Shown here: one piece after another, positions 1-64,000 of the stretch
Layout of the letters: the number at the start of each line of letters is the position of its first letter
Position numbering within the stretch: position 1 is the first letter of the stretch
Virus record (IMG/VR): IMGVR_UViG_3300050821_002957
Location: 341,632 to 405,631 of that record
Length of the DNA stretch: 64,000 nt
Direction: 5' to 3' (one strand)
Notes under the pieces: model-generated
Seen by the model: only the letters and a program-made list of their open reading frames with translations
Databases searched by the model: none
Told to the model about the DNA's origin: nothing
Program-made: the position numbers and the translations under genes

Positions 1-400
1 CCTTTTCGAGTAATCCATGATCGTCTTGAAAGAATCCGAGTGCCTTATTACAGGCTTTGCAGAGTAGCCCACGAACAACGCCAGTTCGATGGTCATGATC
101 CACATCAAGAGACGTTTCATTTAAACAAATCTTACATTGGTTGTTTTGAGCCTTTAAGAGCACAAGGTAATCTTCGTAGGAAAATTCGACAATGCCATGA
201 CGTTGCCACACTCGCTCTCGATATCTTTTGGGATTGTTGGTTCGTTGTTTCTTACTTTCGATTGAAACATATTCTTTGTTGGCTTCGTACCACTGTTTCA
301 AATATTGTGCTCGTTTTTCTTTACTCTGTTTTGTCTGTCGCCAAAGCCGCAAGTAATCAGGATGGCTACGTGGCGGCATATCAAAATACTTTTTGTTCAT
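1..400 (-). CDS. Endonuclease VII-family (His-Me) endonuclease, runs off the left window edge; probably homing-type
   Basis: Not in the ORF track. Minus strand from ATG at 400 reads MNKKYFDMPP...QNNQCKIC..LDVDHDHRTGVVRGLLCKACNKALG, the Endonuclease_7 signature. Confidence 0.85.
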   Translation of the reverse strand, partial: MNKKYFDMPPRSHPDYLRLWRQTKQSKEKRAQYLKQWYEANKEYVSIESKKQRTNNPKRYRERVWQRHGIVEFSYEDYLVLLKAQNNQCKICLNETSLDVDHDHRTGVVRGLLCKACNKALGFFQDDHGLLEK

Positions 401-424
401 ACTCTATATAGGATTCAAAATATC

Positions 425-1123
425 ATGCAGATTTCTAATGAAACTTTGGTTATACTAAAAAATTTCGCTTCCATCGAAAAGAAAATGGAATTCAATCCTG
501 GGCATACGCTCCGCACTCGTACTGGCTCAGTGTTCGTCGAAGCTAAAGTAGCCGAAGAGTTTCCTGATCCTAAGTCAGTCAATCGCTCTGAATTTGGCGT
601 CTATGACATCAGCAATTTGCTCAATGTTCTCTCTCTGTTCGATGAGCCAGACATTGAATTTGGTGAGACAAGTTTGATCATTACTTCGGCGAACGGCACG
701 CATGAAGGGCGCTATGGCTACGCAGGACAAGGATCTCTCGGCCTACTCAAGTTTCCAAAGAAGATGCATCCCTTACCGGAGGAAGTGATTGAGTTCACTC
801 TGCCTGAAGAACAGTTGGTAAAACTTCAGAAGGCTGTCTCGTACATGGAGAAGCCGGAAATGAAAGTTACGTCAGACGGAAAGGTTGTCAAAATTGGCAC
901 CGGCAACCACAAGAACGAAAACAGCAATTCATTTTCGATGGTGTTCGATGCAGAGCCGAACAAATTGAAATGCAACATGTGGGTCGCCAAGGAACACCTG
1001 ATCATGATGAAAGGATCATATAAAGGCTGGATTACGCCGACTTACATCATGCTCAAGAACACCAGTGGCTATGACTTGACTTACTACGTAGGAGTCGAAC
1101 CGAACAGCACCTTTGGAAAATAA
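425..1123 (+). CDS. gp45: T4-like sliding clamp
   Basis: MQISNETLVILKNFASI start, FGVYDISNLL, LTYYVGVEP end; upstream of the clamp loader. Confidence 0.9.
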   Translation: MQISNETLVILKNFASIEKKMEFNPGHTLRTRTGSVFVEAKVAEEFPDPKSVNRSEFGVYDISNLLNVLSLFDEPDIEFGETSLIITSANGTHEGRYGYAGQGSLGLLKFPKKMHPLPEEVIEFTLPEEQLVKLQKAVSYMEKPEMKVTSDGKVVKIGTGNHKNENSNSFSMVFDAEPNKLKCNMWVAKEHLIMMKGSYKGWITPTYIMLKNTSGYDLTYYVGVEPNSTFGK

Positions 1124-1318
1124 ATGACACCAGAATTATTGGCGAACAAATCTGTACTGTACCTATTTCATGGTATCTGTCTTGCAATGTTGCTGGGTGG
1201 AACGTACATGTTGGTCCATAGTGGTAATTGGGCAATCTGCGGTGGCGTCTGGTTGTTGATCATTGGAAATAACATGTCCAACTGGCTGCGTAATGTCGAA
1301 GAAGACGAAGAAAGATGA
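1124..1318 (+). CDS. Small two-TM membrane protein
   Basis: Two hydrophobic stretches; abuts gp45. Confidence 0.6.
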   Translation: MTPELLANKSVLYLFHGICLAMLLGGTYMLVHSGNWAICGGVWLLIIGNNMSNWLRNVEEDEER

Positions 1319-1342
1319 GTGCAATGAGGATTGGGACGATTA

Positions 1343-2317
1343 ATGGCTGAACACGTAATTTGGGTAGAGAAGTACCGCCCACATAAAATCTCGGATTGTG
1401 TCCTCCCGGAAAACATCAAGGAAACCTTTGCACAAATAGTTAAGCAAGGTCTCATTCCAAATTTGATCCTGACCGGCAAGGCAGGCGGCGGCAAGACCAC
1501 AGCAGCTAGGGCTATTTGCGACGAGCTTAATGTCGAAAGCATCTTGATCAATGCATCCGAGAACGGTAACATCGACACTCTTCGCAATGAGATTCGAGAG
1601 TTTGCATCGACCGAAAGTTTTTTACGAGATTTGGACGCTGATGACAATAGTAGTGTAAAGCGCAAAGTAGTCATCCTCGACGAAGCAGACCATCTCAATC
1701 CTAACTCGACACAACCGGCACTTCGTAGCTTTATTGAAGAGTTTGCCTCGAATGTCAGTTTCATTTTCACTTGCAATTCGTTGGGTAAGATCATTCAGCC
1801 GTTGCATTCAAGAACATCGGTCATCGAATACAATATTCCGAATGGTGAAAAGGCTACATTGCAGGGTCAGTTTTACAAGCGTCTGAAATTTATTCTGGAT
1901 ACCGAGAATGTTGAATTTGATCCGAATGTCGTCAAGGCGCTTGTGGTCAAGTTCTGGCCTGATTTCCGGCGCACCATTAATGAACTACAGCGCTACTCTT
2001 TGTCTGGGAAGATTGACGAAGGGATTTTGGCTCAAGTTCGTGATGTTCCTTTGTCGGAATTGATCAAGGCGCTTAAGGATAAAGATTTTCAGTCGATGCG
2101 GAAGTGGTGTGCAGTCCATCACGATTCAGATTCAGTAAAGATCATTAGGAAATTGTACGAAGTGCTGTACGAGGTCTTCAACAAAAATTCGATACCAGAT
2201 GTAGTAATTCTGATGGGTAGGTATCAGTATCAGGCTGCTTTTGTGAACGACCATGAATTGCATCTCGTGGCCTTTCTTACAGAGTTAATGTACGGAGATG
2301 CAATCCAGGAAGCATAG
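1343..2317 (+). CDS. gp44: Clamp loader AAA+ subunit
   Basis: WVEKYRP, Walker A GKAGGGKTT, Walker B ILDEAD, PLHSR. Confidence 0.95.
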   Translation: MAEHVIWVEKYRPHKISDCVLPENIKETFAQIVKQGLIPNLILTGKAGGGKTTAARAICDELNVESILINASENGNIDTLRNEIREFASTESFLRDLDADDNSSVKRKVVILDEADHLNPNSTQPALRSFIEEFASNVSFIFTCNSLGKIIQPLHSRTSVIEYNIPNGEKATLQGQFYKRLKFILDTENVEFDPNVVKALVVKFWPDFRRTINELQRYSLSGKIDEGILAQVRDVPLSELIKALKDKDFQSMRKWCAVHHDSDSVKIIRKLYEVLYEVFNKNSIPDVVILMGRYQYQAAFVNDHELHLVAFLTELMYGDAIQEA

Positions 2318-2319
2318 CA

Positions 2320-2676
2320 ATGGAATTCAGACAAGGTGATCGTGTAGAAATTTTGAAGGGCAAAAGGCAGGGCCAAATTGCCAAGGTGACTGAGGTTCAG
2401 GGTACAGAGAGAGTTCTTGTCGAATTTGAAGGTGGAAAATATGAAGTCTCTTACCTGAAAGAAGATGTCGTTCTAAGAACCAAGGCATCAAAGATTAATC
2501 CGCTGGTAGAAGATGGAACGGTCGGCTGCACTCCATTTCAGGTAACCGGCGACAAAAAGCTCCGGTTGGTTGCACATCTCGTCAAACAAGGAAAATTGTG
2601 TCCGAGTTGGCCTTATTCTTGTTCCGGCGAATGTGAATCATCAAAGGAAGAAAAAGCAAGAGGACAAGCAAAATGA
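2320..2676 (+). CDS. Hypothetical protein with KOW-like N-terminus
   Basis: GDRVEILKGKRQGQIAKV. Confidence 0.55.
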   Translation: MEFRQGDRVEILKGKRQGQIAKVTEVQGTERVLVEFEGGKYEVSYLKEDVVLRTKASKINPLVEDGTVGCTPFQVTGDKKLRLVAHLVKQGKLCPSWPYSCSGECESSKEEKARGQAK

Positions 2677-2879
2677 AAAAGTGGGATGTAAAGATGATCA
2701 GCGTTGGTGCTAACACTGATGTCGAAGCAGAATTGAAAGCAGAGGGACAGAATGGCTGGAGGTTCGCACACGCACTCCAGACACCATTCGGAGTCAAGTT
2801 CGTTCTAGAGCGCCAGTTAGACGAAGAAGTCGAAGTCGTTTCAAAAGACGATGAACTGGCAAAGAAGTTTGGGATCTAA
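2673..2879 (+). CDS. Small hypothetical protein (DUF4177-like)
   Basis: ELKAEGQNGWRF...VLER pattern; overlapping start/stop. Confidence 0.5.
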   Translation: MKKWDVKMISVGANTDVEAELKAEGQNGWRFAHALQTPFGVKFVLERQLDEEVEVVSKDDELAKKFGI

Positions 2880-2880
2880 T

Positions 2881-3195
2881 ATGTACACAGAAAAAATGGT
2901 AAGGACTAACGAATGGTCAAATACTGATCGTATTCCTCGGGAAGATGTCTACAAGGTCATCGACGGGGAACGAGAGTATCAAGAGAACCTTCCCGGCAAC
3001 CGTAGCGAGAATCCAAAGCGTATTCGTGCGGTCAGCGAGTACCTGACGATGCTTGATCACTACGTGCGTCATGCTCAAGACTCCTGGACCACACGAGCCG
3101 GAATCGAAGATCCTCTGAATGACATGAGAAAGATTGCGGCGCTGGCTATTCGTTGCATGGAAGAGTGGGGCGCAATTCCAAGAGAGTTCAAATGA
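2881..3195 (+). CDS. Helical MazG-like hypothetical protein, paralog 1
   Basis: REDVYKVIDGER...RKIAALAIRCMEEWGA. Confidence 0.55.
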   Translation: MYTEKMVRTNEWSNTDRIPREDVYKVIDGEREYQENLPGNRSENPKRIRAVSEYLTMLDHYVRHAQDSWTTRAGIEDPLNDMRKIAALAIRCMEEWGAIPREFK

Positions 3196-3491
3196 CCAGG
3201 GAAGATGTCTACAAATTGATCGATGGTGAGCGGATCTATCTGGATTCTCTTACACTCGCCTGCGAAGAAGCCTCAAGTGATCCAATGTCGCTACTTGTGG
3301 GTCATCAGTACAGCATTGCTGAAGAAGCCATGATGATTCAATATTTCTCTTCGCTCATACCGGCAATTTTCTATAAGACTGCTGGTTATGATGAAACTTT
3401 GGCTCTCATTCGGCAAGTGGCTGCTCTTTGTGTCCGTTGCATGGAAACCCACGGCGCACCAGCACGTCAAAACAAGACTATTGAGGACTAA
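3192..3491 (+). CDS. Helical MazG-like hypothetical protein, paralog 2
   Basis: REDVYKLIDGER...RQVAALCVRCMETHGA. Confidence 0.55.
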   Translation: MTREDVYKLIDGERIYLDSLTLACEEASSDPMSLLVGHQYSIAEEAMMIQYFSSLIPAIFYKTAGYDETLALIRQVAALCVRCMETHGAPARQNKTIED

Positions 3492-3898
3492 TGGCAGCAT
3501 CCAAACTCGGCGACTACCTCACGAGCATCAACAGGTCGAAAGTCAATGTAATGCGGGACCCGAATGCAGAGCCTCAGGTAATTACAGGATATCCCGCATT
3601 CATGATCCGGCGTCTGATGAGTTATCACATGGACACCGTTTTGTTGGCGAATGAGATGAATTTGTTACCTCATCTTGACAACCAAATGCAATATGAATTT
3701 TTGCTTCATTCGGTTCCAAAGAAGAATCGATACGCCACTACTCACAAAGTTCAAAACCCAGATTCGGTCGAACTTATAAAAGAATACTACAAGTACTCTG
3801 ATGAGAAAGCACTTGAGGTCGTTGGTCTACATACTCCTGATGACTTTGCTCGAATGAAGGAGCATCTGTCTGAAGGTGGACTCGTCCGTGAAAAATAA
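3491..3898 (+). CDS. gp62: Clamp loader small subunit
   Basis: YPAFMIRRLMSYHMDTVLLANEMN, IKEYYKYS; synteny. Confidence 0.9.
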   Translation: MAASKLGDYLTSINRSKVNVMRDPNAEPQVITGYPAFMIRRLMSYHMDTVLLANEMNLLPHLDNQMQYEFLLHSVPKKNRYATTHKVQNPDSVELIKEYYKYSDEKALEVVGLHTPDDFARMKEHLSEGGLVREK

Positions 3899-4379
3899 TC
3901 ACCTTGAGGATTTGGTAGAAATCGTCCTCACGAAACCTGACAATTTTTTGATCCTGAAAGAGACGTTGACCAGAATTGGTGTCTCAAACAAAGAAGGCAA
4001 CAAGTTATATCAGACGTGCCACATTCTTTGTAAGAAAAAGAAATATTTTATCGTCCACTTCAAAGAGCTTTTCATGCTCGATGGGCGTCCTTCCAATTTG
4101 ACAGTGACCGATGTGGCTCGCCGGAACAGCATTATTAATTATCTCCAGGATCGCAAATTTTTTACGTTGGCCGATCCTGAAGTAAAGGTGATGGAGCCGT
4201 CACTTCCCAGGAATGAATCGAGCGACGATTTTACGATCATCCCGCACAATGAAAAGAAAAAATGGGAATTGATTCCGAAGTACACCATCGGCAATCCGGC
4301 GAACAAACGCAAACCATCGGCCCGTCGAAAACCAAATGCTGCTGTTGCTACGGCGAACACTTCTGAAGTTTCTAGTTGA
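3888..4379 (+). CDS. regA: Translational repressor RegA
   Basis: FLILKETLTRIGV, LYQTCHIL, YFIVHFKELFMLDG, KWELIPKYTIG. Confidence 0.93.
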   Translation: MKNNHLEDLVEIVLTKPDNFLILKETLTRIGVSNKEGNKLYQTCHILCKKKKYFIVHFKELFMLDGRPSNLTVTDVARRNSIINYLQDRKFFTLADPEVKVMEPSLPRNESSDDFTIIPHNEKKKWELIPKYTIGNPANKRKPSARRKPNAAVATANTSEVSS

Positions 4380-4426
4380 CAGAAGTCAAGAGAAATGTTA
4401 CCTTAGTCCTTAGGAGAACTCTTCTT

Positions 4427-4822
4427 ATGAGACTCACATATCGTGGTAAGGTATACAGGATCGGCTTCAAGCACGGCCAGGAAACAAACGAAATTCCAGG
4501 TCACGGTCCAACCGCTCAGGACTTCACAATTGCAACTATTCGCACTGGTGAGCGTGAGACGGACACAAAGGCAACAGCAGACGACAGCAACATTCTCGCA
4601 ACGGCAAAGGTTCATAGGTTCCATCGTGACGAGCATTCGCATGAGGCAGCACGCAAGGCAGCACTCAAGGCTGCGCTGAAGTCGGTCAAGACGACTCACA
4701 ACTTCCGTGAGGCAATCTGGAAGACCTATCATAGCCGTCCCGGTGGCATTTCTGCTTCACAGGTCGGCGGCGGTGGTGGTGGCGGCATTCCGACCACTGT
4801 TACGGCCAACGCAGTCAGCTAA
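4427..4822 (+). CDS. Hypothetical protein
   Basis: AGGAG RBS before ATG 4427; followed by a terminator. Confidence 0.6.
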   Translation: MRLTYRGKVYRIGFKHGQETNEIPGHGPTAQDFTIATIRTGERETDTKATADDSNILATAKVHRFHRDEHSHEAARKAALKAALKSVKTTHNFREAIWKTYHSRPGGISASQVGGGGGGGIPTTVTANAVS

Positions 4823-4845
4823 ATCATTGACCGTCAAGCATATAA

Positions 4846-4873
4846 GGGCCAGGGAGAAATCCTTGGCCTTTTT
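4846..4873 (+). terminator. Intrinsic terminator
   Basis: GGCCAGGGA-GAAA-TCCTTGGCC followed by a T run. Confidence 0.8.
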
Positions 4874-4884
4874 CATTTCTGCCC

Positions 4885-4920
4885 TTGACATTAGATGTAT
4901 CTAAATGCTAAGATTGGTTT
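4885..4920 (+). promoter_or_regulatory. sigma70-type promoter (leaderless) with operator-like palindrome
   Basis: TTGACA-18-TAAGAT-6 nt-ATG; TAGATGTATCTA at 4892-4903. Confidence 0.75.
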
Positions 4921-5883
4921 ATGGAAAACGTACTTGAACAGAACATCTTCGAGGCAGAAACGTTTGAATTTAAGCCTCTAAAGCGTACCGACATCCATCG
5001 TCCTTCGGCGATCAATCCTAGCGAATATCAATTTGTCGCTTACGAATTTCTTCCTGGTGGAGCATGGCAGTATCTTGCCGTTCAGCGAGAGATCATTCGT
5101 AACCATATGGCCCGGACGGGCGGCAACTATAGCGGACATGATCACGGCGGTAACTGCATGGTCTGCGGTAATGTTCTTGCCATCTACACCGTTCTTTTCT
5201 ATCACGAAAAATCCAACACCTACGTTCGCATGGGTGATATTTGCGCTCGGAAGGTTGAAATGGCCTTCGACAATTCGGCGTTCAACCGCTTTAAGGACAC
5301 CGTGAATGGCTGGCGCAGAGCCGTGGCTGGAAAGAACAAAGCAATGAACACGCTCATGGAGAAGGGCTATGGTGATGCCTGGGATCTCTTTGAGACTCGT
5401 GAGAAAAATTGGAAGGATTACAAATACGAAGAGAACACCATCTGCGATATCGTCGGCAAGCTGGTCAGATACGGGAACATTTCAGACAAGCAGATGAACT
5501 TCATCGGTCGTCTTTTAACTCAGATCGATGGTCGTGTCGTCATCGCCAAGAAACGTGCCGAAGAAAAGGCGTTGGCGGCTCCGGTTCCGACTGGCCGTTT
5601 CGTCATCGAAGGAAAGATCGTCTCTCGCCAGTACAAGAGCGACATCATGTACCCGGCTTTCAAGATTACCGTGAAGCATGTTTCTGGCTGGTGTGTCTAT
5701 GGCACGCTCCCGGCATCGCTCGAAGATGCTAAGGTTGGCGATTTTGTTACGTTCTCTGCCACCGTAGAAGTTTCTGACGGTGATCAAAAATTCGGTTTCT
5801 TCAGCCGTCCAGCGTGCGGTAAGATCCTCCCTGGACCCAGCGTAGATGACATTCTGACCGTGGCGTCGCAAGAGGTAGCGTAA
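4921..5883 (+). CDS. Hypothetical protein, Zn-binding N-terminus and probable OB-fold C-terminus
   Basis: CxxC...GxxC; C-terminal VTFSATVEVSDGDQKFGFFSRP. Confidence 0.6.
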   Translation: MENVLEQNIFEAETFEFKPLKRTDIHRPSAINPSEYQFVAYEFLPGGAWQYLAVQREIIRNHMARTGGNYSGHDHGGNCMVCGNVLAIYTVLFYHEKSNTYVRMGDICARKVEMAFDNSAFNRFKDTVNGWRRAVAGKNKAMNTLMEKGYGDAWDLFETREKNWKDYKYEENTICDIVGKLVRYGNISDKQMNFIGRLLTQIDGRVVIAKKRAEEKALAAPVPTGRFVIEGKIVSRQYKSDIMYPAFKITVKHVSGWCVYGTLPASLEDAKVGDFVTFSATVEVSDGDQKFGFFSRPACGKILPGPSVDDILTVASQEVA

Positions 5884-5926
5884 TACCTCTTGCGTTTTTT
5901 GAGAACACCATGATACAGTAGACATC

Positions 5927-6922
5927 ATGACGCTTCCGACATCGAAAACAGAATTTGCAGTCGTCTATTTCCCTTTTCAATGTAGTAACCTTCTTGCTTG
6001 TCACTCAAGCATCTTAAAGGACGCAGCACAAACTCACAACAGAATTGTCATTGCACTTCCTGTTCGCCGGATCTCACCATCAAAAGATTCTCCGTTGGAT
6101 TTTGTGACTCGCCAACAGATGATCCAACAACAATTTCAGAATGCTATTATTGTCCCGGTGGTAGATACCAAATATCCCCAGAACAAAGTTAAGGCGCTTG
6201 AAACTGCGGTCGCTGCTCCATTTTCAGAAATGCGTGGGAAGTGCGATTTGTACACCGATGTCAATTTTGCAAACCTGTATCGGGCGCATGGTGGGAAATG
6301 GCAATGTGCGGATCTGGCTCAGGATGTTTTCGTACAGGAAGCGGCGAATCGAAAACGAGTTCAATTCAATATCGGAATGGCACAGGATTTCAAATTGGCC
6401 GATGTTCAGCACGCCTACCGGATCGGCCTCATTAAAGGTCTGAACGACCAATTTCCAATCTCATGGACCACCGTCGATATTTGCATCAAGCGAGTGATCA
6501 ACGGTAAAACTTTTATTCTACTCGGTAAGAAACCAGGAGAGAATGGTTGGCGCTTTCCTGGTGGATTTAAAGATCGTGGCGACATGAGCTTCGAGATTGC
6601 TGTTATTCGTGAAGCCAGTGAAGAAATTCTTAAACCCGGCGTCAATCCAGTCAATACATTGATGTTCCCGGAATACATAGGCAGCAAGAACGTTGATGAC
6701 TGGCGCTACAAAGGTGAGATCGACGGCATCAACACGCTGTTCTATCAGGTCACGTTTATTGGCGAAGACGACGACATCAAAGCTGGGGACGATCTTGCAG
6801 AAGCCGAGTGGTTTGAGTTGACCAGAATTGATCCTCCTATTCTCGAAGGCGAACATTTGAATCTGTACAACATGCTTCTAGTGCATGAAGGAATGACACA
6901 TGAAAAATCCACTGGCAAATAA
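5927..6922 (+). CDS. NadM-like (degenerate) / Nudix ADP-ribose pyrophosphatase fusion
   Basis: DSPLDFVTRQQMI (NadM-like), TTVD, Nudix box FPGG...REASEE, AGDDLAEAEW. Confidence 0.8.
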   Translation: MTLPTSKTEFAVVYFPFQCSNLLACHSSILKDAAQTHNRIVIALPVRRISPSKDSPLDFVTRQQMIQQQFQNAIIVPVVDTKYPQNKVKALETAVAAPFSEMRGKCDLYTDVNFANLYRAHGGKWQCADLAQDVFVQEAANRKRVQFNIGMAQDFKLADVQHAYRIGLIKGLNDQFPISWTTVDICIKRVINGKTFILLGKKPGENGWRFPGGFKDRGDMSFEIAVIREASEEILKPGVNPVNTLMFPEYIGSKNVDDWRYKGEIDGINTLFYQVTFIGEDDDIKAGDDLAEAEWFELTRIDPPILEGEHLNLYNMLLVHEGMTHEKSTGK

Positions 6923-7292
6923 AGCCGACTGGACCCTTGTCGGTCACTTCGGAGTTGACGCTGGTCTCTGTTGGATTGGAGATCCATGTTACGTCCTTCA
7001 TACTTCCGAAATGAAAGACGGAAAAGACGTACCAACACCATTACCAGAGACACTCGGAAAAGACTGGAGTGCATTCTGCAATCTACTCGATGGTTCTTAT
7101 CCGACGTTGAAGAGCTTCAACTACGAGGCAGGCCATGAAGGTCTTGGGGTCTGTGTATCGACCGGCTTTGGTGACGGCACCTATCCAGTGTACGCTCTCA
7201 TTCAAGAAGAGGGCACCTGGGGCAAACGAGTAGCAGCGATCTTTATTGATTTTTTTGGATTGCTGGAAGATGGCGCTGAAGACGAAGATTGA
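6900..7292 (+). CDS. DUF4241-like hypothetical protein
   Basis: GVDAGLCWIGDPCY, STGFGDGTYPVY. Confidence 0.65.
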   Translation: MKNPLANKADWTLVGHFGVDAGLCWIGDPCYVLHTSEMKDGKDVPTPLPETLGKDWSAFCNLLDGSYPTLKSFNYEAGHEGLGVCVSTGFGDGTYPVYALIQEEGTWGKRVAAIFIDFFGLLEDGAEDED

Positions 7293-7293
7293 C

Positions 7294-7331
7294 TTGACAA
7301 TAGACACATCTTCCTGATAGGATCTAACTAA
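7294..7331 (+). promoter_or_regulatory. sigma70-type promoter
   Basis: TTGACA-18-TAGGAT; palindrome variant TAGACACATCTT in the spacer. Confidence 0.65.
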
Positions 7332-8555
7332 ATGAATCTACAAAATCCCAAATTGGTTGACAAAATCCACAAGACACCAACGAAAGTAGTTCTTTTCGTA
7401 ACAGGTGGTGGTCTGGAAATTTTCCAAACCTTGACTCATCGTGGCGGCGGCTCGGCTACGCTCCTGTCCGGGCTGATTCCGTATGACACTCAAGAGACCA
7501 TCGAATTGCTTGGTGGAGTCCCAGAAAAACTGGTCAGTGAGAAAACTACACGAGAGATGGCAATGGTGGCCTTCCAGCGTGCTCTGAAGCTCTCAAAAGG
7601 CGAATACCCAGTCATAGGCGTGGCGGCGTCGGCAGTGCTTCAGAAGACGCCGTATGAGCGTGAAGGTCGAAAGCATTTTGTCTATGCTGCACTCCAGACC
7701 GACACTAAGACGGTTTCCTGTGTTCTGGACCTACATGATGGTATTGCAGAACCAAAAGACACCGGACCAATTCCACCGGATCATGGTGTAGGATTGCGAA
7801 TCATGGAAGAAATGATCACAGCCAATTTGATTCTGAATTTGATTGCCGAAGGTTGTGGACTGGAAGAACGAATTACTCTTGGTTATGGTGTCGAAGACGA
7901 TCTGACCCGGCGTGAATCGACCTTGACCGGAATTTCGATCAACAAAATCATGAGTGGTCATCCAGTTTCGTTCGACTTGGGCAAAGACACCAAAAAAATT
8001 GAAACCGCCACATTCAGTTCGACTAGTTACCGAAACATTTTCCCAGGTCGATTCAATCCGATCCATGCTGATCATTGGGAGATGTGCGCTCTCGCCTGCG
8101 AACAATTTGGTTTCGTCGAATTTGAAATCTCCATTGGCAATGTCGAAAAACCCACATTGGATTTGATTTCTCTCGAAGAGACGCTGAAGCAATTCTGCCA
8201 AGAAAGAACGCCACCATTGCCAGTTTACTTCAGAGTGTGGGTGACCAATGCTCCCACTTTTGTCCAGAAAGCCGACATGTTTCCGGGCGCAACGTTCATT
8301 GTTGGCTATGACACAGCAAAACGTATTTGCGACCCAAAGTATGCCGGAAACATCGAAGAAGTAATGGAAGTGTTCAAAAAAAATGACGTTGATTTCCTGG
8401 TGTTCGGACGTGAACTGAATGGAGTCTATAAAGCTGATGTTAGTGAATTTCCGACTTCGTTTCGACAGATTGTTGTTACGAATACTGAGCCACGTCAGTA
8501 CTCAAATATCTCTTCTTCAGAGATCCGTCGCCGCACGTCAGAAGGGCATGAATGA
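7332..8555 (+). CDS. CinA/PncC-like domain fused to a Pof1-like NMN adenylyltransferase (HIGH-family) domain
   Basis: TGGG, GGGSATLL, VSEKTTREMA; FPGRFNPIHADH, APTFVQKADMFPGATFIVGYDT..RICDPKY, ISSSEIR. Confidence 0.75.
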   Translation: MNLQNPKLVDKIHKTPTKVVLFVTGGGLEIFQTLTHRGGGSATLLSGLIPYDTQETIELLGGVPEKLVSEKTTREMAMVAFQRALKLSKGEYPVIGVAASAVLQKTPYEREGRKHFVYAALQTDTKTVSCVLDLHDGIAEPKDTGPIPPDHGVGLRIMEEMITANLILNLIAEGCGLEERITLGYGVEDDLTRRESTLTGISINKIMSGHPVSFDLGKDTKKIETATFSSTSYRNIFPGRFNPIHADHWEMCALACEQFGFVEFEISIGNVEKPTLDLISLEETLKQFCQERTPPLPVYFRVWVTNAPTFVQKADMFPGATFIVGYDTAKRICDPKYAGNIEEVMEVFKKNDVDFLVFGRELNGVYKADVSEFPTSFRQIVVTNTEPRQYSNISSSEIRRRTSEGHE

Positions 8556-8721
8556 GCTAAAGGCTTTGATGTACGTCTACCGAAAGGAATGGAAAGCCTG
8601 TCGGTTAAAAGTTAAGGCAACAAATCGGCAAATGGTTTTGCTGAAGCATAAGTTGAGAAAAGAAATGTTCAGACAGAAAAGAATTCAGAATAGAATGGAG
8701 AGAAGACAAAATGCCAGCTAA
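8548..8721 (+). CDS. Small basic hypothetical protein
   Basis: Overlaps both neighbours in the operon. Confidence 0.45.
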   Translation: MNELKALMYVYRKEWKACRLKVKATNRQMVLLKHKLRKEMFRQKRIQNRMERRQNAS

Positions 8722-10246
8722 CACAGCATGGAGAATGCAAAACGGACTTGATGGCTTCAAGTATCCTCGTGGTTCGAGTGAGCGCATGATGCCGAAGCGC
8801 ACGGACGGCTACAAACCTTCGCACTGGATGTTCGAGGAAGACGGCGTGACCGAGTGTTATGACTACCTCACCAGCCGTGGCGGTATGTTTCAAGACCTGA
8901 CGATGTTTGGAGCACAGTCCATCGTCATGAAGTACTTCTTGGGATGTGTCGTAACCCCGGAACAAGTTCGACGTGCTCGCAAATTTTATAAGAGTTATTA
9001 CGGCATGGACGGCGTGTTCAACTACGAAGCGTGGATGGACATTGCGACTCGTCTCGAAGGTCGCTTGCCTCTAGAATTCTGGGCGCTGCCTGAAGGCATG
9101 AGCGGCATTCCAGTTCAGACGCCGATGATGGCCTACGTCAACACCGATCCGAAGCACGCCCATCTGTCTGGCTACGTCGAGCCGCTGACGTTCAAGGTGT
9201 GGAATACAATCACCGTGGCGTCGTTGTCACAGCACATCAAGAAAATCATCTATCAGTTCCTCGTCGAGACCGGCACGCCCGAAGACATCATTTGGAAGCT
9301 GCATGACTTCGGTTACCGTGGTGTTTCGAGCGAAGAGTCCGCTGAATTTGCTGGGGCCGCACACCTTCTGAATTTCTGGGGCAGCGACACCATTCCGGCT
9401 ATCGATCACATCAACGAATTTTACTCGGATGGTGTGTTCGACGAAGATGGTGACCCTACCTACATGCCTGCCTTCAGCGTCCGTGCCACAGAGCACAGCA
9501 TCATGACGCAGAATGGCCGCAATGGTGAGTCGGCCATCGTTAAGCGTATCCTTCAAAAGTGCCCGAATGGGATCATCGCAATGGTCGGCGATAGCTACAA
9601 CATCTTCGACTTCTCCAGCAAGATCATCGGAACTGAATTCCACACCGAAGTGATCGAGCGTGAAGGTATTGTTGTGATTCGCCCGGACAGCGGTGAACCG
9701 ATTCCGACGATGATGAAAGTGATGTGGGAACTCGGCGAAAAATTCGGCAAGACGGTCAATGACAAGGGCTACTACAATCTCGGCACAGGCAAGGGTCTGG
9801 GCAAGATCAAGGTGCTTCAGGGCGACAAGAACGACTACGATGCTGTCTATAACATGCTCCGTGCCTTCAAGGGCGCTCAGTGGTCGGCGGATAACATTGC
9901 AGCCTTCGGCATGGGTGGCGCACTGTTGCAGGCCAGCACTCGTGATACTCAGAAGATGGCCGTCAAGCTCTCTTCGCAGACTCGTAATGGCGTCTGGGAA
10001 GATATCTTCAAAGATCCGATCACCGATCCTGGCAAGGGTTCCAAGTATGGTCGCTTCGCTGTGACATACGAAGAGAATGCTGGTGTACGTCGTATGGTGA
10101 CCAGTCGTCTGACTCAGAATGGTTCGATTCCGAATGGCAATCTGATGCGGATGATTTCTCGCAACGGTTACCTCGCCGTCCATGACAAATTTGAAACGGC
10201 TCGTGCTCGTGCGGATGAGTGGATGCCGAAATCCAAAGCAGCTTAA
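8711..10246 (+). CDS. nadV: Nicotinamide phosphoribosyltransferase
   Basis: TDGYKPSH, LHDFGYRG, ATEHS, DSY, IRPDSG, FGMGGALLQ, RDT, KDPITDPGKGSK. Confidence 0.95.
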   Translation: MPANTAWRMQNGLDGFKYPRGSSERMMPKRTDGYKPSHWMFEEDGVTECYDYLTSRGGMFQDLTMFGAQSIVMKYFLGCVVTPEQVRRARKFYKSYYGMDGVFNYEAWMDIATRLEGRLPLEFWALPEGMSGIPVQTPMMAYVNTDPKHAHLSGYVEPLTFKVWNTITVASLSQHIKKIIYQFLVETGTPEDIIWKLHDFGYRGVSSEESAEFAGAAHLLNFWGSDTIPAIDHINEFYSDGVFDEDGDPTYMPAFSVRATEHSIMTQNGRNGESAIVKRILQKCPNGIIAMVGDSYNIFDFSSKIIGTEFHTEVIEREGIVVIRPDSGEPIPTMMKVMWELGEKFGKTVNDKGYYNLGTGKGLGKIKVLQGDKNDYDAVYNMLRAFKGAQWSADNIAAFGMGGALLQASTRDTQKMAVKLSSQTRNGVWEDIFKDPITDPGKGSKYGRFAVTYEENAGVRRMVTSRLTQNGSIPNGNLMRMISRNGYLAVHDKFETARARADEWMPKSKAA

Positions 10247-10255
10247 GGAAAACCA

Positions 10256-11455
10256 ATGAGCCATTTTACTGTAATGGTTGCGGGAGAAGATGTCGATGTC
10301 CTTCTCGCACCCTACCATGAATTTGAATGTACTGGGGAAGATAATCAGTACGTCCAAGACATCGACCAGACCGAAGAAGCTCGACAAGAATACGCCGACC
10401 ACAAAGAAACGGTTGTTCGTCATCTGGCTTCTGGTAAGTTGGTCAAGAAGTTTACGAAAGAAGGCGAATACAAAAAGATGTTCGTCCGTGAACCTACACC
10501 AGAAGAATTGGCTCAAATTGGACGCTTTGGTGGCAGCGGCTCCTTGAGCAATGGCCTCAGTTATTATTCAAAAGATTGGGGTGATGGGTTAGGTTATCGT
10601 GCAAAGATCATCATCGTTCCCGAAGGCTACGAAGAAGTCGAAGTGCCTTGTTCTGAAGTGATGACGTTCGCCGAATTTATCGAGTATTGGTACGGGCGCA
10701 AGACGGTGCCTGAAGGCCGGGAACCAAATTTGAAGCGGCAACACAAGTACGGCTATGCGGTCGTAAATGAAGATGGTGAGGTCATTAAAGTCATTGACCG
10801 CACCAATCCCAACAAGAAGTGGGACGGCTATCAAATCGGTGGACGCTGGAACGGTTTCTTCAAGCTGAAGGAAAACAAAATTGGCATCATCGGTGAACCC
10901 GGCTTGCAGTCAATCAGCGAAAACTATAAACCACCTGCTTCAAATCGAGCCGACATCGCACGTAAAGGTGACATTGATTTCGACGGAATGAAATTTGAAT
11001 CAGCGACACGAGCAGCACAGAAGTACGATCTGTTTACGTCGATCACCAAAGCTCTTCCGTTGGCGCTTACATGGCCCTTGATGTTGGAAAAACACAAGAC
11101 CGGCGTCGATGCCAAGGGTGAACCTACATACAACTACAGTGTGGCCCGAGACGAATACGGTGCCCAACCGATGGTTCAGGCGCTTCGTAATCACAAAGAC
11201 GACGATGTTCGCTGGTGGGATTTGGAAGATTTCATGATGACTCGTCAAGAGTACATCGACCTCAGCGCAAAACAATCTATCATGACTTACGCCCTTGTCA
11301 TCGGTGACCAGTGGATTGCTCGTGGACGCATGGGTTGGTTCGGCGTCTCCCTCGACGAGAAAGACGAATACAAAGTTTGGGTAGATCGCTTTCACGAAGC
11401 TCTAAACGCATTGCCCGACGATACGCTGTTGACAATTGTGGATTGTCACATATGA
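10256..11455 (+). CDS. Conserved phage hypothetical protein (MSHFTV...DCHI family), long paralog
   Basis: NPNKKWDGYQIGGRW, GRMGWFG, terminal VDCHI. Confidence 0.7.
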   Translation: MSHFTVMVAGEDVDVLLAPYHEFECTGEDNQYVQDIDQTEEARQEYADHKETVVRHLASGKLVKKFTKEGEYKKMFVREPTPEELAQIGRFGGSGSLSNGLSYYSKDWGDGLGYRAKIIIVPEGYEEVEVPCSEVMTFAEFIEYWYGRKTVPEGREPNLKRQHKYGYAVVNEDGEVIKVIDRTNPNKKWDGYQIGGRWNGFFKLKENKIGIIGEPGLQSISENYKPPASNRADIARKGDIDFDGMKFESATRAAQKYDLFTSITKALPLALTWPLMLEKHKTGVDAKGEPTYNYSVARDEYGAQPMVQALRNHKDDDVRWWDLEDFMMTRQEYIDLSAKQSIMTYALVIGDQWIARGRMGWFGVSLDEKDEYKVWVDRFHEALNALPDDTLLTIVDCHI

Positions 11456-11637
11456 GTACAGAAGAAAACTCATCGTTGTTGGATTCTGTTGTCAACGAAA
11501 CGGAGCATCCGACGTACAAACACTCAGAGCCTCCACAGACGACCAACTTATGTCGATGGGAACCATGTACATTCATTTTGTTTGGTCTGAACGGTGAAAC
11601 TCACGAAGAATACCATAAGCGGAAAGGATGTGCCTGA
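11452..11637 (+). CDS. Small hypothetical protein
   Basis: Overlapping start/stop in the operon. Confidence 0.4.
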   Translation: MSTEENSSLLDSVVNETEHPTYKHSEPPQTTNLCRWEPCTFILFGLNGETHEEYHKRKGCA

Positions 11638-11933
11638 TGACTCGCAGCAAGTACGTACACAGTGCCGATGAATTGCCTCCCGGCGAACATTGGGCTATTA
11701 TCGAAGGATCATCGTTCACGATCCCTGGTGACGAACGCTCCCGAACGCATCCCGGCCACGGTTATCCCGAGAGCACGGAACGGTACATCACTTATGAAGC
11801 CTTTACCGACAAAACGGAATTTGAGACAGAATTGAAGGCTCGTCTCCGTAGCAAAGGTCAATACAGAACAGTCCGGGGAATTCACGTTCAAGTCTACGAA
11901 GCAACAACCGAAATTCATCTCAAGGAAAAGTGA
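11637..11933 (+). CDS. Hypothetical protein
   Basis: IPGDERSRTHPGHGYP motif. Confidence 0.6.
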   Translation: MTRSKYVHSADELPPGEHWAIIEGSSFTIPGDERSRTHPGHGYPESTERYITYEAFTDKTEFETELKARLRSKGQYRTVRGIHVQVYEATTEIHLKEK

Positions 11934-12160
11934 TGCCATTACGACTTCTAATCATCGATGCCAAATGTTCGGACATGTGCAGCTACGCATTGTCTGTCAA
12001 CGGTAACGTATTGAAAAATGGAGAGGGTTATGTGCCTTCTCTGATGCCCAACAAAGGCGGCGATTATGTCAATCTTGCTATTGACATTGACAGTGGGAAG
12101 ATTTTAAACTGGAAGGTGCCAACAGAGGCAGAACTAGAAAAATTCATCGACGAGATCTAA
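11930..12160 (+). CDS. Hypothetical protein
   Basis: GYVP...GDYVNLAIDIDSGKILNWK phage motif. Confidence 0.6.
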   Translation: MMPLRLLIIDAKCSDMCSYALSVNGNVLKNGEGYVPSLMPNKGGDYVNLAIDIDSGKILNWKVPTEAELEKFIDEI

Positions 12161-12161
12161 C

Positions 12162-13163
12162 ATGCCTAACGGACTACAGATTTTTGGTGGGCGTGCAAAC
12201 CCCAAATTGACGAATGACATCTGCATTGCGATGGAGCACAAGAACGGTCAGCGAGAGATCAAACAATTTGCAGATGGAGAAATCTGGATGCAATACACGG
12301 ACAACATTCGTGGTTCTGATGTCTTCATTGTCCAGCCGACCTGTGCTCCGGTGAACGACAATTTGATGGAATTGATGCTGATGATCAATGCTGCAAAGTT
12401 GGCATCAGCGAAGCGAGTCCAGGTGGTGCTGCCATACTTCGGTTATGCCCGTCAGGATCGCAAGGATCGCCCCAGAACGCCACTGTCGGCCAAAGTGGTG
12501 GCATCCATGCTTGGTTCGCAACGCATCAAGCGTGTACTAACGATGGATTTGCATAGCGCACCAATCCAAGGATTCTTTGACATTCCTGTTGATCACTTGT
12601 ATGCTCTACCAGTCTTCATCGACTACATCAAACAAAATTTTGAACTGAGTAATTTGACCATCGTCTCACCGGATGCTGGTGGTACGACGAGAGCACGGAT
12701 GTTGGCAATGAAGCTCGGCCTGCCGCTGGCGATCTTGGATAAGTTTCGTGAAGCTGCCAATGTTGCCGAAGTTATGAACATCATTGGCGATGTCAAAGGT
12801 CGAAATTGTCTCATGATTGATGACATGATCGACACGGCAGGCACGTTGGTCAAGGGTGCAAAAGCTCTAATGAATATGGGTGGCGCTCGCAGTGTCGATG
12901 CAATAGCAACTCATGGTATCCTTTCCTACGACAAAAAAGAAGACATCTCTGCCCTCGACAAAATTGAAAATTCGGTCATCCGAACTGTCACGGTGACGGA
13001 CACAATTCCACAAGAAGAAAACCTGGGTCGCATCTTACGCAACAATCAGGGTGACGCAATTAGAACCACGAAGAAGCTGAAGGTTCTCTCAGTTGCTCCG
13101 TTGTTCGCCAAGGCAATCCAAGCTGTCCATAATAACGATTCGGTGAGTGGCCTTTTCGTATGA
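12162..13163 (+). CDS. prs: Ribose-phosphate pyrophosphokinase (class I-like)
   Basis: FADGE, PYFGYARQDRK, DLHS..IQGFF, VSPDAGG, DDMIDTAGTL, ATHG. Confidence 0.95.
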   Translation: MPNGLQIFGGRANPKLTNDICIAMEHKNGQREIKQFADGEIWMQYTDNIRGSDVFIVQPTCAPVNDNLMELMLMINAAKLASAKRVQVVLPYFGYARQDRKDRPRTPLSAKVVASMLGSQRIKRVLTMDLHSAPIQGFFDIPVDHLYALPVFIDYIKQNFELSNLTIVSPDAGGTTRARMLAMKLGLPLAILDKFREAANVAEVMNIIGDVKGRNCLMIDDMIDTAGTLVKGAKALMNMGGARSVDAIATHGILSYDKKEDISALDKIENSVIRTVTVTDTIPQEENLGRILRNNQGDAIRTTKKLKVLSVAPLFAKAIQAVHNNDSVSGLFV

Positions 13164-13288
13164 TGATTCATGTTCCTGATGAATTGCTTCGAGAGTTGGG
13201 ATTGGACCCAGAATGTTGGGATGAATGCCAGGAAGAAGTAGTTTCAATTTTAGAAGATGTAGCCGAAGAAGAATCTGAAGACTTTTAA
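13160..13288 (+). CDS. Tiny acidic protein (42 aa)
   Basis: Below the track cutoff: MMIHVPDELLRELGLDPECWDECQEEVVSILEDVAEEESEDF; fills the gap exactly. Confidence 0.5.
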   Translation: MMIHVPDELLRELGLDPECWDECQEEVVSILEDVAEEESEDF

Positions 13289-13291
13289 TTT

Positions 13292-13996
13292 ATGAGCCAT
13301 TTTACCGTACTCGTTATTACTCCCAACGGTACGGAGCAGGAAGCCGAAGCTCTGCTTGCTCCATACTGTGAACACACCGAAGTAGAACCTTACCAGACTC
13401 AGTGTTGGTGTGTCGGCATCAATGCTAGGAAATCAGTTCGAGAAGCTGTCACCCTCGAAATGCCCATTGAAAAGGCCAGAGATGAATTCTTGGCCCGAGA
13501 AGATGTCTGCAATCTGATCGAAGAATCCAAAAAGGCCGGAAATTATGGATTTTCTGAAGAAGTAGATAGGTTATGGGACGAGCGATTTGACAAACCTTTT
13601 GAACTTCGAGAAAAGGAATTGCTTGCTGCTCGGCCTGATCGTGATGCAGCAGATCCGACTTGCGATGAATGCAAAGGCACCGGCATCGAGACGACAACGT
13701 ACAATCCTCGGTCAAAATGGGATTGGTACGAACTTGGTGGTCGTTGGTGGGACCTGCTTGCGGTTTTTCAAGGTGAACCTGTTTCCAAATTTCTAGAAGC
13801 CAAAGGTGAAGACGATCAACCGTTCCGCACCTTTGCGATCATTACTCCTGACGGACAGTGGCTCGAAGCTGGTAAATTGCTTTGTTTCGCTGTTGTCGCC
13901 GAAGAAAAAGATCCTAGAGAATGGGAAGCCTGCTATAACGAAACACTAGACAAATATCGAGACCATAGGGCATTGTTTTACGATTGCCATATTTGA
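13292..13996 (+). CDS. MSHFTV...DCHI family protein, short paralog with Zn-finger insert
   Basis: NPRSKWDWYELGGRW, CDECKGTG, YDCHI. Confidence 0.7.
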   Translation: MSHFTVLVITPNGTEQEAEALLAPYCEHTEVEPYQTQCWCVGINARKSVREAVTLEMPIEKARDEFLAREDVCNLIEESKKAGNYGFSEEVDRLWDERFDKPFELREKELLAARPDRDAADPTCDECKGTGIETTTYNPRSKWDWYELGGRWWDLLAVFQGEPVSKFLEAKGEDDQPFRTFAIITPDGQWLEAGKLLCFAVVAEEKDPREWEACYNETLDKYRDHRALFYDCHI

Positions 13997-14017
13997 ACAC
14001 TGTGCTATGATACTCGT

Positions 14018-15088
14018 ATGTCCGTCGAAAACGACAAAACGGGTCTTCTGGATCGGGATTCATTTCGTAATGGGGTGTTTCTGCGTGACGGGTACAAGTG
14101 TGTAATCTGTGGTGCCTCTGGCGTGCGTTTAGACGCTCACCACATCATCGAAAGACGCCTATGGGATGATGGTGGCTATTATCTGGACAATGGCGCTACG
14201 CTCTGCGATGAGGGTCTTGCTCATCACATGCGTGCGGAGGAAACAGTTCTTACTTGTGACCAGATCCGCACTGCCGCAAACATCAAACGAGTAATCATTC
14301 CTGACCATCTGTACAACGACTATAATTACGATAAATGGGGCAATATTCTCAACCCGGACGGCAGTCGCACCAAAGGCGAACTGTTCAACGACGAATCGGT
14401 CCAGAAGGTTCTAAAAGCTGGCGGCGTCCTTGATCAATTTCGAGCATATGTTAAATATCCTCGGACATATCATCTTCCTTGGTCACCCGGTCTGACTGAC
14501 GATGATCGAATGTTGCCCTCGACCAAAATATTTGAAGGTCGTGAAGTTGTCGTTACTGAGAAGATGGACGGCGAGAATACGACGCTCTATCGTGACTACA
14601 TGCACGCTCGGTCTCTTGAAGAAGAGCATCATGAAAGTCGGGGATGGGTGAAAAAACTTCATGCCGAAATCTGTTGGAACATTCCTGAGGGCTGGCGCAT
14701 CTGTGGTGAAAATTTGTATGCGCTTCATTCTGTAGGATATCAAAACCTTCTTTCTTATTTCTTAGTTTTTTCAATTTGGGATCAAAATAACATCTGCCAG
14801 TCGTGGGATGATACAGTAGAGTATGCAGCAGTGCTCGGCCTGCAAATGGTTCCGGTGATCTATCGAGGAATTTGGGATGAACGTCTGGTAAAGTCTTTTT
14901 CGGATAGCATTGATACTAAAAAGCAGGAAGGTTATACCGTTCGTGTGACTGATGCCTTTGCTTATGGTTCTTTCCGAAAATCGATTGCAAAATGGGTCCG
15001 CAAAGGTCACGTCCAGACGACGCATAATTGGAAAATGAGATCGGTAGTAAAAAATGGGCTAAGTCATGAAACCAAAGTTGCAACCTAA
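14018..15088 (+). CDS. HNH domain fused to ATP-dependent RNA ligase (Rnl2-like)
   Basis: CVICG..LDAHHI..NGATLC; KYPRTYHLPWS, TEKMDGEN, GENLYA, EGYTVR, AKWVR. Confidence 0.85.
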   Translation: MSVENDKTGLLDRDSFRNGVFLRDGYKCVICGASGVRLDAHHIIERRLWDDGGYYLDNGATLCDEGLAHHMRAEETVLTCDQIRTAANIKRVIIPDHLYNDYNYDKWGNILNPDGSRTKGELFNDESVQKVLKAGGVLDQFRAYVKYPRTYHLPWSPGLTDDDRMLPSTKIFEGREVVVTEKMDGENTTLYRDYMHARSLEEEHHESRGWVKKLHAEICWNIPEGWRICGENLYALHSVGYQNLLSYFLVFSIWDQNNICQSWDDTVEYAAVLGLQMVPVIYRGIWDERLVKSFSDSIDTKKQEGYTVRVTDAFAYGSFRKSIAKWVRKGHVQTTHNWKMRSVVKNGLSHETKVAT

Positions 15089-15416
15089 AGGCACACCTGC
15101 TTTGAACGTAATCATGACTGAACATGCCGTCTTGCGAATGCGTGAACGGATGCCAGATGATTTTACTTTCCCAACCATTGGATCTTACGTGCGCCTGCTG
15201 ACGATGCAGGACACCTATCACGATCTAAATCTAGAACTGTTACGTCTAAAAGGCGGCATTGTAATCGGAAAGTGGAATGGGTCGCATTTGGCTGTTGTCA
15301 CTATGTTTTCAGAAAAAACATTTCATCGTTTTCAGAAGAGACAAAAATCCAGGTTTCAACCGCTTAACACGACCTGTTACCTGCTCAATAACATCATTTT
15401 TCCAAAGGCAGCGTAG
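15066..15416 (+). CDS. Hypothetical protein
   Basis: MTEHAVLRMRER motif. Confidence 0.5.
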   Translation: MKPKLQPKGTPALNVIMTEHAVLRMRERMPDDFTFPTIGSYVRLLTMQDTYHDLNLELLRLKGGIVIGKWNGSHLAVVTMFSEKTFHRFQKRQKSRFQPLNTTCYLLNNIIFPKAA

Positions 15417-15431
15417 CGATACATAGTTCAT

Positions 15432-15716
15432 GTGTCAGAACAGAAAAGTGGAATCGAGGTCAAGGTCATTGATTGGGGCAACGATCAACGTGAAGTCGCC
15501 ATTCATTTCCTGGACCTAAATCAGATGCTCACCCTGAACCCGGCAGGCGCTCGAACATTTGCATTTCGTCTGATGGAGTGCGCCGATTTTCTTGAACCAC
15601 CATTCGCTGACGACTCTCAAAAATTGCTAGAAGATCCCAACGACAACTCAGAATCCGAACGTTTCTTTGGTCCCTATGAAGATGATGAGGAGGACGAAGC
15701 CGACGAAGGATATTGA
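15432..15716 (+). CDS. Acidic hypothetical protein
   Basis: ORF fills the gap. Confidence 0.5.
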   Translation: MSEQKSGIEVKVIDWGNDQREVAIHFLDLNQMLTLNPAGARTFAFRLMECADFLEPPFADDSQKLLEDPNDNSESERFFGPYEDDEEDEADEGY

Positions 15717-15759
15717 CACATCTATTGACATTGAAAAATAGATGTAGTAAAGTTGAGCT
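15713..15759 (+). promoter_or_regulatory. sigma70-type leaderless promoter with two palindrome variants
   Basis: TTGACA(15725)-17-TAAAGT-6-ATG. Confidence 0.7.
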
Positions 15760-15963
15760 ATGATTCCTGTTATGGAGATGCAAAAGACCGTATCGATTAC
15801 GGCGGAAGAAAAATGGAAGCAAGGCGGAATGGATCAGCAGATTCGTCTTGAAATGTTGGCGGTCATCGGTCAACCTCGTTGCTATGCCAGCGAGTCCTGG
15901 AAGAAGTTACCCCACGTCCTGAAACTCAATCTCAGTGCCCGAAAATGGACCCAAAAAAGTTGA
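15760..15963 (+). CDS. Small hypothetical protein
   Basis: Directly follows the promoter. Confidence 0.5.
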   Translation: MIPVMEMQKTVSITAEEKWKQGGMDQQIRLEMLAVIGQPRCYASESWKKLPHVLKLNLSARKWTQKS

Positions 15964-16008
15964 TGTAGCTACTTGACATTGGCGTCGTTCCAATGTTAAG
16001 ATACATCT
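15960..16008 (+). promoter_or_regulatory. sigma70-type leaderless promoter with palindrome variants
   Basis: TTGACA(15973)-18-TAAGAT-6-ATG; AAGATACATCTA overlaps the -10 box and start. Confidence 0.7.
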
Positions 16009-16341
16009 ATGAGATACGAAATCTGGACCAACGAGACGAACGATCCGGCCAGGGAATATTTTGGGTTTGACGGGTATCGTCCCGGCGCTCACATGAAGCT
16101 GGCTTATTCCAATCTGATCGCTTCCAATCCTGATGCTCACGATGCTGCACTTGAGCGCCTTTTCGAGAAGTTTAACATCGACCAACCGGCTGATTATAAA
16201 GCACATTCTCTTAGTGTCGGTGATGTGGTTGTGCTTATCGATTCCGGTGTCCGTACTGCATACGCCTGTGAATCGTGCGGTTGGAAGGCACTTTTGGTTT
16301 TCGATCCGACCTTGAAGAATCCGGCCTGGGGGACACGATGA
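16009..16341 (+). CDS. YodL-like domain protein
   Basis: LERLFEKFNIDQPADYKAHSLSVGDVVVL. Confidence 0.75.
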   Translation: MRYEIWTNETNDPAREYFGFDGYRPGAHMKLAYSNLIASNPDAHDAALERLFEKFNIDQPADYKAHSLSVGDVVVLIDSGVRTAYACESCGWKALLVFDPTLKNPAWGTR

Positions 16342-16604
16342 GAATCAAGATCGAGTACCGTGACAGTACAAACGTTGCGGCAGCGCTGGTGAAGGCTGGC
16401 ATGAAAGCAGCAGCAAAGGGATACGATGAGTTTCGATTTGGCAAAACTCCCGATGTACTGATTTTCTCGGTCAAGAAACGTTGCCCTCGCTGCGGCGGAA
16501 ACAAGTACATTCTCGGCGTTGTCGGACCCGGCACAGGACCTCAGAATCGTGACATCGGCAGCATTCCTTGTCCTGAGTGTAACAAGAAAGCGAAGAGCAA
16601 ATGA
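16338..16604 (+). CDS. Zn-finger hypothetical protein
   Basis: CPRCGG...CPEC. Confidence 0.55.
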   Translation: MRIKIEYRDSTNVAAALVKAGMKAAAKGYDEFRFGKTPDVLIFSVKKRCPRCGGNKYILGVVGPGTGPQNRDIGSIPCPECNKKAKSK

Positions 16605-16855
16605 CCCCGGATCGTCTGGTTAGTTCTCTTTCAAAAGCCTTGGATGTCGTCAATGTCCAGGTCATCAATCACATTCATAACCGGCACACTCGGGTCAAGA
16701 TTTGCGCCCGTCGCACCCAGAAATTTGGTAATATTACATTGTCGGCGTCTCCCAGCGACTTCAATGTTCAACGTCAACGAGAACGTCAGATCCGAAAGGA
16801 ACTTCAGCGACTCGGCGTCGAAAATTACGACAAGTTTTGCTGGCGCACCGTATGA
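16601..16855 (+). CDS. Small HicA-like fold protein (tentative)
   Basis: H..V..., ITLSASPSD...RKELQRLG pattern. Confidence 0.4.
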   Translation: MTPDRLVSSLSKALDVVNVQVINHIHNRHTRVKICARRTQKFGNITLSASPSDFNVQRQRERQIRKELQRLGVENYDKFCWRTV

Positions 16856-17010
16856 TTGTGATTTTCTTGCTCTGGATTTTTGGGATTTATCTTTCGGTTG
16901 GTATTTCCATAGCACTTCCTGCCTGGGATGACATCAAGAGATTGGCAGGGGGACCGCTGGTATTTGCAATGGTTGTCTTTCTGTGGCCGTTACAATTTTC
17001 GGTAGAGTGA
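16852..17010 (+). CDS. Small membrane protein
   Basis: Below the track cutoff: MIVIFLLWIFGIYLSVG...VVFLWPLQFSVE. Confidence 0.45.
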   Translation: MIVIFLLWIFGIYLSVGISIALPAWDDIKRLAGGPLVFAMVVFLWPLQFSVE

Positions 17011-17013
17011 CCT

Positions 17014-17163
17014 ATGAAATGGATCATGTTATTTTTGAACGGTATGATCGTTTTAGGAATTGTTTTTTCTATGTTACTCTATGGCTTCTTGATTTACGAC
17101 GAACTGAAATGGGAAGCCGCTGACCAACAGTGGAAACACGCATTACAACAGGAGATTCAGTGA
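17014..17163 (+). CDS. Small membrane protein
   Basis: Below the track cutoff: MKWIMLFLNGMIVLGIVFSMLLYGFLIY...; stop overlaps the GTG of nadK. Confidence 0.45.
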   Translation: MKWIMLFLNGMIVLGIVFSMLLYGFLIYDELKWEAADQQWKHALQQEIQ

Positions 17164-17951
17164 AATTTTTCATCTTCTCGAACTTACTCGGCATTGCTCG
17201 TGATCCAGTCTATCAGGAGATCGTTAAATTCCTGAAAGAGATCGGTGCAGAACAGACTTTCAATTACGAAGAAGCCGTTATCAGTATTGTTCTCGGAGGC
17301 GACGGCACAGTTCTCGGAGCCGCACGAGCCGGAATTAAAAGTCCGATGCTGATTGTCAACACCGGCCATATGGGTTTTCTCACTTCGACCAAAGAACTTT
17401 TCAAAGAGAAAATTCAGGCGGCATACGACGGCAAGTTCACAACGACAGAACGACACATGCTCGACGTAATGCAAGAGTCGAACATGGATGAGCCACTCAA
17501 CGCTTTGAATGATGTCGTCATCAAGTCTAGCGCCCATTCCAAACTCATTCGCCTGGGCGTCTACGTCGTCAATAGCGAAGGCGTCGAGGATTTGGTGTCT
17601 GAGTACCGGGCAGATGGTCTGATCGTCGCTACGCCCACAGGATCGACGGCGTACAACATCTCAGCAGGTGGCCCGATCATTCACCCAAGTTGCCAGTCGT
17701 TCGTAGTGACACCGATTTGTCCGCAGGGATTAACGTACCGGCCCATCGTTCTGCCTTCGTATCTGAGTCTTCGTGTGAAACCGATGGAGCTTGGCTTATT
17801 CATGACCATTGACGGCCAGATCGAGCGAGCGTTGGACATGACGGCGATCTCAGTGAAGTACAATTCGGCCAAAATTGCGACAGTCGATCCCGATGGTTCT
17901 TATTTTCAGGTCTTGCGTGAAAAGATGGCTTGGGGTAAAATGCCAATATGA
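17160..17951 (+). CDS. nadK: NAD kinase
   Basis: LGGDGT, GHMGFL, ALNDV, ADGLIVATPTGSTAYNISAGGP, IDGQ. Confidence 0.95.
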   Translation: MKFFIFSNLLGIARDPVYQEIVKFLKEIGAEQTFNYEEAVISIVLGGDGTVLGAARAGIKSPMLIVNTGHMGFLTSTKELFKEKIQAAYDGKFTTTERHMLDVMQESNMDEPLNALNDVVIKSSAHSKLIRLGVYVVNSEGVEDLVSEYRADGLIVATPTGSTAYNISAGGPIIHPSCQSFVVTPICPQGLTYRPIVLPSYLSLRVKPMELGLFMTIDGQIERALDMTAISVKYNSAKIATVDPDGSYFQVLREKMAWGKMPI

Positions 17952-18029
17952 TATATTCCAGATCGGTGTACATCACTGGCATCCGAGTCATTGCAACGAA
18001 CCTTGTCGGCAACTGTAGTGACTACCAAA

Positions 18030-18890
18030 TTATTTATTGTGCTCAGAAGGCAAAGATTCTCTCAGAGCCGGATCGAATGACCAAGGGACTTCGAGAATTG
18101 GACAATCTACCAACGCCATCTCTTCAATTCCATCTTGTTTGAGATCGTGCCAGCGAATCAATTCCAAATTTCCTTGATCATTCTCTACGACTGCGGTCAG
18201 TGATTCGACCCAATCTCCACAGTTGGCATAGATCAGACCATTTTCTGCGATATAAATTTTGGGTGTATGAATGTGGCCGCAGATGACTCCACAGCTACCT
18301 TCGTTTCCAGCGTGCATCAAGACTGCCTTTTCAAAATCTTGAACAAATGAGACTGCCTTCTTTGCTTTCGATTTGAGATAACCAGCCAACGACCAATATT
18401 CATGATAGCCAAGTCTTGTTCGGATGAAATGCAAAATTCCGTTCGACTTTAACAATAAGTCGTAAAGATGATGACCAAGAACTGCCAGCCATTTCATGTT
18501 GCCGACCACTACATCATATTGGTCGCCATGCAAGATTGAAAATTGCAGTCCTGAAGAAGTCACATGCTTCGTCGTATCTACAAATTCAATGTTTGATCCG
18601 AGGCCAAATGGAATGAAGTTACGAATTTGATCGTCGTGGTTGCCAGGAAGATAAACGATCTTGGTTCCACTTTTGACCATCTTCAACAGGCGGCGCAGAA
18701 CTTCGCTCGACGCTAGGTCCCACTGAATGCCCTTTTTCATTTCCCAAAAATCGATGATATCGCCTACGAGGTACAATGTCTCACATTCAATCGATTTCAA
18801 AAAAGAAAGGACCGACTTAGCCTGTGCTCCCCCAAAACCAAGATGAAGATCCGAGATGAAGACCGCCCTATAGTGAGTTCGTTTTTTCAT
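18030..18890 (-). CDS. LpxH-like (UDP-2,3-diacylglucosamine hydrolase family) metallophosphoesterase
   Basis: SDLHLG, GDIID, GNHD, HGD, CGHIH, NCGDWVES. Confidence 0.85.
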   Translation of the reverse strand: MKKRTHYRAVFISDLHLGFGGAQAKSVLSFLKSIECETLYLVGDIIDFWEMKKGIQWDLASSEVLRRLLKMVKSGTKIVYLPGNHDDQIRNFIPFGLGSNIEFVDTTKHVTSSGLQFSILHGDQYDVVVGNMKWLAVLGHHLYDLLLKSNGILHFIRTRLGYHEYWSLAGYLKSKAKKAVSFVQDFEKAVLMHAGNEGSCGVICGHIHTPKIYIAENGLIYANCGDWVESLTAVVENDQGNLELIRWHDLKQDGIEEMALVDCPILEVPWSFDPALRESLPSEHNK

Positions 18891-19327
18891 TGGACGAATC
18901 TCCGTATCAAGGCATCAGATTCTCGTAACAACTCTAGCAATCCAGGATGAAATTGGTGTGGTTTTTCCATTGCAATCTGAATAACTATGCTGTACGGCAA
19001 CCAAGCAATGAAGCTAGTCTCAAATAGATATTCTGGCTCTGCCTTGAATTCAAACTCCTCAGGAACGATTCCGATGAAACTGTGATATTGGAAACCCTTT
19101 CTGCTGCTTATGTGCGCTTGGTGAAGTTCAATGGGGCCGTAGTAGCCAACCTCCTCACCCATCTCTCGGAGAGCGCTAGAGGCCACGGAAGAGCCATCCT
19201 CGACCATTCCACCGACGATGCCCCAGACATCGCCTTGACGGATGCCGGGTGCTCTCCAGGAAAGACATAAATTTTTGGTGTTTGCGGCAATTGGAAGAAT
19301 TCCGCTTGCCAGAGAAAATTTTTTCAT
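18887..19327 (-). CDS. Nudix hydrolase
   Basis: WGIVGG...SALREMGEEVG. Confidence 0.8.
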   Translation of the reverse strand: MKKFSLASGILPIAANTKNLCLSWRAPGIRQGDVWGIVGGMVEDGSSVASSALREMGEEVGYYGPIELHQAHISSRKGFQYHSFIGIVPEEFEFKAEPEYLFETSFIAWLPYSIVIQIAMEKPHQFHPGLLELLRESDALIRRFVQ

Positions 19328-19851
19328 CTTCCGAACCGTTTGAACATCTCTTTGTCAATGGTAGGAAGATCAAATAAATCTGTCGGTTCCTTTGCTGCTC
19401 TGAATTGAGGACGATTGAAATGTCCCATGTGAAGACCAACTTTGGCACACTCTTCGGCGAACAATTGATAGCCGTTTTGGTTGGTAGGACGTTCTTTAAA
19501 ATTGGGTGAATAATTCAGCTTGCGATTGCCATCTACCCAGACGACCGTAGCTGCCTCACCCCAGTTGTGCCAGGAGCAACCAGGAAGATCGTCGGTCATG
19601 AGATTTGTTTCTTTAGGTTTCCCTTTTGCCATGCAGTCGGCTAAGTACGGCGCACCAGCATGTGTCAGTGCCATGACTTTCAATTCTGCATCTGTTGCAC
19701 TGCGGCCTTGTCTCCACATGGCTGCTTGTTCGAGGGGAGAGACAAGTGTAACGAGAGGTTCAAGCAAGAAACGATGCTTTTTCGTCGCTTCAATTGCTTC
19801 AATCAGTTTCTTGCGAAACTCCGGGATCAGTAAGGATAATTCGGTCGCCAT
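19324..19851 (-). CDS. M15-family L-Ala-D-Glu peptidase homolog, probably inactive
   Basis: SPLEQAAMWRQGR, PGCSWHNWGEA; expected Zn-ligand Asp and final His absent. Confidence 0.6.
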   Translation of the reverse strand: MATELSLLIPEFRKKLIEAIEATKKHRFLLEPLVTLVSPLEQAAMWRQGRSATDAELKVMALTHAGAPYLADCMAKGKPKETNLMTDDLPGCSWHNWGEAATVVWVDGNRKLNYSPNFKERPTNQNGYQLFAEECAKVGLHMGHFNRPQFRAAKEPTDLFDLPTIDKEMFKRFGR

Positions 19852-19971
19852 AAATGTATTTAGTGACCGCCTTGGAGATTCGGTTTATAGATGGAAAAAT
19901 CAGCCATGTCATCCAACCGACATATCCACCGATAATCAAAATCGCAACAAAAGTTCCGCAGAATTGTGCAA

Positions 19972-20484
19972 TCATTGTTGAGCCATCCATGAATAGAGAT
20001 TTGAAAGGTCGAAATTGTTCAATTCGTCTAGTGTCTCTGGAATCGTAGTGTGATGAATTGCTATTCCACCGGCCTCACGCCATTCGGCAACGTTACGAGG
20101 ATGGTCGTCGATTAATAAATTCACAACTCCATCAATCACAGCAAAATCTTTCTTCTCACTACGACACACGATGTGAATGTACTCATCTGCAATTCCTAAT
20201 TCCTGAAAGCACCATATTCGTTTCTCTTCCGGGCAAGAAGGTGCATCATCTGGGTGTGGGGATGCTGAAAGAATGTATGGATTGTATATTTTGATTCGTT
20301 CCCACAGTTGCATAGCACCCGGCATCCATTCTAAATTTATCCAAAATCCAGTGATTGCCTGAATTAGTGCCCATTTTTCTTTGTCGGTTCCGAGACATGG
20401 ATCGTTGAATTCTCGGCCAAGTGCCCTGCGTGCGCCGCCAAGAAAATTGACAAGAACTTGGTCCATGTCACAGTAGACTTTCAT
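19972..20484 (-). CDS. HAD-family 5'(3')-deoxyribonucleotidase
   Basis: DMDQVLVNF, LLIDD, WREAGG. Confidence 0.8.
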   Translation of the reverse strand: MKVYCDMDQVLVNFLGGARRALGREFNDPCLGTDKEKWALIQAITGFWINLEWMPGAMQLWERIKIYNPYILSASPHPDDAPSCPEEKRIWCFQELGIADEYIHIVCRSEKKDFAVIDGVVNLLIDDHPRNVAEWREAGGIAIHHTTIPETLDELNNFDLSNLYSWMAQQ

Positions 20485-20576
20485 TGCTTCATCCTACCAT
20501 GTCTTTAGAATCTGTCTACTGTTGACGAAATTTCAAAGGGTGCTAAATTTGTTTTGCCACAGCAATTTCGTGGTCG

Positions 20577-23471
20577 ATGAAAAACCCTATGAACAAGTAT
20601 TATACGAACGTCTACAGGACTGGCAACCGACTTTTTGTCAGAGAAATTAGAGACGGAAAAAGACGCAATTTTAAGACAGAATACAAACCTACTTTGTACG
20701 TCCCGACCAAGGGAAAAGCTGCTCTTCATTCACCAGACGGTACTCCTGTCGAACCTCTCAATCCAGGTACGATGGGCGACTGTTACCAGTTCCTCCAGAA
20801 ATATAAAGATGTAGGTAATTTCCAAATCTTCGGAAATACAGCCTACGAATACACCTTCATTAACGAAGAATATCCCGGCCTACTCAATTACAAAATAAGT
20901 GAGATGGTCATATGCAACCTTGACATCGAAGTCGCAAAGACAGCCGATGGATACTCTGAAGCTCGGGACGCCGCCAACGAAGTCACTGCCATCACCATGA
21001 AAAGTTCTGGCGACGGCATCTATCACGTCTTTGCCTGCCAACCTTTCGATGACAAGCAATACAATTTTGAACATCAGGATACCATCATCGCCTATCACCA
21101 GTGCGAAGACGAAATGGATCTGTTTTACAAATTCCTCGATCTGTGGGAAAGAATCGAACCGGACATTGTGACCGGCTGGAACATCAGGCTGTACGATATT
21201 CCTTATCTCGTCAATCGAATCTCCCGCATCATGTCAACCGATGACGCAAATCGTCTGTCTCCGTGGGGCATGATCAAAGAAAACACAGTCAACATTTTTG
21301 GCAACCCCGAAGTGGTCTATGATGTCGCTGGTCTGAGCATCCTTGACTACTTGCTCATTTACCGAAAGAATGTTCTGGAGCCTCGTGAATCTTACCGGCT
21401 CGATTACATCGCAGAAGTTGAACTTGGTGAACGTAAAGTAGACTACGGCGAGTACAACGATCTCCAAGATTTGTACGAGCGAAACTTCAAGAAATTCATC
21501 GAATATAACATTCATGATGTCCGCTTGGTTGACCGGATCGAGATAAAACGTAAGTTGATAGAACTACAGGTCGTAGTGGCTTATCATGCCAAAATTAACT
21601 TCGTCGATGTCCTCTCCCAAGTCCGCATGTGGGACACCAATATTTGCAACCACCTTCTGAAGGAAAGAATTGTCGTTCCGCAGAGGACAGACACCGCAAA
21701 AGACACTCAATTCGCAGGCGCATTTGTCATGCAGCCAATTCCTGGCATGTATCACTGGATCGCTTCGTTCGACGTTCAATCTCTGTATCCGATGATCATG
21801 CGTACCCTTAACATGGGTATGGAAACAAAGCTCTCGTACAAAGACCTGACGCCGATGATGAAACAGTATCAAAAGTACATCGGCGAAAATTTGATGCAGA
21901 CACTCACCGATGGAAGCCGGGTAGTAAATCCTGATGCAATCATCGACGGCATGACTGAAGAGTTGATGGAACACTTGCGGGAGCAGGATGTCTCGGTCGG
22001 CGCAAATGGTGTCTTCTATCGTCGTGATCCAAAGTCATTCTATTCGGTAATGATCGAAGAGTTGTTTGACAACCGGCTGGAATATAAAAAGAAGTTGAAG
22101 GCTGCAAAACTTGAACTTTCAACTTGCACTGATTCCACCAGAAAAGCAGAGCTTGAAGACATCGCTTCCATTTACGATCTCAAGCAGCACGCTACAAAGA
22201 TCATGCTCAACAGTTTGTACGGCGCTATGGGCAACCAATACTTCCGCTTTTTCGACGTAGCCAATGCCGAAGCGGTAACGACGACAGGACAGTTCATCAT
22301 TCAGTACATCGCTCGTGGTATCAACGCCTACCTGAACAAGATGATGAAGACTGAGAACAAACAATTCATTGTCTATAGTGACACGGACTCCATCTATGTC
22401 ACATTAGAAACCGTCGTCAACAAGCATCATCCTCATGGTACGACGATGGAAAAGGTTGGCTTCGTAGATCGTATTTGTAAGGATGCAATCCAGCCGCAAA
22501 TCAATCGTCTGTTCCGATATCTGACTGAACGATATTTGAACGGTGTCGGCGAATACTTGCTGATGAACCGTGAAGTCATCGGTGACAAAGGTATCTGGAC
22601 GGCCAAGAAACGTTACCTTATCAATGTGCGGGACAAGGAAGGCATTCGTAAAGAAAAGGCCGAACTCAAGTACATGGGTGTAGAGATCGCCAAGTCATCG
22701 GTTCCTAAGTTCTGCCGGGATGCAATGAAAGAAGCTGTAACTATTGTGATGGAACAAGACCAGGAAACTCTGTTCAAGTTCGTTGCCGACACCGAAGCAA
22801 AATTCAAGGCACAGCCAATTGAAAATGTGAGCTTTCCCCGCAGCGTGAATGGCCTTGCTAAGTACGGTCATCACGAGACGATCTATATCAAGGGTACGCC
22901 GTTCCATACCAAGGGTGCTCTGATGTACAATCACATGCTCGATCTCAAGGGAATGTCAAATAAGTATCCCAAGATCAAAGATGGCGAAAAGATGAAGTTC
23001 TTCTATCTGAAAGAACCCAATCCACTCGGTGTCAATGCAATGGCTTTCCTTACGAAATTTCCGGTAGAGTTTAACATGGCGGAATTTATTGATTGGGATA
23101 CACAGTGGGAAAAAAGTTTCATCGAGCCTCTCAAATTGATTCTCAATGCAATCAAATGGGACACTCAACGACGGGCCAATCTGGATGCTCTGTTTATTTG
23201 GGATGACGACGAAGAAGAGACCAACGACGAAAAAGCTGATCGGGCACAGTACGAAGAAACATGCCGTGACGAATCTGACGAAGAAAGTGAGTCGGATTTT
23301 GACCAGAAAATTGAACTTGCCGAACTGGAACTCGCTTTGTACGATATGGAACGAGTTAAGTCAAAAGCTGGTGATATTGAAGATCCAAAATTCGATCAAC
23401 AACTGGCCGATCTAAAGACCCAGGTGCAGATACTTAAGCACCGATTGACAGATTCCGGTTCCGTGGTGTAA
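20577..23471 (+). CDS. gp43: Family B DNA polymerase
   Basis: Exo DIEV, GWNI..YDIPY, YNIHDV; pol SFDVQSLYP, KIMLNSLYG, YSDTDS, KKRY. Confidence 0.97.
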   Translation: MKNPMNKYYTNVYRTGNRLFVREIRDGKRRNFKTEYKPTLYVPTKGKAALHSPDGTPVEPLNPGTMGDCYQFLQKYKDVGNFQIFGNTAYEYTFINEEYPGLLNYKISEMVICNLDIEVAKTADGYSEARDAANEVTAITMKSSGDGIYHVFACQPFDDKQYNFEHQDTIIAYHQCEDEMDLFYKFLDLWERIEPDIVTGWNIRLYDIPYLVNRISRIMSTDDANRLSPWGMIKENTVNIFGNPEVVYDVAGLSILDYLLIYRKNVLEPRESYRLDYIAEVELGERKVDYGEYNDLQDLYERNFKKFIEYNIHDVRLVDRIEIKRKLIELQVVVAYHAKINFVDVLSQVRMWDTNICNHLLKERIVVPQRTDTAKDTQFAGAFVMQPIPGMYHWIASFDVQSLYPMIMRTLNMGMETKLSYKDLTPMMKQYQKYIGENLMQTLTDGSRVVNPDAIIDGMTEELMEHLREQDVSVGANGVFYRRDPKSFYSVMIEELFDNRLEYKKKLKAAKLELSTCTDSTRKAELEDIASIYDLKQHATKIMLNSLYGAMGNQYFRFFDVANAEAVTTTGQFIIQYIARGINAYLNKMMKTENKQFIVYSDTDSIYVTLETVVNKHHPHGTTMEKVGFVDRICKDAIQPQINRLFRYLTERYLNGVGEYLLMNREVIGDKGIWTAKKRYLINVRDKEGIRKEKAELKYMGVEIAKSSVPKFCRDAMKEAVTIVMEQDQETLFKFVADTEAKFKAQPIENVSFPRSVNGLAKYGHHETIYIKGTPFHTKGALMYNHMLDLKGMSNKYPKIKDGEKMKFFYLKEPNPLGVNAMAFLTKFPVEFNMAEFIDWDTQWEKSFIEPLKLILNAIKWDTQRRANLDALFIWDDDEEETNDEKADRAQYEETCRDESDEESESDFDQKIELAELELALYDMERVKSKAGDIEDPKFDQQLADLKTQVQILKHRLTDSGSVV

Positions 23472-23508
23472 TGATTTACGACGCCCGTTTCAGGGCAGGA
23501 AATAACTA

Positions 23509-24786
23509 ATGGCAAAGAAAGATAAGAAAGGAGCAAAAAAATCAGAAGGTAGTTTTTTTGACGACTTACTCAAGAAAGTAGGACTGGATATTCCGGTCGC
23601 TACAGAAGTCAATGACATTCACAAAACGACCTTTTTCAGCACTGGATCGTTGATGTTGAATGCACTGGTCTCAAGCTCGATGAATGGTGGTCTGGCAGGC
23701 AATAAGATCACCGCTCTGGCAGGCGAGGAAGCAACCGGAAAGACATTCATCGCCTTGCAGTGCATCAAACACTTCTTGGACGAACAACCCACCGGCCACG
23801 TTTTCATTTTCGATTCAGAAGATGATCCGTCGAAGACTGAAGCTGTGATGAAAAAGCGTGGCATCGATACAAGCCGTGTCCACGTAAAGTTCGTCAAGAC
23901 TATTCAGGAATTCCGTCAACTGATGATCAACATCATTGATGGTTACCTGGAACAGCCGGTCGAAAAGCGCCAGCCGATGTTCATGGTGCTGGATTCGCTT
24001 GGAAACCTTTCGACCCTCAAGGAACTTCATGATACAGCGAAGGGTGCCTTGAACAAGAAGGGCGAAGATGTCAGGGATATGACTCGTACATCTTTGATTC
24101 GTGGTTTGTTCCGTGTGTTGACGATCAAGTTGGGCGAGGCGAATGTTCCGTTGCTCATCACCAATCACACCTATCAGACGATGAATCCGTATGGCGCTGC
24201 AACTACGATGAGTGGCGGCGGCGGTCTTCGGTACGCAGCTTCGACGATCATTTATTTGACCAAGAAGAAATTGCGTGATGCAGACAAGGACGTGATTGGA
24301 TCGATTCTGACGGCAACCCTCGACAAGAGCCGTTTCACTCCTCCAGGATTGAAAGCAGACCTACTCCTGACGCACGCAGCCGGTCTAGACAAATATTGGG
24401 GCCTGTTTGAATTTGGCCTTGAGACCGGAATCCTCATTAAGGGAACAGGTGTCGCAGAGAAAAACGACAAGTCTGGCAAAAAGAATGGAATCAAGGCGAA
24501 TAGCTACAAGTTCCCTGATGGTCAGATTGCCGACCGAAAGGAAATCGAAGCGAACCCATCCATGTACTTCGACACCGACATTAACTTTGCGGCGTTTGAA
24601 GAGCAGTGTGCCAAGACGTTCCAATTCGGTGAAGGTCAGGATCGTCCGATTAGTGATGAAGACGAGGCAGACGGTGAGATCGATATCGATGCAGCCGTCG
24701 CAGCAATGCAGGAAGCCTTTGAAGCAGTGGACGAAGCTGGCGATGCCGAAGTCGAAGAGCAGCCAAAAAAGAAAGGAAAGAAATAG
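23509..24786 (+). CDS. uvsX: RecA-like recombinase
   Basis: STGSLMLNAL, GEEATGKT, LDSLGNL, TNHTY, GGGGLRYAAS. Confidence 0.93.
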   Translation: MAKKDKKGAKKSEGSFFDDLLKKVGLDIPVATEVNDIHKTTFFSTGSLMLNALVSSSMNGGLAGNKITALAGEEATGKTFIALQCIKHFLDEQPTGHVFIFDSEDDPSKTEAVMKKRGIDTSRVHVKFVKTIQEFRQLMINIIDGYLEQPVEKRQPMFMVLDSLGNLSTLKELHDTAKGALNKKGEDVRDMTRTSLIRGLFRVLTIKLGEANVPLLITNHTYQTMNPYGAATTMSGGGGLRYAASTIIYLTKKKLRDADKDVIGSILTATLDKSRFTPPGLKADLLLTHAAGLDKYWGLFEFGLETGILIKGTGVAEKNDKSGKKNGIKANSYKFPDGQIADRKEIEANPSMYFDTDINFAAFEEQCAKTFQFGEGQDRPISDEDEADGEIDIDAAVAAMQEAFEAVDEAGDAEVEEQPKKKGKK

Positions 24787-24834
24787 TTGATGTAAGTCGG
24801 GAGGTTCTTTTAGGAGCCTCCCTCAAGAGAAAGA

Positions 24835-25518
24835 ATGGAACAAGCAAAATTAACGAATGACCAGTCTATTGAAATTGGACAGACCGATGAAGCACAGCAG
24901 ATACGAACACTCAGAGCTAACGGTTTTGTGATTGAATCCGCAACCAAATCGGAAGATATAAACGAGAAGATCGACTGTTTTTTGGTTTTGAAAAATGGCA
25001 CACGAGAGGCCATTCAAATCAAGGGCAGAGATAGGAATCCAGACAAGGCAAACATTTATGTCGATCTCCTATCCGATGTCTACGAACCTTATTGTGGTTT
25101 GGGACATCCTGATACCAAAATAGGCCGTGATGAATTCAGTGCTTACAAATGGTACACCTGCCGCATCAAGGAAGAAATGGTCTTAGTAAGCGGCGCTGCT
25201 CACAAAGATATCATTAAAACTGTCTTGGCTGAATGGGAAGAATCAGAAAACCGTAAGCAGATTGACAGACGATTGAGTGAATGGGTCACAACACTTCATC
25301 GAGTTGGAAACAAGGTTGATTGGGAACCAAATTTTGAATTGTTCAGAGAATTCCGGCAGTGGACTTTTGAAAGTGAGTCTTATCCGGGAGTGCAAATCAA
25401 ATGTACCCAAGATAAGCGTCGAACCGGCTGGCAGAAAAACAGGCCGAAGTTATTAGTCTTCGTTCCAATTTCTTCGTTCCAGCCAAAACATGTCAGAAGG
25501 TTCAAACTAAATGGATAG
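24835..25518 (+). CDS. PD-(D/E)XK-like nuclease-fold protein
   Basis: EDINEKIDCF...IQIKGR. Confidence 0.5.
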   Translation: MEQAKLTNDQSIEIGQTDEAQQIRTLRANGFVIESATKSEDINEKIDCFLVLKNGTREAIQIKGRDRNPDKANIYVDLLSDVYEPYCGLGHPDTKIGRDEFSAYKWYTCRIKEEMVLVSGAAHKDIIKTVLAEWEESENRKQIDRRLSEWVTTLHRVGNKVDWEPNFELFREFRQWTFESESYPGVQIKCTQDKRRTGWQKNRPKLLVFVPISSFQPKHVRRFKLNG

Positions 25519-27118
25519 AATCGAATCAGTCATCCTCCGCTCACTCATCTACGACGATTTGTATGTGCGCCGGGTACTTCCTTTCTTGGAAGACGAATAT
25601 TTTCTCGACAAGACTGAACGACTTATTTTTTCCAAGCTCAAAAATTACATCGATACGTACAACGTTCCACCGACTAAGGAATCGTTGATCATCGACCTGA
25701 ACACATCCGGCGCTGAGACCGACACCATCGAAGAAGTTGATAGTTATCTCAGTATTCTTGATGCCGAAAAAGAAGAGAAGCCTCATGTAGACTGGTTGGT
25801 CGAGCGTACCGAATCCTGGTGCCAAGAAAAGGCCATTCACAATGCTGTTCTCGAAGTTATCAACATTCTAGATGGCAAGAACAAACACGTAGACAGAGGC
25901 ATGATCCCGAAGTTACTCCAGGATGCTCTTGCCAAATCATTTGATCCTCATGTAGGCCATGATTGGTACGAAGACGCTGGCGCTCGACATGACTTTTACA
26001 AGAAGGTCGATAGTCGCATACCATTCCATCTTGATTATTTCAACATGATCACTAAGAATGGAATTCCGAATAAGACATTGAACATTTGTCTCGCCGGAAC
26101 CAACGTCGGCAAGTCGCTGTTCATGTGCGATCTGTCGGCTAATTATTTGATGAAGGGCAAGAACGTCCTTTACATCACATTGGAAATGGCGGAAGAGCGT
26201 GTCGCAGAGCGTATCGATGCCAATTTACTGGACATTCCGGTCGATGAATTAAGTTTCATCAGCAAGGAATCGTTTCATAAAAAGATCGAACGCATTAACA
26301 GTCAGACCAAAGGCCATCTGATCATCAAGGAATATCCGACAGCCCAGGCGCACGTAGGTCACTTCCGGCATTTGTTGAATGAGCTTTGGCTGAAGAAGTC
26401 TTTCAAGCCAGATGCCATCATGATCGATTATCTGAACATCTGTGCATCAAGCAGAGTCAAGGCCAGCAGCGGCATGTACGAAATGGTCAAAGGGATCGCA
26501 GAAGAATTGCGTGGTCTCGCTGTCGAATTCAATGTCCCGATCTGGAGTGCAACACAGATGAACCGTGCTGGCTTCAACAATCAGGACCCAGACTTGACCA
26601 ACACGTCTGAATCGTTTGGTCTCCCGGCAACGGCTGACTTCATGTTTGCTTTGGTTAACAGTGACGAACTTAAGAACATGAATCAGTTGCTCGTGAAAAT
26701 TTTGAAGAATCGTTACGGCGATGTCAACTTCAGAAACAAAGAAACCGGCAAGATTATGAATAAGTTTGTCGTCGGCGTAGACAAGAGCAAACAGAAACTC
26801 TATAATGTCAGCGATGCGGCGCAGGATTTATCTGATGACGATCCGACTGGTGGTGCTCCGAAACCGAAAATGCCGCCGAGAAAAGAACTGGACATCGGTG
26901 TAGATGAAAGTGATGCTCCGTGGACGGTCGTAGATGAAGGTGTGACCGAACCGACGTTTGACATCGATCTACCAGCGAACGACAGAAAGTTCCGAGAGTC
27001 TGAAGAGGATGCAGAGCGTCGTAGAAACGCAACGATAGCTCCTGCTGCGCCGTACAGCCCAAAGACGGCCACTCCTAGTGCCTTCGCTGCCGGAAAGAAA
27101 CATAACATCAAACTATGA
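25511..27118 (+). CDS. gp41: Replicative DNA helicase
   Basis: LAGTNVGKSL, ITLEMAEE, IKEYPT, DYLNIC, SATQ, SESFGLPATAD. Confidence 0.97.
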   Translation: MDRIESVILRSLIYDDLYVRRVLPFLEDEYFLDKTERLIFSKLKNYIDTYNVPPTKESLIIDLNTSGAETDTIEEVDSYLSILDAEKEEKPHVDWLVERTESWCQEKAIHNAVLEVINILDGKNKHVDRGMIPKLLQDALAKSFDPHVGHDWYEDAGARHDFYKKVDSRIPFHLDYFNMITKNGIPNKTLNICLAGTNVGKSLFMCDLSANYLMKGKNVLYITLEMAEERVAERIDANLLDIPVDELSFISKESFHKKIERINSQTKGHLIIKEYPTAQAHVGHFRHLLNELWLKKSFKPDAIMIDYLNICASSRVKASSGMYEMVKGIAEELRGLAVEFNVPIWSATQMNRAGFNNQDPDLTNTSESFGLPATADFMFALVNSDELKNMNQLLVKILKNRYGDVNFRNKETGKIMNKFVVGVDKSKQKLYNVSDAAQDLSDDDPTGGAPKPKMPPRKELDIGVDESDAPWTVVDEGVTEPTFDIDLPANDRKFRESEEDAERRRNATIAPAAPYSPKTATPSAFAAGKKHNIKL

Positions 27119-27447
27119 AGTATCAATTTCAAGCACCATGTACGACTAAGTATCGTGATCCGAAGGGAAACGAACATCCTCTTCGGTTTGGCATCGGGGA
27201 CATCATTGATGTGGTTCCCCGATCCTCCGAAGATTTCAAGAATCATCCTATGACAGATGACTTGTCTTTTTATTTGGAAAGCAAAAGGGAAATTCCTTTG
27301 GTCGGTGGTGCAGTGATCATAGAATTTTGTGAGCCGTCATGTTTCAAGCATTTTCATGATTTGGAGACACTGCGTGACGACCAAATTCTAATCGACGCTC
27401 AAAGACAAGAAATTTACGAAAAATACTACAGGAAATTGGGAAAATAA
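27115..27447 (+). CDS. Hypothetical protein
   Basis: Operonic ORF. Confidence 0.5.
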   Translation: MKYQFQAPCTTKYRDPKGNEHPLRFGIGDIIDVVPRSSEDFKNHPMTDDLSFYLESKREIPLVGGAVIIEFCEPSCFKHFHDLETLRDDQILIDAQRQEIYEKYYRKLGK

Positions 27448-28013
27448 TGTTCATCACCGACTACATCAAAATTTACGAGAGTGCAATTCCACCGGACATC
27501 GCTGATGAGCTTGTTCGTCGTTTTGAAGCGTCTCCAGACAAGAAGATTGAGTTAGACCAACAAGAAGGCAACGAGAAGCCGGTGCGTTCCTATTTGGAAT
27601 TGTCAATTACCAAAGATCACAAGGACTTTCTGGACATTCAGGCTGTCTTGATGAAGCTGACCGAACTGGCGGCATTGAAGTATCAGTCTGAAATTCCGAC
27701 TCGAACTTTTCCGAAAGAAATTGGTTGTGAGACATTTCGTGTCCAGAAGTTTCGTAATGAGACCGATGATCGATTTCAATATCATGTCGATGTTTCTAAC
27801 TACGCCAGCGCTCGACGATTCCTTGGTCTGTGCTGGTTCCTGAACGATGTCGAAAAGGGTGCCGAAGTTTATTTTCCTCATCCCAACATTAGAGTCCAAC
27901 CAAAGAAGGGCAGACTGGTGGTCTATCCGGCAATGTGGATGTACCCTCATGCGGTCGAGCCTTGTCTGACCGGCGATAGCTACGTCATCACGACCTTCTT
28001 ACATTACATCTAG
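27447..28013 (+). CDS. 2OG-Fe(II) oxygenase (prolyl-hydroxylase-like)
   Basis: HVD, FLNDV.KG, PKKGRLVVYP.MWMYPH. Confidence 0.85.
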   Translation: MFITDYIKIYESAIPPDIADELVRRFEASPDKKIELDQQEGNEKPVRSYLELSITKDHKDFLDIQAVLMKLTELAALKYQSEIPTRTFPKEIGCETFRVQKFRNETDDRFQYHVDVSNYASARRFLGLCWFLNDVEKGAEVYFPHPNIRVQPKKGRLVVYPAMWMYPHAVEPCLTGDSYVITTFLHYI

Positions 28014-28022
28014 TCCATTCCA

Positions 28023-28029
28023 CTAAATA
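28023..28029 (+). promoter_or_regulatory. T4-late-like promoter CTAAATA (one of about 11 copies)
   Basis: Also at 28982, 32408, 40751, 43497, 48278, 54465, 54975 and 19857-19863 (minus); variants ATAAATA 44216, CTAAGTA 54210. Confidence 0.7.
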
Positions 28030-28044
28030 GAAACAGACTCGTAA

Positions 28045-28956
28045 ATGAAGACCTTTGCCCAATTCATGACTGAAGATACGTCCAGCGGTTTCTACGCTTT
28101 TCGTAATCTTAACGCCCAAAGTGCAGAATTCCTCTATGGATGGATGCAGGAACATGGCATTCCTAATCCAATTCCAATGGATAAGCTGCATGTTACGGTA
28201 GTCTGTTCTGAAAACGATGTCCTGGGTTATACACCCGATCCGATGCCACTGCAAATTAGTCCAGCAACTTTTAAACTCGATATGATGAACGAAGCTCTGG
28301 TCATTAAATTCAAAAGTGATGCTCTGGAAGAGCAATGGCAACGAGCAATGAACATGGGTGCAAAGAGTCGATATCCAAAACTCACTCCCCACATCAGTCT
28401 TTCGTACAATGTTCCTCTCGATTACGACTATCATGATCTAAAGCCACCACCATCATTTTTGGTCTTTAATGAAGAGCAGATGCGACCTTTAATCGATGGC
28501 TGGGCGGCGGCAAACAATCTTCGTGAATATACAGGTGACATTATTTCAGACAGGCCGGGGATCTACGTTCCACAAAACAATCTGAACATTCCCCGAGAAG
28601 AGATGCCACAAATCGCCGATCACCACAAAATGGGCTTCGTCGATTGGCTAGAAGAGCAAGGAATTACAGTACAATTTTTAGATATTCCTGTGGCACTTCT
28701 TCGGTCGGTCCAGAATACTATCGACATGAAAAAGGTTCAGCATCTTGCAGATAAGATGCCAGATGCCGCCATGCGAAAGGCGGTTATTGTCTCCAAAGAT
28801 CTCTATATTTTAGATGGTCATCATCGTTGGCTTGCAATTTTGAATCGTGATCCTCATCAGACAATTGAAGCATATCGTGTAAATCTCCCAATCAAGGATC
28901 TACTCGCCATCGCTGGCAATTATCACCAAACCTCCTACAAACTCACAGCGGCTTAA
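28045..28956 (+). CDS. Acb1/gp57B-like 2H phosphodiesterase fused to a ParB-like domain, with capsid-targeting-like N-terminus
   Basis: LHVTVVCS and PHISLSY (2H motifs); IPREEMPQI, VSKDLYILDGHHRW; N-terminus MKTFAQFMTE. Confidence 0.8.
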   Translation: MKTFAQFMTEDTSSGFYAFRNLNAQSAEFLYGWMQEHGIPNPIPMDKLHVTVVCSENDVLGYTPDPMPLQISPATFKLDMMNEALVIKFKSDALEEQWQRAMNMGAKSRYPKLTPHISLSYNVPLDYDYHDLKPPPSFLVFNEEQMRPLIDGWAAANNLREYTGDIISDRPGIYVPQNNLNIPREEMPQIADHHKMGFVDWLEEQGITVQFLDIPVALLRSVQNTIDMKKVQHLADKMPDAAMRKAVIVSKDLYILDGHHRWLAILNRDPHQTIEAYRVNLPIKDLLAIAGNYHQTSYKLTAA

Positions 28957-29005
28957 CAACATACGGTATTTCTGGCGAAGTCTAAATACTTGCTCAGAGA
29001 ACCAT

Positions 29006-29260
29006 ATGATCAATTCACTGCCGCTATCGCTGCTTCAAGCTGCTCAAACCCTCGTCGAAACACAAGATGTTCTTGAGTCTTGCAAAGACTGCGGAGCGGT
29101 TTTAGGATCTTGCATTCATACCGATAACTTGAAAGAGGATAACCTTACAGCACTGGACGTGCCGGATGAGGACGCACCGACTGATCAATTGTCAGGTGAG
29201 AAGGAAGAAATCGTCATCAACCCCGAGTACAAAACCTTCACGCCACGGCGTCCTTACTAA
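29006..29260 (+). CDS. Small acidic late protein
   Basis: Late motif upstream; LSGEKEEIVINP. Confidence 0.55.
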   Translation: MINSLPLSLLQAAQTLVETQDVLESCKDCGAVLGSCIHTDNLKEDNLTALDVPDEDAPTDQLSGEKEEIVINPEYKTFTPRRPY

Positions 29261-29285
29261 TTTGAAATAGGGAGAACACAAAAAC

Positions 29286-32200
29286 ATGTCACTTTGGAAT
29301 AATCAAACCCCTCCGGTTCTGTACCCGGATGCTGTAGCAACGAACGCAGGTTGGGCACATCCCGTAACTGGTGAATTGCTCGTCTGTGTCACAGGTCTGT
29401 CCACATATAAGAATGAAGGCGCAGGCACACAGCTTGTCAATGCTCGAATCTTGGGCGCAAAAGCTCAGGGCGCAGATCCTATCGTCCACAAGAAAATCTT
29501 TGCTGCTGGCGACGTAATTGTTGTCGAAGCAATTTTCTTGGAGCCTGTCACAAAGACTGGCGGCACACCGACGATGGCAATCAACATCAACGGTAACTCT
29601 CGGACCTTTACCCAATTCACTGATCCGACCAATTTTGATGCAAAAACCAAGGACAAAGTAACTGGTTTCACGATCAGTGCTGGTGGTTCTGGATACTTGG
29701 TCGGTGATAAATTGACCTTCACTGGCGGTGGTGGTTCGAGCGCAGAAGCAGTTGTAGCAACAGTTTCAAGCGGCGCAATCACAGGCATCACATTGCTTGC
29801 TGGTGGTTCTGGATACACTTCGGCTCCGACAGTCGGCGGCGGAACTGGAACGGGAGCAACTATCGTAGCAAAACTCGGTTCACTTGCAAACGGCCCTGGA
29901 ACGAATCGTTGGCTCTTCGGATATACAGTTGCATCTAACGAAACCGCAACCTCGGCACAGATTATTTTCCCATCTAGCATCACTGGTGTCTTCGATACCA
30001 CTGAGGATGCTCTTGGAGCTTCGGCAGCAGGCACAGCCGTTATTGGAACTGGAGTAACTTCCGTAACAGTAAGCGCTGGTGGTTCTGGTTATACATCGGC
30101 ACCGAAAGTTAGCTTTACTGGCGGCACTCCAACGACACCAGCAACAGCAGTAGCAGTTCTTGATCAAAGTGTTGGTTCTATCGCAGTTACCGCAGGTGGT
30201 TCTGGATACACCAGCGCACCCACGGTTACCTTTACAGGTGGCGGTGGATCTAGCTCAGTCGCAACAGCAGTTCTTGCATCGAGTGGTTCAATCAAATCGA
30301 TCACGATCACAAACGGTGGTACAGGCGGAACAAACGGCACTGGTGTAGCAGTTTCGATCACTGGTGGCGGCGGCACTGGAGCAACAGCAACAGCAACAAT
30401 CGCAGGCGGTGTTGTCACAGTGATCACCATAACTGCTGGTGGTTCTGGATACACTTCGGCACCTACTGTCTCGGTAACGGGTCAGGCTGGCTCGCCGGTT
30501 TATGCTCCAGTCATTGGCAAGGTAGTCGCATCAGTCACAGTTGGCACCCCAGGAAGCGGATACACTTCGGCTCCGACCATTGGTTTCACTGGTGGTTCTG
30601 GAAGCGGCGCAACAGCAACGGCTACAATGGCAACATTGACTGATGTACTTGCTGTAACTGTCACGAACCCTGGTGTAGGCTATACGGGCACACCAACCGT
30701 TTCGTTCACTCCTCAGGGCGGTGGCGCAGCAGCAACAATCTCGGTACTTGGTGGAACTGAAGGTTCTGGCAATGTAACCGGCGTAACCATCACAAATGGT
30801 GGAACACTTTATACTACAGCCCCTTCAGTCACTACGACAAGCGGTGGTTCTGGTGTCACCTTCACAGCAGTTTTGACGGGTGGTGTTGTAACCAGCGTAA
30901 CTTTCAGTGGAACTGGTACTGGATACACAAACGGTGACGCTTTGATCTTCACTGGTGGTTTGGCAGGTAGTGGCGCAACGGCAACGGCAACGACCGCAGG
31001 CGCAGTTGAATCGGTCACTATCACAAACGGTGGCTCTGGATACTGGAATGTTCCTACAGTCGCCTTCAGTGGTGGCTCTGGAACTGGTGCAGCAGGCACC
31101 GCAGTAGTCAGCCACGGCAAAGTAACAAGTGTGACGATGACCAACCCAGGAACAGGTTATACTGGTGCTCCTACGGTTGCATTCACAGAGCCATCATCGG
31201 CAGTGACCAATCCAACTTTCAACGGAACACCTTCCGCAGCCGGATACACTGTAAATGGTGTCGCACCGACAATCACAGCAGCAGCAATCTCTGGTTACCA
31301 AACCGGAACAACCTTCGTTACAAACAACATTGTGACCTTGACTCTTACGACAAGCGTCCCGGTTTACGTAACTGGTTCTCCGTACATCACGCTTGAAATC
31401 AATAGCAACCCAGAAACGGCTTCGTATGTAAATGGCAGCGGTACAACTACTTTGATCTTCCAGTACGAAGTTCAAGCAAGTGACTTCTGCACGGCAACGG
31501 AATTTACCATCACTTCCCCAGTTGTTCTCAACAGTGGAACGATGACAGACTTCCAGGGCAATGCTTTGGTCTTGACCTTTACGGCACCTACTGTCACGGC
31601 AGTTGTTGTCAACAGTCCGCTGGTTCCTAGCTTCACAGCAGCAGCGGTAACTGGTGGTCCTGCATACACGACATCCGGCACGGTGACGATCACTTTGACG
31701 GCGAATGTCAACGCAACAGTAGTAACGACAAACGGTACGCCTTATATCGAATTGTACATCGGAAGCAGTGTCCAGCACGCTACCTATGCTTCTGGTACAG
31801 GCACAACGAGCTTGGTCTTCACTTATACAGTGGGTTCGGGCGACGTAGCTACACCAAGAGCATTCTCGATTGGTTCACAAATCTTCTTGGCAGGCGGCAC
31901 GATTCAAAATGCTTCGGCAGTCAACTTCCCAGCATTCTTTACGGCACCTGACACTTCGGAAGATACGGTCAATTCTGGTTCGATTGCAGCATGGGCAAGC
32001 TCGGCTATGAGTGGTTTCAACTCTGGCACTGCTTACATCACTGGAAACAACATCACATTGACGCTTACAGCAAGCGAAAATGCAACCGTCAGCACAGCAA
32101 ACGGTACGCCTTATATCGAATTGTACATCGGAAACGCAACACGTTTTGCAATCTACACTTCAGGTTCGGGAACAACAGCCTTGGTATTCAAGTACACGGC

Positions 32201-32345
32201 TCTTTCGACCGACTCGGCAGTAGCAAAGACCTTCTCTACCGGAGACCAGATCCTATTCAATGGCGGCTCTATCGTAGACGGTTCTTCAAATCACTTCCCT
32301 GAGGACTTCATCGTCCCAGCAACATCAACCATCACTGTCAACTAA
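29286..32345 (+). CDS. Large Gly/Thr-rich repeat virion (fibre/decoration) protein
   Basis: MSLWN start; many (T/S)xGGSGYTSAPTV repeats; C-terminal Ig-like repeats with GSGTTxLxFxY. Confidence 0.75.
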   Translation: MSLWNNQTPPVLYPDAVATNAGWAHPVTGELLVCVTGLSTYKNEGAGTQLVNARILGAKAQGADPIVHKKIFAAGDVIVVEAIFLEPVTKTGGTPTMAININGNSRTFTQFTDPTNFDAKTKDKVTGFTISAGGSGYLVGDKLTFTGGGGSSAEAVVATVSSGAITGITLLAGGSGYTSAPTVGGGTGTGATIVAKLGSLANGPGTNRWLFGYTVASNETATSAQIIFPSSITGVFDTTEDALGASAAGTAVIGTGVTSVTVSAGGSGYTSAPKVSFTGGTPTTPATAVAVLDQSVGSIAVTAGGSGYTSAPTVTFTGGGGSSSVATAVLASSGSIKSITITNGGTGGTNGTGVAVSITGGGGTGATATATIAGGVVTVITITAGGSGYTSAPTVSVTGQAGSPVYAPVIGKVVASVTVGTPGSGYTSAPTIGFTGGSGSGATATATMATLTDVLAVTVTNPGVGYTGTPTVSFTPQGGGAAATISVLGGTEGSGNVTGVTITNGGTLYTTAPSVTTTSGGSGVTFTAVLTGGVVTSVTFSGTGTGYTNGDALIFTGGLAGSGATATATTAGAVESVTITNGGSGYWNVPTVAFSGGSGTGAAGTAVVSHGKVTSVTMTNPGTGYTGAPTVAFTEPSSAVTNPTFNGTPSAAGYTVNGVAPTITAAAISGYQTGTTFVTNNIVTLTLTTSVPVYVTGSPYITLEINSNPETASYVNGSGTTTLIFQYEVQASDFCTATEFTITSPVVLNSGTMTDFQGNALVLTFTAPTVTAVVVNSPLVPSFTAAAVTGGPAYTTSGTVTITLTANVNATVVTTNGTPYIELYIGSSVQHATYASGTGTTSLVFTYTVGSGDVATPRAFSIGSQIFLAGGTIQNASAVNFPAFFTAPDTSEDTVNSGSIAAWASSAMSGFNSGTAYITGNNITLTLTASENATVSTANGTPYIELYIGNATRFAIYTSGSGTTALVFKYTALSTDSAVAKTFSTGDQILFNGGSIVDGSSNHFPEDFIVPATSTITVN
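31729..32133 (+). repeat. 36-bp exact direct repeat between duplicated Ig-like domains
   Basis: CAAACGGTACGCCTTATATCGAATTGTACATCGGAA at 31729-31764 and 32098-32133. Confidence 0.8.
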
Positions 32346-32370
32346 CGAACACAGTGATAAGCAAGACATT

Positions 32371-32405
32371 GGGCATCTCGTTCATTCGGGATGCCCTTTC
32401 TTTTT
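32371..32405 (+). terminator. Intrinsic terminator
   Basis: GGGCATCTCG-TTCATT-CGGGATGCCC then a T-rich tail. Confidence 0.8.
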
Positions 32406-32423
32406 GTCTAAATATCGTTTAAG

Positions 32424-33698
32424 ATGAAGAGTTATGTGGACATCGTAGAATTTGTACAACCACCACCAAACAATGGTGATCGTCCAATTACATGGACCGA
32501 AATAGCTCAACTTCGAGACTTTTTGGATCAATTGTGGGAGAAACTCGGCATCGATGTTTCTTTTACGAATCACTTCATGGAAAGAGTGAATGATCCTCGG
32601 AATAAGAAACAGATCACTCTAGCCGAACTATCGAAACTGTTCCTTCAGACGTACAAGCAGCATGGAAAGAACATCAGTCTCAAAGTTAAGCCAGAAAGTG
32701 ATGGCGAATTTGAAGCTGTTTTGACGGATCTAAGTACGAAGATAAATTTGCCGTTTGCGCTGGAATGGAACCGCAAACAAAGAGAATTGAAGATGGTTGC
32801 AAAGACGGTCATGCGAAAAGACAATTTCGTGCCGTCCTATAACAACGGTGGGCATCAGAAGACAGTTCCAAAGTTGACAGTACAGCATTTTGAACCGGAG
32901 AATACTATGAAAAGCAAAACTTATAGCGACCTGAAAGAGTGGGTAAATTCTGACGGCAGCAAACAATTGAACGAGTTTGTTGGCTTCGACACTCCAGAAG
33001 TGGCACCAATCGCTTCTACTCAAGCAGTCGATGACGTAGACTCTGCCGCCTTCGCTGTCGATCAACCGGAAATTTTGGACAAGCTCAACGCATACTGTGG
33101 CGAGATTGCAAATCATCAGTACATCAATCCATATTATCCTCTGAACGCACTCTGGAAGAAGCTCAGTATGGTCGGCATCAACTTCAATTTGAAGTCGGTC
33201 ATGTTGACTGGTCCGATGGGAAGCACGACAGTTCCTCTGAATCGGTTTGGTGGGCGCTACGGCACGTTAGGAGGCCCTGAATACGTCTCCCATGACGATG
33301 GCACCGGAATTCCTGGCGGGTTGTCCTTGATCGTTTCCTGGGCTAAGACTGGCGGTGTGTATTCTTTGAATGCTCACATCGAACACGGCTCGACGGCTAT
33401 GGGGTTCGGTGAGTCAGTCAATGAAGAACTTATTCATGGAAAAAAGTTGAACCCTGAACAACATAAAAAAGTGTTGTCTGCTTACGTCCACCGTCATACC
33501 GGAGAACACAAACCAGCATGGGCAAAGAAGCCAATGCAAAATGGACAAGCATATAAACCGACTCATGCTACAGATAAAGAATGGGTTCATGATCATGCCT
33601 TCCACTTCAATAAGGGTACTAACAATCTAAGCGCAAAACACAAGTACGCTGAACCTGGATTCATGGCCGAAGCAGATCAGCCTTTAAAAAAAAAGTAA
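32424..33698 (+). CDS. Multidomain late/head-associated hypothetical protein; probable -1 frameshift extension to 34024
   Basis: FTNHFMERVNDPRN domain; internal GGAG + ATG at 32907; ends A-AAA-AAG-TAA. Confidence 0.7.
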   Translation: MKSYVDIVEFVQPPPNNGDRPITWTEIAQLRDFLDQLWEKLGIDVSFTNHFMERVNDPRNKKQITLAELSKLFLQTYKQHGKNISLKVKPESDGEFEAVLTDLSTKINLPFALEWNRKQRELKMVAKTVMRKDNFVPSYNNGGHQKTVPKLTVQHFEPENTMKSKTYSDLKEWVNSDGSKQLNEFVGFDTPEVAPIASTQAVDDVDSAAFAVDQPEILDKLNAYCGEIANHQYINPYYPLNALWKKLSMVGINFNLKSVMLTGPMGSTTVPLNRFGGRYGTLGGPEYVSHDDGTGIPGGLSLIVSWAKTGGVYSLNAHIEHGSTAMGFGESVNEELIHGKKLNPEQHKKVLSAYVHRHTGEHKPAWAKKPMQNGQAYKPTHATDKEWVHDHAFHFNKGTNNLSAKHKYAEPGFMAEADQPLKKK

Positions 33699-34024
33699 CC
33701 GCTGAAGTAGCTCATCTTTCCCCTCAGAACAAACCGGGCGGATACTTCCATCAGGAGATCCGCCATCCTGGTAATCACTCATCCGTCAAGATCACAGCAG
33801 AAACCCCACAAGGACCATTTTACGTGCGCCTGTACACTCATTATGCGGACAAGCACACTGATAAGCACTCTCAGGAAAAGACACTCAAAGCTGCTTATGC
33901 ATGGGCATCGAAACATTTAGGTCTGCCAGTAAAGTTGAAAGAGATTGAAGACGATGAAGAGTCAAGAACATTACCTTCATCTTCACCGAATTCTATGATT
34001 GATACAGCTTTCGGGATTTACTAG
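33686..34024 (+). CDS. -1 frame extension of the upstream gene
   Basis: Frame open 33653-34024, no start codon until GTG 33824; begins at the slippery site. Confidence 0.55.
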   Translation, partial: KKKVTAEVAHLSPQNKPGGYFHQEIRHPGNHSSVKITAETPQGPFYVRLYTHYADKHTDKHSQEKTLKAAYAWASKHLGLPVKLKEIEDDEESRTLPSSSPNSMIDTAFGIY

Positions 34025-34043
34025 GTCTACATAGTTTCTGGAC

Positions 34044-34436
34044 ATGAATTTTCCACAACTTACGAATGAAAATATTTTGATGTTTGCTATGAAGCACTAT
34101 GATAATCCTGCTGCTCAAGGCATCCATGAATTCGCCGAAGACTTTGACCGAATCAAATACGTCAAACGATTGTTCAAGAGGTATCAACTCAAGACAGTTC
34201 TAAAGGAGCGGCTTATATTGAACCACATTATCATTGTCTATAATGTGTTTGGACCGGAAGCGGCGACGAGGATATTGTTCTTTCGCCTTGAATCTGATCT
34301 ATGGCCTATCTTAAAGACGTTTTTGGTGTTTTTAAACTTCATGCCAGATCGTATTCATGGGATAGATGGAAAAGACATCATTTCATCGGATATCACTCTA
34401 GACTTGCAGTTGATTGACAAATTGAGGAAGATTTAA
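34044..34436 (+). CDS. Conserved T4-like hypothetical protein
   Basis: FAMKHYDNP, EDFDRIKYVKRLF, ERLILNHII. Confidence 0.8.
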   Translation: MNFPQLTNENILMFAMKHYDNPAAQGIHEFAEDFDRIKYVKRLFKRYQLKTVLKERLILNHIIIVYNVFGPEAATRILFFRLESDLWPILKTFLVFLNFMPDRIHGIDGKDIISSDITLDLQLIDKLRKI

Positions 34437-35012
34437 ATGGGATTGGTTGATACTTACATTGTCTATCGTTTTGTTCGGCTGCTTACTACTCCGTGGGATG
34501 AGACTGATGCTTTTAGAGAAGGTGTCATTGACGGAAATGGGAAGCTCTTGATTGATACCGACAAGATGACTGACAAACAATCGGATGCATACACGTTGTT
34601 TGATCGATTGGTTTACAACATCAAACGTCTGATCGAAAAGATCCCAGGCGGAAAATCAAAAATTGGAACCTATGCTGCGGCGATGTATTTGTTCAAAGAG
34701 CAGATGGGTGATGAAGAGGGAAGAATCGTGCTAGAAAGAAGTTTCATGTCATATCTCAAGGAGAACGACGCCCTTGAAGGCGATTATCTCGCAGAGCAGT
34801 TCAAGCCAGAAGAGACACTACCTCAAGGCAACTATCGGGTCCTAAATACCATGATGGATGTACATGGCAATCTTGTCCAAAAAGGAACCATTGTCATTTC
34901 CCACAGCAACCAAAAGCCGACAGCCAAGGTGCTCGGAATCGATGTTTATGCTCTAAAGACATCCACAGGAAAAACGGTGGTGGTAAGTCATGAAGACATT
35001 TCAGAAATTTAG
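34437..35012 (+). CDS. Conserved T4-like hypothetical protein
   Basis: YRFVRLLTTPW, GVIDGNG, AYTLFDRLVYNIKRL. Confidence 0.8.
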   Translation: MGLVDTYIVYRFVRLLTTPWDETDAFREGVIDGNGKLLIDTDKMTDKQSDAYTLFDRLVYNIKRLIEKIPGGKSKIGTYAAAMYLFKEQMGDEEGRIVLERSFMSYLKENDALEGDYLAEQFKPEETLPQGNYRVLNTMMDVHGNLVQKGTIVISHSNQKPTAKVLGIDVYALKTSTGKTVVVSHEDISEI

Positions 35013-35841
35013 ATCCGACGCTCAATTGAACGAAGCATTAATCACTCGTGCGGAAGCAATAGCTGCATATGAGGAAGGTATCGCCGATGGTTCTATTCGT
35101 ATCTGTGAATCTTGTGGTTCTCCCAACTTGTTTGAGGTCGAGAAATTTGGAATGACTTGTGTGGACTGCGGAAATCGTGGTCCTGGTGTCGTTCCTGTTC
35201 GAGAGATCCAGGAACCGGACGAAGCACTTCAGAGTGGCTTTGACGAATCAGAAGATGGCTATCAAAAATTCTATGCCACACATTTCACCAAAAAGGGTGG
35301 AGCACATACTGACCGATTTGGACATGAATACACCGACGAACGCATAAAACAGATGCATCAACAGGGTGAGACGCCGGATACAGTATGGCCGAAACAATCT
35401 AAAGCAGCACATCGTAAACCATCCTGGATGAATGAAGATGGTGGCGCTGGTGGAGGGGCTGCTGGTGGTGGCGCAGGCGGTTCTGGTGGGGCTGGAGCAG
35501 GGAATGGGGCAGCAAGTGGCGCAGAATGCACTTGCACCGGCACAACGACGGCATCTGAGTCCTGCCCAATCCACGGTGTTGCGACTGGTTTCTATGGCGA
35601 TCCTTCGGGCGACCTTTACAAAAAGAAAAAGAAGGATAAAATTGAATACAACGAAGAAGCACCGACCAATAATGCTGGCTCTGGAAACATTGCCGGTATC
35701 GGTGTAGGTCCGCAAGGAGAACCCGGCGTCGATCCAGTTTATCAGAAGCTCCGCAAACAACTGAAGCTGATGAATGGTCCTGCTGTCGATCCTCGTATGT
35801 TCCAGGCAAAAATTTTTGGGCGTAAACCACCACAGATGTAA
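34990..35841 (+). CDS. Probable internal head protein
   Basis: MKTFQKF N-terminus, xNE sites, EEAPTNNAGSGNIAG. Confidence 0.6.
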   Translation: MKTFQKFRSDAQLNEALITRAEAIAAYEEGIADGSIRICESCGSPNLFEVEKFGMTCVDCGNRGPGVVPVREIQEPDEALQSGFDESEDGYQKFYATHFTKKGGAHTDRFGHEYTDERIKQMHQQGETPDTVWPKQSKAAHRKPSWMNEDGGAGGGAAGGGAGGSGGAGAGNGAASGAECTCTGTTTASESCPIHGVATGFYGDPSGDLYKKKKKDKIEYNEEAPTNNAGSGNIAGIGVGPQGEPGVDPVYQKLRKQLKLMNGPAVDPRMFQAKIFGRKPPQM

Positions 35842-36089
35842 TGCTCTCTTTCAGAGATTTCATAAAGCTAAAAACTAATCCATGTGAAGCATGTGGTGGC
35901 AGCGGTGTGTTCAATAATGCTCTGTGTTCTGGTTGTGCTGGTTGTGGAACCCGAGATTCTCTTGATGTGACATCTTCGGTATTTGGTCCTGGCTTTGCGG
36001 CTCCAAATGTAGACACAACACCGGACAAAAATCCTTGGTATGACGAAAAGGGTAATCAAATCAAAACTCCTGAACCAGAAACTCTATGA
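35841..36089 (+). CDS. Small Zn-finger protein
   Basis: MLSFRDFI start; CEACGGSG...CSGCAGCG. Confidence 0.5.
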   Translation: MLSFRDFIKLKTNPCEACGGSGVFNNALCSGCAGCGTRDSLDVTSSVFGPGFAAPNVDTTPDKNPWYDEKGNQIKTPEPETL

Positions 36090-36184
36090 AGTCGCCATGA
36101 AGAAGCCACACGTAAATGATGTATCTACCAAAGTTGACAGATCGCCGTTCCGTGCTGAAATGGTAGAGATACAAAAGCAATATC

Positions 36185-37261
36185 ATGTCACTCTTTGTAG
36201 ACGAGAAGTTCGTCAACAACATTTCGCACCAATTACGGAACTTCCACAAGAAGAAAAATTATCTGTGGAACTTTTCATGCCCAATTTGTGGTGATAGTGA
36301 AAAGAACCGGCTCAAGGCTCGTGGTTACATCTTTCGTGCCAAAGACAATCTGGTCTACAAGTGCCACAAATGTTCGGTCGCCCTTTCGTTCAGTGATCTT
36401 CTCAAAAGTTTAGATCCGCTGGTCTACAAAAAGTACGTCTATGAAACGTACCTAGAAAAGGGAGAGGCACCTACACCTATTGTAAAAAAAGCGAAGCCGG
36501 TTTTCAAGAAGAAAGAATACAAGCCAGCCAAGCCGACCGTGTTTGCTGGGTGTCCATCGATTGCAACACTTGATTCCACTCATCCGGCACGCAGCTACCT
36601 CGAATCCAGGCAGATCCCACAAAAATATTACGATGAACTTTATTGGACAGACGATTTTCCGGCGCTGGTCCAAAAGATTGATCCGACGAAGACAGATTTG
36701 AAAAAAGAGGGTCGCATTGTCATTCCATTTTTCGACCGGGATCATAACCTCCTGGCGATTCAGGGAAGGTCGCTTGATCCAGAGGCATTGGTACGATACA
36801 TCACCATCAAGGCTCATGAAAATGCTCCTCGGATCTATGGACTGAATCGTCTGTCCAAATCGTACAAGCGCATTTACGTCGTAGAAGGTCCATTCGACAG
36901 TCTTTTCCTTCCAAATTGTATTGCGATGGCAGGCAGCGACATCCCGGCAGAGTATCCACCGGAAAAGACTTTGATCATCTACGATAACGAACCACGCAAG
37001 CCAGAGACCGTCGAAAAAATTCGCAAGGCCATAGACCGTAACTATCGGGTCTGCATTTGGCCGGATAACCTTCACTACAAAGATATCAATCTAATGATCA
37101 TGAACGGCTATAAAGAGTCCATGATTCAGCAGATTGTTGATTCCAATTCGTACACCGGACTGGAAGCACGATTGAAACTACAACATTGGTCAAACCCCAA
37201 GGGAAACAGAAAGGATGGCACAACACAAGTTAATAACGAAAGACACAATCATCAGTTTTGA
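36185..37261 (+). CDS. gp61: DNA primase
   Basis: NFSCPICGDS, KARG, CHKC, IVIPF, QGRSL, VEGPFDSLF, DNEPR, KDIN. Confidence 0.95.
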   Translation: MSLFVDEKFVNNISHQLRNFHKKKNYLWNFSCPICGDSEKNRLKARGYIFRAKDNLVYKCHKCSVALSFSDLLKSLDPLVYKKYVYETYLEKGEAPTPIVKKAKPVFKKKEYKPAKPTVFAGCPSIATLDSTHPARSYLESRQIPQKYYDELYWTDDFPALVQKIDPTKTDLKKEGRIVIPFFDRDHNLLAIQGRSLDPEALVRYITIKAHENAPRIYGLNRLSKSYKRIYVVEGPFDSLFLPNCIAMAGSDIPAEYPPEKTLIIYDNEPRKPETVEKIRKAIDRNYRVCIWPDNLHYKDINLMIMNGYKESMIQQIVDSNSYTGLEARLKLQHWSNPKGNRKDGTTQVNNERHNHQF

Positions 37262-37817
37262 CATTGAGACTACAGGTCTTGTCGGCGGAATTCATTCTAT
37301 GATTGCGCTCGGAGCCGTAGCCTATCGAGATGGAAAAGAAGTCAGTCATTTTTATGGCTGTCTTAAGGAATGGGATGGTTCAGAAAGAGATGTAGATACG
37401 ATGCTCTTTTGGCAGCGTAACCGGGCGGAATGGGATCGGATTAGAAAAGAATCCCGAGATCCCCAAGAAGTAATGCAAGAGTTTGCAGCATGGGTTGATA
37501 CTCTTCCAGCACCACGCACATTAGCTGCATGGCCTGCAAGTTTCGACACTGCATTCTTGTTCTTCTACCTGGAAAAGTTTGTCGGGGGAAACATCGTAAA
37601 TCGGTTGTTCGAGCGGTATCGTGCCTTGGACATTCGGTCGTTTGTTTCGTGTTTGTTGGCAGTACCGTATTCAGAAGCAGAACGGAAGTTGTTGCCGCAA
37701 GAATGGAAAGAAAATACTTCGTACACTCATAACGCATTGGATGATGCCCGTCAGCAAGGTGTCACATTGATGAACATCCTGAAAGCAAGTGTCGGAGAGC
37801 TTGAACTAGGAGCATAA
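37215..37817 (+). CDS. DEDDh 3'-5' exonuclease
   Basis: SFDIETTG, SFD, HNALDDA. Confidence 0.85.
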   Translation: MAQHKLITKDTIISFDIETTGLVGGIHSMIALGAVAYRDGKEVSHFYGCLKEWDGSERDVDTMLFWQRNRAEWDRIRKESRDPQEVMQEFAAWVDTLPAPRTLAAWPASFDTAFLFFYLEKFVGGNIVNRLFERYRALDIRSFVSCLLAVPYSEAERKLLPQEWKENTSYTHNALDDARQQGVTLMNILKASVGELELGA

Positions 37818-37818
37818 A

Positions 37819-38266
37819 TTGGAAGACGAAGGAACAGAAGAAATTGTTAATTTGGCCGCATTGGAGAAGCTCACCGAAGAACAACGGGATGAGCTTCTCT
37901 ATACTCTGGAAGAAAGACGTGACCTCCTTGATCTCAAAATTCAAGAACTACAGTTCGATCTTGACATGGAATTCGGTCCTGCTATTCCTCGGCGATCTAT
38001 TTCAAGAAGACGCCGCCGACCGGAACCAGACAGAAGTTTCGTCTACGTCTGTCAAAAAAGAAGTAGCAAACGTAGACCTGTACGAAGTCATCATCAGACA
38101 TAATACCGAAGAAAAAAGATTGTACACTTATGCTGCCTCTGAAGAAGAAGCCAGCAATAAGTTTCATCGGTACATTGTCTGTCAGTGGGTGGGGTATCCG
38201 TGGGACACTCCAGAGTCATTGATGTGCGGGACATTTGACAAAATTAAGAACAATGATACGCTGTAA
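37819..38266 (+). pseudogene. Hypothetical gene apparently split by a +1 frameshift near 37980-37990
   Basis: Protein-like N-half in the 37819 ORF and protein-like C-half in the overlapping +1 ORF. Confidence 0.4.
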
Positions 38267-38280
38267 AAGGTACAAGACAC

Positions 38281-38526
38281 ATGGCTAAAAGAGTCGCTTA
38301 TTCATTTCGCATTGCCTATCAAACGGAAGAAGAAATGGAGCATCTGGCAAAGGAAGGATCAACGGTCGATCCCGCATCGTTAATCCTTACTATACTTCCT
38401 AATGGTCTTCCAAGCTACAAGACATTGCACGCTTCGGGAGAGACAGAATTAGAAGCCTTGGCGAAGGTTGAAGCCTATGTCAAAAATACATCCTATCGGG
38501 ACATTGAAGATGGGAAAATGGTCTAG
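38281..38526 (+). CDS. Hypothetical protein
   Basis: ORF with upstream AAGG. Confidence 0.5.
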   Translation: MAKRVAYSFRIAYQTEEEMEHLAKEGSTVDPASLILTILPNGLPSYKTLHASGETELEALAKVEAYVKNTSYRDIEDGKMV

Positions 38527-38531
38527 AAAAT

Positions 38532-38900
38532 ATGAACAATACAACGTTAAATCGAATCACAAGAACTGGACGGCCTCGGAGCACACACTTCACCGCCGTA
38601 CAAAAAATCGTTCGGAACTACCGAGTAGATCCGAAGACTGGTCGTATCTACAATCGTAATGGCGTCGAAGTTGGTGGACGGACTTATGAGCCACGAGTTA
38701 CGGTTCATCTTGACGGTAAGAAATTCAATGCCAGAGTGAACAAAGTGATTGCTTATGTCACCTATGGTCCTGAGGCTCTCCGCAAGGGCGTTTCCGTAAT
38801 TCACAAGAACGGAAATAAGTTCGATAATCGTAGCTCGAACTTAGAGCTTCGTTACTCCCCGGCAGCAGAGCGTGCGTATCGTCGGCTGCAAGCTGCTTAG
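38532..38900 (+). CDS. HNH endonuclease-like protein
   Basis: VIHKNGNKFDNRSSNLE. Confidence 0.75.
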   Translation: MNNTTLNRITRTGRPRSTHFTAVQKIVRNYRVDPKTGRIYNRNGVEVGGRTYEPRVTVHLDGKKFNARVNKVIAYVTYGPEALRKGVSVIHKNGNKFDNRSSNLELRYSPAAERAYRRLQAA

Positions 38901-38917
38901 TATTTGGTTTGAGACTA

Positions 38918-38942
38918 GAGCCTCTGGAAACGGAGGCTCTTT
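38918..38942 (+). terminator. Intrinsic terminator
   Basis: AGAGCCTCTG-GAAA-CGGAGGCTCT-TT. Confidence 0.75.
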
Positions 38943-39009
38943 GTGTCTCTATAGATATTGACGAATTTATAATTGATGAGATACTGAATTACACACAAGC
39001 GAAAGGACA

Positions 39010-39849
39010 ATGACATTACAACCAATTAAGAACACACACTCTGGATACCAACTATGGAGTGATGTTAATGCTGCTTTGATGACCCTACCGGCAATTTTCA
39101 AAACCAACATCAACATCTCAGGCATTCAAGCACCGGATCTTTTTGCTCTAAACTCTCTACTCAGTGTTTCTGTTGAAACCGAAGTTGTAAACACACTCAA
39201 CAAACTAAAGCCAGAATGGGGGAGCCACAAACTTTATCCCTTTCATTCTTTCATTCGCCAATCGCAAGTTTTCCCGGATGTCATCTTCGCACGCAGAATT
39301 CCCAACACGAATCAAATTGATACCAGTTCTATTGTGATGGGTGTGGAACTCAAATCATGGTATGTCCTTTCCAAAGAGGAAGAACCCAGTTTTAGATACA
39401 AGATCACGGCAGCGGCTTGCAACGATTTGGATTTGTTGGTCGTCATTCCTTGGCACCTATCTGAGGTAATCTCTGGCGCTCCCTTGACGCTAACGCCGTA
39501 CATTGAATCGGCTAAGTTTGTTGCTGAGGTTCGTAATAATCATTGGGTAAAAACGCACGATGACATCCGAGTACCGGCAGGGGTGGGAATTTATCCAGAT
39601 ATGAAAACAGAATGCTCCGATAACGCCCTCAGAGACAAGGGAAACAACTTTGGACGAATTGCACGAACTGGAATCATGGACTCTTATGTGCGAGACATGT
39701 TATCAGAACCTCTGCTTGGTATACCGGCAAAAAACTGGATTTCCTTTTTGAAAGAGGCAAAAGACACAATGAATGTACAAAGAGTAGCAAACACAAACAT
39801 GATTCAAGGATTATTCGACTTCGAGGAATGCGCTGACGCTGCAATATAG
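39010..39849 (+). CDS. Restriction-endonuclease-like PD-(D/E)XK protein
   Basis: QVFPDVI...GVELKSW. Confidence 0.55.
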   Translation: MTLQPIKNTHSGYQLWSDVNAALMTLPAIFKTNINISGIQAPDLFALNSLLSVSVETEVVNTLNKLKPEWGSHKLYPFHSFIRQSQVFPDVIFARRIPNTNQIDTSSIVMGVELKSWYVLSKEEEPSFRYKITAAACNDLDLLVVIPWHLSEVISGAPLTLTPYIESAKFVAEVRNNHWVKTHDDIRVPAGVGIYPDMKTECSDNALRDKGNNFGRIARTGIMDSYVRDMLSEPLLGIPAKNWISFLKEAKDTMNVQRVANTNMIQGLFDFEECADAAI

Positions 39850-39857
39850 AAAGGACA

Positions 39858-40754
39858 ATGACATCACAAGAATTAGTAGTTAACGACACAAGATACACTC
39901 CGCTGTACGAACATGGCTTCGTCGGCCTAATCGAAACTATGGGTAGTGACGAAGCAATTTGCCAAGCTGCCCGAGTGAGCTATGGCACCGGAACCAAATC
40001 AGTCTCCGATGACAGAAACCTCATTCGATACTTGAAGCGGCATAAGCACACTTCACCGTTCGAGATGGCCGAAGTAAAGTTACATCTAAAAATGCCGATC
40101 TTTGTCATGAGGCAGTGGGTCAGACACCGCACCGCAAATTTGAATGAGTACAGCGCCCGATATTCAGAACTGTCAAACGAATTTTACGTCCCGGCTCCTG
40201 ATTACATCGCTCCACAGTCTACGACCAACAATCAAGGACGTGGTGGTGAATTGTCGCACAATGACAAGATGATCGCAGCCGACATCATGAAGAACTCCAT
40301 TGAGGCCAGCTATCATGATTATGAAGTTCTGTTGGGTAAGCTCGAAGAAGATCGTTTCAGTGATGATTTCGACGGCATCTCCCGAGAGCTTGCACGAATT
40401 CCTGTTCCAGTCGCCAATTACACCGAATGTTACTGGAAAATAGATTTACACAATTTATTTCACTTCCTTGCCCTAAGAATGGACAGTCATGCACAGCGAG
40501 AAATTCGTGACTATGCCGACGCAGTTTATGCTTTGGTCAAAGAGTGTTTTCCACTGTCGTGTGAAGCCTTCGAGGACTATCAGTTCCACGCAAAGACGCT
40601 ATCTCGCATGGATCTGCTGGCTATCGTAGATATGCTTTCTGGCACCTTCGTAGCAGACGCAAAACACTATGGAATGTCGAAGCGTGAATACACGGAATTC
40701 GTTGATTTCTTTAAGCCAAACGCCTCTCACTCACAGAACCTCACCCACTTCTAA
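39858..40754 (+). CDS. thyX: Flavin-dependent thymidylate synthase
   Basis: AARVSY, HTSPFE, RQWVRHRTANLNEYSARY, ELAR, LRMDSHAQREIR. Confidence 0.96.
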   Translation: MTSQELVVNDTRYTPLYEHGFVGLIETMGSDEAICQAARVSYGTGTKSVSDDRNLIRYLKRHKHTSPFEMAEVKLHLKMPIFVMRQWVRHRTANLNEYSARYSELSNEFYVPAPDYIAPQSTTNNQGRGGELSHNDKMIAADIMKNSIEASYHDYEVLLGKLEEDRFSDDFDGISRELARIPVPVANYTECYWKIDLHNLFHFLALRMDSHAQREIRDYADAVYALVKECFPLSCEAFEDYQFHAKTLSRMDLLAIVDMLSGTFVADAKHYGMSKREYTEFVDFFKPNASHSQNLTHF

Positions 40755-40825
40755 ATAGGTACGCCTCGCTCAGTGTGGCCGTCGCTACACTGAGCATTTT
40801 CATTTGTTGGAGAACAAAAAATTTC

Positions 40826-43132
40826 ATGTCTCAGTCAACCGCTACAAAGTTTCCTTTCAGACCCATCGCCGCAGGAATGGGCCAAGCTGTAGCAGAAAGA
40901 ACCATCCTCAGAAAAAAAGAATCCGGTGATTACGAAAATTGGGGAGATGTCGCCGAACGAGTTGCAAAAGGTAATAGCAGTCTTTTTGACGGCCCGATCC
41001 ATTCGAGTGAATCCGAATACAATTTGTTACGCAAACACATTGCGAACGGCAATACTCTCATGTCCGGTCGTCACCTTCAACACGGAGACGCCATGCAATC
41101 CACACGGAACATGGAAGTCTTTACTAATTGTGCAACCTCTTCTACTTCCTTCCTGCTCTTTTACCTTCTTTTGAACGGCTCCGGTGTCGGTCGCTGCTAC
41201 GATGATGATATGATCCTGGTGAATTGGGATCATGCACCAAATCTTCGTTGCGTACTCGATACTTCTCATCCAGATTTCAACTATTCTGCACACGAATCTT
41301 CTCGTGATGCCAAACACAAATATCTCGATTGCATTAGTAAGACCGACAGCAATGTTATGTGGTACGAAGTTCCTGACAGCCGGGAAGGATGGGCTAAAGC
41401 ACTCGAACTTTGGGAAAATGCAGCCTGGGAAAAAATCCATGCAAACAAGATGCTCATTCTCGACTTTTCAAAGGTTCGTCCAAAGGGATCTCCCATTGGT
41501 GGTATGCAAAATCGGCCAGCTTCAGGTCCGGTCGCTCTCATGGATGCGTTCAATAAGGCAGCAAGCCTTAAGGGAGCCGGTTTAGCGCCTTGGAAGCAGG
41601 CGATGTACCTGGACCACTACTTTGCCGAATGCGTCCTCGTAGGCGGCGCTAGAAGAGCAGCACGCATGTCTACAAAGCACTGGTCCGATGAGACTGTCCT
41701 GGATTTCGTGACCATCAAACGTCCCATCGAATTCCGTGGCAAGCGTGTAGATGAAATTCTTGCTCTCCGTGCTGATGATCCAAAATATTGGCAGGGGAAA
41801 GGATTTCTCTGGTCCTCGAACAATTCGATCACTGTAGATGAAGAATTTTGGGAATTGGTTCGTGCAAAAGACAAATCGCCTCGTGCCAAACACGCCAAAA
41901 AAGTTTTCCGCACTGTCTGTGAAGCAGCATATGCAGACGGCACTGGCGAACCCGGTTTCATCAACAGCCACATGTTGGTCCAGAAAGATGATGGCTGGAC
42001 AGATTTGAATCGTGGTGATTACGTCGGATCGGCAAAGTATCAGTTAAATGACGATACACAAATTTTGATGTCTCGTCTGGCGAAGCGTGCAAAGAAAAAG
42101 AAATATCATACGATCACCAATCCTTGTGGCGAAATCGCCTTGAACGTCCTTGGTGGATTTTGTGTCATCGCCGACGTTGTTCCATTTCATTGCGACACAT
42201 TAGATGAAGCGGAAGAGTGCTTCAGGGTTACTACTCGTGCGCTCATGCGTGTCAATACGATGGATTCGATTTATAACAAAGAAGTCAAACGAACCAATCG
42301 TATCGGCGTCGGAATGACTGGTGTTCATGAGTTTGCGTACAAGTTTTTCGGTCTTGGTTTCAAGGAACTGATCGACGAAGAGAAGTCAAAAGATTTCTGG
42401 TTGACAATGGCTCGCTTCAATCGTGCAGTTCATGAAGAGGCTGGTACATTTGCAGCGGAGATGAGTGTTCCTGTGCCTCATACAGAGACCACTATTAAGC
42501 CTGCCGGAACGACTTCTAAGCTGTTCTTGCTGACCGAAGGATGGCACCTACCGACCATGAAGGAATTTTTGCGTTGGGTACAGTTCCGTCATGATGATCC
42601 GCTCGTCAAAGTGTACAAGAACGCTGGATATCCGATACGTGAAGACCTAAAACAGTATACCGGCACTACGATTGTTGGATTCCCTACTGCACCGACGATT
42701 ACAACATTAGGTATGGATGATAAACTCGTGACCGCCGCCGATGCTTCTCCTGAAGATCAGTTCAAATGGTTGATGCTCGGAGAAAAATATTGGATTTGTG
42801 GCACTGACGAAAAGGGCGAGCCTGTTGCTGATGCTTACGGCAATCAGATCAGTTATACACTCAAGTACAGACCAGATGTGACAGACTTCGATCACTTCAA
42901 AAAGATGATCCTCAAGTATCAGTCACAAGTACGCTGTGCTTCTGTAATGCCTCAGGACGATGCTTCTTCTTATGAATATCAACCAGAGCAACCAATCTCG
43001 ACCAGAGAGTTTAAGAAGCTAGTTGCCACCATTAAGGATGTGGCCGATTTGAAGGAAGATATTGGTCGTGAACACGTAGGCTGCGACAATGGTGCATGTC
43101 CAGTAGATTTCAACACTGGATCAAAAAACTAA
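40826..43132 (+). CDS. nrdJ: Ribonucleotide reductase, class II-like
   Basis: GRHL, FTNC, ASGP, VGGARRAA, GEPG, TNPCGEI, RIGVG, TIKPAGT, C-terminal CDNGACP. Confidence 0.85.
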   Translation: MSQSTATKFPFRPIAAGMGQAVAERTILRKKESGDYENWGDVAERVAKGNSSLFDGPIHSSESEYNLLRKHIANGNTLMSGRHLQHGDAMQSTRNMEVFTNCATSSTSFLLFYLLLNGSGVGRCYDDDMILVNWDHAPNLRCVLDTSHPDFNYSAHESSRDAKHKYLDCISKTDSNVMWYEVPDSREGWAKALELWENAAWEKIHANKMLILDFSKVRPKGSPIGGMQNRPASGPVALMDAFNKAASLKGAGLAPWKQAMYLDHYFAECVLVGGARRAARMSTKHWSDETVLDFVTIKRPIEFRGKRVDEILALRADDPKYWQGKGFLWSSNNSITVDEEFWELVRAKDKSPRAKHAKKVFRTVCEAAYADGTGEPGFINSHMLVQKDDGWTDLNRGDYVGSAKYQLNDDTQILMSRLAKRAKKKKYHTITNPCGEIALNVLGGFCVIADVVPFHCDTLDEAEECFRVTTRALMRVNTMDSIYNKEVKRTNRIGVGMTGVHEFAYKFFGLGFKELIDEEKSKDFWLTMARFNRAVHEEAGTFAAEMSVPVPHTETTIKPAGTTSKLFLLTEGWHLPTMKEFLRWVQFRHDDPLVKVYKNAGYPIREDLKQYTGTTIVGFPTAPTITTLGMDDKLVTAADASPEDQFKWLMLGEKYWICGTDEKGEPVADAYGNQISYTLKYRPDVTDFDHFKKMILKYQSQVRCASVMPQDDASSYEYQPEQPISTREFKKLVATIKDVADLKEDIGREHVGCDNGACPVDFNTGSKN

Positions 43133-43158
43133 GATAGCTAAATCAGCTTTATAAGTGG

Positions 43159-43190
43159 GGCAGGTCACTGAAATGGCCTGCCTTTTTTGT
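43159..43190 (+). terminator. Intrinsic terminator
   Basis: GGCAGGTCA-CTGAAA-TGGCCTGCC-TTTTTT. Confidence 0.8.
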
Positions 43191-43290
43191 TGTCATCAGT
43201 CTGAAAATCAAGATTGAAATAAATTAGAATAGGTCAGGCAAAACACGACTTGGCTGTGACAAAAAGAGAACCATACACAGGAGAACCATA

Positions 43291-43494
43291 ATGGCCGATT
43301 TGAGAAAGGGTGTTGAGTGCGATTACTGCGGGGCGGCGTTCCACATCAAGTTCCCAGAAGACGTAAACACACCGACCTTTTGTTGTTTCTGCGGCGAGGC
43401 TTTTGACGATTCCGATGATGTTGATGACGAAGATGATGATGGCGATCTCGATTACATAGACGAAGAAAGGGACGAAACAGAAGACTTCAGTTAA
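43291..43494 (+). CDS. Small Zn-ribbon acidic protein
   Basis: CDYC...CCFCG, acidic tail, GGAG RBS. Confidence 0.65.
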   Translation: MADLRKGVECDYCGAAFHIKFPEDVNTPTFCCFCGEAFDDSDDVDDEDDDGDLDYIDEERDETEDFS

Positions 43495-43508
43495 CCCTAA
43501 ATAGGGGC

Positions 43509-44072
43509 ATGAAGAAGCAAGCAGTTCAGTGGGTAGTGGGTGTTGATTATTCTATGTCATGCCCTGCAATTACTATTTTCAATACAGACCAAGAATTCAA
43601 TTTTGGAAACTGTGTTATCCACTACCTCTCAGAAAAAGTTCCGAACAACAGTCTCCCAAATGTTCACGGCACTCGGCTCAGTGAATACACCAACAATGAG
43701 CAGCGATTTGATTTGATTTCTGAATGGGCCGTTGGTTGTATTCCTCGATCAGCAACAATTTTTATTGAAGACTATTCGTTCGGGTCCAAAGGTAAGACGT
43801 TTCATATTGCTGAAAATGCTGGACTCGTAAAGCACAAGCTGTGGCGTCTCGGCCATTCCATCCACCCCATCCCACCAACCGTCATCAAGAAATTCGCTAC
43901 AGGCAAGGGAAACGCCGACAAAACCTTGATGCATCAGTCCTTCGTCATCGAGACCGGATTTGACTTGATGACAATTTACCAACCTAAATCAATGAACGTC
44001 GGAAGTCCAGCCGGTGACATTGTAGACAGTTACTATATTTGCAAATATGGAGTGGAGAAAGCCGGGGATTGA
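43509..44072 (+). CDS. RuvC-like Holliday junction resolvase
   Basis: GVDYSMSCPA, IEDYS, AENAG, PTVIKKFATGKGNADK, DIVDSY. Confidence 0.85.
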   Translation: MKKQAVQWVVGVDYSMSCPAITIFNTDQEFNFGNCVIHYLSEKVPNNSLPNVHGTRLSEYTNNEQRFDLISEWAVGCIPRSATIFIEDYSFGSKGKTFHIAENAGLVKHKLWRLGHSIHPIPPTVIKKFATGKGNADKTLMHQSFVIETGFDLMTIYQPKSMNVGSPAGDIVDSYYICKYGVEKAGD

Positions 44073-44205
44073 CGGTGTACGCAGCGTAGCTCGGTAGGAC
44101 ACCCGGCTTGCCCTACAAATATGCTCGTACACGCCAGCTAGTTCGATTGCTGATCCTTCCTCGTGGCTAAAATGTCGTCGAACCGACTCATCACAGGAAT
44201 CGATT
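44073..44205 (-). ncRNA. Candidate structured small RNA
   Basis: Two long stems and a minus-strand TTGCTC-17-TATAAT promoter. Confidence 0.35.
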
Positions 44206-44228
44206 TGATTATAGCATAAATACAGAAC

Positions 44229-44969
44229 ATGAGCAAGAACCTAGGTTTTAAATACGAACTTCACACCGAAAAAGGCGAAAATATTCTCATTCAGTCAGTT
44301 TCCGGCGCACGTATCGGCATGATGTTAGAGCATATCGCAAAGACAATTTACGATCAACGCAATGTACACGGACCTTTGGTCTTGAATATGGTTGAGGCTC
44401 GTCTTGAAGATGGTAAGGTGCTCAATGATCCAAAAAAGATGGAATCTCTGAGCACACTGGTAACGCTGGCTGCGGAACATTACAAGCAGAAAGCAGGCAA
44501 GCTCATGGTCGAAACCCAACTCATTAAGAAAGCCGGAATTGCTGAAAATTTGAAAAAGGTTCTTTCAAATCCGAAAAAAACCACAAAACTACTTGAACAA
44601 TTAAAGCTCAAGAAACGCTATGCAACCTGTCCAGAATGCAATCGAGACAATATCAATCTTGGCAAACCAACATCATGGAAACTAAAGGATAAAAAGATGG
44701 TTTGCAATTCATGTGCAAAAAACGTAAATGAACTTGAATTGCCCGATCTTGAAGTGGGCGACATTCTCAAAGTTGGCAAATTCAAAAATCGTGCTGTTGA
44801 GATCAAAGGATTCAGCACAGATGAACATGGTCAACCAGTCGCCGATACAACAAAGGGCGATCAGAAAATTTTCAAACCTCGTGTTGCAAAATTGGAACCG
44901 GGAGCCGAACCGAAGACTGAAGCTGAAGTAATGGATAAACGGGGAAAGAAAACAGCGCAGGTGAAATGA
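44229..44969 (+). CDS. Late hypothetical protein, possibly head-associated
   Basis: ATAAATA upstream; VGDILKVGKFKNR domain after an xNE site. Confidence 0.6.
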   Translation: MSKNLGFKYELHTEKGENILIQSVSGARIGMMLEHIAKTIYDQRNVHGPLVLNMVEARLEDGKVLNDPKKMESLSTLVTLAAEHYKQKAGKLMVETQLIKKAGIAENLKKVLSNPKKTTKLLEQLKLKKRYATCPECNRDNINLGKPTSWKLKDKKMVCNSCAKNVNELELPDLEVGDILKVGKFKNRAVEIKGFSTDEHGQPVADTTKGDQKIFKPRVAKLEPGAEPKTEAEVMDKRGKKTAQVK

Positions 44970-45019
44970 GGGACGAGCAGTAATAAACCCGTCCCCGTCT
45001 TTTGTGGATCGGAAACGAG

Positions 45020-45181
45020 CTACTTGGTGGTAGCGGTCGTCTTTGAAGGAGCCGTGGTCTTCTTTGCTGCCTTCTTGGTTGTTGCTGTCGTGCTCTTCGT
45101 TGTCGGTGCTGTGGTCGGAGCCTGAGCGAACGTCAATGCTGCAAATGCTGCAAATGCTGCTGTCAAAAATGCGATTTTCAT
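45020..45181 (-). CDS. Small secreted Lys/Thr/Ala-rich peptide
   Basis: Signal peptide MKIAFLTAAFAAFAALTFA; GAGG RBS. Confidence 0.6.
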   Translation of the reverse strand: MKIAFLTAAFAAFAALTFAQAPTTAPTTKSTTATTKKAAKKTTAPSKTTATTK

Positions 45182-45262
45182 AGTGTTTCCTCTGCCGTTA
45201 ACCGGCTTGTACAATCACACTGTAGCACATCATTCGAGAGCGTCAAGAAAAAATTTGTTAAT

Positions 45263-45484
45263 CTAACGAATACAAACTAAACCGTCTTCGTGGATTGCGG
45301 TGACGATCAATTTGTTCTTCTTGATGACAGCAAGCTCTTCAAGAAACAGAGCAACATGTGGTAGACTACATTGCATAAGTGGGCGCACAACAATGCCGAA
45401 CTCGTTGCCGACACAATCGTACTGAGAAGGATACAGGTAGTTCAGATACTCCGCAATGGTTACGTAGTCGTCTTTCTTCTTCAT
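45263..45484 (-). CDS. Hypothetical protein
   Basis: ORF with a divergent promoter region upstream. Confidence 0.45.
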   Translation of the reverse strand: MKKKDDYVTIAEYLNYLYPSQYDCVGNEFGIVVRPLMQCSLPHVALFLEELAVIKKNKLIVTAIHEDGLVCIR

Positions 45485-45539
45485 CCAATAGATACATTAA
45501 CACAAATTTGCCAATTGTCAATGATGATGGTATAATTGT

Positions 45540-46307
45540 ATGATGGAAAGAAAATTGGTTGGGATGATCGTGCCCGACGTGCATGAAAATTTTGAGCGTC
45601 TGATCAAAATCTTGGCGAAGTATCCTACGTTGTGGGCAGTCTTCCTCGGCGATTGGTTCGACACATTTGCGAATCATGGCGCACCGACGATCAATACGAT
45701 GCTGGTTGCCAAATGGTTGCGGGACAACATCACGAATCCTCTCTACACTTTTTTGTGGGGCAACCATGATCTTCACTATGCTTTCCCCCTCAACGATCTT
45801 TGTTGTAGTGGCTGGAACCGGAACAAATTAGAAATCATTCGTAATCACATCGGCGATACGGACGATGGTTGGAAAAAATTCAAATTACACAAATGGATCG
45901 AGTTTCCCAACATAGAATTTTTGTTGACGCACGCCGGTCTTCACCCATACCTATTGCATCCGATTCATGGTTTCGGCAAGAATTGGTTGAATGAAATGAC
46001 CGAAGAAACGATGTACAAAGTGCGATACGAAAAACAGGTTACGTCTGCACTTACGATTGGTCCAGGCCGGGAAAGCAGTTCTCGTGCTCGTGTCGGCGGC
46101 ATTGTCTGGCTCGACTGGAAAACTGAATTTATGCCCATCGAAGGATTGAACCAGATCGTCGGCCATACACCAGGAGACCACGTTCGGACGAAAATGCTCC
46201 GCAACGATGAGGGAGTAATCGTCAGCGCCAACTACTGCCTTGACACCCATTTAAAACATGTGATACTAGTCTTTGATGACGGTACACTTCAAATTGAGAG
46301 CATCTAA
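45540..46307 (+). CDS. Calcineurin-like metallophosphoesterase
   Basis: PDVH, LGDWFD, GNHD, THAG, VGHT. Confidence 0.88.
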   Translation: MMERKLVGMIVPDVHENFERLIKILAKYPTLWAVFLGDWFDTFANHGAPTINTMLVAKWLRDNITNPLYTFLWGNHDLHYAFPLNDLCCSGWNRNKLEIIRNHIGDTDDGWKKFKLHKWIEFPNIEFLLTHAGLHPYLLHPIHGFGKNWLNEMTEETMYKVRYEKQVTSALTIGPGRESSSRARVGGIVWLDWKTEFMPIEGLNQIVGHTPGDHVRTKMLRNDEGVIVSANYCLDTHLKHVILVFDDGTLQIESI

Positions 46308-47072
46308 ATGACGAACCATCCACTACGTAATGTAATAGCGCACGGTTTCCAGACCATCCATACCAATGGCGGTTACGTTTCGCCTACGAAGAACAAAGAA
46401 CGCAATACGCAGACAGAAGTTTTGGCTTCGCTGAAAAAGAATTCCTTGGTCGATATTACGTATTGGAATCTTGCCGACGAAGTGATCGATTTCTTTCGCA
46501 CGCTACCAAAAAACCCAGAATACAAGTCGATCATGGCGAGAGCAGATGGCCCGGAATTTCAGACGTGCATTGATGCGGTGAAAGATGACGAAATCAATCA
46601 TCTCACGTTCATGTACGCCGTCTTGATTCCGCATCTTTATTCCAAGCTGAAACCAAAGCTCTCGAAGGCTCCAAAGCTGAATCCAAATAGCACCGTCGCT
46701 AAGATTATCGATCCAGGTGAATTCATGGGCACGCTCAACAAGGCTGATCGTTTCTTCGTCAAGCTAGTGTTCGTCGGCCCAGAATACCCTACAAAGGGTA
46801 CGCTCTTCAAAGTCATTGATCGTAGCGGTAACATTGGGTTTTTCATCGACAGAGCCGAACGATTCGTCAACAAAATCTTCTTGACTGATTGTTTCGCCAT
46901 GCACGCCACGCCCTCTCGACATGTACCTGACGAAAAGACCGGCGAGAAGCATACTATTTTCCGCAATATCGAACTGATCGCAGGCAAAACTGTACCGGGT
47001 AAGGGTAGCATTGATACCTCCAACGACGAAAGCAAGGGAAAGGTCTTCAGCAAAGAAGCCTTGTTCGATTAG
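46308..47072 (+). CDS. Hypothetical protein (possible OB-fold C-terminus)
   Basis: Long ORF in the operon. Confidence 0.55.
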   Translation: MTNHPLRNVIAHGFQTIHTNGGYVSPTKNKERNTQTEVLASLKKNSLVDITYWNLADEVIDFFRTLPKNPEYKSIMARADGPEFQTCIDAVKDDEINHLTFMYAVLIPHLYSKLKPKLSKAPKLNPNSTVAKIIDPGEFMGTLNKADRFFVKLVFVGPEYPTKGTLFKVIDRSGNIGFFIDRAERFVNKIFLTDCFAMHATPSRHVPDEKTGEKHTIFRNIELIAGKTVPGKGSIDTSNDESKGKVFSKEALFD

Positions 47073-47073
47073 A

Positions 47074-47265
47074 ATGTGGATCTCAAACATTGTTTTTGGA
47101 ATTCTCCTGTTCTGGGTTATCAGTGCTAATGATGAAGAAATTATGGATTTCTTCGATGACGGATCACCAACACCAGTCATGGGAGCCAAACTCTTGCTGT
47201 CGATTTTTGTTGTCGTTGTGATCTGGCACCTATATCATCGTTTGTTCGTGTTTTTGATAGGTTGA
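47074..47265 (+). CDS. Small membrane protein
   Basis: Two hydrophobic segments. Confidence 0.5.
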   Translation: MWISNIVFGILLFWVISANDEEIMDFFDDGSPTPVMGAKLLLSIFVVVVIWHLYHRLFVFLIG

Positions 47266-47295
47266 CGAATCCTGAAGTCGTGGGAAAATGGTTCT

Positions 47296-47556
47296 ATGAC
47301 TTCTACACAACAGAAAGGATTCAACCATACAACTCTTTTAGAGATTTTGAACGCACGAGAAGCGAATATCAAGTTCCGAAAGCTCAACGGTGATCTGCGA
47401 ACAATGCGTTGTACGCTGAAAGCTGACCTCCTACCATCGACGATTGCTGAAGCACTAGACAAAACCAACCGGCCCAGCGATCTCATCACAGTATATGACT
47501 TGGACATGAACGGCTGGCGTTCTTTCCACATCGATAGTATAATTGAAGTGCTGTGA
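47296..47556 (+). CDS. WYL/SH3-like small protein conserved in T4-like phages
   Basis: FRKLNGDLRTMRCTL, VYDLDMNGWRSF. Confidence 0.75.
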   Translation: MTSTQQKGFNHTTLLEILNAREANIKFRKLNGDLRTMRCTLKADLLPSTIAEALDKTNRPSDLITVYDLDMNGWRSFHIDSIIEVL

Positions 47557-47864
47557 AAAAATTAATCGTCATTCTCATTGCCCTTCTTGTCGGCTGCACA
47601 TCTTCGCCACCGACAGATGATCATATCAGTGGTTTCAAACGTCGCTCACATACAGCGATTGCACATTTCAAGAAAGCACATCCCTGCCCTGCGAATGGTA
47701 ACGATCATGGCCCATGTCCAGGATACGTGATAGACCACATCAAACCACTCGATTGTGGCGGCGATGACGATCCCTCAAATATGCAGTGGCAGACGATTGA
47801 AGAGGGCAAGGCGAAGGATAAGTGGGAACGCAAGCAACTTGGCTGTCCTGGATTCTTGAAATGA
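47553..47864 (+). CDS. HNH-motif lipoprotein
   Basis: Lipobox LLVGC; GYVIDHIKPLDCGGDDDPSNMQWQ. Confidence 0.7.
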   Translation: MKKLIVILIALLVGCTSSPPTDDHISGFKRRSHTAIAHFKKAHPCPANGNDHGPCPGYVIDHIKPLDCGGDDDPSNMQWQTIEEGKAKDKWERKQLGCPGFLK

Positions 47865-48241
47865 AACTCTTTTGCACCAATTGCAATTTAAAACGAGAGA
47901 CACAAGACTGTTGGCGCACCGTCCCAGGACTGCACCAATTGAATATCTGGCAGTGTTCTGTCTGTTTTCATGAGATAGTCCAACCAATTTTGGTCGGGAA
48001 ATTGATCGACCGATCCTTTGACGATGCTTGCGACCAAAAATTTCAAATTGGAAGAGCAGAGCATGGTCCGGTCTTTCTTAACAATCCTTTAGAAGAGATT
48101 GACATGGAACTCATAGATGCGGTAAACTATTCAAATGAGGGTATTCGTCGAGGATACGACTCGGAAGCGTTGCAAGTCATTATTGCCAAGTTGAAGGAAG
48201 TAGATGCATTGGTGCGGGAGCTATATTTCGCATCAAAATGA
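47861..48241 (+). CDS. Zn-ribbon plus MazG-like helical protein
   Basis: CTNC..CSVC; EEIDMELIDAVNY. Confidence 0.5.
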   Translation: MKLFCTNCNLKRETQDCWRTVPGLHQLNIWQCSVCFHEIVQPILVGKLIDRSFDDACDQKFQIGRAEHGPVFLNNPLEEIDMELIDAVNYSNEGIRRGYDSEALQVIIAKLKEVDALVRELYFASK

Positions 48242-48289
48242 GATAAAAAATCTTTCAGGAAGGGCCATTTCAGACTACTAAATACTACT

Positions 48290-48970
48290 ATGACACGAAC
48301 GATGATACGTGTCGTACTATTCTTGTCTTTATTGATTGGATTGTGCGACATTGCCACCGCTGGTGCTCGTAAAGATTATGAAGGTAGTGCAGAGTGTGAA
48401 CGATCCTTGGAGGGGATTAACTCAGAGCACTTTCTTGATGCAAACAGAATCTATTATGAGGCCGATACAGGCTTGGTTATTTTGGTTACCAGTGACACTA
48501 GCAAAGCCACTGACTACATCATCAGACCACGCATACTCGAACTTATCCCGGCGAAGATAGGCAACAAGCTAACATTCGCTGCTGGGACCGACCCACGAAT
48601 AGAACAGGTTCGCCAGTTCTTAGAGAAACACAGATCGCCAGCCGCTAAGTACGCAGAGCTTTTCATTCAGGTTGCAGATGACAATGACCTGGATTGGAAG
48701 TTGCTGCCCATGTTGTCTTTCATTGAAACAGGCGGCGGCAGATACAAAAACAACAACAACATTTTCGGTTGGGACTCAGGTAGAAAGAAGTTCCACTCCG
48801 TCGAAGAAGGCATCCGATACGTCGGTCATGCTTTGCAAAGTGGTCCGTATAGAAACAAAACCTTGCTGCAAAAACTCAAGGTCTATAATACGTACAAACA
48901 CTATACAGGCGTGGCTTTACGAGTGATGAAACAGATTGAAAATACACCTGTAACTTTTCCTTCAGCTTGA
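48290..48970 (+). CDS. Signal-peptide-bearing lysozyme/glucosaminidase-like protein
   Basis: DWKLLPMLSFIETGGG, NNIFGW, YN; late motif upstream. Confidence 0.65.
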   Translation: MTRTMIRVVLFLSLLIGLCDIATAGARKDYEGSAECERSLEGINSEHFLDANRIYYEADTGLVILVTSDTSKATDYIIRPRILELIPAKIGNKLTFAAGTDPRIEQVRQFLEKHRSPAAKYAELFIQVADDNDLDWKLLPMLSFIETGGGRYKNNNNIFGWDSGRKKFHSVEEGIRYVGHALQSGPYRNKTLLQKLKVYNTYKHYTGVALRVMKQIENTPVTFPSA

Positions 48971-49006
48971 CGAATCTCTAAATCTCGGTATGATGAACAT
49001 TGCCGA

Positions 49007-49786
49007 ATGACGAGACGCCGAAAAGCATCGCCTACAAAAAAGACGACAGTTACATCAAGTCGATCCAAACAGACACCCTGGCCGTTCATATCCGAAGACG
49101 GCCCGGTCTCTGTTGCAATCTCTTACGTTGATGCGATACTGGACAAGATTCGTCTCAACAAGATCAAAGAATTTGACGCAGCCAGCATTACTCAATTGAA
49201 GTCTTTGACCACGGTAGAAATCAAATCTCTGAATCGGCAGTATGAATCCACCTTTGCTGCAATGAAAGAAGCAATCGGTGGAGATGCTTTTTGTCTCGAA
49301 GCCTACAATCATTTCACTAAGCCACAACTCAAAATCGCCGTCGAACATTTGAAACAAATCAAATCCCTCAAGCACGATGACTCCAGTAGCAAACTTCGTA
49401 AGGCAACCGTTCGTAAGAAAAAAGAAAAAGCGCCTACTCTCGTCGTCAAGAAAGTTCTGTACATGGAAAAAGATCCAGAGACCGGCGTTCAAGGTATCAA
49501 GCCAGAAGCTCTCGTCGGTGCTCAACAAATGTGGGTCTACAACACCAAGACCCGTAAACTTGGCTGCTACTACGCCAAGAACGACGCAGGACTCACCGCC
49601 AAGGGCACGACCATCCTCAACTACCACCCAGACAAGAGCACCGTTAAAACGCTCCGTAAGCCGAAAGAACAGCTTTGGAAATTTATTTCGGGCGGTCTGA
49701 AATTTTGGGATAGCATCAAAGCCGTGCCACAAGAAATTTCTCCCCGGCTCAATCGTGAAACTCTGATCCTCAAAGTTGCGTCTTGA
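49007..49786 (+). CDS. Conserved T4-like hypothetical protein
   Basis: VGAQQMWVYNTKTRKL, KGTTI, KTLRKP, RLN..TLILK. Confidence 0.75.
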   Translation: MTRRRKASPTKKTTVTSSRSKQTPWPFISEDGPVSVAISYVDAILDKIRLNKIKEFDAASITQLKSLTTVEIKSLNRQYESTFAAMKEAIGGDAFCLEAYNHFTKPQLKIAVEHLKQIKSLKHDDSSSKLRKATVRKKKEKAPTLVVKKVLYMEKDPETGVQGIKPEALVGAQQMWVYNTKTRKLGCYYAKNDAGLTAKGTTILNYHPDKSTVKTLRKPKEQLWKFISGGLKFWDSIKAVPQEISPRLNRETLILKVAS

Positions 49787-49817
49787 CAAGCAATTCTAAA
49801 GTAGGTACACTTACTTC

Positions 49818-50315
49818 ATGGTATTTGCAATGGACGAATTGGTGTACGCTCACGAAGAGCGATGGGAGAATGATTCTACGCCCGATTCGCATCTAGTTCT
49901 CCGTGAGACTCCAGCGTGGAAGGTCCGAAGCAATTGGGCCACAATCCAAGCGTTTCTGTACGATAAAAAGCTGAAGGACGAGATGATGCTCGCCCATCAC
50001 ATCGAAAATTACGATAATCAACTGGAGCCTCTGCCGCCGAAACCTCTTGAATCAAAATTCTGGAGAGATTTCAAAACGCTTTACGAACAAGCCGGTCTCT
50101 GGTTTTGTTTGGCGTTTCATCGTCCTCCCATGTACAGTCATGGCGACCTATATTCGACGTGTTATTGCGGTCGAAAATTTGCTGTTGCCTGGGCCGATCA
50201 ATCCAAAGTTCCGGCTGGCGTCTACACGCAAGTCCCTTTCGTCATGCCGACTGAGCGCACCATCCAACCAGAGGTTCGAGGCGCACACGCAACGTTGGTG
50301 TCCAATGCCCGTTAA
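49818..50315 (+). CDS. Hypothetical protein
   Basis: Follows TTGACA-17-TACACT-6-ATG. Confidence 0.55.
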   Translation: MVFAMDELVYAHEERWENDSTPDSHLVLRETPAWKVRSNWATIQAFLYDKKLKDEMMLAHHIENYDNQLEPLPPKPLESKFWRDFKTLYEQAGLWFCLAFHRPPMYSHGDLYSTCYCGRKFAVAWADQSKVPAGVYTQVPFVMPTERTIQPEVRGAHATLVSNAR

Positions 50316-50538
50316 GAAAAAAGGTCCTGGCGCACCGGAGTTAATGTTTCCGTCGAAGCCAATCATTCCGTATACCAAAGGCACATTGATGCGTGCGCTG
50401 CAAATGATGGACTGCTCCGACGACACTCCAATTCATCTATACGATTCAGAGTGGCAAGAATTGGAAGTGACTCATATTCGAGTGACGCAACATCCAATGA
50501 GAAAATACAAAATCATTTTGTTGGACGGTGAAGAATGA
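50305..50538 (+). CDS. Hypothetical protein
   Basis: Operonic ORF. Confidence 0.45.
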   Translation: MPVKKKGPGAPELMFPSKPIIPYTKGTLMRALQMMDCSDDTPIHLYDSEWQELEVTHIRVTQHPMRKYKIILLDGEE

Positions 50539-50744
50539 AGCCGTTAGTCACCATTACGACGAAACAGCAAATCGCTCACATCAAAGAAAATCAAAATTTA
50601 TTTGATGAACTGCATGGCTACCATCGGTCGGTGCAGGAATACTTCGATGATTACGATGCCGAATACGAAGATGAAAATGGCTTCGGCGGTCTTTACATCT
50701 GCATCTGCTCCGATCTTGAATTGAAACCCAGAGGCAAAAAGTGA
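50535..50744 (+). CDS. Hypothetical protein
   Basis: Operonic ORF. Confidence 0.45.
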   Translation: MKPLVTITTKQQIAHIKENQNLFDELHGYHRSVQEYFDDYDAEYEDENGFGGLYICICSDLELKPRGKK

Positions 50745-51085
50745 AACCGAAGCTCATTCAGTTGTATCAGGAGATGGCCGACTTGACTGAACCAAAGTGT
50801 CGTCAGTGTCGGGTGCCGCAGTCTTGCTGTAGCGCTGAATATTGTGCGATGGCTATAGAAATCGCCACAGAACACGGTGTGACGCTCCAGGTGACGACGC
50901 ATGACCGTTTGCCTCTGATGGGACCGACCGGCTGTACTGCGCCTCCCTGGACTCGTCCTCTCTGTACCTTCCACGTCTGCTCGATTAACAACATTGGGAT
51001 CGATGTCAAAGATCCAGTGTTTACGAAGGGTTACTTCAAGTTGAGAGAGAAAATCGAAAAGGAAGAATATGCTTCCAGAAGATGA
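50741..51085 (+). CDS. Cys-rich (CxxC..CC, metal cluster-like) protein
   Basis: CRQC..SCC...GC...RPLCTFHVC. Confidence 0.55.
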   Translation: MKPKLIQLYQEMADLTEPKCRQCRVPQSCCSAEYCAMAIEIATEHGVTLQVTTHDRLPLMGPTGCTAPPWTRPLCTFHVCSINNIGIDVKDPVFTKGYFKLREKIEKEEYASRR

Positions 51086-51434
51086 AGTGCTCGACGACGG
51101 CATCAAAATACTTTACGTCGATCAAACTGGTTTCATCATTAGAGCAGCCAACGGAAAAGAAGTTTTCGTCACACTGAACGTTCTCAACAAGATGAATGAG
51201 ATCGTCAGAAAAGACAAGAAAGTGAACGGAGAAATTATGCGAATGGAAAGTTTCACGTTTTCCGGCGAACCTACGTTTTACGGCGTTGGTGTAAACGGTT
51301 TTGTAGAATTCACCGGCCAAGAGTTAGCAACACTCCGACAGATCGCTCTTGAATGTTCCAACGGAGAGCGAGGCAATTATCCGCCCAACGAAGTAAAGTT
51401 GTACGAGATCACCATCCGAGAGATTGAAAAATGA
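51069..51434 (+). CDS. Hypothetical protein
   Basis: Operonic ORF. Confidence 0.5.
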   Translation: MLPEDEVLDDGIKILYVDQTGFIIRAANGKEVFVTLNVLNKMNEIVRKDKKVNGEIMRMESFTFSGEPTFYGVGVNGFVEFTGQELATLRQIALECSNGERGNYPPNEVKLYEITIREIEK

Positions 51435-51661
51435 CCAAACAAGAATGGAAAGAACTCGGTGTTGAGGAAGACGAAAAATATCTAATTAGAGCAATTCGCA
51501 CCCATCTTTTGTCACCTGTGCAACGCCAAGCACTGTTCGACCGGGACCTCAACATCGATGACCTGTTGACTGGGAACTTTGGTGAAAAAGATGAATCCTT
51601 CGTCCAAACTACTCTCAAAGAATGGAACAAGACACTTGGATGGCGTGAGTTTGGATTTTAA
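51431..51661 (+). CDS. Hypothetical protein
   Basis: Operonic ORF. Confidence 0.45.
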   Translation: MTKQEWKELGVEEDEKYLIRAIRTHLLSPVQRQALFDRDLNIDDLLTGNFGEKDESFVQTTLKEWNKTLGWREFGF

Positions 51662-51708
51662 TGTACTGACTAGACAAATTTGAAATCCGTGGGATCATGT
51701 TTTACAGC

Positions 51709-52635
51709 ATGATTCTCATAGATTATTCCCAGATCGCCGTCAGCAACCTGCACCAACAATTGAAGGGCGGCAAGAGTCGGGGTCCAGCGCATTACGAACG
51801 GTACAACAGCTTCGGGATTCCTACTACAAACACTGAAGACATCGAAGATCCTGGTGGCATTATCAAACCAGATTTGCTTCGGCACATGATTCTCAATTCG
51901 ATTCGCCGGGTCAATCGAGAATTTGGTGCCAAGTACGGCCAGATCGTCATTTGCACCGATAATCAGTCCTATTGGCGCAAGGGAGTCTTCAAACATTACA
52001 AAGCCAACAGGAAGAAGACTCGTGACTCTTCTGACATCGATTGGAAGCTCTTCTTTGAAATTTTGTACCAGCTACGTGACGAGATCAAGGAAACATTCCC
52101 ATACAAGGTCATGAATGTTCCGCTCGCCGAAGCTGACGATGTGATCGGTGTCGTCACCAAGCATTTTCATCAGCAAGAGAAGATCCTCATTCTTTCAGGC
52201 GACAAAGATTTCATGCAATTACAGGTCTATCCGAACGTCGAACAATACAGCCCCACCAAGAACGAATTCATGAAGACCAACGAGCCAGAGCTTTTCCTTC
52301 GTGAACACATTTTGCGTGGTGATGTCGGTGACGGTGTTCCGAATTACTTGAGTCCCGATGATGTCTTTGTTACGGGCGGCAGACAGAAACCCATGATCAC
52401 TACCAAGGTCGATGTCTGGGTTCATCAGCAACCATCGGAATTTTGTGACGAAACCACGATCAAGAATTATGAGCGCAATAGGAAGCTGGTGGACTTGAAA
52501 GAAATTCCGGCTGATGTCCAGGAAGCGATCCTCAAAGAGTTTGCGCTGCCCATCATCGGAAATACCAACAAAATTTATAGCTATCTGATCAAGCATCGGA
52601 TGAGAAATTTATTGGAGTTGATCAGAGAATTTTGA
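51709..52635 (+). CDS. rnh: T4-type RNase H (5'-3' flap exonuclease)
   Basis: ILIDYSQ, YWRK..YKANR, EADD, SGDKDF.QL, GDVGDGVPN. Confidence 0.95.
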   Translation: MILIDYSQIAVSNLHQQLKGGKSRGPAHYERYNSFGIPTTNTEDIEDPGGIIKPDLLRHMILNSIRRVNREFGAKYGQIVICTDNQSYWRKGVFKHYKANRKKTRDSSDIDWKLFFEILYQLRDEIKETFPYKVMNVPLAEADDVIGVVTKHFHQQEKILILSGDKDFMQLQVYPNVEQYSPTKNEFMKTNEPELFLREHILRGDVGDGVPNYLSPDDVFVTGGRQKPMITTKVDVWVHQQPSEFCDETTIKNYERNRKLVDLKEIPADVQEAILKEFALPIIGNTNKIYSYLIKHRMRNLLELIREF

Positions 52636-52940
52636 GACTAAAAACCGATTGGCGCACGAAAGATGCAGTGCTCGCAGAGTGGGCCTATTACGTCTACCTG
52701 AATCGTATTGCAAATGGTATCCCTGGTGATGCGGTTTCTGATTGGTTTCAAGCGGAGCAAAATTATGAAGATGCTTGTGAGAAAAGTAGAATAGAAATGA
52801 TAGCTATCTTATGGGAAGAAATTCAAAGAGAGTTTTTGGAGAGGACTATGAGATGCTCAAAATGTGGCGGCGAGATCGTCGAGGACAACCTGATGTGGTG
52901 GTGTAAGAAGTGCGGAAAAGGCGGCGGCGCTAATCAATAA
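52632..52940 (+). CDS. DUF2934-like domain plus Zn ribbon
   Basis: AYYVYLNR...GDAVSDWFQAE; CSKC..CKKC. Confidence 0.55.
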   Translation: MRLKTDWRTKDAVLAEWAYYVYLNRIANGIPGDAVSDWFQAEQNYEDACEKSRIEMIAILWEEIQREFLERTMRCSKCGGEIVEDNLMWWCKKCGKGGGANQ

Positions 52941-52958
52941 CTGAGATATATACTTATC

Positions 52959-53369
52959 ATGGCAAGAAAATTATTTTCTCAAATCCTTACAGAAGTTCAA
53001 GAGGCACACGAAGACGACAAATCACTCGTGCTTCAGCAGAACGACAATCCAATGGTGCGTCAACTTCTTTTGGCGACCTTCGATCCGGCAGTAAAATTTG
53101 ATGTAGTGGTTCCAGAGTATCGTGAAAACACGGAAACCGATGGCTACTCGTCAAACAGCTTGTACGTAGAGTATCGTCGGCTCTATATTTTCATGGAGGC
53201 GTACAAGAAGATCGCTCCTGGACGGAAGAGCACTTTGTTAGCACAGATCCTCGAATCCATTGATGTTTCTGATGCACCATGTCTCATTGAAGTGATCAAC
53301 AAAGACCTCAGCAAGTATGGTCTCACCAAAGAGATCGTCAACGAAGCGTTTCCAGGACTGATCAAATGA
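52959..53369 (+). CDS. Conserved T4-like hypothetical protein
   Basis: EYRRLYIF, QILESI, GLTKEIVNEAFPGLI; adjacent to rnh. Confidence 0.75.
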   Translation: MARKLFSQILTEVQEAHEDDKSLVLQQNDNPMVRQLLLATFDPAVKFDVVVPEYRENTETDGYSSNSLYVEYRRLYIFMEAYKKIAPGRKSTLLAQILESIDVSDAPCLIEVINKDLSKYGLTKEIVNEAFPGLIK

Positions 53370-53540
53370 ATCTAACATACCAAATCATCAATATCAAACT
53401 GGAAGATAACCAAATTTGGTACACACTCAAGAAGTTGACAGATTCCAGCACTCGTATATGGGGGTCCATGCAAAACACCAATGCCGGTCCAGATTGGAGA
53501 ACAAGTTGAAGTTGGTGTGATAAACGTGATAAACTGAAGC

Positions 53541-54209
53541 ATGGGTAAGCGTACACACGAGTTTTATATTAGTATCGACATCGAAGCGAACGGGCCGTGT
53601 CCTGGCGTGCATTCGATGTTGCAATTTGGAGCAGTCTTCTACGACCCGAACGGTGTGGTGCTGGAAGAGTATTGCGCCAATATTCACGAGATCGAAGGCG
53701 GCATCGAAGATCCTGACACAATGAAATGGTGGGCCGAACAGGAAGTTAAAAATCCTGGTCTCTGGGCGTCCATGCGAGAGAATTTGGTCACGCCGAAATA
53801 TGCAATGGCTATGTTTGACAGCTTAGTCAGGAAGTACATGGTGGTTTTAAATTGTGCTCCACTGGTAGTCGCATACCCGGCTGGCTACGATTTCACTTGG
53901 CTCTATTACTATCTCTGCAAGTACATGGGAAAATCGGTCGTCGGTTTCTCGGCGCTGGACATGAAGACGATGGCAATGACGATCATCCAGAAGCGCTTCC
54001 ACGATTCGTCAAAGGCACGGTTTCCACGCTCCTGGTTCGATCCCAAATTGAAACACACTCACAATGCCCTGGACGATGCACGAGGCCAAGGGTACACGTT
54101 CTTTCAAATGAAACAGGCATTGGAAGACATTTGGGAAGTGCTCGGCCAAAGTGGAAACGAATGGGCCAATACCAAATACGCCAAAGTCCACAGTGACAAA
54201 AGTGAATAG
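53541..54209 (+). CDS. DEDDh 3'-5' exonuclease (second paralog)
   Basis: SIDIEANGP, AGYDF, HTHNALDDA. Confidence 0.85.
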   Translation: MGKRTHEFYISIDIEANGPCPGVHSMLQFGAVFYDPNGVVLEEYCANIHEIEGGIEDPDTMKWWAEQEVKNPGLWASMRENLVTPKYAMAMFDSLVRKYMVVLNCAPLVVAYPAGYDFTWLYYYLCKYMGKSVVGFSALDMKTMAMTIIQKRFHDSSKARFPRSWFDPKLKHTHNALDDARGQGYTFFQMKQALEDIWEVLGQSGNEWANTKYAKVHSDKSE

Positions 54210-54221
54210 CTAAGTAGTGGC

Positions 54222-54401
54222 ATGGATTTAATTACAGTATTACTTACGTTGGTCATTTGTGGAGTAGCCGTCTACTTGATTGAACGATTTGTTCCGATGG
54301 CTGAACCGTTCAAGACAATTTTTCGAGTTGTCATTGTGATTGCTTTTGTCATCTATTTGCTCAAACTGATTGGCTACAACGTTCCCTTACATTTGCATTA
54401 A
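54222..54401 (+). CDS. Small two-TM membrane protein (Thivi_2564-like)
   Basis: Below the track cutoff: MDLITVLLTLVICGVAVYLIERFVPMAEPFKTIFRVVIVIAFVIYLL; CTAAGTA upstream. Confidence 0.65.
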   Translation: MDLITVLLTLVICGVAVYLIERFVPMAEPFKTIFRVVIVIAFVIYLLKLIGYNVPLHLH

Positions 54402-54497
54402 AGCAATTGGATATCACAATAGTTCCTTTACACTCAGTAGTTTGCAGTGGGTTTCGTGGTCCCTCTAAATACTCCCTCAAAGAGTGCGGAGGGGCCA

Positions 54498-54968
54498 ATG
54501 ATTCTGGAACAATTAAAAGTTCGAGTTAAAGGAAAAGTTGTAAAGGCTTTCAAAAAGGCCGCAAAAGAAGCATTTCCCAAAGAAACTCTTGCGTACATGC
54601 TCGGCACCATTCGTGGTAAGAATTTGACCATCGAAAGCCTTTATTTCCCACCAGATGTCGATGAGCATTGCACTGCCAAAGCAGTTTTTGTCCAAAAAAG
54701 TTGGGTGAAGGCAGCAAAAAAAGAAGCAAAAACTATGGGCCTGGAAGTGGTCGGCGACATCCATAGTCATCCTTACGAATGGTCGGCGCTCAAATCCATC
54801 AAAACTGGTTGTCCTCTCCCGGATGCAGCACCATCGGAAAGCGATTGGGATTCTGAATCGGTCGGTCTTGTCGGTATTTGTCTGGTCAAAGAGCAAAAAG
54901 GCGGCAAGAAAATTGCAAGAGTCAAATTTTTCGCTCCTATGCTTCCGCAAGTCGCAGTAATCGAATAG
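54498..54968 (+). CDS. JAB/MPN+ (JAMM) metalloprotease
   Basis: PKET..YMLG, GDIHSHP...PSESD; GGAGG RBS; late motif upstream. Confidence 0.8.
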   Translation: MILEQLKVRVKGKVVKAFKKAAKEAFPKETLAYMLGTIRGKNLTIESLYFPPDVDEHCTAKAVFVQKSWVKAAKKEAKTMGLEVVGDIHSHPYEWSALKSIKTGCPLPDAAPSESDWDSESVGLVGICLVKEQKGGKKIARVKFFAPMLPQVAVIE

Positions 54969-54986
54969 TTTGAGCTAAATACGTAC

Positions 54987-56363
54987 ATGGATATCAATCG
55001 CCTACCAGATCCGGCACCGCAGCAACCACTCCAGCCACTTCAATGGACTTGGATTGTACAGCGACACGAAACACCGGATGCGAAAGCCAATTCAATTTGG
55101 AAGTTTGGTTTTATCGCTCCTGATGGTGCAGAAGTACGAGTTACCTTCCATCAAGTTGGTGATAATGTAGAAGCTCTCGACCAACAAAAAGAACAGCAGA
55201 AACAGCAGGCCGCATCTTCCGCAGCAGCGATGGGAATGCCGCCGTCTTCGGACCCTACTGACTTTGCACCACCGGGCCAACCAAATACAGATGCAACTGA
55301 AGATGCAACATATTACGTAACATTCTTCTCAAATCGATCTCCAGAGTTTTTTATGAAGTGGGACACGAGCTTGTCACACGAAGATTCACTCATTACTTGG
55401 ATTACGATTACACACGGCATTATTGATTTCGTCCGTAAAGCAAAACCAGCGAATGTGATTTTAGACGATCTTTCAAATGGAAAAATGAAGATGGTCCTTC
55501 GTTCCGTCGCAATGGATGTCGCCGCATCGAATCCAGAATACCAGTTAGAACAGACACAAAAACATCATTATCGTAGTTTTTTTCAAATCAAAAAAGTTGG
55601 TGTTCAATCAGCATTTCAAAACACAGTCCAAGGAACAGGCCGGGAAGGTGAAACACAACAGCCTGGACAAAATCAGCAGCCACAAGCTACGCCGCAACCG
55701 GGCCAAGATGCACAGACGCCGCCAGGACAGCAACCACCAGAGCAAAGCAACGCATTCCAGTCTGGTGACGTTCATACGAAGCCACAGGACAGCGACAATG
55801 GTGTCTCTGCCGACAGCAGCCCTGCACCTGGAGATCAACCAGCATTTCCTTCACATGAACCTGTGCAGATCAAACAGACGCCGGTTCAGAAGAAAGGTCT
55901 GTCCGTAGAAATTGGAATGAATGACTATTCGGTCGCCATCAAGAATAAAGAAGGCGATGCGATTGATCGTTATCGTGCAAAGGGACCAGCCGACATTCTC
56001 CGTTGGATCAATGAAAAAGGCTACGGCTCGAATCCAATGAAAATCGTAGATCGTGAGATGCCTTCGTACACAATCAAACCGAAGATCATTCTCGCTCGAA
56101 CCCCGGCGACGGACTCGACAGTCAAGCCGGTCACTGGAAGTGCGCTCGGTGTGCAGGAAGAAATCGTTGTCGCCGGAAATTCAGTCCGAATAATGAAAAT
56201 CATTCCTGCAAAACAAGCAGCAATGATGAACTATCTCATAAATGCAACCGAAGTAAAATGCACAAACGAAGCGGTCGAATTCGTTTTTGAAACCGATAAG
56301 GACATGAACTTCAAACGTGCCATCGTCGAACTTGCTTACGCTCAGTTAAACCTTCGAGACTGA
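54987..56363 (+). CDS. Late Gln/Pro-rich hypothetical protein
   Basis: CTAAATA 5 nt upstream of the ATG; low-complexity linkers. Confidence 0.6.
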   Translation: MDINRLPDPAPQQPLQPLQWTWIVQRHETPDAKANSIWKFGFIAPDGAEVRVTFHQVGDNVEALDQQKEQQKQQAASSAAAMGMPPSSDPTDFAPPGQPNTDATEDATYYVTFFSNRSPEFFMKWDTSLSHEDSLITWITITHGIIDFVRKAKPANVILDDLSNGKMKMVLRSVAMDVAASNPEYQLEQTQKHHYRSFFQIKKVGVQSAFQNTVQGTGREGETQQPGQNQQPQATPQPGQDAQTPPGQQPPEQSNAFQSGDVHTKPQDSDNGVSADSSPAPGDQPAFPSHEPVQIKQTPVQKKGLSVEIGMNDYSVAIKNKEGDAIDRYRAKGPADILRWINEKGYGSNPMKIVDREMPSYTIKPKIILARTPATDSTVKPVTGSALGVQEEIVVAGNSVRIMKIIPAKQAAMMNYLINATEVKCTNEAVEFVFETDKDMNFKRAIVELAYAQLNLRD

Positions 56364-56585
56364 ACGAGAATATTCCTTCATAGCCACACTCACTTTTGCC
56401 AACGTCCAGTAAGATGATGGCTCATAGGAAAATTCCAAAACCAAAGTATGGTATCCGTGAACAGTTTGACTGATGGCGCATTCACGCCGTAGCTCTCCGA
56501 GGCTAAACGTGATCCATTCCCAACGTTCGTGCCATTGGTTGGCATCCATCGAAGTTCCAATCATTGAAACAAAAATGTCGATCAT
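56346..56585 (-). CDS. Hypothetical protein
   Basis: Follows the upstream minus-strand gene. Confidence 0.4.
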   Translation of the reverse strand: MIDIFVSMIGTSMDANQWHERWEWITFSLGELRRECAISQTVHGYHTLVLEFSYEPSSYWTLAKVSVAMKEYSRSVSKV

Positions 56586-56596
56586 AATTTTTCATT

Positions 56597-57055
56597 TCAT
56601 CGTGCTAATGGACACGGCGATTTGAACTTCAGAAACGCCTGCTCCCACGGAGTGTATAACGAAACCAAAGTTCTATCGGTTGTGGACCAGAGAACCTCAG
56701 GAGTTTGTAATACACGACCAGCAGTATTAGCTATGTCGTCGTACAGGCGCTCAGGGATGACGATGCCGATGCTCGATACCGCATAGTTCATACCCGGCTC
56801 ACGGAACAATGCACACGGATAGGGATTGTTCTCGTCCAAAAACAACGTCGCAAATGCATCCGACAAAGCCTTGTGATCACCGGCATGAAGGATGATGGTC
56901 GTCTTGTGGTTCCGAACGAAATCCACCATCGTAGCAAATTGAGCACTTGCCGTGTTTTTGGTCACGCTTGCCCAGATCTCATCCTTGGCGTGATCGGCCT
57001 GAATTCCATTGTGGATACCAGCCCAGTACATGTTGTTGAATGCGTAGAATCTCAT
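56597..57055 (-). CDS. PTH2 (peptidyl-tRNA hydrolase II)-like phage protein
   Basis: GIQADHA, KTTIILHAG, FREP. Confidence 0.5.
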   Translation of the reverse strand: MRFYAFNNMYWAGIHNGIQADHAKDEIWASVTKNTASAQFATMVDFVRNHKTTIILHAGDHKALSDAFATLFLDENNPYPCALFREPGMNYAVSSIGIVIPERLYDDIANTAGRVLQTPEVLWSTTDRTLVSLYTPWEQAFLKFKSPCPLAR

Positions 57056-57211
57056 GTCGAAAACCAGAATAACACACACCAGTTCTCAATGTCAAGATGC
57101 ATCTAATTGAAATGTGAATCAACCAGTAGATGGAACATGTGCTGGGTCATCCAATCGCTGAAGAAAATTTTCGATTCCAGACATACGCCAATAGTATGCT
57201 ATGATGGTGAC

Positions 57212-57793
57212 ATGAAGGTAATTCGGATCACCAGAGGCGTTCCTCGTTTCAACATTCAGATTGGGCCTGTCAGCCAAGCGCTCAATCACAACCCGACGTG
57301 TATTCTTTCGGTCACGGATTATTACGAAACGGCGATTGCTCAATTTCCAAATTACCACTGGATTCCTGTCAATGAAGTCTCCCAAAGCTGGGGCTACTTA
57401 CCGTTTTATGCAGCCAAACGAATTCTTGATTTTCATTGCCTGGATCTTGGTGAACCATTAATGTTCGTCGGATGCACGGCTGGAAAACATCGTTCTCCGA
57501 TGATGGCATTCTGCTGGTTAATGTCGTTGCCTTCAGCGGCATTAGATGGCCCACCAGAAAAATTTGGCGGCGCTTCCCCGGAAACTGTCGGCAAGGAATT
57601 TTATGGTTCGTTCAAAGATGGAATCGAAGACGGCAATCTCGTCAAAAAATATTATCAGGACGTAAAGCTCGGTTACATTCCTGATCGTCTACCAGAAATG
57701 TATCAACTTATGCGGCAATTACCATCGGCTTCGTACCGAGACATCATGCACAACATGTGCCTGTTGGAACGAATCACATACCCGGAAACTTAA
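57212..57793 (+). CDS. Cys-based (PTP/DSP-like) phosphatase
   Basis: CX5R motif VGCTAGKHRSP. Confidence 0.6.
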   Translation: MKVIRITRGVPRFNIQIGPVSQALNHNPTCILSVTDYYETAIAQFPNYHWIPVNEVSQSWGYLPFYAAKRILDFHCLDLGEPLMFVGCTAGKHRSPMMAFCWLMSLPSAALDGPPEKFGGASPETVGKEFYGSFKDGIEDGNLVKKYYQDVKLGYIPDRLPEMYQLMRQLPSASYRDIMHNMCLLERITYPET

Positions 57794-58060
57794 ATGCAGC
57801 TTGTAGACTTAGGGACGACTGTTGTGCTCGACGCACACAACATGTACGAAGGAATGAACGTCGAATTGGTGGACGCAAATGGAAGGAAAAAAATGTTCGC
57901 AATTTCCAAAATTGTCGATAATAGCCAAATCATTTTGCGTCCAATTGTCGGCTGGGAACGTTTTATGGTCTGGGTATCCGACCACATAGTTCTAGCCGCA
58001 TTATCTTTTGCATTTCCGATCATTTGTGTTATAATAACCGTTCTGTTCTGGAAAAGGTAA
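57794..58060 (+). CDS. Membrane-anchored hypothetical protein
   Basis: C-terminal TM segment. Confidence 0.5.
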   Translation: MQLVDLGTTVVLDAHNMYEGMNVELVDANGRKKMFAISKIVDNSQIILRPIVGWERFMVWVSDHIVLAALSFAFPIICVIITVLFWKR

Positions 58061-58072
58061 AACGTACCGCTA

Positions 58073-58705
58073 ATGAAATGGCATCAACATCAATTAGAAA
58101 CTCGGGACTCCTTAACCGAGTATTTTACACGTTATCTTTCGAGGGAGTTGAAGAAAATCAATCCGGCATTTCAGTTCATGCGGATTGAAACCCCAATTCT
58201 ACTTCCGTTCATTGCAGACAAAGGAAAACTTCAGACCGTTCAGATTCGTCTCGACAACGAAGAACTTGCACTACGGCAAAACACGGTCACCGGAGCCTAC
58301 GAAGCAAGCAAAGATATTCTCTCTGGAAAAGTTGGACCGAAACAACGACTCCCCATTGTCGTCTGGCAGCATGGAAAAGTTTTTGAAAAATTGAACGGCA
58401 ATCTCCAAGAACATTATCACTTGGAATATCAAATTCTTTTTTCAAAAACCACCGGAATGCCATACGATCCAGTCATCGCTCAGGCGTGCGGCAACATGGT
58501 TCACAAACAGTGCGGCCCAATCAATGAAGATGCAAAACCAGAATCCTATCATGCATACGTCGAAGATAATAAGGATCTCCTGATTTCGATGCGCCAACGT
58601 GACGATTTTTGGGCCGGTAAAAACATTGAAGTGATTTTGCACATGGATCAATGTACGTTGGCGGCGATTCGACACGAAAAAACGTTAGCCTCACATCGCT
58701 CTTGA
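58073..58705 (+). CDS. Class II aminoacyl-tRNA synthetase (GlyRS)-like core, degenerate
   Basis: IETPILLP, LALRQNT, LPIVVWQHGKVF, HLEYQ. Confidence 0.6.
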   Translation: MKWHQHQLETRDSLTEYFTRYLSRELKKINPAFQFMRIETPILLPFIADKGKLQTVQIRLDNEELALRQNTVTGAYEASKDILSGKVGPKQRLPIVVWQHGKVFEKLNGNLQEHYHLEYQILFSKTTGMPYDPVIAQACGNMVHKQCGPINEDAKPESYHAYVEDNKDLLISMRQRDDFWAGKNIEVILHMDQCTLAAIRHEKTLASHRS

Positions 58706-58755
58706 CATCCAAAGCACAGCGGTGTTAAAGTAGGTACGTCTACTATAGGAGAAAT

Positions 58756-59430
58756 ATGGCAACTTTCAAAACAGATATTTGGAATCGTATGGGCCGGTAC
58801 AATAACATCGGCGACGACATCTCGACAAACGTCTTCAATCTGGTTATTACATTCACCGTGATGTTTGGGTTAGCCCTTTACGGTGTTCTGGCGGATACTT
58901 TCTCGACCACGAAATTCGGCTTCTGGACTTCGATCTTAATCCTGATTGGAACTTTTGGCGGCTGTTTTTTTGCAGCGATGGATTTTACACCTGCGAAACT
59001 CGTCGGATTGAGCTTGATCGCAGGTGGTCTCGGTACGCTATCGGGATCGTTTTATCACCAATTCACTAAAGGTTCCATTCTGAATGTCATCGTAATGGTC
59101 GCCGCTATTACAACGATATTAGGTGCAATCGGAACTCTTATCCCCCGAAGCCTTGCCAACTGGGGAAGTACATTGCTTACGCTTCTGACAGCATTAATCA
59201 TCGGTCAATTGGTGTGTGTTCTCTTTCTGCCTACGTATCAAGCACACACATTTCTGGACTGGTGTGGTGTTCTGCTCTTTAGTGCCTACATCGTCTTCGA
59301 TTTTAACCGTGCTCAATACGTCGAGAAGACAGTCGATAATGCTATGGACTGCGGCATCAGCATCTTCCTGGACATTGCCAATCTGCTTATCTACTTGATG
59401 GAACTCTTCGGACAAAAAGACAATGACTAG
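58756..59430 (+). CDS. Bax inhibitor-1/YccA family membrane protein
   Basis: About 7 TMs; LFSAYIVFDF, SIFLDIANL. Confidence 0.8.
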   Translation: MATFKTDIWNRMGRYNNIGDDISTNVFNLVITFTVMFGLALYGVLADTFSTTKFGFWTSILILIGTFGGCFFAAMDFTPAKLVGLSLIAGGLGTLSGSFYHQFTKGSILNVIVMVAAITTILGAIGTLIPRSLANWGSTLLTLLTALIIGQLVCVLFLPTYQAHTFLDWCGVLLFSAYIVFDFNRAQYVEKTVDNAMDCGISIFLDIANLLIYLMELFGQKDND

Positions 59431-59707
59431 TCATCATGCGCCGCCGATCCGGGCAACTTTGACGATGGCTGTAAACGAGAAGCCACCGGAGCTTCTTGCT
59501 ACATCGACGATTAGCGATATTTCGTTGACAGAGCACGCCAATACGTCGGTCAAGGCATTGGCGATTGTCGGCTTCCGGGGATCGGTGACATTTCAGGCTA
59601 CAAAAAACGACGGCAACATGATCTGGGGCGCAGTGGTGTCTTTCACTGATGACCTACCAACCGGCACATGGTTGAATACTCATACTGCATTGAAAGGGAA
59701 AGAATGA
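59423..59707 (+). CDS. Hypothetical protein
   Basis: Operonic ORF. Confidence 0.45.
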   Translation: MTSHHAPPIRATLTMAVNEKPPELLATSTISDISLTEHANTSVKALAIVGFRGSVTFQATKNDGNMIWGAVVSFTDDLPTGTWLNTHTALKGKE

Positions 59708-60939
59708 CCTTCAACGATACACTCAAGTACAAACTCGCCGTTTTTAGTTATCCAAATCGAGCCGCCGTCCTGGATCATCTATTCTGCGTCAACGGCAATG
59801 GTTATGAATTTGACGAGACCGGAGAAATGGTCGAACGTGGTGGCAGCAGTGGAAGTACTTTAAACGAACTCGTTGCCATCGAACATTGGGTCGGTGCAGG
59901 CAAACACAAAAAGCCGATTGATGACATGGAAGAAATACCGAAAGAACTTCGTCGTCACTTTCTTTCTATCACTGTTCCGGCTGACATCGAAGAGCGTCTG
60001 GACCGAGTGAACTATGATCATTGGTATCCGATGTCGGTAGGTTACAATTCTCTTGAAAAATTGCCTGATAACATTCCGGCAGATTGGCTTAACGCCGCTT
60101 GGGAATGCGCTAACCTGATCATTCTTACTCCACTCGACATCAACTTGGAGAAAGAAGCCAAATCGACCAGCTACCAGTTCCTTGACATGCCGATCTTCGA
60201 CAAAGATGGATACAAAGTCATCGGTCGTGAGAAAAACACTCCTGCGGAAGCTCTAAAAAAGGCACGGAAAAGTGTCATTGAAACTCGACATCGTGTCTTC
60301 AACATCGCTGACCAAGCGCTGAAACGCATGAAAGAGCAATTTCCGAATCATAAGTTCGAGCGCAATCCGACTCCGACATTTGATGCAACCCGTAAGATGC
60401 CGAAACAGGGAATCGTTCCGTGGCCGCTGGATGAATCACCGGCTGATATTGATCTCTGCATCGAACCATTCAAGAAGGCTCTCAAGTTTGCCTATTCAAT
60501 GCGCCGACGCAACCAGACGAAAGACATTCCGTATCATGGCCTGCCTCTTGGTCGTGACGAACGTGCCTGTTCCTTTTCACCAGAGCATCGTTTCGTAGTC
60601 GAGCAAATGGACTACGACAAATACGATCAAGGCCGAGATGCTCTTGAAGTAATCCTGTGCTGCATGGCCCAAATTTGCATCGAACAGGGACGCCGGGACG
60701 CCAAGAAGAAAATCATGGAACCACTCAATCGTCATTTCGAGATGGAAAAATTCCGCAAGATAGCAGACGAACGTGCCAAGACGGATCTCGTTTTTGCCGC
60801 TCGTCTACGAATCGTCGATCAGATGCAAGCTGGCGAACAAATCACCATCAACGACAACGATCCAAATGAAGTCCAGGCTCTCAAAGAACTTCGTGAGGGT
60901 ATGGCGAGAATGACGGCAGACTTGGATGTTAATGCATGA
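59704..60939 (+). CDS. Hypothetical protein
   Basis: Long ORF; VLDHLFCVNGNGY. Confidence 0.65.
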   Translation: MTFNDTLKYKLAVFSYPNRAAVLDHLFCVNGNGYEFDETGEMVERGGSSGSTLNELVAIEHWVGAGKHKKPIDDMEEIPKELRRHFLSITVPADIEERLDRVNYDHWYPMSVGYNSLEKLPDNIPADWLNAAWECANLIILTPLDINLEKEAKSTSYQFLDMPIFDKDGYKVIGREKNTPAEALKKARKSVIETRHRVFNIADQALKRMKEQFPNHKFERNPTPTFDATRKMPKQGIVPWPLDESPADIDLCIEPFKKALKFAYSMRRRNQTKDIPYHGLPLGRDERACSFSPEHRFVVEQMDYDKYDQGRDALEVILCCMAQICIEQGRRDAKKKIMEPLNRHFEMEKFRKIADERAKTDLVFAARLRIVDQMQAGEQITINDNDPNEVQALKELREGMARMTADLDVNA

Positions 60940-61358
60940 CCTATCCTGAACTGGTTGCACAACTCGATTCATTGTTGACAATTGACACACCCAATGAAAT
61001 CGCAATCATCAATGCTCGATTTGTGATTGAATTCATGAAAGACAATCTTGAAGCCAATCGAGTGGTTGCAAGTTCTGAAGTCGGCATCGGCATCGTTTGG
61101 GAAAGTGAATTCAATAAAGGCCACTATGCTACCATTGAGTGTGCCAATACCGGAATGGTCACTGGCCTTACTCATGATCGAAACATAGCCGATTGCAATG
61201 ATCCAGCGTTCATGAAATTTTGGTGGATCTCCGAATTTAATTTGGATCACGGCATAATCGGTGTTGATCGCCCGGACGAACACGATCTACAACTCAGTCT
61301 CATTGAATCTCTGGAGTACATTCGCCATTACATCTGGGCGAATCATGATATAGTATGA
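60936..61358 (+). CDS. Hypothetical protein
   Basis: Operonic ORF. Confidence 0.5.
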   Translation: MTYPELVAQLDSLLTIDTPNEIAIINARFVIEFMKDNLEANRVVASSEVGIGIVWESEFNKGHYATIECANTGMVTGLTHDRNIADCNDPAFMKFWWISEFNLDHGIIGVDRPDEHDLQLSLIESLEYIRHYIWANHDIV

Positions 61359-61795
61359 CCTTACCCACACAAGAAACAGTTTACGGTTACATCGATGGCT
61401 ATCATTGGTTGTCGAACAGGATCAGAAAAGTTGGGTGTGTTGTTGCAGACATCCGCAAAGCAATGTACAAGCATCAGGCGGAAAGTTGCTACGAAGATTA
61501 TCAGATCGAAGCCGAAGAAGTAACAGCACACTTTTCAGAATCATGCTGTAGTTGTTGCTCGAACGAAGAACATTATGTCGGCTTTCCCGTATCATATCTC
61601 TGGACTGAGAATTACGCAGAGATAGAGACTGAAGCACACGCCGAACGACTGGCAAAGGCCGAACGTGATGCAGCAGCAAAAAAGAAACGAGATGAAGCCG
61701 CCGAAGTACGAAAGAAGGAACAAAAAGATTTGGCCGACTTCAAAAGACTGAAAGAGAAGTTTAAGGATCTTCCAAATGACACTCAACCATCATGA
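61355..61795 (+). CDS. Hypothetical protein with coiled-coil tail
   Basis: Operonic ORF; ends FKRLKEKF. Confidence 0.55.
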   Translation: MTLPTQETVYGYIDGYHWLSNRIRKVGCVVADIRKAMYKHQAESCYEDYQIEAEEVTAHFSESCCSCCSNEEHYVGFPVSYLWTENYAEIETEAHAERLAKAERDAAAKKKRDEAAEVRKKEQKDLADFKRLKEKFKDLPNDTQPS

Positions 61796-62051
61796 AATGG
61801 ATTTTCGACTCACGATCAAAGAGATTGGTATTTGGTTAGTTGCGCTTCGGATGGCAGCAAAACAACATGGAGTATCTGTGCCTTGGGATGCTAATCCATT
61901 CTTACAGCAGCATAAAGAACTCGTGCGATTAACCGGCTATGGCACAGCAGACCATGAAGAGTTATATGCCTTTCTCGAAAAAAAGGCCAAGGAACAAGGA
62001 ATCAGTTCAATGAAAGAGTTAACCGATGCCACTAAGAAACTGGATCGTTAG
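61776..62051 (+). CDS. Hypothetical protein
   Basis: Operonic ORF. Confidence 0.45.
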   Translation: MTLNHHEMDFRLTIKEIGIWLVALRMAAKQHGVSVPWDANPFLQQHKELVRLTGYGTADHEELYAFLEKKAKEQGISSMKELTDATKKLDR

Positions 62052-62052
62052 T

Positions 62053-62349
62053 ATGCTTCAAGACATAAAATCTCTGTTCTTGATTCAGCACGGCTGGCGA
62101 GAAGTAATGTCCGATGGTACTGTCACATGTTGGCTCTCTCCCCCGGTGTGCTGCCAGACACCCCTTTATTTCGCATTAGACGACGCCTACGCTCTTGAGA
62201 CGGTCGGAGAGGGTATCCACGCTTACGCTGCACAACAGGCTCTTATAGAGACGCTACAGGCCGAAGATGCACGACTTGAGGACGAAAAAGAAGCAAGAGC
62301 CTTTCAACTCGTTCAAAACAATGGAAAAAATCCATTGCCCATACTGTAA
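62053..62349 (+). CDS. Hypothetical protein
   Basis: Operonic ORF. Confidence 0.45.
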   Translation: MLQDIKSLFLIQHGWREVMSDGTVTCWLSPPVCCQTPLYFALDDAYALETVGEGIHAYAAQQALIETLQAEDARLEDEKEARAFQLVQNNGKNPLPIL

Positions 62350-62418
62350 CTACTTCATGCGGCCCATAAAAGTAAATGCATCTTGACTTTGATACATCGA
62401 AGATGATATTCTTGATTC

Positions 62419-63435
62419 ATGAAATCGTTCAGCGAGTCTTTTAGCTTTGAATCCTACAGCATTCTGACCAAACGAGGATTGGAGCCGTCCGAATATCAAA
62501 AGCTCTTCGCCGACTTGCTCATTCCGGCTTTTGGTACGTTCTTTTTTGAACTAGTCGAAGCTGGCCGGATCGTTCCTGCGGACACATTGGGCCGGGAAAT
62601 CCGTCTGATTGCATATTGGAATCGGGCAGTCACAAAGGACGAGTATTACGAACATTCGATCCATGACATCGCCTGGAAAATTCTGCATCATCCGATGTTC
62701 ATGAGTGGTATGCTTTTCGAGAAAGAAGAAAATGGCCTGAAAAAGGGCTATGATCTCTTCATCAGCCAAATGGACGCAGGCAACATTCCGTTTACATCGT
62801 CAGACAACGAAGACAACATCACTGGCGAAAATTTTCAATTAGAGATCAAGAATTGGGTGCCGATGTTCTACCAATACGGCAAAGGAACTGAACATGTTCC
62901 AGCTACTCAATTGGCTCCGGTGAATCCCATCGATACTGTCGAAGTGAAGTTTGAATCCGGCGAAGTTTTGGTTGCCGACTGGTTCCGCATCGACGAATTC
63001 ACCAGCAAAACTAAGAATGACGCCAGCATCAACAACGACCGTGGCATTCGGGAAGCGGTCAACCACTATGCGGCGCTTGGGTTTGTTTCGGTCTTCGTCG
63101 GTAATTCCTGTCCGAACGTCTGGAAGCGTGGCAATACCGTCATCGTTGGTCGCTCTGCGGATTGTGACGTTGACATCGAGAATGGTCAGGAAATGTCAGT
63201 CTGCACCGATTTGTGGTGGGTCACGATGATCGACCGCAAGCAACTGGAGCGCATGGTCGGCGTGGAAATCGCTGCAAAGTACATCGCCGATCACGACACG
63301 GACATTCTTAACCTGGAGCCAGGAACCTACACTGTCTCGTACACCCCAAAATACCACAATTTTGGCGATCATTTCAAATCGGAATCATTCGACATGACCG
63401 GAATTGAAGCATTCTTCGCCCTTGAGAAAAAGTAG
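62419..63435 (+). CDS. Hypothetical protein
   Basis: VFVGNSCP, VCTDLWW; follows TTGACT-18-TATTCT-6-ATG. Confidence 0.65.
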   Translation: MKSFSESFSFESYSILTKRGLEPSEYQKLFADLLIPAFGTFFFELVEAGRIVPADTLGREIRLIAYWNRAVTKDEYYEHSIHDIAWKILHHPMFMSGMLFEKEENGLKKGYDLFISQMDAGNIPFTSSDNEDNITGENFQLEIKNWVPMFYQYGKGTEHVPATQLAPVNPIDTVEVKFESGEVLVADWFRIDEFTSKTKNDASINNDRGIREAVNHYAALGFVSVFVGNSCPNVWKRGNTVIVGRSADCDVDIENGQEMSVCTDLWWVTMIDRKQLERMVGVEIAAKYIADHDTDILNLEPGTYTVSYTPKYHNFGDHFKSESFDMTGIEAFFALEKK

Positions 63436-63479
63436 ATACATCTATTGACTTCCAATTTGAAAGTTGGTAAGATGTATTC
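63433..63479 (+). promoter_or_regulatory. Leaderless sigma70-type promoter with palindrome
   Basis: TAGATACATCTA, then TTGACT-17-TAAGAT-6-ATG. Confidence 0.75.
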
Positions 63480-63986
63480 ATGAGCGAACAACTACAGAAC
63501 GAAGACGTAAAACTCACTGAAGCCCGGTCATTGGCTTTCATGTTGGCAGGCAATGCCACGGTTACTTTACGAAGCGTCAGAACCGGCACTCGTTACACGT
63601 TCAAGATCCAAAAGGCAAAACCCAGCAAAGATCCGCTCAAGCCGAAGCAACCGGACACTTGGTTCGTGAATCTGTTGACTGGTCCCAACAATGAGGCCGA
63701 CTATCGCTACATGGGCATGATTCGCAATGGTGTCTTCAATGTCGCCTTCACGTACAAGGATCGTAATTCAGGTCTTCGCAAACCGACCGGCTTTACTGTC
63801 ACGACGCCTTCGGTAGTTGCTTTCATGTGGACACTCCGCAAGCTGAACGAAGCAGCGACCAACTTCGGCGTCGAAATATTTCACTCTGGCACCTGCGGTC
63901 GCTGCGGACGTAAGCTGACGGTGCCTGAGAGCATCGAGACTGGTCTAGGACCGGAATGCGCTGAGAAAGGTTTTGGTGGTTTCTAG
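63480..63986 (+). CDS. DUF6011-like Zn-finger protein
   Basis: AGNATVTL, LTGPNN, CGRCGRKLTVPESIETGLGPEC. Confidence 0.75.
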   Translation: MSEQLQNEDVKLTEARSLAFMLAGNATVTLRSVRTGTRYTFKIQKAKPSKDPLKPKQPDTWFVNLLTGPNNEADYRYMGMIRNGVFNVAFTYKDRNSGLRKPTGFTVTTPSVVAFMWTLRKLNEAATNFGVEIFHSGTCGRCGRKLTVPESIETGLGPECAEKGFGGF

Positions 63987-64000
63987 TAGATACATCTATT

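What the first reader, a model, noticed from the sequence alone, without database searches (positions are those of the whole stretch)
54465..54968. Stand-alone late JAB/JAMM protease: candidate antagonist of ubiquitin-like defence
The E...HSH...S..D catalytic set is intact, and the gene has its own late motif and RBS. No E1/E2/Ubl gene or lambdoid tail-K context is present in the window. Known: Bil-type systems conjugate Ubls to virion proteins late in infection, CBASS Cap2 conjugates cyclases, and JAB enzymes reverse such linkages. Inference: a phage deconjugase that protects assembling virions.
Basis: inference. Interest (0 to 1): 0.68.

Follow-up and report, generated by a model that had tools for sequence, protein, structure and literature searches.

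The report
Late stand-alone phage JAB metallopeptidase
A 405-kb T4-like soil phage carries a small zinc peptidase of the deubiquitinase (JAB/JAMM) type that looks active, sits behind the same late-promoter motif as the capsid genes and has no ubiquitin-like partner genes in the phage; it belongs to a previously unnamed, almost wholly phage-borne family that may undo host ubiquitin-like tagging, but its substrate is untested.

Summary
ATG 54498 to stop 54968 encodes a 156-aa Prok-JAB protein. E29, H89-S90-H91, S113 and D116 are intact, and E29, H89, H91 and D116 are invariant in 80 relatives. A GGAGG lies 5 nt before the ATG, and CTAAATA lies at 54465-54471.

That heptamer also precedes the major head, scaffold, portal, sheath, terminase and baseplate genes of this 405-kb T4-like genome. 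It is conserved before the JAB gene in 8 of 8 relatives.

Pfam models for E1, E2, Ubl and NlpC/P60 found nothing over threshold anywhere in the genome.

The protein is not BilC, Cap3 or lambda tail protein K:
- BilC model: 31.8 bits over part of the model, against 197-221 bits for true BilC.
- Cap3-type model: at most 22.7 bits, against 104.
- In a tree it falls in a separate clade of about 150-aa stand-alone JABs. That family has 232 clusters, nearly all on phage contigs, at varied positions.

One relative carries a SprT-like peptidase plus a GNAT in the same slot, so the gene looks accessory.

A counter-defence deconjugase is the best guess (about 0.35). Processing of a phage protein is the main rival. 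No experiment or substrate evidence exists.

The parts
54465..54471 (+). CTAAATA, a T4-type late-promoter-like motif 26 nt upstream of the JAB start codon
   Evidence: Enriched in the window and in the genome, where it is tied to gene starts. It precedes the head, portal, sheath, terminase and baseplate genes. It is conserved before the JAB gene in 8 of 8 relatives. Late timing itself is inferred from T4 biology, not measured.
54488..54492 (+). GGAGG Shine-Dalgarno sequence, 5 nt before the ATG
   Evidence: Read directly from the sequence. A GGAG-like element is kept at the same place in the relatives.
54498..54968 (+). JAB/JAMM zinc metallopeptidase gene, 156 aa (P0001), stand-alone single domain
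   Evidence: Pfam Prok-JAB and JAB above their cut-offs. 232 representative relatives at E<=1e-3, nearly all 145-165 aa. AF2 pLDDT 95.7. JAMM fold at Z up to 15.1.
54582..54584 (+). Codon of E29, the general-base glutamate of the JAMM motif
   Evidence: Invariant in 80 relatives.
54762..54770 (+). Codons of H89-S90-H91 (HxH zinc ligands)
   Evidence: H89 and H91 are invariant and S90 is at least 90% conserved; read from the sequence.
54834..54845 (+). Codons of S113-E-S-D116 (the S..D part of the JAMM motif; D116 is a zinc ligand)
   Evidence: D116 is invariant and S113 is at least 90% conserved.
54975..54981 (+). Second CTAAATA, 5 nt before the start of the next gene
   Evidence: Conserved at -12 to -17 in 8 of 8 relatives, including L043, which lacks the JAB gene.
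54987..56363 (+). Conserved downstream neighbour ('c15'), 458 aa. It has two conserved globular parts joined by a Q/P-rich low-complexity linker and has no Pfam or PHROG match. Whether it is linked to the JAB is open.
   Evidence: It follows the JAB gene in 8 of 9 relatives. The complex prediction gave no answer.
57212..57793 (+). CX5R cysteine-phosphatase-like gene (dual-specificity phosphatase fold, weak match). It recurs a few genes downstream of the JAB gene in two unrelated phage lineages. Whether it belongs to the feature is open.
   Evidence: Pfam DSPc E 0.0029, below cut-off. CX5R motif present in clusters c24 and c2. The c24 HMM hits c2 at E 3e-4. hhalign probability is only 29%.

Best explanation
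The gene encodes a catalytically competent-looking, stand-alone zinc JAMM/JAB (iso)peptidase. It belongs to a distinct family of about 150-aa proteins that is almost wholly phage-borne. In this 405-kb T4-like soil phage it sits behind a T4-type late motif.

Proposed mechanism (inferred): late in infection the enzyme binds the C-terminal tail of a ubiquitin-like or similarly tagged protein. It hydrolyses the (iso)peptide bond that links that tail to another protein, using Zn held by H89, H91 and D116, with E29 as general base. The phage encodes no detectable E1, E2 or Ubl. The likeliest substrates are therefore conjugates made by the host: Bil- or Bub-type Ubl attached to virion proteins, or Cap2-type CD-NTase conjugates. 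That would make it an accessory counter-defence deconjugase.

Shown here: the fold, the catalytic residues, the conserved late motif and RBS, the stand-alone status, the separate clade, and the variable, replaceable genomic position.

Inferred: enzymatic activity, substrate, timing and the counter-defence role.
For: The JAMM motif is intact and E29, H89, H91 and D116 are invariant in 80 relatives; Pfam scores are above cut-off.

The confident model has as its best structural matches only Ubl-specific JAMM enzymes: a Caldiarchaeum Rpn11 homologue bound to ubiquitin (Z 15.1), PfJAMM1 with SAMP2 (14.3), CSN5, BRCC36, BubCD (12.4) and Cap3 with a CD-NTase (12.4). Among defence-protein models, BilC is the best match for the window protein and for all six relatives scanned.

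The late motif is shared with the structural genes and conserved in relatives.

No E1, E2, Ubl or NlpC/P60 was found in the whole genome.

The behaviour is that of an accessory gene. The family sits at many different positions in unrelated phages. Relative L043 keeps both flanking genes but has a SprT-like peptidase plus a GNAT in the JAB slot. The phage has its own gp21-type prohead protease.

Bil and Cap3-type systems exist, rarely, in Acidobacteriota, the phylum in which prophage-borne relatives were found.

The papers searched describe no phage countermeasure against Ubl-conjugating defences.
Against: There is no direct evidence of activity, substrate or timing. RNA-library contigs do not cover the gene.

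It is not a BilC or Cap3 family member, so specificity for their Ubls cannot be assumed.

The host, and any host Ubl defence, are unknown. Bil was found in only about 1% of the 301 Acidobacteriota genomes sampled.

One bacterial homologue lies in a chromosomal island next to a STAND NTPase rather than in a phage.

In this clade the gene is kept next to one late protein in 8 of 9 relatives, and elsewhere it lies beside head or tail genes. Both facts fit a phage-internal substrate equally well.
Confidence: 0.35

Rival explanations
1. It is a morphogenetic or processing peptidase with a phage-encoded substrate. It would cut a precursor or remove a domain from a late phage protein, as proposed for lambda tail protein K acting on protein I. 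Candidates are the conserved downstream two-domain protein (54987-56363) or a virion protein.
For: JAB and c15 are adjacent in 8 of 9 relatives, each with its own conserved late motif. c15 has two globular parts joined by a low-complexity linker, an architecture that recalls lambda/T1 TAPI as described in PMC1779556. In L013 the JAB gene lies between the portal and the scaffold/major head genes, the usual prohead-protease slot. In the Bryobacteraceae prophage L036 it follows a J-like tail protein and a tail sheath-like protein. In another phage it abuts an intein-bearing 929-aa gene (TerL-like by position) and the portal gene.
Against: No fixed partner is seen across the family; the neighbours differ in each phage type. 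L043 keeps c15 but has no JAB at the slot. This phage, and L052, have classical prohead proteases. No Ubl or beta-grasp domain was detected. The adjacency within one clade may only reflect shared ancestry.
Confidence: 0.25
2. It is a host-takeover enzyme that acts on ordinary host proteins or carriers rather than on defence conjugates. One possibility is cleaving adducts or extensions of ThiS/MoaD/CysO-type sulfur carriers, as Mec+ and QbsD do. Another is cleaving a host regulator.
For: The closest solved sequences are two uncharacterised stand-alone bacterial JABs, 2kcq and 2kks (E 6.6e-11 and 1.1e-9). Weak NCBIfam matches to the desampylase model are seen in relatives. The window carries other host-physiology genes, namely NAMPT and Bax1-I.
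Against: No sulfur-carrier or biosynthetic context was seen in any of the roughly 45 loci examined. A late motif is odd for a takeover function.
Confidence: 0.1
3. It is half of a two-enzyme late module with the CX5R phosphatase-like protein, acting on a substrate not yet considered, such as a doubly modified protein or a nucleotide-linked protein adduct.
For: A CX5R phosphatase-like gene lies 2-4 genes downstream of the JAB gene in both the T4-like clade (4 of 4 loci that reach that far) and an unrelated podovirus-like clade (17 loci). The two phosphatase groups are only distantly related.
Against: The link between the two phosphatase groups is weak (hhalign probability 29%). Other JAB contexts have no such gene. 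The genes are never adjacent. The co-occurrence rests on only two lineages and may be chance.
Confidence: 0.08
4. It is an inactive or non-coding feature: a decayed JAB or a chance ORF.
For: None beyond the absence of expression data.
Against: The catalytic residues are invariant, 131 representatives match at E<=1e-10, the promoter motif and RBS are conserved, and the model is confident.
Confidence: 0.02

Closest known systems
BilC, the JAB deubiquitinase of the Bil (BilABCD) anti-phage system
   Same: Small stand-alone JAMM peptidase of about 160 aa. BilC is the best match among PADLOC defence models (31.8 bits, E 2.3e-8). Same fold (BilC chain 8tyx is matched by the family profile at E 0.017).
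   Different: Only positions 33-103 of 168 are matched, whereas true BilC in Acidobacteriota scores 197-221 bits over the full length. It falls in a separate clade in the tree. No BilA, BilB or BilD-type genes are in the genome. It is encoded by a phage rather than by a host defence operon.
Cap3, the JAB isopeptidase of type II CBASS
   Same: Same fold (9ild, Z 12.4, 125 residues aligned) and similar size. Cap3 reverses Cap2-made CD-NTase conjugates (PMC10097602), which is the kind of reaction proposed here.
   Different: Cap3-type HMMs give at most 22.7 bits, against 104 bits for a real one. Cap3 was absent from the profile-versus-PDB hits at E<=0.1. It falls in a separate clade. No Cap2-like E1/E2 was found.
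Lambda/T1 tail assembly protein K (TAPK: JAB plus NlpC/P60) with the Ubl protein I
   Same: A phage-encoded JAB domain expressed with late genes. Some family members lie next to tail or head genes.
   Different: There is no NlpC/P60 domain in the protein or anywhere in the genome. No TAPI-like Ubl was found. The phage is a T4-like myovirus, not a lambdoid siphovirus. No PHROG family for tail K is matched. Lambda K is unplaced in the tree because of a very long branch.
Archaeal JAMM1 / Rpn11-like desampylases and deubiquitinases (PfJAMM1, Caldiarchaeum Rpn11 homologue)
   Same: These are the best structural matches (Z 15.1 and 14.4, 116-132 residues aligned). They are minimal stand-alone JAMM domains of 130-150 aa that cut Ubl C-termini.
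   Different: Sequence identity is 18-20% and the profile E-values are only 1e-5 to 6e-4. Those enzymes work with Ubl, E1 and E2 genes of their own organism, which are absent here.
Uncharacterised bacterial stand-alone Mov34/MPN proteins 2kcq and 2kks (structural genomics)
   Same: These are the closest solved sequences to the family profile (E 6.6e-11 and 1.1e-9). 2kks gives Z 13.5.
   Different: Only the N-terminal 90 residues align in sequence. Their functions are unknown, and they are bacterial rather than phage proteins.

Membership tests
JAB/JAMM (MPN+) metallopeptidase superfamily (Pfam PF14464 / PF01398) | E ... HxH ... S..D zinc-binding and catalytic motif | tested here: met
   E29, H89, H91, S113 and D116 are present. 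E29, H89, H91 and D116 are invariant in 80 relatives.
JAB/JAMM (MPN+) metallopeptidase superfamily (Pfam PF14464 / PF01398) | Profile score above the curated cut-off, and the MPN fold | tested here: met
   Prok-JAB 37.8 bits (cut-off 25) and JAB 28.1 bits (cut-off 22.5). Model pLDDT 95.7, matching JAMM structures at Z 12-15.
JAB/JAMM (MPN+) metallopeptidase superfamily (Pfam PF14464 / PF01398) | Zn-dependent (iso)peptidase activity | not testable with these tools
   Needs a biochemical assay.
BilC (Bil system deubiquitinase) | Full-length, high-scoring match to the BilC profile | tested here: not met
   31.8 bits over profile positions 33-103 of 168. True BilC in Acidobacteriota scores 197-221 bits over positions 4-167.
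BilC (Bil system deubiquitinase) | Encoded together with a Ubl (BilA), an E2 (BilB) and an E1 (BilD) | tested here: not met
   Nothing over threshold in the whole 405-kb genome for ThiF, Prok-E2_A, Prok-E2_B, UQ_con, ThiS, ubiquitin or Prok_Ub. Caveats: the UQ_con search rang in no control genome, and the Prok-E2 models rang in only one control each, below cut-off.
BilC (Bil system deubiquitinase) | Falls inside the BilC clade | tested here: not met
   The three BilC rows form their own group (SH-aLRT 93), away from the window's clade (SH-aLRT 89). This is a quick tree on 154 columns.
Cap3 (type II CBASS isopeptidase) | High-scoring match to Cap3-type JAB profiles | tested here: not met
   Best score 22.7 bits (PDLC00898), against 104 bits for a genuine match.
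Cap3 (type II CBASS isopeptidase) | Operon with Cap2 (E1-E2) and a CD-NTase | tested here: not met
   No E1 or E2 domain in the genome. A CD-NTase was not searched for separately.
Lambdoid tail assembly protein K (TAPK) | JAB fused to, or beside, an NlpC/P60 domain | tested here: not met
   The protein is a single 156-aa domain. There is no NLPC_P60 match in the genome.
Lambdoid tail assembly protein K (TAPK) | Flanked by the Ubl protein I and the central tail fibre J | tested here: not met
   The flanking genes are an Rv2179c-like exonuclease, a 59-aa membrane ORF and an unknown 458-aa protein. The phage is T4-like.
T4-type late gene | Late-promoter -10 motif (T4: TATAAATA; here the variant CTAAATA) close upstream | tested here: met
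   The motif is at 54465-54471. The same motif precedes six identified structural or packaging genes and is conserved in relatives.
T4-type late gene | Transcribed late in infection | not testable with these tools
   The phage is uncultured. RNA-library contigs do not cover the gene.
Prohead maturation protease | It is the phage's only candidate head protease and lies in the head module | tested here: not met
   A gp21-type Peptidase_S77 (130 bits) lies in the head module at genome positions 24661-25110. The JAB gene is about 370 kb away, among DNA-metabolism genes.

The most novel reading that the evidence does not exclude
This is the founding example of a widespread family of phage-encoded 'deubiquitinases'. 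They would be made late in infection and would strip host ubiquitin-like tags (Bil, Bub or Cap2-type conjugates) from virion or signalling proteins. That would be the first enzymatic phage countermeasure against bacterial ubiquitin-like immunity, mirroring the deconjugases of eukaryotic viruses.
Probability: 0.3. Interest if true: 0.8.

Novelty: new variant of a known kind. Interest (0 to 1): 0.52.

Why it matters
Bacterial ubiquitin-like conjugation systems (Bil, Bub, CBASS Cap2/Cap3) are recent discoveries. The papers searched here, including a November 2026 review of phage countermeasures, describe no phage enzyme that reverses them. This gene defines a compact family of 232 clusters at 50% identity, seen only in metagenomic phages and a few prophages or genomic islands. 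It is absent from PHROGs, NCBIfam and 50,697 deposited phage genomes. That gives a concrete, cheap set of candidates to test on Bil and type II CBASS hosts. If the rival explanation is right, it would instead be a new kind of JAMM-based maturation step in phage assembly. Either result would assign a function to a conserved late gene of large soil phages.

Tried and rejected
- Deposited phages: megablast of the locus and tblastn of the protein against 50,697 phage genomes gave no match.
- PHROGs gave only sub-threshold matches to families of unknown function. NCBIfam gave nothing for the window protein.
- The word-based protein search gave only 7 relatives. The exhaustive search was therefore used, because family membership and stand-alone status rest on relatives.
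A 10-sequence alignment worked.
- Complex prediction of JAB with the downstream 458-aa protein returned 'no answer' (score 0.00, controls not run). This is not evidence either way.
- The ESM Atlas search on the 458-aa neighbour returned only low-scoring viral hypothetical proteins.
- Reads: the phage DNA occurs in at least two soil metagenome studies. The one metatranscriptome library holds contigs only over 53822-54118 and 56236-56386, so expression of the JAB gene is neither shown nor excluded.
- The idea that JAB is the prohead protease was rejected for this phage, because gp21-type S77 is present.
- The idea that the window protein is a diverged BilC was rejected on score calibration and on the tree.
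- No BilC was found in the four bacterial genomes that carry relatives. The only hits there, in three of them, were members of this same family.
- Longer relatives were scanned for informative fusions. The only one is a JAB plus Endonuclease VII protein on a 929-nt contig.
- No alternative genetic code was needed or used.

Full report
**The sequence**

The window is the last 64 kb of a 405,631-bp virus record that CheckV rates as 100% complete. The phage is T4-like. It has a gp43-type DNA polymerase, a UvsX-like recombinase, a gp41-type helicase, RNase H and ribonucleotide reductase. Elsewhere in the genome it has a T4-type major head protein, scaffold, portal, sheath, large terminase, baseplate wedge and gp21-type prohead protease. 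The DNA is found in soil metagenomes from at least two studies.

The gene in question runs from ATG 54498 to the stop at 54966-54968 and encodes 156 aa. GGAGG lies 5 nt before the ATG. The finding's start coordinate, 54465, is the first base of CTAAATA rather than of the gene.

**The protein**

- Pfam places it in Prok-JAB (37.8 bits) and JAB (28.1 bits), both above their cut-offs.
- An exhaustive profile search found 232 cluster representatives at E<=1e-3 and 131 at E<=1e-10. Nearly all are 145-165 aa, so these are single-domain, stand-alone proteins.
- In an 80-sequence alignment E29, H89, H91 and D116 are invariant. S90 and S113 are nearly so. Family-specific positions such as P27, G36, P51 and W69, and a C-terminal RFWGP-like motif, are also conserved.
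- The AlphaFold model is confident (pLDDT 95.7).
- Its best structural matches are all JAMM enzymes that cut at the C-terminus of ubiquitin-like proteins: a Caldiarchaeum Rpn11 homologue bound to ubiquitin (Z 15.1), PfJAMM1 (14.4), CSN5, BRCC36, Rpn11, BubCD (12.4) and Cap3 bound to a CD-NTase (12.4).

The observation of an intact catalytic set is therefore confirmed. An (iso)peptidase activity is a sound inference, though untested.

**The late motif**

- CTAAATA occurs 10 times in the window against 3.6 expected, and 79 times in the genome.
- 48 of those 79 copies lie within 60 nt upstream of a called ATG. Other A/T-rich control 7-8-mers gave 0-25 near starts, the highest being the overlapping word TAAATAC; TCAAATA, for example, has 75 copies with only 2 near starts.
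- Genes preceded by the motif include the major head protein, scaffold, portal, sheath, terminase and baseplate wedge.
- In eight related phages the motif is kept at -24 to -33 before the JAB start, followed by a GGAG-like RBS (7 CTAAATA, 1 ATAAATA). It is kept again at -12 to -17 before the next gene.

This is good evidence for a functional T4-type late promoter element. The timing itself is inferred from T4 biology. RNA-library contigs do not cover the gene.

**Stand-alone status**

Whole-genome scans found one Prok-JAB. Nothing passed threshold for ThiF, Prok-E2_A, Prok-E2_B, UQ_con, ThiS, ubiquitin, Prok_Ub or NLPC_P60. Two caveats apply. The UQ_con search rang in no control genome, and the Prok-E2 models in only one control each below cut-off, so those blanks say little. 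Beta-grasp domains are also easily missed by sequence models.

**Family membership**

| Test | Window protein | Genuine member |
|---|---|---|
| PADLOC BilC model | 31.8 bits, positions 33-103 of 168 | 197-221 bits, full length, in Acidobacteriota |
| Cap3-type models | at most 22.7 bits | 104 bits |

- The family profile is closest to two uncharacterised bacterial JABs, 2kcq and 2kks. BilC and BubCD come far behind, and Cap3 is not listed.
- In a quick maximum-likelihood tree (65 rows, 154 columns) the window protein sits in a group of 33 family rows (SH-aLRT 89).
- In that tree BilC (93) and Cap3 (95) each form their own group. They join other bacterial JABs and a podovirus-borne JAB group on a different branch (84).
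- Lambda K has a very long branch and cannot be placed.

The protein is therefore not a member of BilC, Cap3 or TAPK. It represents a separate subfamily that is not in PHROGs or NCBIfam and is absent from 50,697 deposited phage genomes.

**Genomic contexts**

- In the T4-like clade (the window plus eight relatives) the gene order is RNase H, DUF6433, Rv2179c-like exonuclease, JAB, a 450-600-aa unknown protein, and a few genes later a CX5R phosphatase-like gene and a Bax1-I homologue.
- One relative (L048) has a GIY-YIG homing endonuclease between JAB and its neighbour.
- Another relative (L043) keeps both flanking genes but has a SprT-like HExxH protein plus a GNAT acetyltransferase in place of the JAB.
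- In a podovirus-like clade (17 loci) a more distant JAB lies between tail-fibre-like genes and the terminase. A CX5R phosphatase-like gene again lies a few genes downstream.
- Elsewhere the JAB lies:
  - between portal and scaffold/major head genes (L013);
  - before an intein-bearing 929-aa gene (TerL-like by position) and the portal gene;
  - after a J-like tail protein in a Bryobacteraceae prophage;
  - after an Erf recombinase or nucleotide-metabolism genes;
  - before HNH, TerS and TerL in a prophage with its own S78 protease;
  - in one bacterial island, beside a PNP-STAND-TPR protein.

The family is thus overwhelmingly phage-borne, mobile in position and replaceable. That is typical of accessory genes.

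**Interpretation**

All characterised active JAMM enzymes cut peptide or isopeptide bonds at the C-terminal tail of a small tag protein. That statement rests on general knowledge of the family, on PMC1779556 and on PMC10097602. The phage makes no detectable tag or conjugation enzymes. The substrate is therefore either a host-made conjugate or a phage precursor that was not recognised here.

The reasons are the accessory behaviour, the late motif and the absence of any fixed phage partner across the family. The second (about 0.25) is kept alive by the conserved neighbour and by the head- and tail-adjacent positions. The single complex prediction on JAB plus neighbour gave no answer.

The papers searched report no phage-encoded enzyme against Bil, Bub or Cap2-type conjugation. 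If confirmed, the function would be new.

Noticed in passing
Whole genome G000; in the window for example 54975-54989, 43497-43511 and 48278-48292: In 16 of the 48 motif-associated genes, CTAAATA ends exactly 5 nt before the ATG, and 26 of 48 have a gap of 5-9 nt. If transcription starts where it does at T4 late promoters, many late mRNAs of this phage would be leaderless or nearly so. The JAB gene, by contrast, has a 26-nt gap containing an SD sequence.
   Followed up: partly
window 57212-57793; group-B loci, for example L022:9229-9804: A CX5R cysteine-phosphatase-like gene lies 2-4 genes downstream of the JAB gene in both the T4-like clade and an unrelated podovirus-like clade. The two phosphatase groups are only weakly related (HMM E 3e-4; hhalign probability 29%).
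   Followed up: partly
window 54987-56363: A conserved late protein of unknown function. It has two globular parts and a Q/P-rich low-complexity linker, and is 49-58% identical in eight relatives. It has no Pfam or PHROG match. Some relatives carry extra C-terminal or internal segments.
   Followed up: partly
L043:3020-3990: In one relative the JAB slot is filled by a SprT-like HExxH protein (22.8 bits, just under the cut-off) and a GNAT acetyltransferase. This may be a functional swap of one metallopeptidase for another.
   Followed up: partly
L048:3210-4089: A GIY-YIG/NUMOD3 homing endonuclease, apparently split into two ORFs, is inserted between the JAB gene and its neighbour in a 166-kb relative.
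   Followed up: no
window 56346-57079 (minus strand): The homologue of a plus-strand gene of relative L001 (38% identity) lies on the minus strand here. This indicates a small local inversion just downstream of the 458-aa gene.
   Followed up: partly
window 58756-59430: A phage-encoded Bax1-I (BAX inhibitor-1 / YccA-like) membrane protein, conserved in relative L001.
   Followed up: no
window 8711-11455: A nicotinamide phosphoribosyltransferase gene, followed by a phrog_10079 protein of unknown function. This may be an NAD+ salvage pair of the kind linked to counter-defence.
   Followed up: no
L013:4081-8630: In this phage the family's JAB lies between the portal gene and the scaffold/major head genes, the slot usually held by a prohead protease.
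   Followed up: partly
L004:2994-7036 and L005: A bacterial chromosomal homologue (43% identical) lies divergently beside an 870-aa PNP_UDP_1 / AAA_16 / TPR STAND-type protein, and before an 81-aa ORF plus an HTH_3 gene. This is a defence-island-like setting.
   Followed up: no
P0144 (274 aa, on a 929-nt contig): A single relative is a fusion of JAB and Endonuclease VII. It may be a real fusion or a gene-calling or assembly artefact.
   Followed up: no
window 29286-32345: A 1019-aa protein with repeated virion-structural or baseplate-like domains lies among the replication genes. A CTAAATA lies about 300 nt upstream, at 28982.
   Followed up: no
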